From: Candidatus Onthoplasma faecipullorum
GTDB lineage: Bacteria; Bacillota; Clostridia; Christensenellales; UBA1242
DNA length: 64,000 nt
Assembly: GCA_019120295.1 (NCBI GenBank)
Contig: DWVI01000004.1
Span: 102,201 to 166,200 of the forward strand
Reading direction: 5' to 3'
Shown here: positions 1 to 64,000 of the stretch, one piece after another
Position numbering within the stretch: the stretch's first letter is position 1
Layout: every line of letters starts with the position of its first letter
Position numbers and translations under genes: made by a program
Notes under the pieces: model-generated
What the model was told of the DNA's origin: nothing
What the model saw: only the letters and a program-made list of their open reading frames with translations
Databases searched by the model: none

Positions 1-640
1 GGGTTCCAACACCACTTGCATTGTTTCTAACCCATAAACCAAGTTTGTATTTCCCACTTAGTAGGTCGTAGACTGGGGTGGCGGTGGTTTCAATTATTTC
101 ATTACCGCGCCTTAAAGTTAGAGTTAATTCCTTTCCTGCGAAATTTGGTAGGTTTATTATTCTATCAATGTCCTGAATGCTATCAATTTCAATGCCTTCA
201 ATGTGAGTTAGTGCATCTCCGTCAACAATACCGCTCGTTTCAAGTGGATATTTTGTTCCTGTGTTGCTAACAACTGGATTTGCTCCAACGCAAATAACGC
301 CTTCACTAAACAAATTAAAACCAACCGTTTCGCCACCAATATATATGTCTGTGTCATTTAATAACTTAACATTAACTTTTTTTATTGTAAAAAGATTAAA
401 TAATTTAACACTCATTGTTGTTTCAGTTAATTCTTCGTCATTTGAAACAACTAAATTTTTAGGGAGCGTCAAGGTTATTGATTTAGAAAATTCGTCACGT
501 TCGTTGGCTTCAATGATGTCTTCATATGTAACCACCATGTCGTTTGGAAGGGCATTCACTCGCTTGATTTCAGGAAGCAAAAAAGCAAGTCCAAACAAAA
601 CAAAAATAACACTAAACGATAAAATTATAACTTTTTTCAT
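1..640 (-). CDS. spoIVB: SpoIVB-type sporulation serine peptidase (S55), N-terminal part; ORF runs off the window start
   Basis: Absent from the ORF track because it is open at the edge. My reverse translation from the ATG at 640-638 gives MKKVIILSFSVIFVLFGLAF (membrane anchor), then a PDZ-like GIVDGDALTHIEGIEIDSIQDI, then KLGLWVRNNASGVGT as at the start of the S55 domain. No stop codon down to position 1. Confidence 0.75.
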   Translation of the reverse strand, partial: MKKVIILSFSVIFVLFGLAFLLPEIKRVNALPNDMVVTYEDIIEANERDEFSKSITLTLPKNLVVSNDEELTETTMSVKLFNLFTIKKVNVKLLNDTDIYIGGETVGFNLFSEGVICVGANPVVSNTGTKYPLETSGIVDGDALTHIEGIEIDSIQDIDRIINLPNFAGKELTLTLRRGNEIIETTATPVYDLLSGKYKLGLWVRNNASGVGT

Positions 641-646
641 AATCAT

Positions 647-675
647 TAGTATGTATGAAATTTCAAATTTTATGT
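647..675 (-). promoter_or_regulatory. Possible forespore sigma (sigG/sigF-like) promoter for spoIVB
   Basis: On the minus strand: ACATA (675-671), a 17 nt spacer, then CATACTA (653-647), which matches the sigG -10 consensus. It lies only about 6 nt from the ATG and no RBS is visible. Confidence 0.3.
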
Positions 676-822
676 TTTTTAAATTTAACCAAAATTTACT
701 ATTTTAATGTTTATTGTCTGGTTGACTTATAATCTTAATGTAAAGTAAAACCACATCAAATTTTATTTAAGCATATTTAAGGTTTATGAAATAAATTTAA
801 TTTAAAACGTATTAAAAATTAG

Positions 823-854
823 CAAAAAACAACTTCCAATTGGAAGTTGTTTTA
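823..854 (-). terminator. Rho-independent terminator downstream of the collagen-like gene
   Basis: Stem AACAACTTCC / GGAAGTTGTT with loop AATT, followed on the minus strand by a T-run. Confidence 0.6.
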
Positions 855-901
855 ATTATAAAATAATTATACTGGCAATGTTTATAAAATTTTCTTAGAT
901 T

Positions 902-2222
<1,321 letters not shown>

Positions 2223-2359
2223 TAGGTGTTTCCACCTATTCCATGATATGTGAAAATAAAAAATATGTTAGTGTTTTAGAAGGATTTTTAAAAGATGTTT
2301 CGTAAACACGCTTTAATAAAAGTAAAAAAATAACAAAACCTAGCATATAAATTATAAAG

Positions 2360-2953
2360 ATGAATAATTTGTTTTCTAATTTATTCAGTCCTTTTAAACA
2401 AAATAAAGGGTTGGCCATATTTTTGATTATTGCCACAATAGTTGTTATTGCGCTTGGGATTTTTAGCGCTATTCAGTTTGATGATAGTGTGTTAATTATC
2501 GACCTTGAAAATGTTACCTACATTAGATACTTGAAAGGGGATAGTGGTTTTGGTGGCTTTTTATTCGGAACGCTTATTTCGGTGTTGATTTTTTATATTA
2601 TAATACTTTCATGTTGTTCAAAAAAATATTTATTGCCGTTTGCAGTGGTATTTTATCTTTATTTGGTTTATAGTCAATTTGTGATATTTACATGTGTTAT
2701 TTTAATATATGGCTTTTTCAACACTTTTATATTTTTATTATTGCTTTTAATTTATTTTTTAACTCTTTACTTTTTGTTTATACTCTTATTTTTAACTTTA
2801 ACTAATTTGTGTGGCCAAATTAATTTTTTTAGGTTGTGTTTTAATAGAAATTCAAATGTTTTAATTTTAACTATTTTATTTATATTATTAGTTTTATTGT
2901 TTTCTATAATTTTAATGTTTTTAAGAACATATATAATTTTATTAATTTATTAA
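2360..2953 (+). CDS. Hypothetical polytopic membrane protein
   Basis: 197 aa ORF that stays open in very AT-rich sequence, with several hydrophobic segments. No family recognised. Confidence 0.45.
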   Translation: MNNLFSNLFSPFKQNKGLAIFLIIATIVVIALGIFSAIQFDDSVLIIDLENVTYIRYLKGDSGFGGFLFGTLISVLIFYIIILSCCSKKYLLPFAVVFYLYLVYSQFVIFTCVILIYGFFNTFIFLLLLLIYFLTLYFLFILLFLTLTNLCGQINFFRLCFNRNSNVLILTILFILLVLLFSIILMFLRTYIILLIY

Positions 2954-3103
2954 AATTTTAAAAAATATAAAAAAATTAATAAAAAATACTAATTTTTAGC
3001 AAGTTTTTTAAAAAAATTTAAGCAAAAAATAATTTTTTTATTAAAATAAAAATAAAAAATACATAAAAATAAATTTTTGAAAAAAACTAAACTAGAGGTA
3101 ATC

Positions 3104-4258
3104 ATGAAAAAGATAATAACATTTAGTTTAGTTTTAATTTTAATCTTTGGAATATTTTTAATTTCAAGCAATGTAACGAGCGCTTACGCAAGTTCAAGTT
3201 TTGAGAGTAGCGTGGTTCACAAGTCAAGCGTACTAATTGAAAAAAATTCAGGCAAGATTTTATACGACAACAATTCTAGCGAACAACTACCAATAGCAAG
3301 TGTTACAAAACTTATGACAATTCTTTTAACCCTTGAAAAAATTGACGCTGGGGAAATTAGTTTAACAGATAAAGTGCATATAAGTGAAAATGCGAGTGGT
3401 ATGGGTGGAAGTCAAATATTCATTGATGCAAACCTAGATTATGAACTCGGCGAACTTTTAAAATCGGTAATTGTTGCAAGTGCAAATGACTCAAGTGTTG
3501 CCCTTGCTGAATATATTGCTGGAAGTGAAAGTAATTTTGTTAAAATGATGAACGAGAGAGCAAAAGAACTTAATTTGAAAAACACAAATTATGTGAATTG
3601 CACAGGTCTTCCTGCACCAGACGGCTATTCATGCGCGTATGACCAAGCGATTATTCTAAGCCACGTTTTGAATTATGACACTTACCACACATATTCTTCA
3701 ATTTGGCTAGAAGATTTTGTTCACCCAGATGGACGTACAACTCAAATGACAAACACAAACCGCTTATCACGTTTCTATGATGGTTGCATGGGCGGTAAAA
3801 CTGGCTCAACTAATCAAGCAAAATATTGCTTAGCAGTTGGTGCAAAACGCGGTGATATGGAACTCATTTCAGTGGTGCTTGGAGCAGATAATAGTAAGGA
3901 AAGATTTAAACTTGCAAGCGACTTATTAGATTATGGTTTTAATAATTTTGAATCAAAAACAATCTTTGACAATAATTCATTAAATGGAATGACAATTAGA
4001 ATAAAAGGTATGGATAGAGTAACACACCTTAAAGCAGAACGCAATTACACACTTGTAACGGACAAAAACGAACAAGTTAACGTTTCACTAAATTATAATT
4101 TACCTAATATGTTATCCGAAGTAAAAACCGACCAAGTGGTAGGAAATGTGGAAATTGTAATAGACGGAGTGGTGGTAGATAAAATCAACATATTATCCAC
4201 CGAAACACACAACCCAGCCACAATTTGGGACTACTTCAAAGAACTCACCAAAGCATAA
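3104..4258 (+). CDS. D-alanyl-D-alanine carboxypeptidase (S11, PBP5-type)
   Basis: Signal peptide plus the motifs SVTKLMT (SxxK), SANDS (SxN) and KTGST (KTG). GAGGT RBS before the ATG at 3104; the track start at 3077 is in frame upstream. Confidence 0.85.
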   Translation: MKKIITFSLVLILIFGIFLISSNVTSAYASSSFESSVVHKSSVLIEKNSGKILYDNNSSEQLPIASVTKLMTILLTLEKIDAGEISLTDKVHISENASGMGGSQIFIDANLDYELGELLKSVIVASANDSSVALAEYIAGSESNFVKMMNERAKELNLKNTNYVNCTGLPAPDGYSCAYDQAIILSHVLNYDTYHTYSSIWLEDFVHPDGRTTQMTNTNRLSRFYDGCMGGKTGSTNQAKYCLAVGAKRGDMELISVVLGADNSKERFKLASDLLDYGFNNFESKTIFDNNSLNGMTIRIKGMDRVTHLKAERNYTLVTDKNEQVNVSLNYNLPNMLSEVKTDQVVGNVEIVIDGVVVDKINILSTETHNPATIWDYFKELTKA

Positions 4259-4370
4259 ATTTTTGCAAGTTAATTATTAAAAGAAAAGTGTTTAAAACAT
4301 GTAAAAAAATGGGCTAATCAACGTGCTCATTTTTTGTATGAATATTTGTTTAAAAATTTGAAACATAATG

Positions 4371-5312
4371 TTATTTAAATATTTTTGCAACAAATTTGTT
4401 TCCTAAAAGTATAACCATTATAATTGTAATTATTAGAGATAAAGCATAGTTAAAATATATTGGAAAATGAAATATATCATAGTAGGCAAAAAGTTTTATG
4501 AAAAATCCATGTAAGAGATAAATAGAGTATGAATTATTATATTTTGATATAAATGAACATTCTTTGTTTGGAATAAGTACTATAACTGAAAATATTATTG
4601 CTAGGGCAAGTAATAACATTCTAGACCTATCTAGTATAGTGTAATTTGCATTGTTATAAGAGTATGAACCATATAATGCAAGCCTATTAGTGTTATATTT
4701 TATTGCCAATATGGAAGATATAATAAGTAAAATTAAAAACAATAGTTTTATAATAATTTTAGTTTTTCGAGTGGTTGAATTAAATTTATTTTCTAAAACT
4801 CTATACGAATTTTTAAAATAAACGCCTAGGATAAAAAATGGTAAAAACACAAATGTTCTAGAAAGGGAATATCTATATCCAACGTCATCTAAATATCCAA
4901 TAAGTAAACTTATTATTACGGATATGAGTAATATAGTAATTTTAAGATACTTATTTTTTACGTTTATGATTGGTAAAATCAACAAGTATATTGCAGAACT
5001 AAACAAATACCAAAGTAACCAATATGGTTGGTAAAATTGCATTGTTAAGTTATTGTGTAATATGTAATTTTCAAATAATATATACAAAACTTGAAAAATC
5101 ATATAGGGCAAAATGAATTTATTTAACAAATTCTTTATTTTAAATTTAGAGAAAAAACCAAATATAAATATAAAAAATGGCATATGGAAAGAATATATCC
5201 ATCTGTAAATTGCTCCGTTGGTGTCAAAAAGTTCTAACAAATGAGCAAAAACAACAAAAAAGATTAGCAAAAATTTTATATTATCGAATTTATATAACCT
5301 AACATTATCCAC
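4371..5312 (-). CDS. Acyltransferase family 3 membrane protein
   Basis: 313 aa and polytopic. The N-terminal FDNIKFLLIFFVVFAHL and FHMPFFIFIFGFF motifs are typical of acyltransferase_3. Confidence 0.7.
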   Translation of the reverse strand: MDNVRLYKFDNIKFLLIFFVVFAHLLELFDTNGAIYRWIYSFHMPFFIFIFGFFSKFKIKNLLNKFILPYMIFQVLYILFENYILHNNLTMQFYQPYWLLWYLFSSAIYLLILPIINVKNKYLKITILLISVIISLLIGYLDDVGYRYSLSRTFVFLPFFILGVYFKNSYRVLENKFNSTTRKTKIIIKLLFLILLIISSILAIKYNTNRLALYGSYSYNNANYTILDRSRMLLLALAIIFSVIVLIPNKECSFISKYNNSYSIYLLHGFFIKLFAYYDIFHFPIYFNYALSLIITIIMVILLGNKFVAKIFK

Positions 5313-5403
5313 TTTTTAATTATAAAGTATTTTGAGTTGCATTTCAACCATATTAACGCCCCAACAAAACATTTAATAGAGAATAACACCTTTTAAAGAT
5401 ATA

Positions 5404-5429
5404 AACAAAAAACTAGCCTAACGCTAGTT
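5404..5429 (-). terminator. Terminator-like hairpin
   Basis: AACTAGC / GCTAGTT stem followed on the minus strand by TTTTTT. Confidence 0.5.
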
Positions 5430-5434
5430 ATGTG

Positions 5435-5524
5435 TGGTAGTCCCAAGGGGCGAGTAGCGTAAAAAAACATACCCCAATGGGTATGTTTTAGCGTAACGAG
5501 TAACCCCTAGGGGTTCGATTCCCC
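5435..5524 (-). pseudogene. tRNA-Glu-derived fragment: 3' acceptor/T-stem copy with a hairpin insert of about 50 nt in the T-loop position, plus an inverted T-arm
   Basis: 5435-5450 (tggtagtcccaagggg) is identical to the 3' end of tRNA-Glu at 5552-5567. On the minus strand it reads GGGGTT[insert]CCCCTTGGGACTACCA. 5510-5524 is a T-arm (ggggttcgattcccc) in the opposite orientation. Confidence 0.6.
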
Positions 5525-5527
5525 ATT

Positions 5528-5549
5528 AAAAAATAGCACGCGTGTGCTA
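5528..5549 (-). terminator. Terminator immediately after tRNA-Glu
   Basis: TAGCAC / GTGCTA stem followed on the minus strand by TTTTTT, 2 nt after the tRNA CCA end. Confidence 0.6.
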
Positions 5550-5551
5550 TA

Positions 5552-5626
5552 TGGTAGTCCCAAGGGGAATCGAACCCCTGATCCCACCGTGAAAGGGTGG
5601 TGTCTTAACCGCTTGACCATGGGACC
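5552..5626 (-). tRNA. tRNA-Glu (anticodon UUC), CCA encoded
   Basis: Manual cloverleaf: acceptor GGTCCCA/TGGGACT, anticodon arm CCACC-CTTTCAC-GGTGG, T-arm AGGGG-TTCGATT-CCCCT, 75 nt. Confidence 0.9.
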
Positions 5627-6150
5627 GCGTGCCGACATCTCGGCTTTGTAATCGTTTTGCTTGTCGCAAAACTTCATTTGTGCCGAATGTCGGCACGTAT
5701 CCCACTGCGTGATATTCATCACTTGTGGGAGCCCTTGTAATTTTGCTTAAAATACTTTAGCTATTGCTAGGTTGCTTATTTCACGGCGCAACCGTTAGTC
5801 CTTTGCTCGGTTGCTCCTTAATTCCCACTGCGTACCTTACGGCACTCGTGGGAGCCCTGATGAACCCCATTTCGACTATGTCTTATGGGGACCCCTGTTT
5901 TAATCGACGTTGTAATCGTTTTGCTTATCGCAAAACTTCATTTGTGCCGAATGTCGGCACTTTTATGAAGGACAACCGCAGGTTTTCCTTCATGGCTTCT
6001 TTTCCTAATAGGTTTTGATTGAATGATTTTTATATGAGTCGAATAATGGGTACCCTACAAATGTTGGATAACACGCAGTAGGGAAAAGGAGTGGTCGACC
6101 AAAAGGTCTATATTCGAGCTAGCAAATTGACAATGGGTCGTACCACGACG
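5627..6150. ncRNA. ORF-free, G+C-enriched, hairpin-dense spacer between the two tRNAs; candidate structured RNA(s) or tRNA-associated element, strand unresolved
   Basis: Contains two copies of a 51 nt module (5646-5696 and 5910-5960, 1 mismatch). Hairpin families occur at 5701-5734, 5824-5857 and 5863-5895, and inverted at 6048-6083. The track ORFs here overlap tRNAs and hairpins and look spurious. Confidence 0.45.
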
Positions 6151-6234
6151 TGGTGGCGATGGCTCTCTTTGAACCTTGATTATCTGCCAACAAAGTTGTC
6201 AGGGAGATGCGTTGGTTCTCTTTGCCATCGCACC
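6151..6234 (-). pseudogene. tRNA-Met-derived 84 nt rod-like hairpin ending in CCA (degenerate tRNA copy or tRNA-like minihelix)
   Basis: The 5' GGTGCGATGGC and 3' GGTTCAAAGAGAGCCATCGCCACCA ends resemble the ends of tRNA-Met (GGCGATGTGGC ... GGTTCGATTCCACCCATCGCCACCA). The interior folds as one long stem, not a cloverleaf. Confidence 0.55.
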
Positions 6235-6238
6235 TTAA

Positions 6239-6314
6239 TGGTGGCGATGGGTGGAATCGAACCACCGATCTATCGGGTATGAACCGATCGCTCTAACCGC
6301 TGGGCCACATCGCC
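6239..6314 (-). tRNA. tRNA with CAU anticodon (elongator Met, or the Ile2 lysidine type), CCA encoded
   Basis: Manual cloverleaf: acceptor GGCGATG/CATCGCC, anticodon arm ATCGG-TTCATAC-CCGAT, T-arm GGTGG-TTCGATT-CCACC, 76 nt. The G1-C72 pair argues against an initiator tRNA. Confidence 0.85.
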
Positions 6315-6479
6315 TTATGCGAATTTATTATATCCAATAAAATAGTCATTGTCAAGTTATTTTTACAAAATTTTAGTATTTTTAGGTTATTATGTAACGT
6401 TTTTATGAAATTTTATTGTTATAAGCTAAAATAATCGCATAATTTCTTTGTTGTGTTTTGCGGTGGTGTGTTTTTGGTT

Positions 6480-7313
6480 TTACAAATTGTCTGTCATGCC
6501 TGAAAGTTTATCATACTCGTCAGGTGTGCCAATATCGTAGAAGGTTCCGTGATGTGGGAAGGTGAAAGATTTTGTGTTTTGAACAAGGTAATTTATAAAG
6601 TAGCCAAGGCTATCGCGTTCCTTTTTGTTATCTTGCTTTAATGTCAAGTAGTGGTCAAGTAGAGCAAAGTCGTGGCGATTGAATAAATATAGAGCGAGTG
6701 AAACGTTATTTGATTTGCAATTTTCAATTCCTGGTTTTTCGTCCAATGAAAGAATGTGATTTTCTGCACCTAGATTTAAAATGCCAAAGTTTTTAGCAAT
6801 GAACTCACGGTCACTATCTGGGTAAACTTTTGAAACAACCAAGTTAGAAGGTCCGTGCATAATTTCTTTATATTGACCATAGATAAGAAAATCGTCAAGG
6901 TCGAAATCAAAATAATTGTCGCTAGCCATAACTAAGATGTGTTCTTCTGAATTAGGCGAGATGTAACGGTTGGCTAAATTCATGTCCATATTAGCGCCAA
7001 TGGCTTCAGATTTATTTTTAGAACCATCATTTAAAATTGTAAATAATAATTCACCATTTTTTCTTGGATTGTTTACCTTCCATTCTTTGCACGCTTCTTT
7101 TATTTGATTGTAATACTTTGCGTTTGTTACAACGATAATTTCGCTAATATCCTTTACTGTTTGTATTTGATTGATTTTATCTAATATAAAATATAAAATT
7201 GGTTGAGTTTTTCCTTCAACTGTAATTGGAAGCAGAGTTTTTGCAACTTCTCCGCCGTTTGTTCTACTTTCTAATCTTGTGGCATATCCACCTGCTAAAA
7301 TAACTATTTTCAT
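6480..7313 (-). CDS. Sugar-phosphate nucleotidyltransferase family protein
   Basis: The N-terminal MKIVILAGGYATRL matches the GxGtRL NTP-transferase signature; 277 aa. Confidence 0.7.
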   Translation of the reverse strand: MKIVILAGGYATRLESRTNGGEVAKTLLPITVEGKTQPILYFILDKINQIQTVKDISEIIVVTNAKYYNQIKEACKEWKVNNPRKNGELLFTILNDGSKNKSEAIGANMDMNLANRYISPNSEEHILVMASDNYFDFDLDDFLIYGQYKEIMHGPSNLVVSKVYPDSDREFIAKNFGILNLGAENHILSLDEKPGIENCKSNNVSLALYLFNRHDFALLDHYLTLKQDNKKERDSLGYFINYLVQNTKSFTFPHHGTFYDIGTPDEYDKLSGMTDNL

Positions 7314-7575
7314 GTGTTCTCCTTAAAATGCGTGAATAGATATTAGCATAGTTTTTTAACTTTGTAAAGAGAAGAAATAAAATTTTAAAAAATAATTGTC
7401 GAGATTATTGTTTTGAGTTTAGTTTAGTTGTATTGTAAAAATTTAGTTTTCCGCATTTGATTAAGGGAAGTGGGGAATATACTAAAATGCCATATAAATT
7501 TTTAATGTTAAAAATGTGAATTTTATAAGGTGTGTGGGCTACATAAGAAAATATGTGCGTTCAAATTCGCCGTTA

Positions 7576-7603
7576 TAAAAAAGGCGGAACATTTCCGCCT
7601 TTT
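7576..7603 (-). terminator. Terminator downstream of ftsK (bidirectional shape)
   Basis: AAAAAAGGCGGAA-cat-TTCCGCCTTTT. Confidence 0.7.
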
Positions 7604-7652
7604 AAAGTGGTTATATCTATATGAAATAGTATAGATTTTAAAGTTATTGAGT

Positions 7653-10640
7653 TTAATTTTCGTCGTCACCAAAGATTTGTTTGTATTCGTCCATGGTGAT
7701 TAACACTTGACGTGGTTTTGAGCCTTCTTGCGGACCAATAAAGCCTGCTCGTTCCATTTGGTCCATAATACGGCCCGCTCTATTAAAGCCCACTGAATAA
7801 CGCCTTGAAATCATACTACCACTTGCCTGTTTTGTTTGAATAAACATTCTAAGTGCATCTTTCAATACTGGGTCAAACTCCATATCGCGCTCATTAGTTG
7901 CACCGCCACCAGAGTGACCACCATTTCCTTGATGTGGATTTTTAATTGCGCGACCTGCGTTTTCGTCATAAACAGGGTTATTGTGTTGTTTAATATATTC
8001 AACCACTTTTGCAATCTCAGGGTTAGACACAAACGCACCTTGCACACGCCTTGGTTCAGGTTTATCTTGTGGTTTAAACAACATATCACCTTTACCAAGC
8101 AATTTTTCAGCACCGCCACCGTCAAGCACAGTTTTACTATCCATGTAGTTTGTAAGTGCAAACGCAATACGGCTTGGAAGGTTTGCTTTAACTGTACCTG
8201 TAATAACGTCCACACTAGGGCGTTGAGTTGCAAGCACTAGGTGAATACCAGCAGCACGCGCTTTGGCGGCTAATTTTGCAATTCTATCTTCAATTTCGCG
8301 CTTTGCTTCAAGCATTAAATCTGCAAGTTCGTCCACAACTATAACGATGTAAGGCAATTTGTCTTCTTTTTTAGATTTAACAATATCTGATTTATTAAAT
8401 TCATTTATGTTAACAACGTGATTTTTAGCAAACAATGCATATCTTCGTTCCATTTCCTTAATTGCCCAATCTAGTGCATTAACAGCCATATCCTTATTTG
8501 TTATAACTTCTGGGATAAGAAGATGTGGAAGACCGTTATAGGTTGTGAACTCCACCATTTTAGGATCAACTAGAATTAAGCGGATATCTTGTGGACCTGC
8601 TTTATAGCACATGCTAAGTAACATTGTGTTTAAACATACCGATTTACCACTACCTGTTGAACCAGCAACAAGAAGGTGTGGCATTTTGTCAAGGTTACAG
8701 AAAATAATATCACCATTTATATCTTTACCAAGCACGAATGAAAGTGGGTTTCCACGTTGACGGAATTCGTTGCTATCAATTAGTTCGCGCAAACTTACTG
8801 ACGCAATGTTTTTATTCGGAACTTCCACTCCAACTAAGTTTTTACCAGGGATTGGTGCTTCCACGCGGATAGAACCGTTACTAGCAAGCGTCATAGCGAT
8901 ATCGTTAGACATCTGAGCAATTTTATTAACTGAAATTCCTGGTGGCATAGAGATTTCATATCTAGTTACCGCTGGGCCAACCTGAACATTTTTAACTTTG
9001 GCAGGCACTTTGAAGTCTTCAAGCACTTGTTCAAGTCGGTCAATATTTTCTTGCAATTCGTCGTCTGTTATTTGTGTTGGGTTATCTAAATAATTTAACA
9101 AATCAACAGGTGGAGCAACATAAGGCGGAATGTTTAATTTTTGTGGAGTTGTTGGGGCAGGTTTTTCTTCCACTAAACTGTGTTGATTTTGATTTGGAAG
9201 GTGGAATTTTGATATATCCACACTAGGACGAACCACTTCCGTTTCAACAGTTGAACCAAGTTTAACGCTGTTTGAATAATCGTCCAAATATTCGGTTTTG
9301 TTTAGATTTGGAGTTATTTCAACGCTATTAAGTGATGTGGTGTTATCTGAATTTGATAAGTCTTGTAACTCTTCTTCCTGCTCGTTAGGTTGGTCGACTT
9401 CTTCTTCGTCGACATCTACTGCGTTATTTTCAAAATCATCAGTTGTTTCATCTTCGCTAGAAACATTATCTTCTTCATAAATATCTTCAAAATTATTTTT
9501 ATCTTCATCGTGAGAATTATTTTCAGCATTATCACTTGCGCTTGAAATTTCACTATAATCTTCAGCGTTATCAACAAATAAATTGTCGTCTGAATTAAGG
9601 TCTTCACTATATAATGAGGTTTGCTCAACTGTTGGAATATTCGGTTTAACTTCTTGTTGGGTTGGGGTGGCGGGTAATTCATTTTGAACAAAAGGTGTGG
9701 CAGGTTTAATTTCTTCCGCGTTCTCTGCTTTTATGTCTTCATCAAAATTGGTTTTTTGAGGACGTTTTGGTTTTGAATAACCTGTTGTGTCGTCCTGAAA
9801 TATGCTTTCTTTGCTTGCGGTAGGAATAACTGGGTCAAGTGGGGTTAAAATATAATCACGTTTACTAATTGGCCTGCTCTCTGGTGCGCGACTACCTAAA
9901 TTTAGATTGGGCATATTGCTTGAAATTATTGTTGTTTCACCCTTTGTTAAACCAAGGCGCTGTTTTGCAATTGTTTTTTGTTGTTCTTCTTTACTTATTG
10001 GTTTAGTTGGCTCTTCGTTTATTTCAAAATCTTCAATATTTTTAAAGTCAAATTTCATTTTAACTTCTTTTTTTTCGCCAGACTTGTCCAGATACATATA
10101 ATCAATAATAAGACCCACAAATATAGCAAGTGCGATTGCCGAAAAGATGTATGCGCCAACAATAGTTAAAAGTTTGACAACTGGGTAAGATATTAAACTA
10201 AACAGTAACCCACCAGCAGTGGTTTTTGCGTGGTAAGTGTCAACTAAAAATTGACCATAAGAATTGAGTGGAATGCGTGACGTTAAAATTAAATGGAAAA
10301 TAAACCATACAATAAATAAGCTTATAGATAAGTAAACGACGTATTTCTTTTTAATTGTATACGTTTTGCCACGGAAGAACATTAGTGAAAAGAAAAAGCC
10401 AATGAGTGTGATTGGATAGACGCTAAGACCCATCACACCTAAAATCACGTTGCGCATAAAGTTAGGGAACAAGCATAAAACAAATATAACCGCGCAAACT
10501 ATTAAAAACACAAGTGAAGGTTTAACTCTGCTTTTTACTTTAGCTTTTTTTTCCTTCGCAGGCTTTACTTTTTCGACTTTAACTTTTTCTTTTTTTTCTG
10601 GTTTTTTATTGCTATTAAAAGATGATTTATAAATAGACAT
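7653..10640 (-). CDS. ftsK: DNA translocase FtsK/SpoIIIE
   Basis: 995 aa. N-terminal TM segments are followed by a long acidic low-complexity linker. The C-terminal motor has Walker A GSTGSGKS and the VIVVDELADLM and ATQRPSVDVITG motifs, plus a gamma-like winged helix. Confidence 0.92.
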   Translation of the reverse strand: MSIYKSSFNSNKKPEKKEKVKVEKVKPAKEKKAKVKSRVKPSLVFLIVCAVIFVLCLFPNFMRNVILGVMGLSVYPITLIGFFFSLMFFRGKTYTIKKKYVVYLSISLFIVWFIFHLILTSRIPLNSYGQFLVDTYHAKTTAGGLLFSLISYPVVKLLTIVGAYIFSAIALAIFVGLIIDYMYLDKSGEKKEVKMKFDFKNIEDFEINEEPTKPISKEEQQKTIAKQRLGLTKGETTIISSNMPNLNLGSRAPESRPISKRDYILTPLDPVIPTASKESIFQDDTTGYSKPKRPQKTNFDEDIKAENAEEIKPATPFVQNELPATPTQQEVKPNIPTVEQTSLYSEDLNSDDNLFVDNAEDYSEISSASDNAENNSHDEDKNNFEDIYEEDNVSSEDETTDDFENNAVDVDEEEVDQPNEQEEELQDLSNSDNTTSLNSVEITPNLNKTEYLDDYSNSVKLGSTVETEVVRPSVDISKFHLPNQNQHSLVEEKPAPTTPQKLNIPPYVAPPVDLLNYLDNPTQITDDELQENIDRLEQVLEDFKVPAKVKNVQVGPAVTRYEISMPPGISVNKIAQMSNDIAMTLASNGSIRVEAPIPGKNLVGVEVPNKNIASVSLRELIDSNEFRQRGNPLSFVLGKDINGDIIFCNLDKMPHLLVAGSTGSGKSVCLNTMLLSMCYKAGPQDIRLILVDPKMVEFTTYNGLPHLLIPEVITNKDMAVNALDWAIKEMERRYALFAKNHVVNINEFNKSDIVKSKKEDKLPYIVIVVDELADLMLEAKREIEDRIAKLAAKARAAGIHLVLATQRPSVDVITGTVKANLPSRIAFALTNYMDSKTVLDGGGAEKLLGKGDMLFKPQDKPEPRRVQGAFVSNPEIAKVVEYIKQHNNPVYDENAGRAIKNPHQGNGGHSGGGATNERDMEFDPVLKDALRMFIQTKQASGSMISRRYSVGFNRAGRIMDQMERAGFIGPQEGSKPRQVLITMDEYKQIFGDDEN

Positions 10641-10892
10641 ATCATTTACCTTAATAAAAGTATATAAAAAATTTATAAAAAATTCAAATGATTTTTTAAA
10701 AATTTGAATTATACATAAAAAATAATCAATAAAAAAATATCGAAAAATATTAAAAAATGCTGAAAAATGCTATTTAAAAGGCAAAAATCAATAAAATACA
10801 AAGAAAATTCCTTTATAAATTGGTTAAATCGTTTGAAAATTAAATTTTAATATGTTACTCTTTTATTAAGATGATAATTTAGGGGTATAAAT

Positions 10893-11693
10893 ATGAACGA
10901 GAATAGTTTAGTTCATGTTATTGAGAATAATTCGAGCAAAACAACATTAACAGCACGTTTTGTTTCTGTTTTGGAGCGTTATGTTGGTGCTGATTATTAC
11001 CAATATTTGTATTTGGCGTTTTCTTCTCTTGAAGAACTTAAAAATAAAAATTTACTGCTCAGGCAAAAAATCAATGAAAACAATTTGCTTTTAGAAAATT
11101 ATGAGAATGGTGTGGAAAACTCACGCAAGAAAATTGGCGATATTAAAAAAACATATCTTAAAGAAATTGAAAGTTTGATAAATATAAAATATGACGAAAA
11201 TTTAAAGCAAAAAGTTGAACAGATAAAAGCAAAAATTGATGTGGCGTTAAACGATTTGCTTGATGCAAACAACGCTTTAAAACCAAGCGAAGAATTAGAA
11301 GCGGAGATTGCAAACATAAAATCTGAGATTAAAGAGATTTACCAGGATATAAATTTTGCTTACGATGGGCTTCGTTCGCTTGGAAGGCTTAAAATTTATG
11401 AAAGTCAAACCAAACAAGAGTGTAGAGCTGATTTTTTCAATTCAATAAATGAAGATAATGCGGAAATAAAATATAATTTAGTTTTTGAAAAACTTTATAA
11501 CCTTGCCGTAAACGAAGCAAATGGTTTAAATAAAATTGCGAATATGGCAAAACAAATCACTTTAAAATACACAACAGGTCTGGAAGAATTTGACAAGGAA
11601 GATATTAAAAAAATTGAACTTGCAATAAATGAATATGATAATAATTTTAGTAAACTTTCAACTGTAACCGACCAAGAACTAATGAATAATTAA
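10893..11693 (+). CDS. Hypothetical coiled-coil protein
   Basis: 266 aa, K/E/N-rich with heptad-like character. No family recognised. Confidence 0.5.
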   Translation: MNENSLVHVIENNSSKTTLTARFVSVLERYVGADYYQYLYLAFSSLEELKNKNLLLRQKINENNLLLENYENGVENSRKKIGDIKKTYLKEIESLINIKYDENLKQKVEQIKAKIDVALNDLLDANNALKPSEELEAEIANIKSEIKEIYQDINFAYDGLRSLGRLKIYESQTKQECRADFFNSINEDNAEIKYNLVFEKLYNLAVNEANGLNKIANMAKQITLKYTTGLEEFDKEDIKKIELAINEYDNNFSKLSTVTDQELMNN

Positions 11694-11754
11694 TGTTGCA
11701 ACATGTTTTAAACACGGCTGATTGCTCAAAATTTTTCAACTAAATATATAAATT

Positions 11755-11793
11755 AACGAAAATCTTGCGCGTTTTCGTTTCCTTTTTCTTTTC
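11755..11793 (+). terminator. Terminator after the 10893-11693 ORF
   Basis: AACGAAAA / TTTTCGTT stem followed by a T-rich tract. Confidence 0.5.
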
Positions 11794-11878
11794 AATGTGT
11801 TATAATTATGTGGTTATTTATAATAATTAATTTATTCATATTAACTCAATTTGGTAATTTATAGTTTAAGGAGAAACA

Positions 11879-13960
11879 ATGCAAGAGAAGATTTACAAAA
11901 CAAAAATTGGTGAAAGAGATGTAAGTGTTGAAATTGGTAAGTACTGTATGCAAGCAAGCGGACATTGTATTGTCCGTTGTGGTGAAACTGTTGTGATGGT
12001 CAACACTGTTATGTCTAAGGCTCCACGTCCAGGTATGGATTTCTTTCCATTAAGCGTGGATTATGAAGAAAAGATGTATAGCGTGGGTAAAATCCCAGGC
12101 GGTTGGAAAAGGCGCGAAGGTCGCCCAGCAGACTCTGCAATTTTAAAATCAAGATTGATTGATAGACCACTTCGCCCACTTTTCCCAAAAGGTTTTTATA
12201 ATGATGTAACAATAGTTGCAACACCTTTATCAGTGGAACAAGATGTTAGCCCAGAACCACTTGCTATGCTTGGTTCTTCAATAGCACTTTCTATTAGTGA
12301 AATACCATTCGAAGGCCCAACTGGAACGGTTAAAGTTGGCATGGTTGACGGCAAATTCATTATTAACCCAACCGAAGCAGAGAGCGAAAAAAGTGTTATG
12401 GACGTAACTGTTTCAGGCACGAAAGATGCAGTTATGATGGTTGAAGCGGGAGCAAAAGAAGTTAGCGAAAAAGAGATGTTGGACGCTATAATGTTTGCTC
12501 ACGAAGAGATTAAAAAACAAGTTGCTTTCCAAGAAGAAATTGTTAAAGATTTAGGTGTTGAAAAAGCACACATTGATTTTGAAACAATTCCAGAAGAAAT
12601 TGATAAAGCGGTTAGAGAGTATGCAAATGATAAAATGGATAAACTTCTTGAAATCTATGATAGGCATGTTAGAAACGACCTAGAAGACCAATTAGACCAA
12701 GAAGTGAACGAGCATTTTACAGAAATTTATCCAGACGAATTAAAATTTGTTAGCCTTGTGCTATACAATATGAAAAAAGAAAAAGTTCGCCATAAAATTT
12801 TGTTTGAAGGCATTCGCCCAGACGGAAGAAAAACAAACGAAATTCGCCCTATTTGGTGTGAAGTCGGTCTTCTTCCAAGAGTGCATGGTTCAGGCGTGTT
12901 CACACGTGGTGAAACGCAAGTTTTGTCTACTTGCACACTTGGTATGCTTTCAGACGCGCAAGAATTGGAAGGTCTAGACGGAGAAGAAGAAAAGCGTTAT
13001 ATGCACCAATACAATATGCCGGGTTACACAACAGGCGAAGCAAAACCTTTGCGTTCAGCAGGAAGGCGTGAAATTGGTCATGGAGCCCTTGCAGAACGTG
13101 CACTAGAACCAGTTATTCCAAGCGAACAAGAATTCCCTTATGCTATCCGTGTGGTTAGTGACGTATTGAGTTCAAACGGTTCAACTTCAATGGCTTCAAC
13201 CTGCGGTAGCACATTGGCTTTAATGGACGCAGGCGTTCCAATCAGTTCACCAGTTGCAGGCGTTGCAATGGGGCTAATGAAAGATAAAGAAACAGGCAAA
13301 GTTGCAGTTTTAACAGACATTCAAGGGCTTGAAGACTTCTTCGGTGATATGGACTTTAAAGTAACAGGCACTGAAAAGGGAATAACCGCAATTCAAATGG
13401 ATATAAAAATTCACGGAATTGATAGAGAAATTTTAGAAACAGCGCTAGAACAAGCGCGCCTTGGTAGGCTTGAAATTTTAAAGAAAATGCTTGAAGTAAT
13501 TCCTGCACCAAGAAAAGAACTTTCAAAATACGCACCAAAGATTGTAACCTTTAAAATTGACCCAGACAAAATTCGTGAAGTTATTGGTAGTGGCGGTAAG
13601 GTTATCAACCAAATTATTGACGCAACAGGCGTTAAAATTGACATTGAAGATAATGGCGACGTGTTTGTCTCTTCAACAGATAGTGAAATGATTGAAAAAG
13701 CTCGCAAAATGATTGAAACAATTGCAACCGACTTTGAACTTAATTGTGAATACACAGGCACAGTTGTTCGCACCACTCAGTTCGGTGCATTTGTTGAAGT
13801 TGCACCAGGCAAGGAAGGAATGATACACATCAGTAAACTAAGCAAAGAGCGCGTTGAAAAAGTTGAAGATGTTGTTAATGTTGGCGACAAGGTGCTTGTT
13901 AAAACAATAAAAATTGACGAGCGCGGTCGCGTTGATATGAAATTAATTCAAAAATTATAA
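11879..13960 (+). CDS. pnp: Polyribonucleotide nucleotidyltransferase (PNPase)
   Basis: 693 aa with two RNase PH-like domains, a KH domain (GSGGKVINQI) and a C-terminal S1 domain (GTVVRTTQFGAFVEV). AAGGAG RBS. Confidence 0.95.
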   Translation: MQEKIYKTKIGERDVSVEIGKYCMQASGHCIVRCGETVVMVNTVMSKAPRPGMDFFPLSVDYEEKMYSVGKIPGGWKRREGRPADSAILKSRLIDRPLRPLFPKGFYNDVTIVATPLSVEQDVSPEPLAMLGSSIALSISEIPFEGPTGTVKVGMVDGKFIINPTEAESEKSVMDVTVSGTKDAVMMVEAGAKEVSEKEMLDAIMFAHEEIKKQVAFQEEIVKDLGVEKAHIDFETIPEEIDKAVREYANDKMDKLLEIYDRHVRNDLEDQLDQEVNEHFTEIYPDELKFVSLVLYNMKKEKVRHKILFEGIRPDGRKTNEIRPIWCEVGLLPRVHGSGVFTRGETQVLSTCTLGMLSDAQELEGLDGEEEKRYMHQYNMPGYTTGEAKPLRSAGRREIGHGALAERALEPVIPSEQEFPYAIRVVSDVLSSNGSTSMASTCGSTLALMDAGVPISSPVAGVAMGLMKDKETGKVAVLTDIQGLEDFFGDMDFKVTGTEKGITAIQMDIKIHGIDREILETALEQARLGRLEILKKMLEVIPAPRKELSKYAPKIVTFKIDPDKIREVIGSGGKVINQIIDATGVKIDIEDNGDVFVSSTDSEMIEKARKMIETIATDFELNCEYTGTVVRTTQFGAFVEVAPGKEGMIHISKLSKERVEKVEDVVNVGDKVLVKTIKIDERGRVDMKLIQKL

Positions 13961-13961
13961 A

Positions 13962-13986
13962 AATCAGCACATGCTGATTTTTTTGT
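13962..13986 (+). terminator. pnp terminator
   Basis: ATCAGC-acat-GCTGAT followed by TTTTTTT. Confidence 0.7.
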
Positions 13987-14176
13987 ATTTTTGTTGTTGG
14001 TTACAATATTTTTAACAAATTTATTTGTTTTCAAATTATAAAAAATATATTGAATTTTCACTATTTTTTAGTATTTTTGCAAATATTAGAAATTTTATTT
14101 TAATAATTATGAAATAATTATTTAAAAAAGTCGTAATTTATTTGGAAATTTTTATATTTTTGGTTAAAATATATGT

Positions 14177-15076
14177 ATGGAGAATTTTGATGTTGTGATT
14201 ATAGGGGCGGGTCCAGCAGGTTTAACTGCAGGAATTTTTACAACGCGAGCAGGCTTAAAAACTCTATGTTTAGAAAAGTTGGCTGTTGGTGGTCAAGCAT
14301 CACTATCATATAGCATTGAGAATTTCCCAGCATATAACTCTATTTCAGGTTTTGATTTAGCAAGCAAAATACTAGAGCAGGCAAAACTTAGTGGTATGGA
14401 GTTAAGAGAAGAAAATGTTTTAAGTTTAACAAAAAAGCGTGGTGTGTTTATTATTGAAACAAAGTCAAACACGTACCAATCTAAAAAAGTGATTTTAGCA
14501 TGTGGCAACAAGGCTAGAAAACTTGGGCTAGAAAACGAAGAGCAACTTATTGGTCGCGGTATAAGTTATTGCGCGAGTTGTGATGGTGGCTTTTTCAAAG
14601 GGAAAGAAGTTGCCGTTGTTGGTGGCGGAGATACAGCAGTTGACGATGTTGAGTATTTAACACGCGTTGCAAGCAAAATTTATTTAATCAACAGAAGCGA
14701 AAGATTTAAAGCAGGAAAAAGAAAAATTGAAGAGATAAGTAAATTAAAAAATGTTAAAGTTTTAACCAATGCAAAAGTTACAAAATTAATCGGAAATGAT
14801 AAATTAGAAGCAATAAATGTTGATGTCGCAGGGAAAAATAAAAAATTAAAAATTGAAGGGCTATTTGTTGCTATAGGTCATATTCCTGATTTATCATTTT
14901 TAAAAATTGATATTAAGTTAGATAACGCTGGCTACATAGTTGTGAATGAAGATATGCAGTCAAGCGAGAAAAATCTATTTGCAGCAGGCGACATTGTAAG
15001 TAAAAAGTTTAAACAAGTTATAACCGCATGTAGTGATGGAGCGATTGCTGGCAATTCTTGCATAGGAGAAAAATGA
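14177..15076 (+). CDS. trxB: Thioredoxin-disulfide reductase family flavoprotein
   Basis: Contains GAGPAG (FAD binding), the redox-active CASC and a second GGGDTA dinucleotide motif. The usual HRRxxxR NADPH patch reads NRSERFK. Confidence 0.8.
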   Translation: MENFDVVIIGAGPAGLTAGIFTTRAGLKTLCLEKLAVGGQASLSYSIENFPAYNSISGFDLASKILEQAKLSGMELREENVLSLTKKRGVFIIETKSNTYQSKKVILACGNKARKLGLENEEQLIGRGISYCASCDGGFFKGKEVAVVGGGDTAVDDVEYLTRVASKIYLINRSERFKAGKRKIEEISKLKNVKVLTNAKVTKLIGNDKLEAINVDVAGKNKKLKIEGLFVAIGHIPDLSFLKIDIKLDNAGYIVVNEDMQSSEKNLFAAGDIVSKKFKQVITACSDGAIAGNSCIGEK

Positions 15077-18000
15077 GAAAAAGAATTAGTTGTATCTTCA
15101 CATTTGTTTTAGTGATATGTTCACTAATCTTTGTTGCGCCACTTGGTGGAACATATGCTTACGAACCAACCGACATTGTGGATAGTAAATATTTAATAAC
15201 CACAGATATTGGAGATAATCAAGTCTATTTATCAAACGAAGTTGCAGGAAAAACTTCTGGTTATGGTAGATTTGTTATTGATGCGCAAAACGTAACCTTA
15301 TCAACCACCGCCGAGCAAGGTTATAGCGTTGCAGGCTGGAATATTACATATGTGGACGAAGATAGGTCTGAATTTGTTAACGCAAATGATGCAGTGCTTG
15401 GCGAAAATAATGTATACACTCAAACAGTTGATATAGATAGCAATTATAACGTCAATATCACAATCAATTATTTCGACGAATATAGTAACGGAGTTTTTAA
15501 CTATTCAACATTCACAATATCACGTGTGTTCGGCGATTTACAGGTTGAGCCTGTGTTTAAATATAATTATTACAAAGTTCAAGTGGACGACGCGCTAACT
15601 ATTGGAAACATCACCGAATTAGATAATATAAATTTATCTGCTAGCGAAACATTGTATTATGAAAATTCAAGCGTGGCAGACGGCGTCACATATTACACTA
15701 ATTCATATATTTATTCAGACGAAGGCTTATTTTACTTTGGCGATTTGTATAGTGAAAACCAAATCATTACAAGTGGAGACATAAGTGAAAGTTTAACTAG
15801 ATATTACACATTGCATTACAGTTCTTCACTTGTAGGTTCAAGTGAAAAAGTAGATTACTCACTTGGCGCATATAGAATTGGCGAAAATGTAAATTATAAT
15901 CTAAATATTGCATTATCTAGCGCGATTGAAGATAGTGTAAACATTGAAATAACTGCAACAAATTTAATAACGAGTGAAGGTACAACAGCGCTTCCTAACA
16001 CAGGGGAGTCAAACTATTATTCAGTTGAAAGTGATAGTTTTTTAAGAAGTTCTTCATATTATGTAAATTTTGTGGTTACACATTCGTCCAATCTAATAAA
16101 TACAGTTGATATAGTTTACAACAATTTGTATTTAGTTACATTAGTTGCAAGGATAGACGGCGAAGTTGTAACAGATGTGCAAGAAACAGACGTTTTAAAT
16201 GTAGTTTCTGTGTTATATCAATATTCACAGATAAATAATAAACAATATTTTGCAAAATCACAGGAAAATAATGACGGTTTTGCGTTCCGTGTTTCAACAA
16301 TAGATGTAATTTCTAAAATGATTGACGGCAGAGTTTACAACTATTATGAGTTTGATAGTTTAGACGGAGATAATCAACTTTATAAAACATATCCGACGAT
16401 TAACAACAATTTTGAAATTACAATAGATTATGTTTCAATAGATTACACAGTAGATTTTGCTTTTGCGGTTAACCACAATGGCACACTAAATGTATTAGAA
16501 GGAAATTATAATCTTGAAAGTCCGATTACGGCAAACCGTGGAGACGAATTGCAAATCAATAAAACCGACATTTCAAACAATATTGGTTACGATTTTTATG
16601 GCTTCACCTTAACTACCACGTCCTTCCAAGAGAACGATTCAATTACCATAGAAATTGATGAAGAAAGACCAGAAAATGTAACAGTTATAATGGTTTATGA
16701 GTTGATAGATTATACGATAAATATTCGTAATTTTGACCAAATAACTTTAATAAATGGTGAGCAAACGATTTATCCTATAACAAGGATAGATTACACTCAC
16801 ACAAGGGAATCGTCAAGCAATACATATTCAATATATGACCAAGATTTAAGGTCGGCGGAAAATAATAGCATTAGCCTTTCAGTAACGGCAAATTTAAATG
16901 ATAGTATATCGCTAAGTACTTATGTTAATAATGGTTTCAGCATTCTAGGTTATAGATTGAGTGAGTTAGATAATCTTAGTTCAGGTAGTACGTTCAGTTT
17001 AAACATTTCACAAGATATAATCAGTCAGTTTGCGGACGGAACGAATATAAATATTTACATATATGAAGATTTCGTTAGATATACAAGCACCTTCTATATA
17101 GACCCAAGCCTAGACACAAACACAAATCAAATGGTTGTCATGGCAGATATTGACGTTACCGCGCCAGAATATGCCGTGGTTAATAAGAGTTTTGTTGTGG
17201 AAACAGGAGATGTTGATTATTCAGTAAGACACACAATCGTTGTAAGCAACTTAAAATTATACGATCAAGTTAGTATGAATTCGGTTGGTAGAGAAATATC
17301 AAACGACCAAGGCGAAAGTTACCGCTACATATTTGTTAGATTTACTGAAAATGGTCTTGTAAATTTAGATTACACACTAAATGAAGACACAAACACCTAT
17401 ACACACACTTCTCAAATAATTCGAGATAACAGCATTAGCGTTGTTTACTCAATGGAAAGTTCTAAGTTGTATGTTTCAACAAACAGAGCGGACGCTTATG
17501 ATTTATCATTAGTTACATTTATGCGTAACGGCGAAGTGGTTGAGAAAAATGAAGACGGCACTATCGACGCAGAAGAAGGGGAACTCACTGTTGTGTTAAA
17601 CCCTATGAGCGAAGATAGAACGTTTGCATTTGGTTATAGTTTTGTTGGTTACACTTTCATAAAGGGCGGAGTTAGTGAAACTGTTCAAAGTTTAAACACA
17701 ACTTTCGTGCTTCAAACGATTGGTAGTAGTGTTCAATATCTAGAATTGAATTTTATTGAACTAGAATATCGTTTGCAAGTTAGCCAATATGGCGGTGATT
17801 ATGACGGTGAATTGGTGGAATTTGAAGAAAATCAAACTTACACATCTCTTGATATTACCGATTTAACATTAGAGTTTGAAAAACCAACGGGTTACTATGT
17901 AAGTGCAACATATTTTGTTAGCAATGTGGAAAATCTTTATCCTGAAATTGTTGAGTCTAATAGCAACGTAACATATACATTCAGTTATACATTTAACCTA

Positions 18001-21000
18001 ACTCAATGGGAAGATATTGTTGAAACATACGGCGTTGAAGTGGAAGACGAAAATTACATTCGCGTTGATATGCGCGTGTTATATTCAATTTACACTTTTG
18101 ATGTTGTGGTAAATTATGAATTAACTAACCCTAAAAATAATAGTTATGATTTGCTTGTTCCATATCCTAGCATAAATTTGGTGTATGTTTTAAATGGTGT
18201 TAGTGAAACGGCAAATTTCACAAGAGTTGATAACGTTTTAACGTTCACAGGCGTTCCATATGGCGCACAGGTTAGTTTAAATGTTGGCAATATTCCTTCT
18301 GGTTTTTCAGCACTCACAAACTGGACGGACGAACGAGATTTCCAACTAACATCACCATATGTTGCTAGTGCAAGTCAATTGTCGTTCTCAAACATAACAA
18401 GCAATCAAGTATTTAAATATAAATTGGACTACTTATCATACGAAATTAGATTAAATTACCAAAATCAAGGTAGCCCAACAGTGGAAGTAAATAACGTTTT
18501 ATCAAATTCAATCACGCTTTATGATAGTTTAAGAATCACAATGAATGCTAACAAAGCGAGTGGTTTTAGATTTGAAAATATGTACTATTATAGGCAAGAG
18601 TATGTGCAATATACTTACGACGAAAACACATGGAACTCTCAGGCACTCAATTTATACATTTTCTTAAATAACACATACGTTAGAAACGACTCATATGTTT
18701 ACGACGAAAATCAAACTTATTATTCACTTGAAGATGTGATTGTAAACTTTGCAGAAAACACAACATTCACAGATAGTTTATTTAATATTTCAAATTATAA
18801 AAACGAAAATGGCGTAATCAACTTCTATATTGAATATGCTTACATTGAAGTTTTAATCAACAACGTAAATTCAAATTATGCAGATTCACCTAGTTTAAAT
18901 AGGGGCGATTTAACGATAATGCCAGAAGATTACACCACTTATTCAGTGTCAGTGTATTCTAATGGAATTGAAACTGAAATTGAACCAGGTGAAACGGTTG
19001 ATTATAGAGATAGAGTTATAATTCGCATTTCATTTAATAGCGTTGAAATTGATGGTCAATCGTTTGATTTAGGTCGCGGAATTGAATTAGTATTAGTAAA
19101 TTTCTTAACCTTTGATTCGTACACTTTTGAACGAATTGACGACGAAGAATACACTTATCTTTTAGTGATAAACATTAGCGATATAATCGCAAACATTCCA
19201 GATAGTGGCGAACTCACAATAAATTATTATTATAGAGTTAAAACTGTTAACACCACCATAACAACAAATATCACTTCAAGTTCGTTTTATTACACTGACA
19301 ATGGAAGAGTGTTCTATCTTCAAGCAAACGGTATTGAAGGCGGTTTTGGTGGAATTATTTTAGGTATTGGTGATAGAGATTTATCTCTTACATATCCATT
19401 CCAATTTTTAGGCACTGTTTCGTTTGATTATTGGTTTATTGACTCAAATTATTCCAATTACTTTAAAATCACAGGCATTAGACTGTATGATAGCACAGGT
19501 CGAGAACTAGAAAATTTTGCAGACTATGGAATTTATCCGCAGTACGACGGTGAAATTCTAGAAAGCGTGCGCACTAGATACGTTGAAGATGTGACAATTC
19601 ACTTAATAGTTCAACCGATTATACTATTTAATGGTGCAACTGTTGTTAATGGTGACTACGTTTTCACAAGCATGTTTATATGTAACAATGAAGGTATAGG
19701 AAGTCCACAAGAATTAACTATTGGTAGCACGCAAGCATACCAAATTCAAACGAGTGAATTGATTTTATCCACACTCCGCGATGAACTTGGAATTTATAAT
19801 ATTTATTACACAAATTCAAATTCAGTTAGAGTTCAACCAACAAACGTTGGTAGATATGAACTTCACTTTGTGTTCAATTCAAGCGGTGATTTTGAGTGGA
19901 TAAATGAATTAAATTTAAATTACCGAGTTTATTTAGATATAATACCGAGAGACGTGCAAATAACTTATGATATATCACGAACATTTAGTAAAACGTATGA
20001 TGGCAATTCAACAGTCGACCCAGGGCTTGTTACACAATATCTAGTGATTACTGATAACGCCGGAATGAATTTAAATTATTCAACTCAATATAATTTTGCC
20101 TTGGCTTCCACAATAACTGGAAGAATAACCTACACAGATAGGGGTCAAGAAGTTGAAACAAGCAGAGCAAATGAAGATGTGTATTACAATATCTATTTGT
20201 CCGGTTTGGCATTTACCAACACAGCGTTTAGCAACAACTTTAACTTAACCAATTCAACTTTAACAATAATCGGTGTTATGCGAATAAATCGCAAACCAAT
20301 TGATATTGTTGGAATTGTTGCGGACGATAAAGTTTATGACGGCACAAATGCAGTTACATTAAGTGGAACAGAAAATATCAATTTACGCGGAATTGTTGCG
20401 GACGACGATGTAAGTTTGTTATTAGATAACATGGTTATAACGTTTGAAAACGCAGATATTGGCGCAAATAAAGATATTGGTGTTGTGTCTGATAACACAC
20501 TAACTGGTGAAGATGCAAGCAATTATGTGTTAAACCCAGTAACAGGAATAACTGCTAGCATTTATCCATACCAAGTTAGCACAACTATTGAAGGTTTTGG
20601 TGAAATCACAGTAATTAATGAGCGCGGTTTAACTGATAAATCAAAAGTTTCACTCATTCCAATAGGCGCAACGCTAAGCGTATATTCGTTTGTAAATGAT
20701 AGTCAAGATTATTTAAATATTTACAACCTAATAGCAAGTTATCTATCAAATGGTAGAGTGTTTGAAATTGGTATTGAACTTCATTTTGTTCAAAATGGAG
20801 TTGAATTAAATTTATCTAATGATTTATATATTTCTTTACCAAAAGTGGATAGATTAACAGGTGTTGTTTATTTAACAGGTGAAAACACAGGCGAGTTGAC
20901 TTACACTGAGCAAGAAAACACAATTTTAGTTGATTTAAGCCAGTTTGAAGCAGATGTTAACACATTGTTTATCACAAGGCAACGAGTGTTGCTCGAATTG

Positions 21001-21117
21001 TGGCAAATCATTTTGATTGTAATATTCTCATTGCTACTATTAATAGCAATAATCATTATAATTGTAATCTCTCGTAAGAGAAAGAAAGAGCGTTACAGCA
21101 TAAATGATAGAATTTAG
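15073..21117 (+). CDS. Giant cell-surface protein (about 2014 aa) with signal peptide, N/Y/T/S-rich beta-type repeats, C-terminal YDG-motif (MBG/adhesin-like) repeats and a C-terminal TM anchor
   Basis: AGGAG RBS before the ATG at 15073, which overlaps the trxB stop codon (ATGA). Signal peptide MRKRISCIFTFVLVICSLIFVAPLGGTYA. KTYDGNSTV and KVYDGTNAVT repeats lie near the C-terminus, followed by a hydrophobic anchor and RKRKKE. Confidence 0.8.
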   Translation: MRKRISCIFTFVLVICSLIFVAPLGGTYAYEPTDIVDSKYLITTDIGDNQVYLSNEVAGKTSGYGRFVIDAQNVTLSTTAEQGYSVAGWNITYVDEDRSEFVNANDAVLGENNVYTQTVDIDSNYNVNITINYFDEYSNGVFNYSTFTISRVFGDLQVEPVFKYNYYKVQVDDALTIGNITELDNINLSASETLYYENSSVADGVTYYTNSYIYSDEGLFYFGDLYSENQIITSGDISESLTRYYTLHYSSSLVGSSEKVDYSLGAYRIGENVNYNLNIALSSAIEDSVNIEITATNLITSEGTTALPNTGESNYYSVESDSFLRSSSYYVNFVVTHSSNLINTVDIVYNNLYLVTLVARIDGEVVTDVQETDVLNVVSVLYQYSQINNKQYFAKSQENNDGFAFRVSTIDVISKMIDGRVYNYYEFDSLDGDNQLYKTYPTINNNFEITIDYVSIDYTVDFAFAVNHNGTLNVLEGNYNLESPITANRGDELQINKTDISNNIGYDFYGFTLTTTSFQENDSITIEIDEERPENVTVIMVYELIDYTINIRNFDQITLINGEQTIYPITRIDYTHTRESSSNTYSIYDQDLRSAENNSISLSVTANLNDSISLSTYVNNGFSILGYRLSELDNLSSGSTFSLNISQDIISQFADGTNINIYIYEDFVRYTSTFYIDPSLDTNTNQMVVMADIDVTAPEYAVVNKSFVVETGDVDYSVRHTIVVSNLKLYDQVSMNSVGREISNDQGESYRYIFVRFTENGLVNLDYTLNEDTNTYTHTSQIIRDNSISVVYSMESSKLYVSTNRADAYDLSLVTFMRNGEVVEKNEDGTIDAEEGELTVVLNPMSEDRTFAFGYSFVGYTFIKGGVSETVQSLNTTFVLQTIGSSVQYLELNFIELEYRLQVSQYGGDYDGELVEFEENQTYTSLDITDLTLEFEKPTGYYVSATYFVSNVENLYPEIVESNSNVTYTFSYTFNLTQWEDIVETYGVEVEDENYIRVDMRVLYSIYTFDVVVNYELTNPKNNSYDLLVPYPSINLVYVLNGVSETANFTRVDNVLTFTGVPYGAQVSLNVGNIPSGFSALTNWTDERDFQLTSPYVASASQLSFSNITSNQVFKYKLDYLSYEIRLNYQNQGSPTVEVNNVLSNSITLYDSLRITMNANKASGFRFENMYYYRQEYVQYTYDENTWNSQALNLYIFLNNTYVRNDSYVYDENQTYYSLEDVIVNFAENTTFTDSLFNISNYKNENGVINFYIEYAYIEVLINNVNSNYADSPSLNRGDLTIMPEDYTTYSVSVYSNGIETEIEPGETVDYRDRVIIRISFNSVEIDGQSFDLGRGIELVLVNFLTFDSYTFERIDDEEYTYLLVINISDIIANIPDSGELTINYYYRVKTVNTTITTNITSSSFYYTDNGRVFYLQANGIEGGFGGIILGIGDRDLSLTYPFQFLGTVSFDYWFIDSNYSNYFKITGIRLYDSTGRELENFADYGIYPQYDGEILESVRTRYVEDVTIHLIVQPIILFNGATVVNGDYVFTSMFICNNEGIGSPQELTIGSTQAYQIQTSELILSTLRDELGIYNIYYTNSNSVRVQPTNVGRYELHFVFNSSGDFEWINELNLNYRVYLDIIPRDVQITYDISRTFSKTYDGNSTVDPGLVTQYLVITDNAGMNLNYSTQYNFALASTITGRITYTDRGQEVETSRANEDVYYNIYLSGLAFTNTAFSNNFNLTNSTLTIIGVMRINRKPIDIVGIVADDKVYDGTNAVTLSGTENINLRGIVADDDVSLLLDNMVITFENADIGANKDIGVVSDNTLTGEDASNYVLNPVTGITASIYPYQVSTTIEGFGEITVINERGLTDKSKVSLIPIGATLSVYSFVNDSQDYLNIYNLIASYLSNGRVFEIGIELHFVQNGVELNLSNDLYISLPKVDRLTGVVYLTGENTGELTYTEQENTILVDLSQFEADVNTLFITRQRVLLELWQIILIVIFSLLLLIAIIIIIVISRKRKKERYSINDRI

Positions 21118-21125
21118 GAGTTACG

Positions 21126-21665
21126 ATGTTTGAATGTAAATATAAAATTGAAGAAAAAGATTGTGTCACATGCGCAAAGTACGTGTACAAATCTCAAAAA
21201 CGCAAACAAGATAAGATTATAGCAGTGCTTATTCCTATATTGTTTGTGGCAATTATTGCTATGCTTATTTATAACGCATGCACTGGTCAATCGGTGGTTT
21301 GGGAAATAATCATGGCGGTTGCGCTTGTCGTTTTGGAAGTATTTTATCTTCTTATTCCTGTTATGCTTGTTAGGTCGCAGAAAAAGTCGTTCAAACAACA
21401 AAAATTAGACGAAATTGACTATTTGCAAATTGTTATAGACGGTCCTAATTGCGTTGAAACACTTGTTAAAGACGGAAAAGAAATTGCAAAAAATGTGCAC
21501 GGACTAAGAAGTTTAACAAGTTACCTAGAAGACGGCGAAAGGTTAGTGCTTGTGTTTAATAAAGTTGAGTTTGTGTGCATTAGAAAAAGCGAACTAACAG
21601 GTGGGCTTGAAAAATTAAAGGCACATTTAGAAAAAATGATGAGCAAGTCAACCGCAAAAAAATAA
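21126..21665 (+). CDS. Small membrane protein (possibly YcxB-like)
   Basis: 179 aa with two central TM helices and a soluble C-terminal domain. The family call is tentative. Confidence 0.5.
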   Translation: MFECKYKIEEKDCVTCAKYVYKSQKRKQDKIIAVLIPILFVAIIAMLIYNACTGQSVVWEIIMAVALVVLEVFYLLIPVMLVRSQKKSFKQQKLDEIDYLQIVIDGPNCVETLVKDGKEIAKNVHGLRSLTSYLEDGERLVLVFNKVEFVCIRKSELTGGLEKLKAHLEKMMSKSTAKK

Positions 21666-21711
21666 ATCAAAACAATATGCGATTGTAAATTTTCAAACTA
21701 TATTTTAATGA

Positions 21712-21745
21712 AAAATAAAAAACCACTTAAAAGTGGTTTTTTTGT
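21712..21745. terminator. Bidirectional terminator between convergent genes
   Basis: AACCACTT-aa-AAGTGGTT, flanked by an A-run on one side and a T-run on the other. Confidence 0.7.
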
Positions 21746-21812
21746 TTGAACTTGATATAAATAAAGATTAAAATTTTTATTCAAATTTTATTATAAAGAT
21801 AGTTGAGTATTT

Positions 21813-22916
21813 TTATTTTGCATGTGATTTTTTAAGGTATTCGTTGATAAATGGGGTAAGGTCGCCGTCCATAACCGCTTGCACATTGCTCGTTTCATAA
21901 TCTGTTCGGTGGTCTTTAACCATAGTGTAAGGTTGGAACACGTAACTTCTAATTTGGCTTCCCCATTCAATGCGCTTTAATTCGCCTTTAATATCCTGCA
22001 TATTTTTGCGCGCCTTTTCTTCTTCAAGAGCAACGAGTTTACTTGTTAAAATTTTCATAGCAAGTTCGCGGTTTTGAAGTTGACTGCGCTCATTTTGGCA
22101 AGTTACAACAATACCTGTTGGTATGTGTGTAATTCTAACAGCAGTTTCCACTTTGTTCACATTTTGACCACCTGCACCACCGCTTCGGTATGTGTCTATT
22201 TTCAAATCTTCATTGTTGATTTTCACAGTGGTTTCTTTGCTAATTGCAGGCACAACTTCAACGGAAGCAAAACTAGTATGCCTACGTTTGTTGCTATCAA
22301 ACGGACTAATTCTAACTAATCTATGAACGCCCATTTCACCTTTTAGTTTTCCGTAGGCATAATCACCCTTTATCCATAAAACGGCGGTTTTTAGCCCAAT
22401 GTCGTTTCCTTCAACTTTGTCCACAGCAGAAAACTCAAAACCATTTTTGCTAGCGTACATCTTATACATTCTAACTAGCATAACCACCCAGTCCTGTGCT
22501 TCCGTTCCGCCTGCACCTGAATGAATTGTTAAAATGGCGTCGTTATTATCATATTTTTCGTCAAGTAGGGTACGGACGTTTAAGTTTTCCACTTTATCTT
22601 TTAACTCTAACATTTCATCGAATGCAAGGTTTAACATTTCAATATCAGTGTTTTTTTCTAACTCTTTAACTGTTGCAATAAGGCTAGACAATTCGTTTTG
22701 CAAACTAGTAACATCATTAAATAATTCTTGCAGTGCTTTAATTTCCTTATTTGTTTGCATTGCATAATCTAAATTATTCCAAAAAGAAAGAGACTCTCTC
22801 TCTTTTAACAATTTATTTAATTGCTCTTGTTGGGCTTCCAAGTGCAAGCAACTTTTTGTTAACTCAAACTTGTTAACCAAAAAGGACAATTCTTCGCTAA
22901 TGTTTTCAATATTCAT
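21813..22916 (-). CDS. prfB: Peptide chain release factor 2
   Basis: 367 aa with the SPF tripeptide (RISPFD) and the GGQ motif ([20 protein letters not shown]). It is a single uninterrupted frame. Confidence 0.93.
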
Positions 22917-23007
22917 AATCGTATTATAACAAAAAAACTTTATTTAATCAACTTTTTTATAAACACAATAAAACTTTAAAAGTTATATAAATTTTGAATT
23001 TAATTTA

Positions 23008-23037
23008 AAAATAAAAAACACACCATGTGGTGTGTTT
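23008..23037 (-). terminator. Terminator after rpsR
   Basis: AACACACCA / TGGTGTGTT stem followed on the minus strand by a T-run. Confidence 0.65.
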
Positions 23038-23051
23038 GTAAAATTTTTATT

Positions 23052-23348
23052 TTAGTCACCGCTAAATGGAAGCAATGCCATATTTCTTGCGCGCTTAATT
23101 GCAACGGTCAATTCACGTTGGTGACGAGCGCATGTTCCAGTTTGACGTGAAGGGATAATTTTACCTTTTTCTGTTACAAACTTTTTAAGCCTGTTAACAT
23201 CTTTGTAATCAATAGGTTTTTTATCTTCACAGAAAGCGCAAACTTTTTTCTTAGACTTTGCATGTTTGAAAAACTTTTTCTTTTCTTGAACAGGTTTTGC
23301 ACTTTCTTCAACAACTGGTTGATTAACAACTTCTTTTTCGTTTTCCAT
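23052..23348 (-). CDS. rpsR: 30S ribosomal protein S18 (with an N-terminal extension of about 30 aa)
   Basis: C-terminal [50 protein letters not shown]. Confidence 0.92.
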
Positions 23349-23419
23349 GTTTTTCTCCTTTATAATATTTTCACATTAAATTGTAAATTTTATCAAATAA
23401 TTGTAAATTATTTAAATGA

Positions 23420-23827
23420 TTAGAATGGTAAACTATCATCGTCAACAGGTTGCAAGTCGCTAACAGGAGCGCCTGAACTTGTTGTAACACCTGATTCAGT
23501 TGAACCATCGTTTCTAGTTGATAAAAATTCAACTTCGTCTGCAACAATGTCTACTGCAAAACCTTTTGTGCCGTCACTCTTTTCATAATTTCTTGTTTGA
23601 ATAGAGCCAACAACAGCAATTTTGCTACCTTTCTTCAAATATTTAGCGCAATTTTCAGCGGTTGCACGCCAAGCGGAAACATTGAAGAAATCTGTATCTC
23701 TTCCGCCGTCCGCATTAGCAAAACGACGAGACACAGCAATAGACAACCTGCACACAGACACACCACTAGTGGTTGTTGATAATTCAGGGTCCCTAGTTAG
23801 ATTACCAATTAAATACACTTTGTTCAT
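23420..23827 (-). CDS. ssb: Single-stranded DNA-binding protein
   Basis: OB-fold N-terminus MNKVYLIGNLTRDPEL and acidic tip DDDSLPF. It sits in the conserved rpsF-ssb-rpsR arrangement. Confidence 0.92.
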   Translation of the reverse strand: MNKVYLIGNLTRDPELSTTTSGVSVCRLSIAVSRRFANADGGRDTDFFNVSAWRATAENCAKYLKKGSKIAVVGSIQTRNYEKSDGTKGFAVDIVADEVEFLSTRNDGSTESGVTTSSGAPVSDLQPVDDDSLPF

Positions 23828-23926
23828 ATTAATTCTCCTAACACTTTACTTAAAAATTGGAGAGATTTATAATTTTTCAACCAATTTTAAGTTAAATAGA
23901 AATCATAAATGTTTCTTATTTTAATA

Positions 23927-24208
23927 CTATTTTGCAACAATCATGTAACGCATTATGTTGTTAGTGATTGATAGCAAAGCACCAAGCCTGTTTGGAACAT
24001 TGGCGTCTGTTGAAAAGTTTGTTAACACGTAGAAACCTTCGCGCTTTTTATCAATTGGGTATGCAAGTTTTTTGTTTCCAATGCGCTCAACAGATTCAAT
24101 TTTTCCGCCGTCTTTTTCAATCATTCCGTTTACAAGAGCAATAAGAGCTTCTTTTTCTTCATCAGTAGATTGACTAGGAATGATATACATCAACTCGTAA
24201 TTTTTCAC
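23927..24208 (-). CDS. rpsF: 30S ribosomal protein S6
   Basis: MKNYELMYII... is typical of S6. GTG start with an AAGGAGG RBS. Confidence 0.9.
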   Translation of the reverse strand: MKNYELMYIIPSQSTDEEKEALIALVNGMIEKDGGKIESVERIGNKKLAYPIDKKREGFYVLTNFSTDANVPNRLGALLSITNNIMRYMIVAK

Positions 24209-24357
24209 ATTAACCTCCTTGTGGACTATTGACCTAAAAATTAGGTAAGGAACGCTTTAAGCGTCAAGTGGCATTTCAAATCGACTTAAAATTAGCCACT
24301 TGTGTTAAAATTAACTTTTAACGCTTGCATTATAACATATAAAAATAAAAAAAGCAA
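24209..24357 (-). promoter_or_regulatory. rpsF promoter plus a structured 5' leader of about 110 nt (candidate S6:S18 autoregulatory leader)
   Basis: On the minus strand: TTGCTT (24357-24352), 17 nt spacer, TATAAT (24334-24329). The leader contains the AAGTGGC...GCCACTT and GACGCTT/AAGCGTT hairpins. Confidence 0.4.
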
Positions 24358-24491
24358 TAATTATTTTAAAAATTTATTTAGAGAATGAATGCACCAAACC
24401 TACATTTTGTTTTTAAATCAGCAATTTAGACAAAATTGTCACTAAAAATATTGCCTAATAATACAAAATTTTTCCAATTTCTTAAAATTAT

Positions 24492-24520
24492 TTTACAAAA
24501 CACATTGTTTATATTATAAT
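24492..24520 (+). promoter_or_regulatory. SigA-type promoter for glnS
   Basis: TTTACA, 17 nt spacer, TATAAT, located 40 nt upstream of the ATG. Confidence 0.6.
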
Positions 24521-24560
24521 AAAAACGTAAAAAGTTAAAATGGTTTTAGGAGTATTTTAA

Positions 24561-26192
24561 ATGGAAAATATAACACCTTCAAATTTTATAGAACAAGCAA
24601 TAGTGGAAGATATTAAGGAAAAAGGTTTAAAGAAAATAGTAACTCGTTTTCCGCCTGAACCTAATGGCTACACACACATTGGTCACTGCAAGGCAATATG
24701 TATAGATTTTTTAACGGCTGAAAAGTTTAAAGGTTACACAAATCTTAGAATGGACGACACAAACCCAAGCAAAGAGAGCGAAGTGTACGTAAAAGCACTT
24801 ATGGACGACATTAAATGGCTCGGTTTTAAGTGGAAAAATTTATATTACGCTAGTGATTATTATGATTTTCTATATAACTGCGCAATCGACTTAATAAAAC
24901 AAGGTAAGGCATATGTTTGTGATTTGTCGGCGGACGAAATATCTCAAACTCGCGGAACTTTAACTGAACCGGGTAAAGAATGTCCATATAGAAATAGGTC
25001 GATTGAAGAAAATTTGCGCTTGTTTGAAGAAATGAGAGCAGGGAAGTATGCAGACGGCGAAAAGACCTTGCGAGCAAAAATAGATATGGCAAATCCAAAC
25101 ATCAATATGCGTGACCCTGTTATATATAGAATTATGCACGTAACGCATTATAGGCAAGGGGATAAATGGTGCATTTATCCAATGTACGATTTTGCACACC
25201 CACTTAGCGACGCACACGAAGGAATTACACATTCACTTTGTAGTTTAGAGTTTGAAGACCACAGACCACTTTACAATTGGTTTGTTGATAATTGTAGATT
25301 GATTACAGGTGTAAAACCACGTCAAATAGAGTTTGCTAGATTAAACATTGCAGGCACAGTTATATCAAAACGTTACTTTATTGAGTTGGTTGACGGCGGA
25401 TATGTTGACGGCTGGGACGACCCACGCCTTCCAACGCTTGCTGGTTTTAGAAGAAAAGGTTACACTGCTAGTGCTATTAAGGAATTTTGCACTCGTATTG
25501 GTGTTGCTAAATCTAATAGTTTAGTTCAACCACATATTTTGGAAGCATGCATTCGTGAAGAGTTAAATAAAACCGCTTTACGCGTCATGGCTGTTCTCGA
25601 CCCAATAAAAGTGGTTTTAACAAATTATGATAGTAAAAAAACAGAAGACGTTGAGATATCAAACAATCCAACCATTGAAAAAAGTAAGAAACACACAGTA
25701 AAATTTTCAAACGAACTATACATTGAACGAGAAGATTTTATGGAAATCCCTGCGCCAAAATTTTTCCGTTTAACTCCAAACGGTTATGTGCGTTTAATGG
25801 GCGCTTACGTAATTAAATGCGACGAAGTTGTGAAAAACAAATCAGGCGAAATTGATTACTTAAAATGTTCAATCGTGTACGACGCAAAAGAACAAGGCAT
25901 TAAACCAAAGGGCACAATTCACTGGTTAAGTGTTAAACATTCAGAAAAAATTCGCACACGTAAATTTAATAGTCTGCTAAAAGAAGGCGAAGTGTACGAA
26001 CAAGGAATGCTTGATAAAATTATCAACCCTAACTCAATGGAAGAGCGCGTTTCATACATCGAACCATTTGCACTAAAACAAAAAGGCAATATGCAATTCG
26101 TTAGAAATGGTTATTATATTGAAGATTGCGTTTTAAGTAAAAAGAACGATAGAGTTTATTTGGAAACTGTTGGTTTGAAAGATAGTAAATAG
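24561..26192 (+). CDS. glnS: Glutaminyl-tRNA synthetase
   Basis: 543 aa. HIGH motif (PNGYTHIGHCKA) and a KMSKS-like VISKR, with overall GlnRS architecture. Confidence 0.9.
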   Translation: MENITPSNFIEQAIVEDIKEKGLKKIVTRFPPEPNGYTHIGHCKAICIDFLTAEKFKGYTNLRMDDTNPSKESEVYVKALMDDIKWLGFKWKNLYYASDYYDFLYNCAIDLIKQGKAYVCDLSADEISQTRGTLTEPGKECPYRNRSIEENLRLFEEMRAGKYADGEKTLRAKIDMANPNINMRDPVIYRIMHVTHYRQGDKWCIYPMYDFAHPLSDAHEGITHSLCSLEFEDHRPLYNWFVDNCRLITGVKPRQIEFARLNIAGTVISKRYFIELVDGGYVDGWDDPRLPTLAGFRRKGYTASAIKEFCTRIGVAKSNSLVQPHILEACIREELNKTALRVMAVLDPIKVVLTNYDSKKTEDVEISNNPTIEKSKKHTVKFSNELYIEREDFMEIPAPKFFRLTPNGYVRLMGAYVIKCDEVVKNKSGEIDYLKCSIVYDAKEQGIKPKGTIHWLSVKHSEKIRTRKFNSLLKEGEVYEQGMLDKIINPNSMEERVSYIEPFALKQKGNMQFVRNGYYIEDCVLSKKNDRVYLETVGLKDSK

Positions 26193-26199
26193 AAAATGA

Positions 26200-26228
26200 A
26201 AAATCGCGTTATGCGGTTTTTTATTTTT
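26200..26228 (+). terminator. glnS terminator
   Basis: AATCGC-gttat-GCGGTT followed by a T-run. Confidence 0.55.
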
Positions 26229-26388
26229 TAAATTTACAAAAATATTTTTTAAAATTCAAAAAAAATACTAAAAATAAGCAAATTTATTAAAATTTTTAAT
26301 TATTTTTAATAAAATTATTTATTTTTTAAAATTTTTTAATATGTTTATTTTATTTTTAAAATTGTATTTTTTGTGATATAATTTAATT

Positions 26389-27072
26389 ATGAACGCAAGA
26401 GCAAAACGAATAGGCATGAATGTTCTTTCGTCAATCATTGTGATTTTCATAATGGTTGTTTCTTTTTTTGCACTAATAAACATTGTTTTTAATTTTGTGT
26501 ACATCAAAACGCCTGTTCGTGGCTTTTCAATGCAACCAACTTTCAATGCGTCTGTAAGCGACCCAAATATTGATGGTGACACAGCGTATGTAAATCGCTA
26601 TTCGTCTTACAACGTAAACGATATTGTTGTGGCGAGTGTTAGTTGGTGGGATAAGGGAACAATTATCAAACGTTTAATTGCAAAACCGGGGGATAATTTT
26701 AAGATTGTTGAAAATGATAATTCTTATTCGTTAATTGTGAATGGAACTTTACTTTATTCAATAGAAAAAAACGGAAACACTATTCATGATTTAGAATTGG
26801 AAAACTATTACAATTATTACACTTCCTATGTGGACGCTAGGCGAGGAACAGCGTCTATCCAACTTGATAGCGAAGGGCAGGAAGTTGTTGTGATGCAAGA
26901 AAATGAATATTTTCTAATGGGAGATAATTGGCTAGAGAGTGAAGATTGTTTACTTCATGGACCAGTTACAGCAAACGAAATAATAGGAAGAGTGGAAATG
27001 GTTATAAAATATGGTGAAAATAGAGTTTTTAGTTTAATGCAACAAATGTTAAGTATAGCGTTTTCAGTGTAG
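26389..27072 (+). CDS. lepB: Signal peptidase I
   Basis: TM anchor, catalytic Ser box GFSMQPT, Lys box IKRLIAKPGD, and GDNWLESEDC. Confidence 0.88.
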   Translation: MNARAKRIGMNVLSSIIVIFIMVVSFFALINIVFNFVYIKTPVRGFSMQPTFNASVSDPNIDGDTAYVNRYSSYNVNDIVVASVSWWDKGTIIKRLIAKPGDNFKIVENDNSYSLIVNGTLLYSIEKNGNTIHDLELENYYNYYTSYVDARRGTASIQLDSEGQEVVVMQENEYFLMGDNWLESEDCLLHGPVTANEIIGRVEMVIKYGENRVFSLMQQMLSIAFSV

Positions 27073-27078
27073 GTGAAT

Positions 27079-27786
27079 ATGGAATTAATTAAAGAAAAAT
27101 GGACAAAATCGGACGGAATTGAATTTCAAAACTATTTAAAAATTAGGCAAAATGAAAAAAAACAAGATTTTTCAAGAAAAATCGCAAACACAAATTTTCC
27201 TGTGCTTGGAATAATGACACCCGAATTAAAAAAGATTGCAAAAAAGATATGTAAGGGCAATTTTATATCATTTTTAGATTTAAATTTAACTGAATATTAT
27301 GAAAATTTACTTATAAATGGCTTTTTGATTGCAAACATAAAAGATTTTAACGAATTTAAAACTAGATTATATGATTATGGAAAAATTGTTGATAGTTGGG
27401 CGTGTTGTGATTTATTAAAATTTGATATTAAAGAAAAAGATAGAAATAATTTTTTAAATTTATCACTTGAGTACATAAAAGATAATCATATTTTTATTAG
27501 GCGCATAGGTGTGATACTTTGGTTTGGTTTGTTAAAGTTCGACGATTGCTTTGAAAAAATTTCGAAGAATATTGGAACGTTAAAAAATGAAAATGAATAT
27601 TACGTAAATATGGCGCTAAGTTGGTTTATTGCAGAATGTTTTATAAAGCGAAGAAATGAAACAATTAAACTTTTTAATTCAAACGTTTTAAACACTTTTG
27701 TAACAAATAAATCAATACAAAAAATTAGAGAAAGTTTTCGGGCAAGTGATAGTGATAAACAAATGCTCTTAAAATATAAAAAATAA
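27079..27786 (+). CDS. DNA alkylation repair (AlkD-like HEAT-repeat) family protein
   Basis: The N-terminal pattern and length match the DNA_alkylation family. The track start at 27073 is a GTG two codons upstream. Confidence 0.65.
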   Translation: MELIKEKWTKSDGIEFQNYLKIRQNEKKQDFSRKIANTNFPVLGIMTPELKKIAKKICKGNFISFLDLNLTEYYENLLINGFLIANIKDFNEFKTRLYDYGKIVDSWACCDLLKFDIKEKDRNNFLNLSLEYIKDNHIFIRRIGVILWFGLLKFDDCFEKISKNIGTLKNENEYYVNMALSWFIAECFIKRRNETIKLFNSNVLNTFVTNKSIQKIRESFRASDSDKQMLLKYKK

Positions 27787-27892
27787 ATTTATAAAAAATA
27801 GTTAAAAAATTATTAAAAAATAAAAAAATGTGCAAAAAAATTAAAATTATTTTTAAAAATTTATTAAAAAATAATTTCACAATTTAATTTTT

Positions 27893-27930
27893 ATAAAAAA
27901 ATAAAACGCGTGGCACGTTTTATTTTTTAA
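27893..27930. terminator. Bidirectional terminator
   Basis: ATAAAACG-cgtggca-CGTTTTAT, flanked by A and T runs, between convergent genes. Confidence 0.6.
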
Positions 27931-27934
27931 TTTA

Positions 27935-28594
27935 TTATTCTGCTTTTTTATTTTCTATTGTTTCTGCTTCAATTTTTGTGTTTAAGTTTTCTTCTGGTTT
28001 TTCAGCGTTATTATTTTGTGAGTTAGACATATTTGTTAGAAGCGCGCGAATATCTTTTAAGATATCTTCTTGACTTTCAATTTTAACAGTTGGTGCAGGC
28101 TGAACGATTGCTTCTTCTTCCACGCCTTGTTTTTTCAACTCTTTTTTCATTTTTCTAGATAATTTTTGTATACCACGTTGAGAGTTAACTATTATTCGCA
28201 AAATTATAAATATGGTTAGCGCAATTATTAAAAAGTCAATTATCGCCTGTATGAATGTGCCATATGCAAGGACAACTTCAGCGGTGGTTTCGGTTGCTGG
28301 AGTTATCACCCATTTCCAGTCTTCAACACTTACTCCACCTGTGCAAAGCGAGATAAGTGGCATTATAATATCATTAACAAGAGATGTTACAATTTTGTTA
28401 AACGCTGTACCAATAACCACGGCAACTGCTAAGTCTAAAATGTTACCTTTTGATATGAATTTTTTAAAATCAGAAAAGAAGGTACTGCTTTTTTTCTTAA
28501 TTTTTTCTTTGCACTCTTTCTTTTTTGTTTCCTTGTCTTCAACGACAACTTCTTCTTTTGTTTGAACAACTTTTTCTTCCATGTTTTTCTCCAT
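27935..28594 (-). CDS. mscL: Large-conductance mechanosensitive channel with extended charged N- and C-termini
   Basis: Core [39 protein letters not shown]. It is 219 aa, against roughly 130-150 aa for typical MscL. Confidence 0.85.
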
Positions 28595-28813
28595 AATTAT
28601 TACACATCTATTGTATCAAATTGTTTTAAATGAAGCAAGTGTAAACAAATAAAAAGTAAACATATTTAATTATCACATTTTAATTTTAAAAAATTAACTA
28701 TAATTTAATTTTCAAAAAACAATTATTTAAATAATATTTATCAAATTCGTTCAAATTAATTTGTTAAAAATAAAAAATTTTGTTATACTATAAATATATT
28801 TAAGGGGGTATTT

Positions 28814-29641
28814 ATGTGGAGCACTGTTGCTATGTGGGGTGGTGTTGCAGGATTGTTTATATCAATTTTTGCAATCATTATTCTTTATTTAACAAGAAAA
28901 AATATTTTGGATATTCTAGATAAGGACGTTATTTTATTTGGTAGAAATTTTGAAATTAAAAAGAAAACTATAACTGATGCTTTTCAAATAATTGACGAAA
29001 TTGCTGAAACTAACGGAAGGGTTAAGAATAACCCAAATTTTGTTGAACGCGCAAAGATGTGTTATAATGATTTATTGTGTGTGATTAGCGACATAAGAGT
29101 GGCAGACGAATTTTATTCATTAGCACTTGAAGATGTTGATTTTTCTTTAACTCGCATTGCACAATTTAAGATTATGTGCAGAAAAGATATAGGGCTTAAA
29201 ACTAAAAATGCTAAGGCAGTAAAACGCGTTATGCAAAATTCTGAGAAAGTGAATGTTTCAAATGAAACACGTTCAAATTTTTCAAATCAACAACCAAATA
29301 TAATTAAGCCAGAAATAAAAGAAAATAAGGTGGCAACTAATGTTGAAAATTTGAATTCTCAAGCACAACCGAACATCGCACAAAACGAAACAAGTCAATC
29401 AAACGCACCTTCAAAAGTTTCACCAAGCGTGGCACCAAATGTTACTATGGTACAAAGAAGAGTTGCGCCAACTAATACATCAACACAACAAACTGCTGCA
29501 CCAAGTGCTCCATCAAATGGCAACTCAACTCAAAGTGCCACTGCACTAAGGCGTCCAGGTAGACCACCAATTAGGTCTAACGCAATTCCTGCGAACACAC
29601 AAATTCGTAGACCATATCCAATCGACGAAGGCAATGAATAG
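28814..29641 (+). CDS. Hypothetical membrane-anchored protein with a Q/N/S/P-rich tail
   Basis: N-terminal TM segment and GGGGG-containing RBS region. The C-terminal roughly 110 aa are low complexity. Confidence 0.5.
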   Translation: MWSTVAMWGGVAGLFISIFAIIILYLTRKNILDILDKDVILFGRNFEIKKKTITDAFQIIDEIAETNGRVKNNPNFVERAKMCYNDLLCVISDIRVADEFYSLALEDVDFSLTRIAQFKIMCRKDIGLKTKNAKAVKRVMQNSEKVNVSNETRSNFSNQQPNIIKPEIKENKVATNVENLNSQAQPNIAQNETSQSNAPSKVSPSVAPNVTMVQRRVAPTNTSTQQTAAPSAPSNGNSTQSATALRRPGRPPIRSNAIPANTQIRRPYPIDEGNE

Positions 29642-29695
29642 TAAAACCTATTAAAAATAAAAAATGTTTAAAACTCGTAATGAACAGAAAAAATT

Positions 29696-31405
29696 ATGGC
29701 AAAAACAAAAGAAATTATAGATAAAAGCGAAAATATATTTAAGCGTTGGTACAAACTTTGTGAGCCAAACAAGGTTTATTGGTTTTTGCAAATTCTGTTT
29801 TTCTCAATATATACTAGTTTGCTTGCAGTAATAATAATATTTGCCGCAAGAACTATAAGTGCAATGTACGCCGAAAATTGGCGTATTGCTTTTTTAAATT
29901 TAGGTATTGAACTTATCACAATCGCTGTTAGAACTTTAATGTTACATTTTGAATATCTCGTTTATGGTAAACAAATAAAACATATTAGATTAGTTGTGGC
30001 AAATAAGGTGTATGATAAAATTTTGTCTAGCGATAACAAACAAGTTAGTCAAATGACCAAAGATAAAATGTTAAATATAGTATTGAATAATTTGGAAAAT
30101 TTAAGTGAATTTCCAGATTCTGTGGCAAGTTTTTTTGCTTATTCAATTTTGGTAATAATTTCATTAACGTCAATCTTTACTGCTAATTTTTTTGCGGGTG
30201 TTCTTGTTACACTTCTTGGAATTGTAAATTTTATTGCATACTTTCTTTTTAACAAAAAATTAGGAAGAGTTATGTTAAAACGATTTGAAAAAAAAGATGT
30301 CATTTTAAATCAATTTTCTAAAGTTATAGACGGAAAACCTGTAATAAATGAACTTGGTGGTAGAGAAAGATACCTTGATAATGCCTTGAAAAGTGTTGCG
30401 GACTTTTCGGACGAGTACGCTAGATACTATAAAATATATTCAAGCAAAACAAATTTATGGTATATTTTTTGGAATGTTATTGTGTATGGAATAACTGCTT
30501 ATTTGTTATACACTGTATCACAGGGTACACTTTCAATGGAAAGTTACCTTATTGTTGTGCCGTATTTAACCACTTGCACTGAAAAATTGACCACGCTGTT
30601 TGATAAAACTACCGCGCTTGAAAATATGCGAGTTGATGTTGATAGGGTAAACCTTATTTTGTCGCTTACAGATAGGCAAATGATACAATATGGAAAAGTC
30701 AACACAATAGCAGAAGGCTATAATTTAGGTTTAATTGATGTTACATATGAAAATAGTGATAAAAATTATTCTCTAAAAGATGTGGACATTTCGTTTAAGA
30801 TGAAAGGCGTCAATCTTATAAAGGGTGAAAAGGGTAGCGGAAAACGAGTAATCTTTGATTTGTTAAGGCGAAAAATTGCACCACAATCAGGTATTATTCT
30901 ATTAGATAATTTAAATTTATATGACTACAACGAAAAAACGTTTAAAAACCACATTGATTATTGCGCTTCACACCCAATTTTCATAAAGGATAGCGTTAAA
31001 GAAAATTTATTGTTAGTTGAAAAAGATATAAACAAAATAAATAAACTAATTGACACAATTGGCATTCGAAATGACATCAATGACCTTCCAGCAGGAATTG
31101 ACACACAAATTTCGGATATAACAAACCCTGCAACATTATTCTTAATAGGTTTATTAAGGGCGTTACTCACAAATTGCAAAATTTTAATGATATACGAACT
31201 TCCAGAAAACACACCAAACACATTTAGAACAAAAATAAAACGCATACTTTCGAAATTTGAAGGTCAAAAGACTATTATTTTGTTCACTCACACAGATATA
31301 TACGACCCAATCGCAGATATGATTTACGAAGTTAAAAATCAAAAAGTTAAATTTGTTAAGATAAAATTTTCTAAAACTAAGTCAAAAACAAAAAAGCAAA
31401 AATAA
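29696..31405 (+). CDS. ABC exporter-type fused permease/ATPase with a degenerate nucleotide-binding domain
   Basis: Six-helix TMD followed by Walker A GEKGSGKR. I found no LSGGQ signature, and the Walker B region reads ILMIYELPE. Confidence 0.65.
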   Translation: MAKTKEIIDKSENIFKRWYKLCEPNKVYWFLQILFFSIYTSLLAVIIIFAARTISAMYAENWRIAFLNLGIELITIAVRTLMLHFEYLVYGKQIKHIRLVVANKVYDKILSSDNKQVSQMTKDKMLNIVLNNLENLSEFPDSVASFFAYSILVIISLTSIFTANFFAGVLVTLLGIVNFIAYFLFNKKLGRVMLKRFEKKDVILNQFSKVIDGKPVINELGGRERYLDNALKSVADFSDEYARYYKIYSSKTNLWYIFWNVIVYGITAYLLYTVSQGTLSMESYLIVVPYLTTCTEKLTTLFDKTTALENMRVDVDRVNLILSLTDRQMIQYGKVNTIAEGYNLGLIDVTYENSDKNYSLKDVDISFKMKGVNLIKGEKGSGKRVIFDLLRRKIAPQSGIILLDNLNLYDYNEKTFKNHIDYCASHPIFIKDSVKENLLLVEKDINKINKLIDTIGIRNDINDLPAGIDTQISDITNPATLFLIGLLRALLTNCKILMIYELPENTPNTFRTKIKRILSKFEGQKTIILFTHTDIYDPIADMIYEVKNQKVKFVKIKFSKTKSKTKKQK

Positions 31406-31429
31406 TAAAAAAATAAAATTAAAAATTAA

Positions 31430-31460
31430 AAAAATAAAACACGGCTTGCCGTGTTTTTTA
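31430..31460. terminator. Bidirectional terminator
   Basis: ACACGG-cttg-CCGTGT flanked by A and T runs. Confidence 0.65.
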
Positions 31461-31488
31461 CGTATTACTAAAATGTTTTTGCTTTTTA

Positions 31489-32184
31489 TTAAAGCTTCCA
31501 ACTATCAATCACTGTTTCTAGTGCGCCAAGTTCTTGTTTGTTTTCTTCTATTTCAAGTTGTATATCTGTTTTAGTTATTGTTGAATTTTCATTTTCAGAA
31601 TTATCGATTGATAAAAGTTCTTTGTATTTCTTTTCAATCATATTAGCAATTAAACTTTTATTTTTTGAAAGTTCATTTATTTTTATTTGTGATATCACTT
31701 CAAGTAAAACATCTTTAAATTCAGGGTATTTATTTGTCAACTCTCTCCATTCACGAGATTTATCTAACACACCGATTGTTCTTAAAAGAAATTTATCTAA
31801 TTTTACTAAAAATTTTGAGCTTGATGCTATGAAATTTCTGCGAACTGATTGGCTTGCCAACTTAAAATCATCAAAACTTGATGAGTTTTCGCGTTTTAAA
31901 CTCAACACAAAGTCCAGCCTTCTCTCTTCGTCTTTATCTGTGAAAGCGTGGTTTAAAATCTTAAATTCAGCATCAATATTGTATTTTGTTTTGAATATTT
32001 GCTTAATCATATCATTGAATTCTTTAACTGATATGGTTGGCACAGTTTCTAACATCTCGTCCATGTCTGAATTTAAAGATGATAAATAATCTTTAATCTT
32101 TTGTTCGTTTTGTCCGCTTCTGCTAATTTTGTCAAGTTCTTTAATTAGAACATCTCTTTCTTCAATCAATTCTTTTAATTTCAT
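31489..32184 (-). CDS. Hypothetical protein
   Basis: 231 aa, helical and charged. AGGAGAG RBS. Confidence 0.5.
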   Translation of the reverse strand: MKLKELIEERDVLIKELDKISRSGQNEQKIKDYLSSLNSDMDEMLETVPTISVKEFNDMIKQIFKTKYNIDAEFKILNHAFTDKDEERRLDFVLSLKRENSSSFDDFKLASQSVRRNFIASSSKFLVKLDKFLLRTIGVLDKSREWRELTNKYPEFKDVLLEVISQIKINELSKNKSLIANMIEKKYKELLSIDNSENENSTITKTDIQLEIEENKQELGALETVIDSWKL

Positions 32185-32365
32185 ACTCTCTCCTTAAACT
32201 AGTTAGATTTTATCATAGAAAGGGTAGAATGTCAATATTAAAATTTTTGTTTTATTTGTATTTTTAAGTTTTTACAGGAAACCAAAAAATGTTAATTTTA
32301 ACCAATATTTAAAGTTATAATTGCTATCACTTGAAATTTTTTGGTGGTTGATATATAATAGTGTT

Positions 32366-33376
32366 GTGAAAAAAGATTTTAAAATTTTAGCAATTGAAAG
32401 TAGTTGTGATGAAACGAGTTGTGCCGTCGTTGTGGACGGTAGAGTTTGTTTGTCCAATATAGTGTCTAGCCAAATTGATATACATACCAGATTTGGTGGA
32501 GTTGTGCCGGAAGTTGCAAGTAGAAATCATATAACTGCGATTGATAATGTGGTTAAACTTGCTCTCAGTACTGCGAATTTAACATTTAACGATATTGACG
32601 CAATTGCGGTAACATACGGCGCAGGGTTAATTGGTTCATTGCTTGTTGGAGTAAGTTACGCAAAAGGGCTTAGTTATGCGTTAAATAAACCTCTCATTGC
32701 GGTAAACCATATTTATGGGCATATTGCAGGAAATTATTTAACGTATAAAGATTTAACTCCGCCATTTATTTGTTTAGTTGTGAGTGGTGGTCACACTGCA
32801 ATAATTAGGGTGGACGATTATAATCACCATGAAATTATAGGTGAAACGTTAGACGACGCAGTGGGAGAGAGTTTTGATAAAGTTGCGCGCGTTTTGGGGC
32901 TTGGTTATCCAGGTGGGCCAAAGGTGAGTGCGCTTGCAGAGAATGGAAAAAATTTCATTGAGTTTACAAAACCAAATCACGAACTTGGTTATAATTTTAG
33001 TTTCAGCGGAAAGAAAACTGCAATTATAAATTACGTGCACACTTTACAGCAGGCTAATAAACCAATTCCAAAAGAAGATATTTGTTATAGTTTTGAAAAG
33101 AGCGCGGTGGACGAACTTGTTGAAAAAACAATAAATGCAACCAAAGAATATGGCTATAAAAAAATTGTGCTTGCAGGTGGAGTGAGTGCAAATAAAAGAT
33201 TGCGTGCAGAACTCACTCGTGCGGCGCGCGAAAATGGCATCGAATGTTATATTCCGAAAATGGAATATTGCACGGACAATGCTGCTATGATAGGAAGTGC
33301 AGGTTATTATGCTTTCATAAACGGTGTTGGCATTGCTGACTTGAACTTAGCACCAAACCCAAGTTTAAGTTTATAA
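32366..33376 (+). CDS. tsaD: tRNA N6-adenosine threonylcarbamoyltransferase
   Basis: ILAIESSCDETS N-terminus, the HIYGHI metal site and GGVSANKRLR. I prefer the GTG at 32366 to the track start at 32321, which adds 15 atypical residues. Confidence 0.88.
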   Translation: MKKDFKILAIESSCDETSCAVVVDGRVCLSNIVSSQIDIHTRFGGVVPEVASRNHITAIDNVVKLALSTANLTFNDIDAIAVTYGAGLIGSLLVGVSYAKGLSYALNKPLIAVNHIYGHIAGNYLTYKDLTPPFICLVVSGGHTAIIRVDDYNHHEIIGETLDDAVGESFDKVARVLGLGYPGGPKVSALAENGKNFIEFTKPNHELGYNFSFSGKKTAIINYVHTLQQANKPIPKEDICYSFEKSAVDELVEKTINATKEYGYKKIVLAGGVSANKRLRAELTRAARENGIECYIPKMEYCTDNAAMIGSAGYYAFINGVGIADLNLAPNPSLSL

Positions 33377-33389
33377 AAAGGAGAAATTT

Positions 33390-34058
33390 ATGCAAGAAAA
33401 AACAAGAATTTTAAAAATTACAGGTGAAGGAAAAACTTCAACCAGCCCAGACACAATTATCATCACTCTAACCATTTCAGGAGAAAACAAAGATTATCAA
33501 AAAGCAATGGCGGATGCCGACAATTCGGTTATGGATTTAAAAACTAGATTAGTTCGTGCAGGTTTTGACGAAAAGAAAATAACCACAGAAGATTTTAGAG
33601 TGCGAACAGTTAACAAGTACATCAAAAATTCAGGAGAAGAAAAAAGAGTTTTTGATAAATACGAAGCTTTACACGAATTGCAAATCAAATTTGAATTTAA
33701 CACACAAAAATTGGCACGTGTTGTTGACGTGATTGTTGAAAGTGTTGCGGAACCAAGTTTTAACATAAATTTCACATTGGAAAACACGGAAAAACTTAAA
33801 GAAGAAGCATTAAAAGATGCCGTTAAAAACGCTACAAATAAGGCAAAACTTTTATCAAAGAGTGCAGGGGTTGTTTTAGGCGAAATATTGTCAATTGACC
33901 ATAGTTTTAGTGAAGTTAATGTTTACACACCAAGATCGTTTAGAATGGCATATGATGGCGCTGGCTTCGTTCAAAAAGCAAGTGCTAGTATGGAAAGTTT
34001 AAATGTGCAAGACGTAACAGTTGATGCAACAGTCACAATAACATGGGGAATAAAATAA
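33390..34058 (+). CDS. SIMPL/DUF541 domain protein
   Basis: 222 aa. The pattern ILKITGEGKTSTSPDTIIITLTISGE ... LNVQDVTVDATVTITW is typical of SIMPL. Confidence 0.65.
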   Translation: MQEKTRILKITGEGKTSTSPDTIIITLTISGENKDYQKAMADADNSVMDLKTRLVRAGFDEKKITTEDFRVRTVNKYIKNSGEEKRVFDKYEALHELQIKFEFNTQKLARVVDVIVESVAEPSFNINFTLENTEKLKEEALKDAVKNATNKAKLLSKSAGVVLGEILSIDHSFSEVNVYTPRSFRMAYDGAGFVQKASASMESLNVQDVTVDATVTITWGIK

Positions 34059-34061
34059 ACT

Positions 34062-34397
34062 ATGAAACATTTTATGAAATTACAAAATGAACCTTTTACA
34101 AATATAAAAAAGGGTTTAAAAACTATTGAAATGAGATTGTTTGATGAAAAACGCCAACAAATTAAAGTGGGAGACACGATTGAATTTACAAACATGTTTA
34201 GTTCAGAAAAATTAAATGTAAAAGTGATAGGGTTACACAAATTTAAAAATTTTGAAGAACTTTATTCCCATTTTAATAAAAAACAATTAGGTTATAAGCA
34301 AACGGAAATAGCAAGTCCAAACGATATGAACCAATATTATACTAATGAAGACATTGAAAAATACGGTGTCGTCGGAATTGAAATTAAAACTTTTTAA
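34062..34397 (+). CDS. ASCH domain protein
   Basis: 111 aa. MKLQNEPFTNIKKGLKTIEMRLFDEKRQQIKVGD matches the ASCH N-terminal pattern. Confidence 0.6.
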   Translation: MKHFMKLQNEPFTNIKKGLKTIEMRLFDEKRQQIKVGDTIEFTNMFSSEKLNVKVIGLHKFKNFEELYSHFNKKQLGYKQTEIASPNDMNQYYTNEDIEKYGVVGIEIKTF

Positions 34398-34433
34398 TCT
34401 AAAATTACTAAAAATATTATTGTACAAAATATT

Positions 34434-34439
34434 TATAAT
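34434..34439 (+). promoter_or_regulatory. TATAAT box 15 nt upstream of the tRNA-Arg 5' fragment
   Basis: Exact TATAAT, but no convincing -35 element. Confidence 0.3.
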
Positions 34440-34454
34440 TTTGTACAAATATAT

Positions 34455-34726
34455 GCTTCCGTGGTGTAATGGATAGCACACGCAATACATCTGTGCGTTT
34501 TAATCGTTTACTCGAAACTCGTAAACTTCATTTATGCTTGATGTATTGCGTAACCCCACTTCGACATTGTCTTGTGGGGACCACAGAATAACCCCACTGC
34601 AACATTCGTTTTGTGGGGACCCCAGAATAACCCCACTGCAACATTCGTTTTGTGGGGACCCCGTGAACCATTGCGCTAAAAGATTTGCACGATTTCGAAT
34701 TATTCTAACATTTTAATATCAAATAT
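34455..34726 (+). ncRNA. Candidate structured RNA/element: a copy of tRNA-Arg positions 1-26 fused to about 245 nt of hairpin modules, directly upstream of the intact tRNA-Arg
   Basis: 34455-34480 is identical to 34727-34752. 34481-34550 is homologous to 5629-5696 with compensated stems. Three hairpins of the CCCCAC..GTGGGGACC(CC) family follow, and GAACCATT (34665-34672) matches the tRNA anticodon-stem 3' side. Confidence 0.5.
34585..34662 (+). repeat. Perfect tandem duplication of a 39 nt hairpin unit
   Basis: agaataaccccactgcaacattcgttttgtggggacccc occurs twice, back to back. Confidence 0.9.
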
Positions 34727-34801
34727 GCTTCCGTGGTGTAATGGATAGCACAATGGTCTTCGGAACCATTAGTTCGGGTTCAAATCCTGACGGAAGCACC
34801 A
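34727..34801 (+). tRNA. tRNA-Arg (anticodon UCG), CCA encoded
   Basis: Manual cloverleaf: acceptor GCTTCCG/CGGAAGC, anticodon arm ATGGT-CTTCGGA-ACCAT, T-arm TCGGG-TTCAAAT-CCTGA, 75 nt. Confidence 0.88.
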
Positions 34802-34884
34802 ATGTTACTTAGATCTCTTTTCATTATTAAAGTTCTTTATTTTTAAACCATTTTGTGATATAATTATAAAATAAAAGGAGTGTT

Positions 34885-35472
34885 ATGACGGAAATTTGTG
34901 TGCAAGCATACACCGCTTTGGAAGAATTGCAAAGAAAACTAGAAAATGCGGGGTTTGAATTTGTAGAAAATTACAACAATTCGGACACTTATTTTTCAAT
35001 TCTCAATGAAAACGATGTTGAAAATGTTGATTATAAAACGCTTTTAGATAGTTCGTTAATTGTGCGTCATATTGTGGGAGATAGTTGCGACATCAAAAAT
35101 TTAGTGTATAAAAAGAAAACACTGGACGAAAACGGTAATGTTATCAAAGAAATTAAAACAAAATTAAAAATTGACGATATTGATAAGGCTAAACAAATGT
35201 TTTCAAGTTTAGGACTAACTTGCTGGTGTGATTATATAAATCACAATTACGAATACAAGAAGGGCGAGATATCTATAATCGTGCAATATGTGGATAGTTT
35301 AGGCTTGTTTATAGAAATTGAAGAGTTTAATTCAATCAAAGATAAATCAGATAAAGAAAAGTTTGCTATATTAAAGGATATCGTTAACTCTTTAAATCTT
35401 CCACTTGGTTCAGATTTTAGTTGTAAAAAACCTTATATGTATTTAAACAAAACAAAAGAGCATCATGTTTAA
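34885..35472 (+). CDS. CYTH-like (class IV adenylate cyclase / triphosphatase fold) protein
   Basis: 195 aa. LIVRHIVGD...LVYKKKT...IIVQYVDSLGLFIEIE matches the CYTH beta-strand pattern, but the N-terminal ExExK motif is not canonical. Confidence 0.5.
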   Translation: MTEICVQAYTALEELQRKLENAGFEFVENYNNSDTYFSILNENDVENVDYKTLLDSSLIVRHIVGDSCDIKNLVYKKKTLDENGNVIKEIKTKLKIDDIDKAKQMFSSLGLTCWCDYINHNYEYKKGEISIIVQYVDSLGLFIEIEEFNSIKDKSDKEKFAILKDIVNSLNLPLGSDFSCKKPYMYLNKTKEHHV

Positions 35473-35630
35473 TTTAAGACATTAAAAAAGAAACTCAAAA
35501 GCGGGTCAAATAAAGTAATAACCCTTTTAATATGTTTTTTGAATTTATTTTCTAGTGTAAATAATTAAAATGTTTTATTCAATAAGTTGTCAAATATAAT
35601 AATATTTGAATATTTGATGCCTTGTTTTTT

Positions 35631-35706
35631 CGAGGTGTGGCGCAGTTGGTAGCGCGTATGGTTCGGGACCATAAGGCCGTGAGTTCGAGTCTCACCACTT
35701 CGACCA
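35631..35706 (+). tRNA. tRNA-Pro (anticodon CGG), CCA encoded
   Basis: Manual cloverleaf: acceptor CGAGGTG/CACTTCG, D-arm GCGC-AGTTGGTA-GCGC, anticodon arm TATGG-TTCGGGA-CCATA, T-arm GTGAG-TTCGAGT-CTCAC, 76 nt. Confidence 0.88.
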
Positions 35707-35804
35707 AAATTTTTTTAATTTTTTATTGTTATTTTTTTGTGTTTTATATTTTGATTATTTAAATAAAATTTTGCTAGCAACTTTTTATTAGTTAAAATAT
35801 TAAA

Positions 35805-36224
35805 TTATTTGTTGTTTTCAAGTTGTGATTTTAGATTTAAAATTTCATTTTTTAGCCTTACACATTCGGCTTGTTTTGCTTTTAGAGCGCGAGCAAGTTT
35901 ATCATAATTTAAGTTGATGTTTATAATTTCTGCACGAGATTCTAGTTCAATTTTTCGCCTTACAATTGACACAAGCCCTGAAAAAAGTGCGTTTATATCT
36001 TCGTCGCTAATTTGCGGGGGCATAACGTGAAGCCTGCAATTTATTTTACTTTTTTTGTTTTTTTCTTTATTTGTGCTAGTGCTAGAATTTGGGTCTATTT
36101 CATTATTTTCACATAATTTATTTGTGTTGATTTCCACATCTAAAAAATTCTCACACGAATTGTTTGAGTTTTTGTTTATGTTTGTGGGCGTTTTTTTTGT
36201 TTGGTTAGTTTTATCTTTTATCAT
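35805..36224 (-). CDS. Hypothetical protein (N/K-rich N-terminus, C-terminal coiled coil)
   Basis: 139 aa ORF. The start codon is uncertain. Confidence 0.4.
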   Translation of the reverse strand: MIKDKTNQTKKTPTNINKNSNNSCENFLDVEINTNKLCENNEIDPNSSTSTNKEKNKKSKINCRLHVMPPQISDEDINALFSGLVSIVRRKIELESRAEIININLNYDKLARALKAKQAECVRLKNEILNLKSQLENNK

Positions 36225-36339
36225 AATTTTATTTTTTACAAATATTGTGATTTTATTTTGCGAAAATTTAGTGATTTTGTTTAATTTCGTAGGTTTATGC
36301 GAAATTAAACACTTTTAATTAATTTCGTATTTTTATATG

Positions 36340-36547
36340 AAATAAACGTAAAATTTTGCGCCAGTAAAATTTTTACATCACATAGTTTATATTATCGGAA
36401 GGATTTGTCTGGAAGCGCTCGAGCAAAGCGCGAGTGTTTACAAGCAAATCCGATGTTAATTCTAACGTGATGCCACAATTCATTGTGGTGAATATGCAAA
36501 TAAACATGAAATTTTGCGTTAGTAAAATTTTACATCACAGTTTATAG
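36340..36547 (+). ncRNA. Structured element copy A: a core of about 110 nt flanked by two direct copies (about 50 nt each) of an AT-hairpin box
   Basis: The core (36386-36497) has GGATTTG...CAAATCC enclosing an 8x8 internal loop and a hairpin, then CCAC-loop-GTGG. The boxes at 36340-36391 and 36498-36547 contain AAATTTTGC-nnnn-GTAAAATTT followed by ACATCACA. An inverted homolog lies at 41541-41696. Confidence 0.5.
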
Positions 36548-36612
36548 TTTTATATGCTTTTTAATTATTTTGTGTTTGTAATCAAAAAATTTTTGTTTTC
36601 ATAAATAGTATT

Positions 36613-37479
36613 ATGATATATCTAGTGAGTAAATTTCCGTGTGTGATAGGCGGAAAAGAAAATTTTAAAATTGATAAAAATGTGAGATATTGTGTGGAAA
36701 ATGTGGATAACACACCACAAATTGTCTATCCAATGGATAAAAGTTTACCATTTTCAATATCTTTTATGGATATTTTAAACAATTTGCCACATGAAAACGC
36801 GCATAAAGTGGAAATTGGGCACAATCAGTACATATTTTTAAATTCAAATAGGTATTTAACGCCAAGTTTTACCGAGTTTAAATATTTAAATTTTGATGTG
36901 AATGTAACCTTATCGCAAACGTTAAATATACAAGTGAATGGCGAAACTTTATGCAATAATGATGTTGAAAATATTACATATTCACATTTTGAAGTGTTTA
37001 ATTCATATTGCGTGATTTTCTTTGAAGGAAAAAGAAATTATTTTGTTATAATTGACGGAAAAAATTTAAAATGTGCAGATTACTACGACGAAATCAACAC
37101 AGAAAAGGACGAAATGTATTTTTTAACTCGCGAGTGTGATAGTTTAAATCATGGCAAAGTGCGACACATAAAAAATAAAACTTACGAAGAATATAATGTA
37201 TATTTAGATAATGAAGAGATAAACATTTCAAATAAATTAAAGCACTTGGTGTTTTTAGATTGTTTAAAGGTTGGAAATTTAAATTATTGCAATTCAATGC
37301 TCTCCGATAGCATCAAACAAGAAGATAGTAAAAACATAAAAAACTTTTTTCCTGAATTTGACGATTATTATCCGATTGAAGATAATACCGTGGTGTTATT
37401 TAAAAAAAATGCCCTTTCGGGCAAATTTAGGTTTGAAATAAATTTAGATAAAATAGAAAACATAATTCATTTAGATTAA
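36613..37479 (+). CDS. Hypothetical protein
   Basis: 288 aa, no family recognised. It lies 65 nt downstream of element copy A. Confidence 0.5.
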   Translation: MIYLVSKFPCVIGGKENFKIDKNVRYCVENVDNTPQIVYPMDKSLPFSISFMDILNNLPHENAHKVEIGHNQYIFLNSNRYLTPSFTEFKYLNFDVNVTLSQTLNIQVNGETLCNNDVENITYSHFEVFNSYCVIFFEGKRNYFVIIDGKNLKCADYYDEINTEKDEMYFLTRECDSLNHGKVRHIKNKTYEEYNVYLDNEEINISNKLKHLVFLDCLKVGNLNYCNSMLSDSIKQEDSKNIKNFFPEFDDYYPIEDNTVVLFKKNALSGKFRFEINLDKIENIIHLD

Positions 37480-39872
37480 TTCGTGTTATTATGTGCGTGG
37501 TTTGGCAAATCAAAAAGTTTCAAGAATATCAAGTAAACTGGGTAAGCAGAGAAGCAAACTATAATTAAGAACATTTTATCAATATTTGATAAAGCAACGT
37601 ATTTAAATAGTTCAGGTATAGTTGTAACTAGAATTATACAAATAGATGCACACGCAACATACATAATTGATTTAAACCAGTTAAATGGCTTGCACATTCT
37701 AAACAGCGCAATAAAGCCAACCACAGTGATAGCAATTGAAGACATTGTTACAACAACTTCGCTTGTTACATTGGTAAACATCTGATAAATGTACATCGCA
37801 ATAGTGCTACCAACTAAACATATACCAGCAGGAATTGTGTTTTTTGCGATGTTGGACAAAAACTTTCCTTTAATAGGGTTGGTGTTTGGTTGAAGTGCAA
37901 GGAAGAACGACGGAAGACCAATTACAAACATTTCTAACATAATGAATTGAATAGGTGAGAATGGATATGTGCTATTCATGCAAAGCACAAATATTGAAAT
38001 ACATATAGCAAACATCGTTTTCATTAAGAATAACGAACTTGATTTCTGAACGTTATTAACAACACGTCTACCTTCTGCCACGACACTTGGCATTGAACTA
38101 AAATTGCTATCAAGTAGCACCAATTGGCTAACACTACGCGCTGCGTCACTACCTGCTGCAATAGCAATTGAACAGTCGGCTTCTTTTAATGCTAGTATGT
38201 CATTTACGCCATCTCCAGTCATGGCAACAGTTTTTCCTTGTGATTTTAAGGTTTTAACGAGTATTGCTTTTTGTTCAGGGCTAACTCTACCAAAAATTGT
38301 GTATTTATCAGCCGCTTCCATAACTTCGTTCGGGCTCATTCCTTGAAGACTGATATATTTATCCGCATTATCAACACCGCACCTACGCGCAACTTCACTA
38401 ACGGTTATTGGGTTATCACCTGAAATGATTTTTATATCAACTTCATTTTGTTTAAACCATTCAATAGTTTTTGGAGCGTCTTTTCTAATATTGTCTTGAA
38501 GAAGAATAAGGGCGATAGGTTTTGCGCTTGACGAACTAAATTTATCGTCGCACTCGGCAAGTAACAATACCCTAAAACCTTGAAAACTATACTCTTCGGC
38601 AAGGCGCTTAATTTCTTCCGTTGGTTTTTCCATAACGTATTCGTATGCGCCAAGTTTAAATGTTCCCACTTGCCTAAATTTACAGCCCATAAATTTTCGC
38701 TCACTCGAAAATGGAATGGACTTTTCAGCGGAGTATTGCGGTTTACCAAAATACGATTTTAGAGCAAGGGCAGTGTGGTTTGCATCGTGAAAACTTGCTA
38801 CCATGCTGCTAATTATTTTATCCACATCTTTTTCTGTTTTTTTGCCTGGTAACATCACAACTTCTTTCACACTCATTGAACCATTTGTGAGCGTTCCAGT
38901 TTTATCTAGGCATAACACATTTGTACGCGCTAGCATTTCAATGCAATAAAGGTCTTGTACAAGGGTTCGCTTTTTAGCAAGGCGAATTACACTCACCGCC
39001 AAAGCAACCGAAGTTAGTAAAAACATTCCTGCTGGTATCATTGCAATGATGCAACCAGCCGTTTTTGTGATAACCATGTAGAGTAGTGAGTAGTCCTGCG
39101 CTGGGTTTGCCGTGTAATAAGTGTAGTTGTTATAACACATCAAAATGGCAATAGGCACCATAAATATTGAAATTATTTTAATTAGCGCACGAAGGCTAGA
39201 AAGTAACTCACTTTTTGCAGACTTAAATTGTTTTGCTTTGGCAGTTAGGTCTGAAATGTAGTTGTCGTCACCAATTTTATCAACTCGGGCATAACAGGTA
39301 CCACTGGATATAAAACTACCACCAAGCAGAGCGTCCCCTTTTGATTTTTTAATTGGTTGGCTTTCACCTGTTAGCAAACTTTCGTTAACTTCAACTTGAC
39401 CGTCAAGCACCACACTATCACACGCTATTTGCATGCCTGGGTTTAGGGATAAAACATCGTCTAACACAACTTCGGTTTTGTAAATCTCTTCTTCTTCGCC
39501 ATCACGCACAACTTTTGTGAAATTTGAGTTGGTTAGAGAGAGTTTGTCCATAGTCTTTTTCGACCTAATTTCTTGAATTATTCCAATCGCTGTGTTGCAT
39601 ATCACAATGACCATAAATAACATATCAGAATATGCATTCACAACCATTAGTGCGATTGCAACAAGTAAACACGTCATATTAAAAAATGTGAATATATTTT
39701 TAACAAAAATGCTACCAATAGATTTATTGGTTTTAACTGTTGAAACGTTTACTAGATTTTCCTTTGTGCGCTCCTCAACTTGTGCGCTTGTTAAACCAAC
39801 TTCTGGTTTTGGGTTAAATCTAGTAATACTTGTTTTTTTATTTTTTTCTTTTTTCTTTTTAGTTTTTGCCAT
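37476..39872 (-). CDS. Cation-transporting P-type ATPase (P2/Ca-Mg-like)
   Basis: 798 aa with TGES, CLDKTGTLT, MTGDGVNDILALKEAD and about 10 TM segments. Confidence 0.88.
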   Translation of the reverse strand: MAKTKKKKEKNKKTSITRFNPKPEVGLTSAQVEERTKENLVNVSTVKTNKSIGSIFVKNIFTFFNMTCLLVAIALMVVNAYSDMLFMVIVICNTAIGIIQEIRSKKTMDKLSLTNSNFTKVVRDGEEEEIYKTEVVLDDVLSLNPGMQIACDSVVLDGQVEVNESLLTGESQPIKKSKGDALLGGSFISSGTCYARVDKIGDDNYISDLTAKAKQFKSAKSELLSSLRALIKIISIFMVPIAILMCYNNYTYYTANPAQDYSLLYMVITKTAGCIIAMIPAGMFLLTSVALAVSVIRLAKKRTLVQDLYCIEMLARTNVLCLDKTGTLTNGSMSVKEVVMLPGKKTEKDVDKIISSMVASFHDANHTALALKSYFGKPQYSAEKSIPFSSERKFMGCKFRQVGTFKLGAYEYVMEKPTEEIKRLAEEYSFQGFRVLLLAECDDKFSSSSAKPIALILLQDNIRKDAPKTIEWFKQNEVDIKIISGDNPITVSEVARRCGVDNADKYISLQGMSPNEVMEAADKYTIFGRVSPEQKAILVKTLKSQGKTVAMTGDGVNDILALKEADCSIAIAAGSDAARSVSQLVLLDSNFSSMPSVVAEGRRVVNNVQKSSSLFLMKTMFAICISIFVLCMNSTYPFSPIQFIMLEMFVIGLPSFFLALQPNTNPIKGKFLSNIAKNTIPAGICLVGSTIAMYIYQMFTNVTSEVVVTMSSIAITVVGFIALFRMCKPFNWFKSIMYVACASICIILVTTIPELFKYVALSNIDKMFLIIVCFSAYPVYLIFLKLFDLPNHAHNNTN

Positions 39873-40059
39873 AATATCCTTTTTGGAAATTAGTTTTATT
39901 ATATTTTAATATATTAACATATTTATTTTAAATTAACAAATCAATTTTAATTTGTTTTTTGTTGAATTTAAAAAAATATAAATAAATTCAGTATAAAAGT
40001 TTGCACAAGAATTTATTTTCTAACATAAATAAAAAAAGAAAATAAAATATGGAGGGAAG

Positions 40060-40578
40060 ATGGATTTAGATAACTTTCAAGTTAGAGTGGACAAAAAATA
40101 CCCTGAAATAACCAATGCAAAGAATGACCCTAACACCGTTGCAATTTTAAAAAATTTGGCGTCCAGTGCAAACGCGAGTGAACTCCTTGGCATTCTCACT
40201 TACGTTTTTCAATCGGTTGTTGCAGATAAATCGGCAGAAGATATAGCAAAAGTTTTAGAAGAAATATCGGTTGTGGAAATGACACATTTAGATATGCTAC
40301 TTCATGCAATAACCGAATTTGGTGGCGTGCCAAAATATGAAGACGCTATGGGAAGACAGTTTCACGCAAATTACATAAATTACAACTTGCGCTTAAAAGA
40401 TATGTTAGACCAAAACATCATGGCTGAAACGCGAGCGATTGAAAACTATTCCAATGCGATAAATAAAGTTAGCAATGAAAGTTTAAAAGCGCTTTTTGCT
40501 CGAATTATTGAAGACGAAGAATGCCATATAAAAATATTTAAATATCTAAAAGATAGCGTGCAATTTTTATCATGTTAA
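40060..40578 (+). CDS. Ferritin-like di-metal protein (CotJC/Mn-catalase-like fold)
   Basis: Two ExxH motifs (EISVVEMTHL and IEDEECHI) in a four-helix-bundle-sized 172 aa protein. GGAGGGA RBS. Confidence 0.6.
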   Translation: MDLDNFQVRVDKKYPEITNAKNDPNTVAILKNLASSANASELLGILTYVFQSVVADKSAEDIAKVLEEISVVEMTHLDMLLHAITEFGGVPKYEDAMGRQFHANYINYNLRLKDMLDQNIMAETRAIENYSNAINKVSNESLKALFARIIEDEECHIKIFKYLKDSVQFLSC

Positions 40579-40692
40579 ATTAAATAAAAATAAAAATTTT
40601 TAAAAAAATAACAAAAAAATTAAAAAAATATAAAAAATTATAAAAAATAGCGAATTTTTTAAAAAAAATTAAATTTTTTTTGTTTTTTATGA

Positions 40693-40730
40693 AAAATCTT
40701 ACGTGTTTTGTAAGATTTTTTTTATTTATT
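40693..40730. terminator. Bidirectional terminator
   Basis: ATCTTAC-gtgtttt-GTAAGAT flanked by A and T runs. Confidence 0.55.
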
Positions 40731-41487
40731 TTGAAAATAGCATTAGTTCTCTTAATTTTCCATATTTATTAATTTCTTTTAAATTTTTCTTATTTATTAT
40801 TCCGTGCGCTTTGATTAAAATTTCGTTATTAAAATTGAATATGTCTTTTGTGCAAACTCTACCAAGTAAGAAATCGGCATTTTGAGTTTCTTTTTTCTCG
40901 TCGATTATAACGGCGTTTGTTTTTTCATTTGTTTCAACTTTTTCTATAATTTCTTCTTGTTTTGTTTGATAGTCAATAGGCATAACATTTGCGATTGTTG
41001 GTTTAGGTGTTTTAAAAATTTTAGGTGTTTTATTTGGAACGAATTTATGTACATTAACGCTACCTAACTGGTCATAGAAAATAATGGTATTTTTTCCACT
41101 TGATGCTAGGTTTTTAATTTCTAGTGTTGTACCGTTATCAAGGACAAATTTTTCTGTTAAAAATTTCTCTGATAAACTTATCTCTTTAACCACACCTAAA
41201 AATTCGCCTTTAATTGAATAGGCTTTAAAATTTAGTGGGGCAGGGTTTAACGCACTTTCTTCCACTTTTAGGCTTACCGCTTGATTGTTTTTCACCGTAA
41301 TTGCATTTTTGCCAATGTGATAAATATTTTTAGTTGGAAGTCTTAATCGTGTGTCATTTTCACCAATTAGTTCTATCTCCATAAGTTTTTTTAGTTTTTT
41401 ATCAAAATAAAGCTTGTCCACCACGCCAAGCAGTTCACCTTCATACAATGACAAAACTGAAATATTCAACAATTCACTTAAATTCAT
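40726..41487 (-). CDS. PRC-barrel domain protein (YlmC/YmxH-like N-terminus, duplicated)
   Basis: MNLSELLNISVLSLYEGELLGVVDKLYFD matches the YlmC/YmxH PRC-barrel start, and there is a second similar segment around GEFLGVVKEISL. Confidence 0.6.
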   Translation of the reverse strand: MNLSELLNISVLSLYEGELLGVVDKLYFDKKLKKLMEIELIGENDTRLRLPTKNIYHIGKNAITVKNNQAVSLKVEESALNPAPLNFKAYSIKGEFLGVVKEISLSEKFLTEKFVLDNGTTLEIKNLASSGKNTIIFYDQLGSVNVHKFVPNKTPKIFKTPKPTIANVMPIDYQTKQEEIIEKVETNEKTNAVIIDEKKETQNADFLLGRVCTKDIFNFNNEILIKAHGIINKKNLKEINKYGKLRELMLFSK

Positions 41488-41540
41488 AATTACTCCTAAA
41501 ATAATGTATGTTTTAAATTTTCAATTATTACATATATAGA

Positions 41541-41696
41541 CTAGTGATGTTAAAATTTTACTAACGCAAAATTTTATATTTGTTTCACAAACTCCACGTT
41601 TCACGTGGCATCACGCTTGAATTATCTCGGATTTGCTTGTAACCACACCGCTAACGCTTGTGTGCTTCCAGACAAATCCTTTAAGATAATATAACA
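41541..41696 (-). ncRNA. Structured element copy B (inverted homolog of 36386-36547)
   Basis: The reverse complement aligns end to end with copy A. The single-stranded parts and the box TTTTGCGTTAGTAAAATTTT are near-identical, while both hairpins differ with paired changes. It lies 56 nt upstream of the PRC-barrel gene. Confidence 0.5.
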
Positions 41697-41736
41697 TATT
41701 TGAATTTATTTTTTTAATGCGGTAAATTTGCTAAAT

Positions 41737-41777
41737 TGTCGAATTTAATTGATTTATATATTATTTTTGGGTATAAT
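41737..41777 (+). promoter_or_regulatory. SigA-type promoter preceded by an exact Spo0A-box heptamer
   Basis: TGTCGAA (41737-41743), then TTGATT (41749-41754), a 17 nt spacer, and TATAAT (41772-41777). Confidence 0.5.
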
Positions 41778-41817
41778 AAATACAAATAAATTTAACTTTA
41801 AATTTATAAGGGGTAAT

Positions 41818-44800
41818 ATGAAAAAGTTTAAGGCGCTATTGCTTTTAATAATATTTTGTGTTCCGCTAATTTTTGCAGGTTGCAGAAACACAAATCAAAA
41901 CACTATGAACACGCCAACCGAATTAACGGTTTCGTCTGGCGGGTTTATTAGTTTTGCGCGTGTTGAAAATGACGAATATTATGTTATTTCAATAAATGAT
42001 ATAGAATTTAATATTTTAGTTGAAAATTCTAGCCCTTATATAGAACTATACAACAGAGATAATGTAAATTATTTAAGATACGACGCTTCGCGTTTCTTTT
42101 CCCTTGGTGAGAGTTATAACGTTAAAGTGAAAGCGTGTGCACAGGATAAAGTAGATAGTGCCTACACACAAACTGTAACCTATATGCACACAAAACCAGT
42201 TGATAAACCAAGCAATATTCAAATTGTTGGCACAGTGTTAACATGGGATTCAGTGGAATATGCATCTTTATATGCTGTTAAAGTTATCACTCCAAGTGAC
42301 ACCGAAATTCGCGATTATTCAGGCAACATAATTCAGTCGGACGACGCTGAAAGCATTGCCAATGCCGACCTTACAATGTATCAATTCAGCACAAATAGAT
42401 TTGATTTTTCTTCAATTTTATCACGCGCTGGTGAATACAAATTTTATATAAATGCGGTAAGTGCGTCTAACGTCTATTCAGATAGTGGATACACTTATAA
42501 AACGGTTTATAAACATGTGGTAGATTTATCCACTCCTGTGGTTGGCGAAATTCACAAGGTTAGTGAATACGACCAAACAAGTGAACAATATGTTGATAAC
42601 TTCCACTTGGTGGCGGTTGTTGACGTGAACACAACGGCTATTGAAATTATTTGCAACACAACAAGCAAAGTAATTGAACTCAACAATTCAGTCGATTATG
42701 TAACAAAGCAAGATAATTTAATTGATATTAACTTGTCAAAATACTTCATATCAGAAGGAATTGATTTAAGTGTTTTGGGTGATTATTCATTTAGAATTCG
42801 TTCGGTTGACCTAACTGAAAATAGTGAAAATCGTTATTATAATAATTCTGAATTTAGCGAAACGGTGAATTTAACTGTAAGTGGCAAACTAAGTCCTGCC
42901 GATGTTGAAATTACATATAGTGAATTAAATAATAGTTATGTTTTAACTTGGAATGAAGGCGAAAATAGTGTGGACAATATTGCAGGCTACGCAGTTTACG
43001 TGTTAACCACAAGTGGTGTTGATAGATATGAATATTCACAAAGTTCAACTCTTTCACTTCCTGAAAACTTCATTTCAGCAAGCGTGCAAGTGATATCAAA
43101 GGGTAATTACATTTCGTCTAGTTTAAGTGAATTTTTGAGTGTGTTAGACCAAGAAATTATAGAAAACATCACACTTGAAACATCAGGCACAAATATTGTT
43201 TGGACAAATGTTGACGGCGCAACATACGTCGTTGAAATTGACGGAAACATTTTAGTTCAATCAGAAAATTATGTTGATTTATTAAATTACGATAAAATAG
43301 ATAGTTTCACTGTAACAATCGTGTTAGACGGATATATTCCACTTAAAAAAGAGTTCGAAATTGATTATTATATTCCGCTTGCCACTCCAACAATTGGTCC
43401 AAATCAAGGATTTGTTGATGTTAACACGTATCTTCTAACTTTCTCACCAGTTGAAGGTGCAATCGGTTATTATGTTTACCTTTTAGGGGATGGAATGAGT
43501 GAAGCAATGCGCATTCCAAGAGTGTTCACATCAACCACTATAAATTTAAGCCAATACATAATAAATCAAGGTGAGTACATCAATTATCAAGTGCAAATTC
43601 AAGCGGTTGCGGACCCATACTCAGCAAGGTCTAACTCTGCATTGACAGCTCTTGGTTTACTACAAGTTAGCCATTCAAGAGTGTTAAGCGTTCCAGAGTT
43701 TAGGAAAAATGATTTAGGTCAAGATGCTCCAATAGAAAAAGTTGGCACAGGAAATGATGCAAGGTATTATCTAAATTTCTATGGGGTAACTTACGCAGAT
43801 AGTTATGAAATAATGATAAATTTCAACAGGCTTACTCAATCAAACACTGCTGGAAACGGCTTGTATAGAATAGATGTAACTAGGTATATGGCGAGCGCCA
43901 ATAGTTACACAATAATGGTGCGTGCTCTTCCTGCTAGCACAGATCAAAACGTGAAAGCGAGTGAATACAATGTTTATGAATATGTGTTGACCATGCAATT
44001 AGATGTGGTTACAAATATTCGTGTTGCTGAAAATGATGGGGTTTACACTTTGTCGTTTGACATGCAGGAAAATGCAGCAAGTTATAGAGTGAGAATAGTT
44101 AAGTTAAATGACGGTAATTATTCAGAATACTTAAATTCTAGGGGGCTAGAAAACCCATTTGAAGTAATTCAATCAGCCGACATCACTGAGTATGTTCGTG
44201 AAGCGGGTGAATATTATATTTATGTCACAGCATTGGCAAACAAAGACGGCGGATATTATGGCGACTCGGACGAGTCTAGCACATATGGAGTTGTAAATAA
44301 ATTATCCACTTTAAACACTCCCACTAATATTCAATATAACAACGAGTCAGGTTCAAGTTTTGTGGTGCGTTGGACTGGGGACGAGCATGCCGATTATTAC
44401 ATAATCAACGTTACCGACCCTAATGGTAAAACGCAAGAATATATGTCGCTTACTAATCAACAAAACATAAATTCTAGCATAACAGTTGAAGGAAATTATA
44501 TTGTGAATGTTAAAGCGCAAGTTAATTCAACTGGTGAAAATGCCATGAATTATATGTCTAGCCCAACAAGTGAAGATTATCAAATCACATATGAATACAC
44601 CAACGATTATGATTATGCGCGATATAGTGTGTACATATTTGGTGAACAACAAAACTTTATAATTTCAGATATAAACGACCTTAAAAATATACTTTGGTAT
44701 CACTATCTATTTGGCGTAAATGAAAATTATTATCTAAATTTATATTTAGATTTGCAAGGCGACTCAGCATATGATGCTATAATGAGTTTAGCGCAATCTT

Positions 44801-46260
44801 CAACTGACGAATTGATTTATGATTTTTCAACTGACTCAAATTGGCTCAGTATGACAAGTGTTTCAAGCGAAGGCACATTGTTTGCATACATTTGCACAAA
44901 GATACTTGAACTTTACCCTGAAATGGCGGTGCTTGATAATGTTCAAGTTATGTTGCACTCAACTGGTAGCCCTGTGTTTAAAATAATGTATAGTAACACA
45001 TTAGATGGCGAGAAGATTTCAACCACATCGCAATTTATATCACAAGCAAGAGATTATGGTAATGATTATAATTATCTAGGTGCTTATGAAAGAAGAAGCG
45101 CGAACGCAAGTTTCAATATTGATTCACTTCCTACTATGGACGTTGAAACAACTGAACAATTATTGCACGCGGTTCAATATGGAAGAAAACCTAATTTTGT
45201 GGGAGATAGTCAAATTGCTGAAACAGTTTACTATAATGCTCGCTCGGTTTTAACAGCAATAGTAAATAACAATATGAGCGAAGTTGAAAAAGTGACACGC
45301 ATATTTGATTGGCTTGAATATGCACTTAACTTTAACTACTATGCTGAATACACGGTTGTTGGAAGTGATTTGGTTCGTGGTGATGTTGAAGACTATGGAA
45401 TGAGAAGCGAATTTTATTTAGAAGGATTGTTTTTAAATATAACAAATTCTTCTAACGGCGGTTACGACGGCGAATTCTATCTAGGAAACAGGCTTGCAAC
45501 TAATCAGTTGTACGCCAAAGCGTTCACCTTGCTATGTTCAATCGAAGGAATTGAAACTAGAAAGATAAACGGCACCGTTTCAACTGAAAACACAACAATT
45601 ATTGGAAATCACACTTGGAATAAAGTGTATATAGATGTGGCAGGCAACGGAAACTATGCTTGGTATTCATGTGATTTAACATATTCAGATAACAGAGTGT
45701 TAAGTTATAGTATTGCACAAAGTTATGGAATAAGTTCACACTTGTATTTCCTAGTTTCAGACGATAAGTTGTATTCAGATTTAGGTTCGGTTGAAGATTC
45801 ACTGCTAGTTAGTGAAAAAGCAACACAATCATACAATTATTATTCAAATACAACATTCAGTATGAGTGTGGACGATATAAATTACGCTATAAATGAAAAC
45901 AATGCGGGTTCATTTGATAGTTTTGCTTATAGTTTGATGTACACGGACGACATTAATAATCCATATCAACTATATAGTAGCACATCGCAAATGGGTCAAA
46001 TTCAAGCATACATTCTAAACACAATGTTCTACACTGCATATAACCTAAAGAACAATAGTTCAGGAGTTGCAAGTTTTGAGTTTAGAATAAGCGTTGAAGA
46101 TATGGGTGGTTCAATCTTAACAACGCCTAATAGAATTGAAGATGTTTTAACATATATGAATAGGTATTATTTGGATAGAACTGAACAGTATAGCGTTAAT
46201 GTATATAGTGTGTATGACAGTGCATCTGAAACCACAACTTATATTTACACATTAGAATAA
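41818..46260 (+). CDS. Giant lipoprotein (about 1480 aa) with repeated Ig/Fn3-like modules and a C-terminal transglutaminase-like region
   Basis: GGGG RBS and ATG at 41818, since the track start at 41749 lies inside the promoter. Lipobox LIFAGC. Modules recur around VLTWD / VLTWNEG / VVRWTGDEH. The C-terminal GNHTWNKVYID...YSCDLTYSD resembles the His/Asp part of a transglutaminase core, but the Cys position is not obvious. Confidence 0.75.
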   Translation: MKKFKALLLLIIFCVPLIFAGCRNTNQNTMNTPTELTVSSGGFISFARVENDEYYVISINDIEFNILVENSSPYIELYNRDNVNYLRYDASRFFSLGESYNVKVKACAQDKVDSAYTQTVTYMHTKPVDKPSNIQIVGTVLTWDSVEYASLYAVKVITPSDTEIRDYSGNIIQSDDAESIANADLTMYQFSTNRFDFSSILSRAGEYKFYINAVSASNVYSDSGYTYKTVYKHVVDLSTPVVGEIHKVSEYDQTSEQYVDNFHLVAVVDVNTTAIEIICNTTSKVIELNNSVDYVTKQDNLIDINLSKYFISEGIDLSVLGDYSFRIRSVDLTENSENRYYNNSEFSETVNLTVSGKLSPADVEITYSELNNSYVLTWNEGENSVDNIAGYAVYVLTTSGVDRYEYSQSSTLSLPENFISASVQVISKGNYISSSLSEFLSVLDQEIIENITLETSGTNIVWTNVDGATYVVEIDGNILVQSENYVDLLNYDKIDSFTVTIVLDGYIPLKKEFEIDYYIPLATPTIGPNQGFVDVNTYLLTFSPVEGAIGYYVYLLGDGMSEAMRIPRVFTSTTINLSQYIINQGEYINYQVQIQAVADPYSARSNSALTALGLLQVSHSRVLSVPEFRKNDLGQDAPIEKVGTGNDARYYLNFYGVTYADSYEIMINFNRLTQSNTAGNGLYRIDVTRYMASANSYTIMVRALPASTDQNVKASEYNVYEYVLTMQLDVVTNIRVAENDGVYTLSFDMQENAASYRVRIVKLNDGNYSEYLNSRGLENPFEVIQSADITEYVREAGEYYIYVTALANKDGGYYGDSDESSTYGVVNKLSTLNTPTNIQYNNESGSSFVVRWTGDEHADYYIINVTDPNGKTQEYMSLTNQQNINSSITVEGNYIVNVKAQVNSTGENAMNYMSSPTSEDYQITYEYTNDYDYARYSVYIFGEQQNFIISDINDLKNILWYHYLFGVNENYYLNLYLDLQGDSAYDAIMSLAQSSTDELIYDFSTDSNWLSMTSVSSEGTLFAYICTKILELYPEMAVLDNVQVMLHSTGSPVFKIMYSNTLDGEKISTTSQFISQARDYGNDYNYLGAYERRSANASFNIDSLPTMDVETTEQLLHAVQYGRKPNFVGDSQIAETVYYNARSVLTAIVNNNMSEVEKVTRIFDWLEYALNFNYYAEYTVVGSDLVRGDVEDYGMRSEFYLEGLFLNITNSSNGGYDGEFYLGNRLATNQLYAKAFTLLCSIEGIETRKINGTVSTENTTIIGNHTWNKVYIDVAGNGNYAWYSCDLTYSDNRVLSYSIAQSYGISSHLYFLVSDDKLYSDLGSVEDSLLVSEKATQSYNYYSNTTFSMSVDDINYAINENNAGSFDSFAYSLMYTDDINNPYQLYSSTSQMGQIQAYILNTMFYTAYNLKNNSSGVASFEFRISVEDMGGSILTTPNRIEDVLTYMNRYYLDRTEQYSVNVYSVYDSASETTTYIYTLE

Positions 46261-46294
46261 GAATAAATTTGCATCAACTAGTTAAACTAGGAAT

Positions 46295-47749
46295 ATGTTA
46301 GTTGATGCAGTGAACACTTTTAATGAAATAAAAACCAAACTGCACGATAGTTCAGATTTAAAATCTAGGCAAGTGCAGTTTTTTGGCACGGATATTACAA
46401 TTTGTTATATAGCACCTATAACCGATAATAATTTACTCAATGATTGCATTCTATTTCCAATGACTAGCGAACAAAATAAACCAAAGGAAGATATAGCCAA
46501 TTATTTGAAGCATAGCGTGTTATCTAGCATTGAAGTTACAGAAATTTTAGATATAGACCAGGCCGTCACCAAACTATTAAATGGTCAAACTGTCATTTTG
46601 GTGGATAAAGCCGATAAAATTCTGTCATGTGACACTGAAAAAATCACAGTCCGCGCAGTTGCTGAACCGCCAACAAGCGTGGTTATTAAAGGTCCGAGAG
46701 AAGGTTTTACTGAAAGTATAAAATATAACTTGGCTCTAATTAGAAAACGAGCAAGGTCGGACGATTTAGTTGTCAACATGATGGAAATTGGAAAACTCAC
46801 TAAAACGCAGGTGGCGGTTGTGTATTTTGATAGCGTTGCAGATAAATCGGTTGTTAAACAGATAACGAAAAAACTTAAAGCCATTAAAATTGACGGAGTT
46901 CTTGATAGCCATTATTTAGTGAGTTATCTTCAAAAAAATCCACATTCACTATTTAAACAAATAGGAGATACAGAAAAGCCAGACATATTAGTTGGCAAGA
47001 TGCTTGAAGGGCGCGTTGGAATAATCGTGGACGGAAGCCCGATTGTTTTAACACTTCCATTTATTTTAATTGAAGACTTGCAAAATTCAGACGATTATTA
47101 TAGCCAACCAATTCGCGTAACTTTTGTTAGAATTTTGCGTTTTGTTGGTGTGGTGCTTGCTGTGTTGCTCCCAGGCATTTACATCGCACTTGAAAAATAT
47201 CACTATAAAATTTTACCAACCGAATTTTTGGTAACTATTATGAACACCACACAAGGAATACCATTTTCACCATTTATGGAAATTTTGTTTGTGGTGCTGT
47301 TGTTTGAAATTTTATATGAAGCCAATTTACGTATGCCACAATATTTTGGTATGGCAATGTCTATTGTTGGTGCGTTAATTTTAGGTGAAACGGCTGTAAA
47401 CGCAGGGCTTGTTAGCCCGCCTGCTGTAATGATTGTGGCACTATCCGGTATAACATTTTATATAATTCCAAGCCAAGCGGCACAATTTAGCATACTGAGA
47501 TTGCTTGCTATTGTGGTTGGTGCATGTTTAGGGCTTTATGGGGTGCTGTTGTTTTGTGTATTTGTACTTTCTTATCTATCTAGTTTTGATAGTTATAAAT
47601 CTGCATATCTTGCGCCAGCAACACCATTCATTGAGAGCGACCAAGAAGATTTTTACATGCGGAAAACTATAAGCGAAATGAAAAAACGGCCTAAATCTAT
47701 CGCCAATAATCACAACAACATGATTAGGAGGGGTGAGAATGAAGATTAA
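46295..47749 (+). CDS. gerAA: Spore germination protein, GerA family A subunit
   Basis: 484 aa: a soluble N-terminal domain followed by a C-terminal TM bundle, with the GerA-family pattern (VRAVAEPPTSVVIKGPREGFTE). Confidence 0.85.
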   Translation: MLVDAVNTFNEIKTKLHDSSDLKSRQVQFFGTDITICYIAPITDNNLLNDCILFPMTSEQNKPKEDIANYLKHSVLSSIEVTEILDIDQAVTKLLNGQTVILVDKADKILSCDTEKITVRAVAEPPTSVVIKGPREGFTESIKYNLALIRKRARSDDLVVNMMEIGKLTKTQVAVVYFDSVADKSVVKQITKKLKAIKIDGVLDSHYLVSYLQKNPHSLFKQIGDTEKPDILVGKMLEGRVGIIVDGSPIVLTLPFILIEDLQNSDDYYSQPIRVTFVRILRFVGVVLAVLLPGIYIALEKYHYKILPTEFLVTIMNTTQGIPFSPFMEILFVVLLFEILYEANLRMPQYFGMAMSIVGALILGETAVNAGLVSPPAVMIVALSGITFYIIPSQAAQFSILRLLAIVVGACLGLYGVLLFCVFVLSYLSSFDSYKSAYLAPATPFIESDQEDFYMRKTISEMKKRPKSIANNHNNMIRRGENED

Positions 47750-48905
47750 TTATAGGCAGTTATCTATTTTGGTATTTATGAGTTTTGTCTCACTTAAACT
47801 TCTTGCACTTCCAAGTTTGCTTTACGTTGATAGCGGCAACATGAGTTGGTTGGTGGCACTTGTCCTTATGATTGTTGATGCACTCTATGTGTTTTTGATA
47901 CTAGATTTAATGAAAAAGTGTGAAGAAAAAAACATTTTGGAATTTATGAAAAAATGTTTAGGACCAGTTTTATCGCGCGTTTTCTTGGCAATATACATTC
48001 TAAAATACGCATTAGTTATAGCAAACATTTCAAAGGGGCTTGAATTTTTTGTTGTGGAAAATTTTTATAATGAATTTAATTGGCTAGTTTTTATTCTCCC
48101 ACTTATGGCGCTGATTGGATATATGACATATAAGGGCATTCGTAATATTGCGCGTGTCAGTGAAATGATAAATTTAGCAATTGTAATAGGTTGTTTATAT
48201 ATTGCTTTTCAGTCTGTTGGCAGTGCAGACCCAACAGCGTATATTCCAATGTTTAAAGACGGAGTTGTGCCTTTATTTGAAAGCGGTTTTAAACATTTAA
48301 GTTGGTTTGGTTCGGCTTCTTTTATGATGTTGCTTTTTGGCAAAGTTGATTTTAAAGAAGAAAAAAAGTGGACAATGATAAAGTATCTTATTTTTGCAAT
48401 AGTACTTGTTCAAATAATGTATTATGTGTTTTATGGAATTTTTGACAACATTTCTGCAACTCACAATTTTTGCATAAGTGATATCAGCCAATTTTCTAGC
48501 CAAGAGTCTAGCATAAACGAATTGTCCTGGTTAATTGTGGCACTTTGGGTGGTTGCGCAGGCTGTTCAACTAGCGCTGTATAGTTACTGCATGATGCAAG
48601 CAATTAAATTTACATTTAATATAAAAAACAACACAATTCCAATTATTGTGGTTATGGTATATGTTTTAATTTGGAGTTTAGTTGGTGAAAACACTATAGG
48701 TTTGGAACGACTATTTTTCACTCCATTTGCATCAATTATAACTATACTTGCGCAATACGTGATACCTTTAGTGCTTTATATTGGTTTTTATATGCAAAAC
48801 AGACGAAAAAAGATTTTTAAATCTAAAAACTTTATTAAAAACAGGATAGAAATAGCGCCGAATGTAAGTGTTAATAAGTTTAAGATGTTGCGGGGTGAAA
48901 AATGA
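47733..48905 (+). CDS. gerAB: Spore germination protein, GerAB-type permease subunit
   Basis: 390 aa with about 10 TM segments. INYRQLSILVFMSF is typical of the family. It overlaps both neighbouring genes. Confidence 0.82.
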   Translation: MRMKINYRQLSILVFMSFVSLKLLALPSLLYVDSGNMSWLVALVLMIVDALYVFLILDLMKKCEEKNILEFMKKCLGPVLSRVFLAIYILKYALVIANISKGLEFFVVENFYNEFNWLVFILPLMALIGYMTYKGIRNIARVSEMINLAIVIGCLYIAFQSVGSADPTAYIPMFKDGVVPLFESGFKHLSWFGSASFMMLLFGKVDFKEEKKWTMIKYLIFAIVLVQIMYYVFYGIFDNISATHNFCISDISQFSSQESSINELSWLIVALWVVAQAVQLALYSYCMMQAIKFTFNIKNNTIPIIVVMVYVLIWSLVGENTIGLERLFFTPFASIITILAQYVIPLVLYIGFYMQNRRKKIFKSKNFIKNRIEIAPNVSVNKFKMLRGEK

Positions 48906-50167
48906 AAAAAGTTAAATCATTGTTTACACCTAAAAAATTGGTTATTTGGATAGCGATTATCTTACTTTTCTTTACATTACCAACAATAAACAAACCTGCA
49001 ATGAGTGAAACGCAGGCGATTGTCACCATGCTTTGTTTGGATAAAGACGAAGATAAAATAAAAGCGGTTGTAACAGTGTTAAGCCCAGGGCAAGATAAGC
49101 AGGCAAAATATGAAGTGTTTTCAGCAACTGGGGATACACTCGCATCAACTGTAGACTCTATCGCACTATCAATAGGTAAAGAAATGGGGTTTGCGCAGTG
49201 CGAAATCATGGCAATAGGTGAAAAATTAAGTGAAGATAACATTATGAAAACGCTTGATTATATGACTCGCACAAAAAAAGTGGGAACAAATGCAATACTT
49301 ACTTACTTTGAAGGTGATATTGAAGAATTTGCCAAATCAATAACCACACTTGCTATGGAAAAATCACTGAAACTTGAAAAAATCATTAATTTTGATAAAG
49401 AGTATATTTTAGCCCAAGATAGCAATATTGAATCTTTTTATAAAGGCTTTTTTAGCGATGTATCAATAGGTATAATGCCAAAGATTGAACTAACGGGCGA
49501 ACAAAAAAGTAACGCAATAGAAGTGAGTTCTAGTTCAGGGGGTTCGTCTAGCGGCGGTTCGTCGAGTTCGTCAGGGTCGGCAAGTTCAGGGGGTTCACAA
49601 GAAGGCTCGTCAGGCGAAAAGAAATATATTGTAACAAACGGAAGCACAGTTGTTTTCAAGCATGGTAAAAAATATTATGAATTATCCCCAAGTGAAGTGC
49701 AAAAAGTTAATTTGTTTACTAACTCGTCTGACAAGGGAACATTAATTGTTGAAGGAATAACCGACCACGTGTACGACAATGCAAAAGTGGTTGTGGATAT
49801 ACTTGAAAAAGATTCCAAAATCAAAGTTTCATTTGATGGAGACACGCCAGTTTATTCGGTAGATGTAAACCTAATTGTATTTATAGACGAAGTTATTCAA
49901 GATGAACCAACCGATAAATTTTTAATAAGACATCAAGATTTTTTCACGGATGCCTTAGTTGAAAAATTAAAAGAAAAGGTTTTATCAAATTTAAACGAAG
50001 CGGTTGAGTTGTGCAAATCAGAAAACATGGATATTATAAATTTATACAAAGCATTTAATAGAAAACAATATAAAAATTTTAGAGCCTATTTAGAACGTGT
50101 GGGAATAGATAACTATTTGCAAGGAGTTAGATTTGATTTTAATGTTGAAATCAATAATGAGTACTAA
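48902..50167 (+). CDS. gerAC: Spore germination protein, Ger(x)C-type subunit with an internal Ser/Gly-rich insert
   Basis: Third gene of the operon, with an ATGA overlap, and 421 aa. The N-terminus is hydrophobic but has no Cys lipobox. There is an insert of about 30 aa, SSSSGGSSSGGSSSSSGSASSGG. Confidence 0.7.
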   Translation: MKKVKSLFTPKKLVIWIAIILLFFTLPTINKPAMSETQAIVTMLCLDKDEDKIKAVVTVLSPGQDKQAKYEVFSATGDTLASTVDSIALSIGKEMGFAQCEIMAIGEKLSEDNIMKTLDYMTRTKKVGTNAILTYFEGDIEEFAKSITTLAMEKSLKLEKIINFDKEYILAQDSNIESFYKGFFSDVSIGIMPKIELTGEQKSNAIEVSSSSGGSSSGGSSSSSGSASSGGSQEGSSGEKKYIVTNGSTVVFKHGKKYYELSPSEVQKVNLFTNSSDKGTLIVEGITDHVYDNAKVVVDILEKDSKIKVSFDGDTPVYSVDVNLIVFIDEVIQDEPTDKFLIRHQDFFTDALVEKLKEKVLSNLNEAVELCKSENMDIINLYKAFNRKQYKNFRAYLERVGIDNYLQGVRFDFNVEINNEY

Positions 50168-50280
50168 TAAATATAGAAATTTAAAATGCAAAAAAATTTA
50201 AAACATAAAATCAAAAATAAAAAATAAAACAAAGATAAAATTAAAAAAATATAAGAAAAAATATAAAATTATAATAAAAA

Positions 50281-50316
50281 AACAAAAAATCTTGTTAAAT
50301 ACAAGATTTTTTTATT
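50281..50316. terminator. Bidirectional terminator
   Basis: AATCTTGT-taaat-ACAAGATT flanked by A and T runs. Confidence 0.6.
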
Positions 50317-50353
50317 TGTAAAATATTTTTTAATAAAAATAATTAATTTTTAA

Positions 50354-50785
50354 TTATTTTGTGCCGGTTGAGCCAATTCCACCACGGTCTTTTCCGGTTA
50401 GGTGAGTAACTTTTGTGATAACATTTTCTGGTTGGTGAGAAAGAAGCCTAAATTGGCAAATTCTATCATTTTTCTTTATAACGGTGTCCCGCATAGCAAG
50501 GGCTGGAAAACGCCACATATCATTATCACCGCAGTAACTTTCGTCTATGATACCAATGCTATTTGCTTGAATTATACCATAATTTTTAAAAGTGGAACTG
50601 CGTGGTGCAACTATTGCTTCATATCCCTTTGGAAGTTCCACCGCAATGCCAAGTGGAATAAGTTTAAATTCGCCTGCTTTTAATTCAACATCTTCGCTCG
50701 CACGAAGGTCATACCAATCGCTTTTGTTTTCAATGTTGATGATTTCATCAATATCTGTAAAATATTTAACTTTAATTTCTACCAT
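50354..50785 (-). CDS. dut: dUTP diphosphatase
   Basis: 143 aa with the [10 protein letters not shown] and RGGIGSTG motifs. Confidence 0.88.
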
Positions 50786-50903
50786 AATTTCTCCTAAGTA
50801 AATTTTAACAAATTTTTAAAAATTTTCAAAATAATTTTAATATTTTACTAAAAATTAAATAAATTTTTGAAAAAAATACTATTTTTTATTTATTTTTTGA
50901 TTT

Positions 50904-51632
50904 TTAATTAGAAACAAAAATAATTTTTGCTTTTAATTTTTTAGTTTTATTTAATCTTTTGCACTCTTCTATAACTAAATGAGTAACAAGTTTATTATCA
51001 TAACAGGAAGGAAACTCTAAATTTACGGAAATTGTTTTTAAGTTGTTTTGCTTTGCATAATCAAACACCTTTTCTAGATTATAGATAAGTGTGTTTTTAA
51101 ATTCAATGCTCATTTCACCAGAAATCACTGGCATCAATACTTTTGCCACACGTTTACATGCAAGGTTATAACCATTCACAATGTATGGAATGATGTAAGA
51201 TAAAACTTGGCCATTTTCAACAAAGATTTTTGATAAATCTTCTTTTATTTGCAAACCACCATACTTTATAATGTTGTTATCAATACAACAGTCAAGTGGG
51301 TTTGAATTGTTTAACAAATTGTTTGAAAACACAACTGCTAAATCACTTGGCACAAAAGCAATGTTGCCGTTTATTGTTGCGGTGTTTTTTCTAAACTTAA
51401 TATTTGATATATCTATAATGTTGCCGTCGTTTTCTTTAAACAACAATTTGTCCTGCAATTTAAGTAAACTTTCGTTTAAATCGCCACACGAACGAATTAA
51501 AATATACGCGTCAATAAAAAACCTTTTATCTTGAATAGATAGATTTTTTGGTAATTTTTGTTCATTGTCCTTTGATAACATTTCTAGCAAATTATCAATT
51601 AGTTCTATATCCTGCTTTGTGTATTCATACAT
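50904..51632 (-). CDS. Macro-domain protein (protein-ADP-ribose hydrolase-like), possibly degenerate
   Basis: An N-terminal helical extension is followed by CIDNNIIKYGGLQIKED and GYNLACKRV, which resemble CxDxxIHxAAGxxL and GYxLxAKxV. The Gly-rich loop is not canonical. Confidence 0.45.
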   Translation of the reverse strand: MYEYTKQDIELIDNLLEMLSKDNEQKLPKNLSIQDKRFFIDAYILIRSCGDLNESLLKLQDKLLFKENDGNIIDISNIKFRKNTATINGNIAFVPSDLAVVFSNNLLNNSNPLDCCIDNNIIKYGGLQIKEDLSKIFVENGQVLSYIIPYIVNGYNLACKRVAKVLMPVISGEMSIEFKNTLIYNLEKVFDYAKQNNLKTISVNLEFPSCYDNKLVTHLVIEECKRLNKTKKLKAKIIFVSN

Positions 51633-51860
51633 ATCACTATTATAGTCTAAATAGGATAAATTTCAAAATCAATTTCAAAAATTTTATTAATTTGACAAAT
51701 TTTTTTACAATTTTTAATTTTAAACAAAACCTTTTATATCTGTTTTAATACGCAAAATTTAATCATTGCAAAAATTAAATAATGTTTGTTAACATTGATT
51801 ATTATTTAATTATTATTAAATTAGTTGTAAAAAACGTAAAAATTGTTTATAATTTAAAAA

Positions 51861-53579
51861 ATGAAAATGTTGTGGGGGTATTTAAAAAAATATAAGTGGT
51901 ACGTAATTTTCGGACCATTTTTCAAACTCCTTGAAAGTTTACTTGAACTTTGTAACCCACTAATAGTCGCAGAAATTATAGATGTTGGCGTTAAAAATAG
52001 CGATATTGATTACATCATTCGTTACGGTTTAATTATCCTTGCAATAAATATAATTAGTTTTGGTTTTAGTTTAATAAGTCAAAAATGTGCTTCCCTTGCA
52101 AGCACAGGTGTTTCCACCAGTATGAGAGCGGACCTTTATAAAAAAATAACCGAGTTTTCACATGCCGAACTTGATAATTTTGGCACGGCTTCACTTGTAA
52201 ATAGAATTATAAATGACGTAAACCAAGTGGAAAATGCGGTTGGAGTTTCGTTAAGACTTCTTATAAGAGTTCCGTTTTTGTTGATTGGTGCGTTTGTTAT
52301 AAGTTTGGTTATCAACCCTAAAATGTCGATTGTATTTTTGATTTTAATTCCGATTGTGTGTTTAATTTTGTGGATATACACTAAAAAGACTTCACCACAC
52401 TTCGTAATCATGCGTGAAAAATTGGATACGGTTAGTAAAATCACACGTGAAAACTTAGAAGGCACACGTGTAATTCGTGCATTTAACAAGCAAGAAGATG
52501 AAAAGAAAAGGTTTGAACTTTCAAGCGAAGATTACACAAAAACTAGCATTCGCATATCAAAAATTTCGTCACTGCTTAGCCCAATGGTCTTTTTGATAGT
52601 GGATATTGCAACCATTGCAATCTTAATTTTAGGCGGTTGGCAGATAAATATTGGCGGTATGGAGCAAGGTGAAGTTTTAGCGTTAATTGACTATGTCTCA
52701 ATTATCACTATTTCGCTCTTACTTATGTCGCAACTAATTGTTATGATTGTTAGAACAAATGCAAGTTTGCATAGAATTAATGAAGTTATGGTTACCACTC
52801 CAAGCATACAAGATAAACCAAATGCAATAAAAACAGATAAATTAAAATATAACGCTTTAATGGAATTTAAAAACGTTTCGTTTAACTATTCAAGTGATTT
52901 AACAAACGAGTCGTTTATCAAAAACTTGTCATTTTCAATCTATCCTAATCAAACAATAGGTATTATTGGCGGAACAGGTAGTGGTAAAACAACGATTGCA
53001 AATTTAATGACGCGTTTTTATGACGCCACACAGGGTGAAATTTTATTTAAAGGGAAAAATATAAAGAACATTTCGCTTGAAAGTTTAAGGCGTGATATTA
53101 GTATTGTTCAGCAACGTAGCGCGCTATTTAGTGGAAGTTTAAGGGAAAATTTAAGTTTAAGAGACCCAAACGCTAGCGACGAAGAAATGATTGAAGCGTT
53201 AAAGATTAGCCAAGCCTACAGTTTTGTTTCCACCTGGAAAAATGGGCTAGATTATCAAATTATGGCAGGCGGAAAAAACGTAAGCGGTGGTCAAATGCAA
53301 AGATTAACCATTGCTCGTGCACTTATTAACAAACCAGATTTATTGATTTTAGACGACAGTAGTTCAGCACTTGACTTTTTAACGGATAGCAATTTAAGAA
53401 AAGCGTTAAAGACGTTGGACACAACCCTTGTTATAATTTCACAACGTGCCACGTCCATTCAGTCGGCTGACCTTATAATTGTGCTAGATAACGGAAATGT
53501 GGTTGGAATGGGAAAACATAAAGATTTAATTAAAGATTGTAACATTTATAAAGAAATATATGAGTCGCAAGCGAAATAG
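51861..53579 (+). CDS. ABC exporter, fused permease/ATPase (heterodimer partner 1)
   Basis: TMD followed by Walker A GGTGSGKTT, signature VSGGQ and Walker B LLILDD. Confidence 0.88.
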   Translation: MKMLWGYLKKYKWYVIFGPFFKLLESLLELCNPLIVAEIIDVGVKNSDIDYIIRYGLIILAINIISFGFSLISQKCASLASTGVSTSMRADLYKKITEFSHAELDNFGTASLVNRIINDVNQVENAVGVSLRLLIRVPFLLIGAFVISLVINPKMSIVFLILIPIVCLILWIYTKKTSPHFVIMREKLDTVSKITRENLEGTRVIRAFNKQEDEKKRFELSSEDYTKTSIRISKISSLLSPMVFLIVDIATIAILILGGWQINIGGMEQGEVLALIDYVSIITISLLLMSQLIVMIVRTNASLHRINEVMVTTPSIQDKPNAIKTDKLKYNALMEFKNVSFNYSSDLTNESFIKNLSFSIYPNQTIGIIGGTGSGKTTIANLMTRFYDATQGEILFKGKNIKNISLESLRRDISIVQQRSALFSGSLRENLSLRDPNASDEEMIEALKISQAYSFVSTWKNGLDYQIMAGGKNVSGGQMQRLTIARALINKPDLLILDDSSSALDFLTDSNLRKALKTLDTTLVIISQRATSIQSADLIIVLDNGNVVGMGKHKDLIKDCNIYKEIYESQAK

Positions 53580-53585
53580 GAGAGT

Positions 53586-55334
53586 ATGAAGAAAAACAAA
53601 ACCAACTTTAAACAATTACTATCTCAACTTATGCCATATGTGCGTCCGCATAAGGTTGTGTTTTTCCTGTCTGTTATTTTTGATTTAATTGCAATAGTTT
53701 TAAACATGCTAATTCCAATGTTTTCCGGCTTTGCGCTAGACACAATGATAGGTGTAAACAATGTTAATTTTACACTTTTGTATGAATATCTAGTGTTGAT
53801 TGGAATTCTAACCGTTGCAAGTTCATTGTTTGATTGGCTTGGCACATATAATATGAATATTTTAACTTACCGCACTGGGCAATCGATTAGAAGCGCTATT
53901 TATGACAAACTAATAAATGTGCCTATACGTTATATTGATAACACGGCGCATGGTGATATAATGAACACCATGATTGCAGATGTTGAAAATGTAACAGACG
54001 GCTTACTCAGCGGTTTTAAGTCGGTTGTAAGCGGAATATTCCAAATTTTGATTGTTATGGTTATAATGTTTGCGCTCAATTGGTCACTTGCGCTTATTGT
54101 GGTGATTATGGCGCCACTTTCACTAGTCCTTGCAATCGTCATAACAAAAAAGAGCAAAAAATTGTATAAAGCGCGTGTTGAAAGGCAAGGAGATATAAGT
54201 GGTTACACAGAAGAAATGATAACCAATATGAAAATTATTAAAGCGTACAACAACGAAGAAAAATCAAATAAAAATTTCAATGTAATCAATAAAGATTTGT
54301 ATGTTGCTAGTGAAAAATCAATGTATTACGCTTCTCTTGCAAACCCAACGTCTCGAATAGTGAACGGAATTTTAAATGGAATTGTGTGTGTGGCTGGTGC
54401 AATTATGGCGGTTAACGGTTTGGTTTCCGCTGGTAGAATTTCTTCATTTTTGAATTATAGTGAAAACTTCACTAAGCCATTCAACGATTTAACAAGCATT
54501 TTTGCAGATTTAAATATAGCAATTGCAAGTGCAGGAAGGGTGTTTGAATTGTTAGCGCAAGAAAATGAAGTGGACGATAGTAAAAATATAAATCTTCGTA
54601 AGTGCAATGGCGAAGTTAAACTTCAAAACGTGTATTTTAGTTATGAACCAACCTTTAAACTTATTGAAAATCTAAATCTAGATGTTAAAAAGGGTCAAAG
54701 AATTGCAATTGTTGGCCCAACCGGTTGCGGAAAAAGCACTATTATAAACTTACTAATGCGCTTCTATGACGTTAACGACGGAAGCATAAAGGTTAGTGGT
54801 CGAGATATTAGAAAAGTAACAAGAAAATCATTTAGAAGTTTTTATGGTATGGTGTTGCAAGAAAGTTGGTTATATAATGCGTCCGTTAGAGATAATGTTG
54901 CGTATGGAAAACCTGATGCTAGTATGGACGAAATTGTTGAAGCATGTAAACTTGCAAACGCTCATCAATTTATTGAGAAATTACCGCAAGGATATGACAC
55001 GATAATTACTGAGCGCGCAGACAATATAAGTGCAGGTCAAAAGCAGCTTTTATGTATTGCACGTATTATGCTTCTTCGCCCACCAATAATGATTTTAGAC
55101 GAAGCAACAAGCAATATTGACACTCGCACTGAAATGAAAATTCAGCAAGCGTTAGATATAATGATGGAAGGAAAAACCTGCTTTATTGTGGCACACAGAT
55201 TGTCCACAATAGAAAATGCGGACTCCATTTTGGTTATGAACAAAGGTCATATTATAGAGCAGGGAACACATAAAGAATTATTAGAGAAAAAAGGCTTTTA
55301 TTACGAACTTTTCACATCACAATTTGGAACATGA
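53586..55334 (+). CDS. ABC exporter, fused permease/ATPase (heterodimer partner 2)
   Basis: TMD followed by Walker A GPTGCGKST, signature ISAGQ and Walker B IMILDEATS. Confidence 0.88.
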   Translation: MKKNKTNFKQLLSQLMPYVRPHKVVFFLSVIFDLIAIVLNMLIPMFSGFALDTMIGVNNVNFTLLYEYLVLIGILTVASSLFDWLGTYNMNILTYRTGQSIRSAIYDKLINVPIRYIDNTAHGDIMNTMIADVENVTDGLLSGFKSVVSGIFQILIVMVIMFALNWSLALIVVIMAPLSLVLAIVITKKSKKLYKARVERQGDISGYTEEMITNMKIIKAYNNEEKSNKNFNVINKDLYVASEKSMYYASLANPTSRIVNGILNGIVCVAGAIMAVNGLVSAGRISSFLNYSENFTKPFNDLTSIFADLNIAIASAGRVFELLAQENEVDDSKNINLRKCNGEVKLQNVYFSYEPTFKLIENLNLDVKKGQRIAIVGPTGCGKSTIINLLMRFYDVNDGSIKVSGRDIRKVTRKSFRSFYGMVLQESWLYNASVRDNVAYGKPDASMDEIVEACKLANAHQFIEKLPQGYDTIITERADNISAGQKQLLCIARIMLLRPPIMILDEATSNIDTRTEMKIQQALDIMMEGKTCFIVAHRLSTIENADSILVMNKGHIIEQGTHKELLEKKGFYYELFTSQFGT

Positions 55335-55446
55335 CATAAGTTTGTAAAAATTAGATTATAGTTATGTTACAGATTATTGAATTACACACATGAGAATTAT
55401 ATTTATGTTAATAAATTTTCATTGCTATTTAAAATTATTTGAAATA

Positions 55447-55475
55447 TTGACAAACCAACGTAAAAGTGATAGAAT
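55447..55475 (+). promoter_or_regulatory. Near-consensus SigA promoter placed for a leaderless transcript
   Basis: TTGACA, 17 nt spacer, TAGAAT. The ATG at 55482 starts 6 nt after the -10 element, and there is no RBS. Confidence 0.55.
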
Positions 55476-55481
55476 AAAAGT

Positions 55482-55994
55482 ATGAGTATAGATAGAAAAA
55501 CAGCCATGGAAATTTTATATGGCAATAAGAACAAACAAAAAAGAGAAAAAGAAACCATAACAAGAGAGCAAGCAAGAGCAGTTTTATTTGGTAGCAATGG
55601 TAAAGTAAGTCACTATGTAAGGTTTTATTATTTCACTCACCCTGAACTAGACACTCCTGAGTGCTATGAAACTTATCGCATACCTAGTCGCAATTTGGAA
55701 GATATAATTTTGCCATCATATTGCCAAAAGTTTGAAATATTTGACGCGGTGGACGATTTCCGCCCAGTTGACGGAAAACTTGTAAATTTTGCGCGCCCTA
55801 AAAATGTGCAAAGATATTTTGTTGCAGATGTTGAAGAGATAATTAATTCAACAGATAGAAAAGGTGGGCTTTTAATTTCAGCGGTAACAGGCGATGGCAG
55901 GTTAGTTTACGCGTATGAAACGGATATTTTAATTAGTCCACGCAATGTGATTGATGGTCATATTATAATAAATCAAATAAATAAAGGTCTTTAA
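55482..55994 (+). CDS. Hypothetical protein
   Basis: 170 aa, no family recognised. Confidence 0.5.
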   Translation: MSIDRKTAMEILYGNKNKQKREKETITREQARAVLFGSNGKVSHYVRFYYFTHPELDTPECYETYRIPSRNLEDIILPSYCQKFEIFDAVDDFRPVDGKLVNFARPKNVQRYFVADVEEIINSTDRKGGLLISAVTGDGRLVYAYETDILISPRNVIDGHIIINQINKGL

Positions 55995-56007
55995 AAATAG
56001 AAAATTG

Positions 56008-56034
56008 CCACAAGTTAATGCTTGTGGTTTTTTA
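56008..56034 (+). terminator. Terminator
   Basis: CCACAAG-ttaatg-CTTGTGG followed by TTTTTT. Confidence 0.7.
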
Positions 56035-56086
56035 TTTTATAATATTTTTATATCACAAATTGGAGCTTTTTTTCATACTGATTAAT

Positions 56087-57187
56087 ATGGAAAATAAAAT
56101 ATGTGTATATGCAATAGCAAAAAATGAAGAAAAATTTGTGGATAGGTGGTTCAATTCAGTTAAAGAAGCGGACTATATTGTGGTGTTAGACACGGGTAGC
56201 ACGGATAACACGGTTAGCGAACTGAGAGACCTAGGAGTAAAAGTTGAAACGAAAAAATATAATAAATTTCGTTTTGACGAGGCGAGAAATGATAGTCTAA
56301 AACTAGTGCCTGTTGACGCCAACATATTAGTTTGTGTGGATATAGACGAAATGTTTGAACCAGGTTGGAGTAAAATTCTAAAAGAAAACTGGACTGAAAA
56401 AGTGGGGCGTGCTAGGTACCGTTACACGTGGAATTTTAACGAAGACGGAAGCGAAGGCATTGTTTTTATGGCTGATAAAATTCATAGAAACGGTCTTTTT
56501 AAGTGGACGCATCCAGTGCATGAAGTGTTATCACCTATTCAAAATGTTGAGTACGACACATTATATCTACCCAATATTCAGTTAAATCACAGGGCGGATA
56601 ACAAAAAGTCTAGAAGCAATTATTTGCCACTACTTGAATTAAGCGTCAAAGAAGACCCAAGCGACGATAGAAATATGCACTACCTAGGTCGTGAATATAT
56701 GTTTCACGGTGAATACAATAAAGCAATTAAAACATTGAAACGCCATTTAAAATTACCGCGTGCCACTTGGAACGAAGAGCGCGCTGCAAGTATGCGTTAT
56801 ATTGCCGATTGTTATGGTTACCTTGGTAAATATAAAAAGCAAGAAGAATATTTGCTTCGTGCCATTTTGGAAGCAAACCATGTTCGCGAACCTTACTATC
56901 AACTTGCAGTTTTCTACTATAATAGGAAAGACTATTTAAAAAGTGCAGTCTATTTTAATGAGATGTTTAAGATAACAAATAGGGAATTAAATTATATGTC
57001 TTCTCCAGCATGTTGGAGCGCCACACCGTATGATTTGCTCTCGCTTTGCTATTATTATTTAGGCGAATATAAAAAGGCAATTATTGCAGTTAACGAAGCA
57101 ATAAGTTTAAGTGACGAGCCAAGGCTTAAATCAAATCGAGATTTTTATTTAAACAAGTTAACGGAAAATTTTGGCAATAAAAAATAA
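56087..57187 (+). CDS. Family 2 glycosyltransferase with C-terminal TPR repeats
   Basis: ICVYAIAKNEEKFVDRW...VVLDTGSTDNT...CVDIDE form a GT2 core with a DxD-like motif, followed by TPR-like YLGREYMFHGEYNKAI repeats. The track start at 56018 lies inside the upstream terminator. Confidence 0.7.
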   Translation: MENKICVYAIAKNEEKFVDRWFNSVKEADYIVVLDTGSTDNTVSELRDLGVKVETKKYNKFRFDEARNDSLKLVPVDANILVCVDIDEMFEPGWSKILKENWTEKVGRARYRYTWNFNEDGSEGIVFMADKIHRNGLFKWTHPVHEVLSPIQNVEYDTLYLPNIQLNHRADNKKSRSNYLPLLELSVKEDPSDDRNMHYLGREYMFHGEYNKAIKTLKRHLKLPRATWNEERAASMRYIADCYGYLGKYKKQEEYLLRAILEANHVREPYYQLAVFYYNRKDYLKSAVYFNEMFKITNRELNYMSSPACWSATPYDLLSLCYYYLGEYKKAIIAVNEAISLSDEPRLKSNRDFYLNKLTENFGNKK

Positions 57188-57259
57188 TCGTAATTTTGTA
57201 ATGTTATCATAGGTTTGTCAGTAAGATGATAAACCTTATTTTTATAAGGAAATAACCTG

Positions 57260-57292
57260 TAGGTTCGTCTTATTGACGAGCCTATTTTTTTT
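57260..57292 (+). terminator. Strong terminator preceding the phage-like module
   Basis: TAGGTTCGTC-ttatt-GACGAGCCTA followed by TTTTTTTT. Confidence 0.7.
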
Positions 57293-57310
57293 GTTAAAAG
57301 GAGGGAAGTT

Positions 57311-57493
57311 ATGGTTGAAGAAGCAGCTACAACAAAGAGAAAATCTATTTGTATTGGCGTCTATGTTTCTCCTGATATGCACAACAAGCTTAAGAAATAC
57401 TCAAAAGAAAGCGAAACAGTGCACGGCGTTAAATACACAATCAGCGACGTAGTTAGGCTGGCTTTGAAAAATTTTTTTGATAAGAACAAATAG
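57311..57493 (+). CDS. Small ribbon-helix-helix-like protein
   Basis: 60 aa. KSICIGVYVSPDMHNKL...VVRLALKNFF fits a beta-strand plus two helices. Confidence 0.45.
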   Translation: MVEEAATTKRKSICIGVYVSPDMHNKLKKYSKESETVHGVKYTISDVVRLALKNFFDKNK

Positions 57494-57503
57494 GAGGTAT
57501 GTT

Positions 57504-57803
57504 ATGAGAAAACAACTTAAAGAAGTCGTTAAATGCGTTACAGAAGAATTGAGAACAAATTACTCAGCACGAACAAATGATAATGAACTCATTCTTGGAG
57601 TTATGAGAAGACTTGGAGTTGACACTAACATACCATTTTCAGAGCTTATACATAGCGGCAACTTGCCAACAAGCTTTGAATCAATTACAAGAGCACGAAG
57701 AAAGGTGCAAGCACAGAATCCTATATTAAAAGATAAACCTACAGCAGATTTAAGGCAAGAGCAGGAGGAAGTGTATCGAAAGTTTGCTAAAGAAAATTTA
57801 TAA
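57504..57803 (+). CDS. Hypothetical phage protein
   Basis: GGAGG RBS before the ATG at 57504. The track start at 57477 would overlap the previous gene. Confidence 0.5.
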   Translation: MRKQLKEVVKCVTEELRTNYSARTNDNELILGVMRRLGVDTNIPFSELIHSGNLPTSFESITRARRKVQAQNPILKDKPTADLRQEQEEVYRKFAKENL

Positions 57804-57814
57804 GGGAGGATACA

Positions 57815-58066
57815 ATGATAATTTACGGTCTTTACTACTATACCCCTAATGCACAAGGGTTTATTGCAAAAAGAACGGCAATTGAAAGGGAAGAAGAATT
57901 TACCAAAATTAAAGACTTACTGAAAAATTTAGCTGAATCAGAATATGGAGCTGAATATTCAGAAGAACAACTAAGATTTGACTTATATATTCCTTGCGAA
58001 GATTGTTGCTATGATGGGCAACATTACTGGGTTGAACTTATTGATATTAACACGAATGAAATCTAA
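57815..58066 (+). CDS. Hypothetical phage protein
   Basis: 83 aa, GGGAGG RBS. Confidence 0.5.
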   Translation: MIIYGLYYYTPNAQGFIAKRTAIEREEEFTKIKDLLKNLAESEYGAEYSEEQLRFDLYIPCEDCCYDGQHYWVELIDINTNEI

Positions 58067-58090
58067 CAAGTTTTAATTAGGAGGTAAAAT

Positions 58091-58750
58091 ATGAATAAAT
58101 TTGAAAGATTAAAAGAAATGAGCACACTTGATGCAAAGAAGCTTATTGAAAGTTTGGTTGGCGAAGAAGCTGCTAAAAAGTTTTTTGAAGAAGAAAGAAA
58201 AACTATTTCAATAAGTGAAGTTGAAGTGGGCTCTTTTATTGTTTATGGTGGTTTGGAATGGGTAGTTTTAGACAAAACAACCAAAGGTGTGAAAGTATTA
58301 TCAAAACATAGGCTCTATAACAGAGCGTTTGACACGGATAGCCACAATAATTGGGCAGCATCTACTTTACGAAATGAATTAAATAATTTTAATAAGTGTG
58401 GTTGGTGCTGTGCTTACGAAAACACATCGCAAATAAACAAAAAAGACCTTGTTGAATTTGAAAGAGACTTAACTACTGATGATGGAATGACAGATTACGG
58501 AAAATGCAGAGATTATATATCGTTGTTGACTTGTGAAGAGTATCGCAAATATAGGAAATTGATACCGCTTGCAGATGACTGGTGTTGGACTATAACTGCA
58601 GATAGCTTGGTTTACGATTCTTACGTTCGCAGTGTCTACTCGGGCGGTGTCCTGGGCGGCAACGATGCGTATAGCGGTAACAGCGGCGTGCGTCCGCTTT
58701 GTATTCTGAAATCTGAAATCGAGGTAGAAGTATGCGACGAGAAAGTGTAA
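58091..58750 (+). CDS. Phage protein with a DUF6273/DUF1566-like C-terminal region (WxW...GVRP motif)
   Basis: 219 aa. DDWCWTITADS...GNSGVRPLCIL resembles the WWLRS...GVRP pattern. The last roughly 30 codons form a G+C-rich run of NNC codons. Confidence 0.5.
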   Translation: MNKFERLKEMSTLDAKKLIESLVGEEAAKKFFEEERKTISISEVEVGSFIVYGGLEWVVLDKTTKGVKVLSKHRLYNRAFDTDSHNNWAASTLRNELNNFNKCGWCCAYENTSQINKKDLVEFERDLTTDDGMTDYGKCRDYISLLTCEEYRKYRKLIPLADDWCWTITADSLVYDSYVRSVYSGGVLGGNDAYSGNSGVRPLCILKSEIEVEVCDEKV

Positions 58751-59106
58751 TTTTAGCAATATCAAATGACAAATACGAGTTACCAACAATGCAATTTGAA
58801 TCTACAAGAGAAATGTCTAAAACACTTGGTATATCAATGAAGCATTGTAACTCAATTCTGTCAAAACAAACAGTTTTTAGAGAACTAAATTGCAGGTTTA
58901 TAAGAGTCTATTTAGACGAAGAAAATTCAACAAAAGGAGGTAGTGATATGTCTCAAAATTGCAAAAAAGGAATAATTTCAAAGCTACTTAACAGCACTAA
59001 GGCAGAGGTTGAAAAATTCTTTAAAAGTATTTCTGAGGAAGAACGTGAAAGTTATGTTTCTGCACTATGGAACGCTTATCACAAACTTTCATATAAAGGA
59101 GCTTAA
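58732..59106 (+). CDS. Hypothetical phage protein
   Basis: 124 aa. An internal AAAGGAGG plus ATG near 58948 could mark an alternative start. Confidence 0.4.
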   Translation: MRRESVILAISNDKYELPTMQFESTREMSKTLGISMKHCNSILSKQTVFRELNCRFIRVYLDEENSTKGGSDMSQNCKKGIISKLLNSTKAEVEKFFKSISEEERESYVSALWNAYHKLSYKGA

Positions 59107-59107
59107 G

Positions 59108-59761
59108 ATGCTTGAGAAGATAAAGTTAAAACACAACACTCCTGAATGGCTGCAGTTTAGAAAAACTGGCATCGGAGGATCTGATGCAGCTGCAATACTT
59201 GGTATTAGTCCATTTAAAACAAATATAGAAGTTTGGGAAGAAAAAGTTGGAATAAAAGAGCCTGAAGATATTTCAGATAAGCCTCAAGTTGAATATGGAA
59301 AGAAATCAGAAGAATTGTTATTAGAATTATTTGCACTTGATTTTCCTCAATTTGAAGTTAAAGCAAATAAAAATGTTGTTTATAAAAGAGGTTTTATGTT
59401 TGCTTCCTTAGACGGAGAACTAACCGACAAAACAACTGGAGAAGAGGGAATATATGAGGGCAAAACAACCGAAATTCACAATCACAATTTGCTATCAAAA
59501 TGGACCAAACAAATACCTGATTATTATTACACTCAAATATTACACTATTTACTTGTTACAGATAGAAAATTTGCTTGTTTAAAAGCACAAATAAAACTTA
59601 TAGGACAAGATGACAACGTTGAAATAATAACGAGACATTATATGTTCTACAGAAAAGACTTAATTGAAGATTTAAAATATCTTTATTTAAAAGAAAAAGA
59701 GTTTTGGGAGTTTGTGGAGAAAAAACAAAGACCACCACTCATACTTCCAAGATTAGATTAA
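59108..59761 (+). CDS. YqaJ-type viral recombinase exonuclease
   Basis: AAAGGAG RBS and ATG at 59108. The N-terminus NTPEWLQFRKTGIGGSDAAAILGISPFKT is diagnostic of the YqaJ family. Confidence 0.85.
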   Translation: MLEKIKLKHNTPEWLQFRKTGIGGSDAAAILGISPFKTNIEVWEEKVGIKEPEDISDKPQVEYGKKSEELLLELFALDFPQFEVKANKNVVYKRGFMFASLDGELTDKTTGEEGIYEGKTTEIHNHNLLSKWTKQIPDYYYTQILHYLLVTDRKFACLKAQIKLIGQDDNVEIITRHYMFYRKDLIEDLKYLYLKEKEFWEFVEKKQRPPLILPRLD

Positions 59762-59779
59762 AAATGGAGGATAAAAAAT

Positions 59780-60583
59780 ATGTCAGAATTAGAACTTATT
59801 TTGAAAACACCAGTAGAGGAATTGATTCCAAAAATGCTTGCTTGGAATAATTCAGAACTTTTAGCTCAGGTAGAGGAAAAACTGAAACACTATGAAAACG
59901 TCAATTATGACGATTCTACTATTGATATTGCAAAAAAAGATAGGGCTCAATTAAACGCATTTTGCAAAGCGTTAAATGATGAGCGTATCCGAATAGGAAA
60001 GGTATATAGCTCGCCTTACGACAAGTTTAAATCAGAAGTGGATGGCGTTATAAATAGAGTTAAAGAAGTTTCTGAAAAAATATCTACACAGGTGCAGGCT
60101 TACGAATTAAAAAAACAAGAAGAAAAACAGCAAGCAGTTATTGAATATTTTAAGGAAGCTATAGGAGAATTTTCAGGCTTAATTCCTTATGAAAAAGTTC
60201 ATCAAGCAAGATGGCTTAACGTAAGCGTCAGTATGAAATCAATTAAAGCTGATATAGACACAATTGTTTCAAATGCAAGAGCTGCAGTGGTTGCTATAGA
60301 AGCTTTAAAGTCAGAAGACGAAGAAACACTTAAAGCGTTTTATTTCAGGACTTTAAACCTCTCTGAAGCTCTTATGGAGAATGAGAGATTAAAACAAGAG
60401 AGAACAAAAATTGCTGAATTAAAACCAAAGCAAGAGGAAGAAAAACCTGAAGAAAAAGCAAATGCAACAAATATTCAAATAGTCAAGTTCCAAGTAGAGG
60501 GAACAATAGAACAATTAAAACAATTACAGCACTTTTTAAGAGAAAATCAAATAAAATTTACAGCCATAAAGGAGGGAAAATAA
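59780..60583 (+). CDS. DUF1351-family phage protein
   Basis: 267 aa, located between the exonuclease and RecT as is usual. The N-terminal pattern is LILKTPVEELIPKMLAWNN. Confidence 0.6.
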   Translation: MSELELILKTPVEELIPKMLAWNNSELLAQVEEKLKHYENVNYDDSTIDIAKKDRAQLNAFCKALNDERIRIGKVYSSPYDKFKSEVDGVINRVKEVSEKISTQVQAYELKKQEEKQQAVIEYFKEAIGEFSGLIPYEKVHQARWLNVSVSMKSIKADIDTIVSNARAAVVAIEALKSEDEETLKAFYFRTLNLSEALMENERLKQERTKIAELKPKQEEEKPEEKANATNIQIVKFQVEGTIEQLKQLQHFLRENQIKFTAIKEGK

Positions 60584-61519
60584 ATGGCAAATAGTATAAC
60601 AACAACAAATCAAAGAAGTTTATCAACAAATCAACCTAAATTTTCAGTATTTATGAGCCAAGAAAATATTAAAAATTTAGTTCAACAAGCGGTAGGGCAA
60701 AACGCACAAAGCTTTACTACAGCAATCATATCTGCAGTAAGCAACAACCCCGAATTGCAGAAATGTAATCAATCTTCAATTTTGGCAGCAGCCCTGCAGG
60801 GCGAGGCTTTAAAATTAAGTCCAAGTCCACAGTTAGGGCAATATTATATGGTGCCTTTTAACAAAAAAGATAAACAAGGAAACATTATATCAACTTCAGC
60901 TCAATTTATTTTGGGTGCTAAAGGTTATAAGCAACTTGCTATGAGGTCAGGTCAATATCTTGATATTGATGTTTTAGAAATCAAAGAGGGCGAATATAAA
61001 GGGCGTGATAAATTAACAGGGAAGCAATTATTTGAATTTATTGCCGATGACGATGAGAGAGAAGCTAAACCAACAATCGGTTATATGGCTTATTTTGAAT
61101 TGCTTAATGGCTTTAGAAAAACTGTTTATTGGACTAAGAACAAAATGATAAAACACGCAGATACCTATTCTCCAGCATTTAGTGCTGACAAATATGATGA
61201 TTATATCAATGGCAAAATACCACAAAAAGAACTCTATAAATATAGCAGTTTTTGGTATAAAAACTTTACGGAAATGGCTTACAAAACACTTTTAAGATAC
61301 TTAATCTCTCAATGGGGAGTTATGAGTATTGAAATGCAAAAAGCTATTGATATTGACAATTCTGTTATCAATGAAAATGGAGAACCAAGCTATGTCGAGT
61401 TTGACGGCGGTGTAGAGGCTAATCAATCTGAAGTGGAACAAGAGCCTGTTGAAATTACTCCTGAAGAGGCGGAAGAGTTTGACTTCTTTGCAGAAGAGAA
61501 AAAAGGGAGTGAGGAATAA
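60584..61519 (+). CDS. recT: RecT single-strand annealing protein
   Basis: 311 aa with the ILGAKGYKQLAMRSGQY core and an acidic tail. Confidence 0.85.
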   Translation: MANSITTTNQRSLSTNQPKFSVFMSQENIKNLVQQAVGQNAQSFTTAIISAVSNNPELQKCNQSSILAAALQGEALKLSPSPQLGQYYMVPFNKKDKQGNIISTSAQFILGAKGYKQLAMRSGQYLDIDVLEIKEGEYKGRDKLTGKQLFEFIADDDEREAKPTIGYMAYFELLNGFRKTVYWTKNKMIKHADTYSPAFSADKYDDYINGKIPQKELYKYSSFWYKNFTEMAYKTLLRYLISQWGVMSIEMQKAIDIDNSVINENGEPSYVEFDGGVEANQSEVEQEPVEITPEEAEEFDFFAEEKKGSEE

Positions 61520-61521
61520 AT

Positions 61522-61938
61522 ATGGTATTTGAAATCGTTGGTGCTCCAGTCGGCAAGAGACGACCAAAATTCTCAACTATACACGGTTACGCACAAGCTA
61601 TAAAACCTAAGGAAGATGCAATTTATGAAAACCTTGTAAAGTTAAGTTTTCAATCAAATAAACCACAGGAATACAGCTTGTTTGAAAAACCTATAAAAAT
61701 CAAAATAGAAGCATATTTTGCGATACCTAAATCATTTTCAAAAAAGAAAATCAATATGGCTGTTGAGGGTGTTATAAACCCTCAAACAAAGCCTGATGCA
61801 GATAATATAGCAAAGATTATATGTGATGCCTTAAATAATGTTGCTTATAAAGACGACACACAAATAATAGAGCTAACGGTTGTAAAAAGATATGCTTTAG
61901 AACCAAAGGTTAAAGTTACTCTAAATGAGTTTATTTAG
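61522..61938 (+). CDS. rusA: RusA-family Holliday junction resolvase
   Basis: 138 aa with PVGKRRPKFS and KPDADNIAKIICDALNNVAYKDDTQI. Confidence 0.85.
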   Translation: MVFEIVGAPVGKRRPKFSTIHGYAQAIKPKEDAIYENLVKLSFQSNKPQEYSLFEKPIKIKIEAYFAIPKSFSKKKINMAVEGVINPQTKPDADNIAKIICDALNNVAYKDDTQIIELTVVKRYALEPKVKVTLNEFI

Positions 61939-61947
61939 GAGGATAAA

Positions 61948-62808
61948 ATGGCAAGGAAAAGAATGATTGACCCTGCAATATGGAACTCGGAAGATTTTTC
62001 AGAATTATCTGAGTTTGCTCAGCTTGTTTGGATAGGGCTTTTCTCTCAGGCGGATGATCAGGGCAGAGGAAAAGCTAAGCCCGCCTATTTAAAGTCAATT
62101 CTTTTCCCTTACAGCGAAGATGCAAAGCTGGTTAAAAAGGTTGATTTTGCATTAAATGAGATAGCAAAAAATATGTCTGTTGTCTTTTATCAAATTGATA
62201 ACAATGAATATTATCAGCTTGAAAATTGGGCTAAGTGGCAAAAGGTAGACAAACCACAAGCAAGCAAAATTACACCTTATTCAGATAAAGCGAAGATTAT
62301 TCGTAAACCATTCGGGGAACATTCGGCGAATAGTAGTCGAAAGATAAGCGAACAATCGTCAACTAATCAACAAACACTCTCGCCTAATAAGAATAAGAAC
62401 AAGAATGAAATAGAACAAGAATATAAAGAGAACGAGAATAAACAGGCGTGCGTGTGTGATGATTTATTAAATAAATTTAGTTTTAATGAATTATTGCAAG
62501 TTTGCGAATCTGAAAGTCCAGTTTTAATTAAACGCCATAGGGAAGATCCAAACGGAGACTATAAGTTAGGCTTAATTTATGACGAGATTGCAAAGTTTCA
62601 CACTTTAGACGAAGTTAGAACTTTAATAAAGCACGCAAACAAAACTTATGTTGTGCAGCCTAAATATAACACACTTGATTTGTGTTGGGTGCTTAACAAT
62701 TGGCAGTCAGTTGAAAGTGCAAGTGAAATAACAGTGCAACATCAGCAATCTCAGCAAACAAAAGAAAAAGTGTCAGAAATGGAGGCAAGAGTATGGAAGA
62801 ACAAATAA
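61948..62808 (+). CDS. Phage replisome organizer (DnaD-like N-terminal domain)
   Basis: RMIDPAIWNSEDFSELSEFAQLVWIGLFSQADDQGRG is the characteristic N-terminus. Confidence 0.75.
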   Translation: MARKRMIDPAIWNSEDFSELSEFAQLVWIGLFSQADDQGRGKAKPAYLKSILFPYSEDAKLVKKVDFALNEIAKNMSVVFYQIDNNEYYQLENWAKWQKVDKPQASKITPYSDKAKIIRKPFGEHSANSSRKISEQSSTNQQTLSPNKNKNKNEIEQEYKENENKQACVCDDLLNKFSFNELLQVCESESPVLIKRHREDPNGDYKLGLIYDEIAKFHTLDEVRTLIKHANKTYVVQPKYNTLDLCWVLNNWQSVESASEITVQHQQSQQTKEKVSEMEARVWKNK

Positions 62809-63686
62809 ATTCTCTAAGCAGATTTGACCATAGCAGAGATTACAGCGAAGAAGAGGAATTGGTTTGCAGGAAAAAATTCTTTGAGAATTACAAGCTCAAG
62901 CAGGACGAGATATTGACAGCAAACAGTGAGCTGATTTGTTCAAAATGTCGAAACAAAAGATATTTTCAAAAAAATGATTTTGTAGTTATCTGTAATTGCA
63001 AATGTCAAACTGAAGCTATAAAACAGGCTGAAGAAGAAAGAAAAGCTAAAGAACGTATGAGAAGTTTAGAAAGGCTAAAGGAAATGAGTTTGTTGGGTAA
63101 AAAATACGAAGATGCAAACTTTGAAAACTTAGACCTTAATCGCCCTAAAGACTTTTTAAAAGCAGTAGAAAGATGTAAAAAATATTGCGAAAAGTGGAAC
63201 GAGGTTAAGAATCAGGGCTTAGGAATTTACTTATATGGAGACGTTGGAACAGGGAAAAGCTTACTGACTGCTTGTATAGGGAATTATTTACTTTCAAAAT
63301 TTGTAACAGTGCTATTTACAAACTTCTTTGAGATTGCAAAGCAAATAAAGAAAACCTTTTCAGACTATTCAATGACAGAAAGTGCATTTATAGATAGACT
63401 TACACAAGTTGATCTTCTGATAATTGACGATATAGGAACAGAAATTGTAGTCAAAAATGGAGAAAAAACTTGGATACAAGACAAAATCTACGATGTAATA
63501 AACAGCAGATACGTAAATCTTAAACCAACAATATTTTCAAGCAATGAAAGCCTTGTGGAGCTTGTTGAAAAATGTGGCTTAATGAAAAAGACTGTGGATC
63601 GAATTGCTGCAATGTCAACCGCAAAAATAGAGTTGAGAGGAAGTAGCTATAGATTGACAGAACAAACAAAAAATTCAATTTTTTAA
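62793..63686 (+). CDS. DnaC/IstB-like AAA+ helicase loader
   Basis: Walker A GDVGTGKS, Walker B LLIIDDIG, and an N-terminal Cys-cluster. Confidence 0.8.
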   Translation: MEEQINSLSRFDHSRDYSEEEELVCRKKFFENYKLKQDEILTANSELICSKCRNKRYFQKNDFVVICNCKCQTEAIKQAEEERKAKERMRSLERLKEMSLLGKKYEDANFENLDLNRPKDFLKAVERCKKYCEKWNEVKNQGLGIYLYGDVGTGKSLLTACIGNYLLSKFVTVLFTNFFEIAKQIKKTFSDYSMTESAFIDRLTQVDLLIIDDIGTEIVVKNGEKTWIQDKIYDVINSRYVNLKPTIFSSNESLVELVEKCGLMKKTVDRIAAMSTAKIELRGSSYRLTEQTKNSIF

Positions 63687-63699
63687 TTTGGAGGATAAA

Positions 63700-64000
63700 A
63701 TGATAAACAAAAATAATAAGGCGTTTGTTGCTGGAGAAATTATAACGGAACCAACGGAATATGAGTGCTGTGGAGAAAAGTTTTATTCATTTGTTATTGC
63801 TTCGGCAAGAGAAAGTGGAGTTAAGGATGAAATTCCTGTAAATATTTCAGCTTACTTATTGAAAGACGCAAAACAAGGAGATAAAGTGGCTATTACAGGA
63901 CAAATAAGAACTTATAACAAAATGCAAAACGAAAAAAACAAACTGATTATAGTTTTCTTCGGGCAGGTTGTTGAAAGTTATACAGAAGATTCTAATCAGG
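63700..64000 (+). CDS. OB-fold SSB-like phage protein, partial (open at the window end)
   Basis: Not in the track. GGAGG RBS and ATG at 63700. My translation MINKNNKAFVAGEIITEPTEYECCGEKFYSF...VAITGQIRTYN has no stop codon up to 64000. Confidence 0.5.
   Translation, partial: MINKNNKAFVAGEIITEPTEYECCGEKFYSFVIASARESGVKDEIPVNISAYLLKDAKQGDKVAITGQIRTYNKMQNEKNKLIIVFFGQVVESYTEDSNQ

Follow-up and report, generated by a model that had tools for sequence, protein, structure and literature searches.

The repeat bcr1 of the Bacillus cereus group, which belongs to the group A repeats bcr1-bcr3, is described in PMC3184786 and PMC6542083 as an element of ~155 bp with 5-bp direct repeats (TTTAT). In the same two accounts its distribution is unconserved between closely related strains, it is transcribed, and its double-stem fold is kept by compensatory changes (PMC3184786, PMC6542083). 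The classical bacterial MITEs (Correia/NEMIS, RUP, ERIC) are, in the overview given by PMC3184786, small, non-coding, multi-copy and intergenic, and show insertion polymorphism, short direct repeats and stable predicted RNA folds. REP/BIME sequences, as outlined in PMC3733652, consist of a 20-40-nt G+C-rich palindrome that is often tagged GTAG or CGTC.

The locus analyzed here lies in a window of 64,000 nt (the whole stretch of DNA that was studied), which is part of a bacterial chromosome with genes for TsaD, a P-type ATPase and rubrerythrin. One of its proteins, a PRC-barrel protein encoded beside the second copy of the element described below, is 100% identical to a protein of Candidatus Onthoplasma faecipullorum (Christensenellales). 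For the genus Onthoplasma (family UBA1242), reduced genomes with a size of <1 Mb are reported (PMC12306168). A first-pass annotation had marked positions 36340-36547 as an unclassified structured element upstream of a hypothetical gene, with an AT-hairpin box on both sides. Rather than an RNA switch tied to one gene, this stretch probably holds the insertion of a small non-autonomous mobile repeat, next to the truncated remains of an older insertion. Small mobile repeats of this kind are known, but the family is new; it occurs at unrelated loci in a small chicken-gut bacterium.

Copies of the element and the composite at copy A

The consensus unit has a length of 152 nt (5'-ATCGGAAGG...CACATAGTTT-3') with the ends ATC…GTTT; the left end begins with ATCGGAAGGATTTG and the right end reads ACATCACATAGTTT. 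The G+C content amounts to 44% in the first 100 nt and to 19% in the last 52 nt, compared to 29% in the 2 kb around copy A, which bears out the G+C enrichment of the core seen in the first-pass annotation. For the 51-nt core the number of matches expected from shuffled sequences was 0. Terminal inverted repeats are absent, as a local alignment of the left end with the reverse-complemented right end reached a score of 5 with a shuffle mean of 5.6. Copies A and B have no open reading frame in common; a coding reading based on a minus-strand ORF of 42-44 aa in the A-type copies was rejected, because stops interrupt the same ORF in copy B.

Copy B (Table 1) was located via a repeat search, in which the boxes matched 41544-41587 on the other strand, and by alignment of the reverse complement of 41480-41800 to copy A, so that the earlier assumption of more than one copy proved correct. 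It is ~82% identical to the A type (82% to the copy in genome L006 by blastn) and represents a diverged subfamily. Copy A itself differs from its counterpart in strain L112 by a 2-nt deletion near the 3' end. For scans of sequence collections we used the loop-anchored pattern TCTGGAAG-N-TTACAAG-N-GTGATG(CC). In a genome collection with one genome per species (185,579 species) this pattern returned 19 stretches with one true copy, located in L006, a related MAG of uncultured Clostridia. A metagenome collection gave 44 stretches, again with one true copy (contig L063), and most of the others were one Ruminococcus coding sequence; none of the 45 stretches from viral contigs was a true copy. L006 and L063 each contain one full copy, adjoining recO in the former and a holin-like gene in the latter. 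Both share a core of ~90 nt that is identical to copy A, embedded in unrelated flanks. The first-pass annotation had asked whether the element is conserved outside its genome, and these two copies answer the question in the affirmative.

No further copies were detected by nhmmer over ~1 Mb of fetched loci, by the covariance model R1 run over the window with filters off, or in 19 kb more of the same genome beyond the window ends. A blastn comparison of the element with a phage collection and with 72,556 PLSDB plasmids (word size 11 for the latter) gave no relevant match. Altogether, four full copies and one fragment are known, with two full copies and the fragment located in ~83 kb of the source genome, and the family has so far been encountered only in Ca. 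Onthoplasma faecipullorum and two close relatives. The short-read contigs L001 and L112 end within the element, as expected at a repeat, which explains why short-read assemblies of this organism break at the position of copy A.

The layout of box, core and box at copy A can be broken down into two units. Both boxes described in the first-pass annotation are present, one at 36350-36373 with the loop GCCA and the other at 36508-36531 with the loop GTTA. ACATCAC follows either of them, and the end of the downstream box 65 nt before the ATG at 36613 was confirmed. The boxes are not equivalent flanks, however: the downstream box is the 3' domain of the full element, whereas the upstream box belongs to a second, 5'-truncated copy that abuts the full one. 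This solo module corresponds to the last 49 nt of an element and is 95% identical to the 3' domain of the L006 copy. It was matched by nhmmer (profile positions 118-174, E = 2.8e-11) as well as by the covariance model (positions 84-145, E = 5e-4). To its left the composite is bordered by ...TTTTTATATG and to its right by ATAGTTTT-ATATG-C; at the empty sites, ...TAGTTATATATG is present a single time. At the right end of copy A strain L112 reads CAC-ATAGTTT-ATAGTTT-TATATGC.

From this arrangement we infer that a first insertion took place at ATATG and that the 5' 100 nt of this first copy were probably deleted between two TATG microhomologies. At the right end of the first copy the pentamer would have been regenerated and would then have served as the target of a second element, and a slippage event may finally have duplicated the 7 nt ATAGTTT. 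Alternatively, the composite could go back to a greater-than-unit-length copy derived from a circular or tandem template.

Table 1. Positions of the two full copies, the solo module, the flanking pentamers and the predicted helices in the window.
Feature	Position	Strand	Description
Left copy of target pentamer ATATG	36335..36339	.	present once in the empty sites of relatives
Solo 3' module (5'-truncated copy)	36340..36388	+	AAATAAAC...P5 hairpin (36350-36373)...ACATCACATAGTTT
ATATT pentamer	36389..36393	.	right end-ATATT-left end junction from solo module to full copy; same pentamer flanks the L006 and L063 copies
Copy A, full element	36394-36543	+	150 nt; covariance model 167 bits, E = 2e-41; nhmmer E = 2e-53
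P1-P2 rod	36401..36451	+	GGAUUUGU/GCAAAUCC, UG/CA and inner helix with small GC-AAA-GC tip; minimum-energy fold and RNAalifold
3' domain	36467..36538	+	predicted four-way junction closed by P3; RNAalifold, independent prediction
P3	GUGAUG 36467-72 with CAUCAC 36533-38	+	invariant; predicted
Hairpin 2 (CCACAAT/ATTGTGG)	36473-36488	+	inside four-way junction (predicted)
P4	36489-36507	+	inside four-way junction (predicted); degraded in copy A
P5, terminator-like AT hairpin	36508-36531	+	inside four-way junction (predicted)
ATAGTTTT followed by right ATATG	36544..36556	.	repeat of the last 7 nt of the element; probably slippage
Right flanking pentamer of copy B, ATATA	41533..41537	-	one mismatch to ATATT
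Copy B, full element	41538-41687	-	covariance model 147 bits, E = 4e-36
Left flanking pentamer of copy B, ATATT	41688..41692	-	read from occupied versus empty site

Empty orthologous sites and neighboring genes

Close relatives, with a protein identity of 71-92% and a flank identity of ~90%, have precise empty sites at three of the loci (copy A, copy B and L006). The copy A locus between the 139-aa gene and the 288-aa gene is occupied in the 99% strain L112 and empty in L110 (75%) and L111 (86%). Both of the latter retain the divergent gene pair and, at this position, a native hairpin that is conserved; the element is absent, and a single ATATG is found at the empty site (...CGTAGTTATATATGTTTTTT in L111 and ...TTTAATATGCTTTTT in L110). 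The copy B locus between the PRC-barrel gene and the 1,500-aa gene is empty in L113/L114 (89%) and in L115-L118 (71%). The junctions are clean, as the empty site of L113 reads ATGATATATT/TGTAAT and the occupied one ATGTTATATT(ATC...GTCT)ATATATGTAAT, with the slash marking the junction and the element in brackets. In the same notation, the L006 locus between a 52-aa gene and recO changes from CAATATT/ATCTGTG in L126/L127 (92% RecO), where it is empty, to CA-ATATT(ATCGG...GTTT)ATATT-ATTTGTA.

The target pentamer is present once at the empty sites, and both short flanking direct repeats and precise empty sites are seen. On both sides the element is bordered by ATAT(T/G/A), at AT-rich sites that are unrelated to each other, and ATAT(T/G) is strongly preferred. 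In L006 and L063 the pentamer is ATATT on either side, whereas the pentamers of copy B are imperfect with one mismatch between left and right. The left end is preceded by a fixed ATATT in all copies and the right pentamers vary (ATATT/ATATA/ATAGT). Precise loss at three loci instead of gain is formally possible, but loss leaves the occurrence of the same sequence at unrelated loci unexplained. Between the window loci and element-free relatives, the flanks reach an identity of 89-93%, compared to ~82% between copy B and the A type. Therefore, copy B did not diverge in place and originates from a different master copy.

The genomic contexts of the copies differ as well. Copy A is located between the divergent genes for the 139-aa protein and the 288-aa hypothetical protein (36613..37479), with a distance of 69 nt from its end to the start codon of the latter (ATG 36613), and copy B also lies between divergent genes. 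The L006 copy is oriented antisense within the era-recO gene string, between the 52-aa gene and recO, and ends 8 nt from the recO start codon. The L063 copy overlaps the stop codon of the holin-like gene on the opposite strand. As the four full copies adjoin unrelated genes, there is no consistent gene partner.

These contexts bear directly on the reading favored by the first-pass annotation, a cis-regulatory leader or riboswitch of the downstream gene. Copies A and B are each upstream of and co-oriented with a gene, the structure is complex and a terminator-like hairpin is positioned between core and gene, all of which would suit a leader. However, both window copies reside in divergent intergenic regions, so that an upstream position is given for either strand, and the downstream genes are unrelated (288-aa hypothetical protein versus PRC-barrel protein). 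Furthermore, the L006 and L063 copies are without a co-oriented downstream gene, orthologues of both window genes occur in relatives without the element, and no alternative pairing such as an antiterminator emerged in the folds. The link to the hypothetical gene is lost with these observations, since relatives retain the same flanking genes without the element. The Rfam 15 scan of the window at gathering threshold returned four tRNAs only, and in a permissive scan of 36250-36650 the best match reached an E-value of 3.4, which is in line with the earlier statement that none of the common riboswitch cores fits. We assign a leader function a minimal probability, and in our view a gene-specific leader is already refuted by the empty orthologous sites. 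This removes a false riboswitch or leader candidate.

Predicted fold and transcription-related readings

The predicted architecture consists of a rod (P1-P2) followed by a four-way junction that holds hairpin 2, P4 and P5. Two helices recognized in the first-pass annotation recur in it: GGATTTG (36401-36407) paired with CAAATCC (36445-36451) around an inner hairpin (36417-36441), and the second hairpin CCAC…GTGG. The proposed symmetric 8x8 internal loop was recovered as a loop region, but it is not fully open, as a U.G pair and a 2-bp helix UG/CA leave loops of 1x1 and 2x2 in both the minimum-energy fold and the RNAalifold prediction. The fold z-scores range from -5.0 to -6.7 (copy B -5.9, L006 copy -6.5) and no shuffle folded as well. 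In addition, a hand-drawn structure and RNAalifold, which are independent predictions, agree with each other, so that the notion of a structure beyond chance holds.

Using an alignment of four sequences, the hand-drawn structure with 39 pairs was 99.4% paired, compared to 35-52% if the partners were slid by 1-3 columns, and it contains three double-sided changes. RNAalifold predicted 49 pairs, four of which are compensatory between the A and B types, although few independent events stand behind these four pairs, as there are effectively two sequence lineages. One of them is located in the rod (U-A to A-U, next to a G.U to A-U change), two in hairpin 2 and one in P4; in P5, the L063 copy shows a G.U to A-U change. 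Accordingly, several helices differ between the types with their pairing kept: CGCUCG/CGAGUG in A and CACAC/GUGUG in B for the inner helix, CCACAAU/AUUGUGG and CCACGU/ACGUGG for hairpin 2, and GUUUAU/AUAAAC and GUUUGU/ACAAAU for P4. Both types are alike in the rod ends, the junction strands and the AT hairpin, and P3 is a prediction only because its sequence is invariant. Given the separate master copy behind copy B, the compensatory changes took place in the propagating element lineage. Templated repair within palindromes could mimic such a selection for pairing.

The fold is also strand-specific. In folding energy, the strand chosen in the first-pass annotation is favored by ~14 kcal/mol over the complementary strand (-51.4 vs -37.1 and -48.8 vs -34.3), and several G.U pairs identify it as the structural strand. 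To our knowledge, the internal loop does not match the consensus of a K-turn or of a sarcin-ricin motif. A bridge-RNA-like reading was rejected, since a comparison of the internal loop with the ends and the target revealed identities of 5 nt only (GGAAG, GUUUA) and no covariation in copy B.

With respect to its shape, P5 corresponds to the real terminators of this genome (A-run, stem, tetraloop, T-run), and weak covariance-model matches to the P5 part turned out to be terminators at 40693-40719, 13958-13982, 50286-50310 and elsewhere. It is weaker than genuine local terminators, with -8 kcal/mol compared to -11 to -15. A terminator-like P5 is part of a further explanation, namely a multi-copy gene for a trans-acting sRNA. 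Rod and four-way junction would then form a functional RNA ending at P5, which would have spread by duplication or by riding on mobile DNA, and to this extent it partly overlaps with the mobile repeat that we prefer. The strong, strand-specific and compensated fold and the form of P5 are consistent with such a gene, as is the -10-like (T)ATATT that always precedes the left end and would allow a transcription start near GGAAGG. On the other hand, the element carries no promoter of its own, as the sequence 5' of ATATT is unrelated among the copies and lacks a consistent -35. Furthermore, conserved sequence extends ~20 nt beyond the T-run (ACATCACATAGTTT), which a terminated sRNA would not need, and the predicted P3 helix requires this tail. 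Close relatives manage without copy A or copy B, and the P4 helix is degraded in copy A. Taken together, we regard an sRNA gene as unlikely.

It has also been suggested in the first-pass annotation that the AT-hairpin box is an operator or part of a promoter, in which case it would be a palindromic binding site for a transcription factor and the core would be incidental. The box is a near-perfect palindrome (AAAATTTTGC-N4-GTAAAATTTT) that occurs three times in the window; the relaxed pattern matched 7 times with 1.75 matches expected, and no shuffle reached 7. Moreover, at the A and B loci alike, a spacing of 18 nt separates the TTTACA/TTAACA of the box from a -10-like hexamer in the flank. 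However, the box always accompanies the core as its 3' domain. All four full copies have it downstream of their core, and just one has it on the upstream side as well, so that it cannot be the promoter or operator of the element. It is missing from the same promoters in relatives, and no -10 follows at the right spacing in L006 and L063. In addition, the G.U to A-U change in L063 keeps the pairing on one strand and not the dyad symmetry of the DNA, and the promoter-like matches at the copy A locus (4) equal the expectation from shuffles (4.1). We know of no sporulation sigma-factor -10 motif and no CodY, Rex or CRP/FNR-type operator that fits the box across the copies. An operator or promoter function of the box is thus very unlikely.

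Two related candidates were examined and rejected. A sigma-70 promoter inside the element or at its ends is not in agreement with the sequences, as no consistent -35/-10 pair is found across the copies and the matches at the copy A locus stay at shuffle level. A dif/Xer-like reading of CATAG-TTTATA-TTATC was discarded, because the two copies are 5 kb apart and the sequence of the right arm is unconserved in the flanks.

Proposed mobility of the element and comparison with known systems

For the small mobile repeat that we favor, we assume mobilization in trans, by an enzyme whose gene is located elsewhere and which places the element in ATATT-like pentamers. Insertion may either duplicate 5 bp or recombine a circular right end-ATATT-left end junction with an ATATT-containing site. 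Selection would preserve the strand-specific fold in the propagating master copies, and this fold could be recognized as a single-stranded DNA or RNA intermediate or could contribute to transcript stability. Effects on neighboring genes would be by-products. In this regard, neighboring genes may be expressed differently where the element has inserted between divergent promoters or inside the era-recO gene string, and the insertion may also partly insulate or attenuate read-through, as its 3' AT hairpin resembles the intrinsic terminators of this genome, though it is weaker. The pattern scans of genomes and metagenomes returned the short element only, and no parent insertion sequence. A rve-type gene near a prophage in L121 has no sequence in common with the element (nhmmer), and no candidate for a mobilizing gene or an autonomous partner was found. 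The small repeat is apparently active, or was so until recently, in a genus with reported genome sizes of <1 Mb (PMC12306168), where selfish DNA is expected to be scarce.

A more far-reaching version assumes that the fold itself is the mobility determinant of a repeat class without terminal inverted repeats. Propagation would proceed via folded single-stranded DNA or RNA, or via a circular right end-ATATT-left end form, driven by a host or prophage enzyme that has not yet been linked to transposition. Hints in this direction come from three features, namely the junction of right end, ATATT and left end in copy A, the solo copy with its 5' truncation and the lack of terminal inverted repeats, but we consider this version quite unlikely. 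If true, it would be the same unsolved mechanism as in bcr1.

In palindrome-associated elements derived from IS200/IS605, similar subterminal hairpins are found at both ends, and insertion occurs 3' of a fixed tetra- or pentanucleotide without target duplication. The fixed ATATT 5' of the left end and the strand-specific fold of the present element would fit this kind. The hairpin at the left end (the rod) is unlike P5 at the right end, and the variable right pentamers look more like a duplicated target. Compared to REP/BIME, the element is larger (152 nt), is built from five helices and has no GTAG or CGTC tag. With the riboswitches and leaders in Rfam it shares a similar size, a complex structure and a location in 5' intergenic DNA in two of the four copies; in contrast to them, it is not tied to a conserved gene, is missing at orthologous loci and matches no Rfam family.

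The likeness to the classical MITEs, as they are summarized in the overview cited above, comprises the small size, the non-coding and multi-copy nature, the intergenic position, polymorphic insertion, direct repeats and a predicted fold. However, MITEs are defined by terminal inverted repeats that match a parent insertion sequence, and the element is without these repeats and without a parent in our searches. SPRITE, according to PMC3184786, is an interspersed repeat with a terminator-like hairpin comparable to P5, and BOX is presented there as modular, with modules that may stand alone in a similar way to the solo 3' module at 36340-36388. In the element, by contrast, the terminator-like hairpin forms a single arm within a larger junction and does not reach the strength of genuine terminators; for this comparison it is also relevant that both window copies are located between divergent genes.

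The closest known kind is bcr1, and by description rather than by alignment to the bcr1 consensus the element has every bcr1 property that could be tested. As far as the published descriptions of bcr1 go, the two agree in size (~155 bp compared to 152 bp) and in A/T-rich direct repeats of 5 bp (TTTAT in bcr1 and ATATT here). Both have a strain-variable distribution and a multi-stem fold with compensatory changes, which here come from about two lineages, and for both the mobilizing enzyme is unknown. They differ in the host, which in our case is an uncultured Christensenellales bacterium from a genus with reportedly reduced genomes, and in the fold, as two independent stem-loops in bcr1 contrast with a rod and a predicted four-way junction. 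Furthermore, bcr1 is transcribed, whereas the element described here is known from DNA sequence alone. The lack of terminal inverted repeats in combination with 5-bp direct repeats and a compensated multi-helix fold makes it a second, unrelated example of the bcr1-type class, and such a second example could help to find the features that these elements have in common.

Sequence around copy A and upstream of recO

Immediately to the left of the copy-A insertion, within the divergent intergenic region, we observed a hairpin of 14 bp with a T-run behind it, which is native to this locus and lies outside the element. L110, a relative that keeps the flanking genes of copy A without the element, retains this native hairpin, in which a CG to CC/GG change is compensatory. 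In a second such relative, L111, a 38-nt unit that includes an arm of the hairpin is present as three repeats at the contig end (1-115); the coverage of this contig is 1.5x and the triple repeat may be an assembly artefact.

Relatives whose RecO is 79% identical (L128-L130) carry a 99-nt G+C-rich insert, distinct from the element, upstream of recO, where it occupies the same intergenic region as the element in the uncultured Clostridia genome L006. The insert is identical across three samples and has a minimum free energy of -38.8 kcal/mol. No credible Rfam match was obtained for it, as the one weak match (E = 0.021) is far below the threshold of the family.

Coordinates of the additional features
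Feature	Sequence	Position	Strand or context
14-bp hairpin + T-run	window	36278-36311	+
9-nt-periodic repeats	window	1251-2063	inside ORF 902..2209 (-)
99-nt G+C-rich insert	L128-L130	2346-2444	
30-nt tRNA-Arg(TCG) 5' repeat	window	34452-34481 and 34724-34753	
39-nt tandem unit array	window	34569-34665	
57-nt direct repeat	window	5640-5696 and 5904-5960	
Nextera adapter sequence	L063	1-45 and 3200-3249	
Prophage early region	window	~57000-64000; extends in L119 to +10.9 kb	

Other repeats in the window

The tRNA-Arg(TCG) region begins with a 30-nt stretch (ATATGCTTCCGTGGTGTAATGGATAGCACA) of which an extra copy lies upstream of the real gene, at a distance of 272 nt, and between both repeats a 39-nt G+C-rich unit (GTYTTGTGGGGACCMCAGAATAACCCCACTGCAACATTC) forms two tandem copies and a partial third. 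These repeats at the 5' end of tRNA-Arg(TCG), which gave no Rfam match, may represent a small insertion or duplication. Flanked by tRNA-Glu and tRNA-Met genes, a 57-nt direct repeat is found in two 95% identical copies 264 nt apart. Long 9-nt-periodic runs are carried by the gene of a 435-aa protein and correspond to a 3-residue protein repeat; no Pfam domain was found in this protein, and in sequence L125 its gene adjoins a Peptidase_S55 (SpoIVB-like) gene.

Adapter sequence and prophage region

Nextera adapter sequence (TCGTCGGCAGCGTCAGATGTGTATAAGAGACAG) is present at both ends of the metagenome contig L063, and the terminal ORF starts with the adapter-derived peptide ...VGSEMCIRDR. The element copy of this contig sits within genuine sequence.

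At its right end the window contains a prophage early region that encodes a YqaJ exonuclease, RecT, RusA, a DnaC/IstB-like ATPase and SSB; packaging genes come next. This phage also occurs in other samples (L120), where the sequence flanking it differs, and in the sequences L121 and L124 it adjoins an rve-type integrase/transposase.
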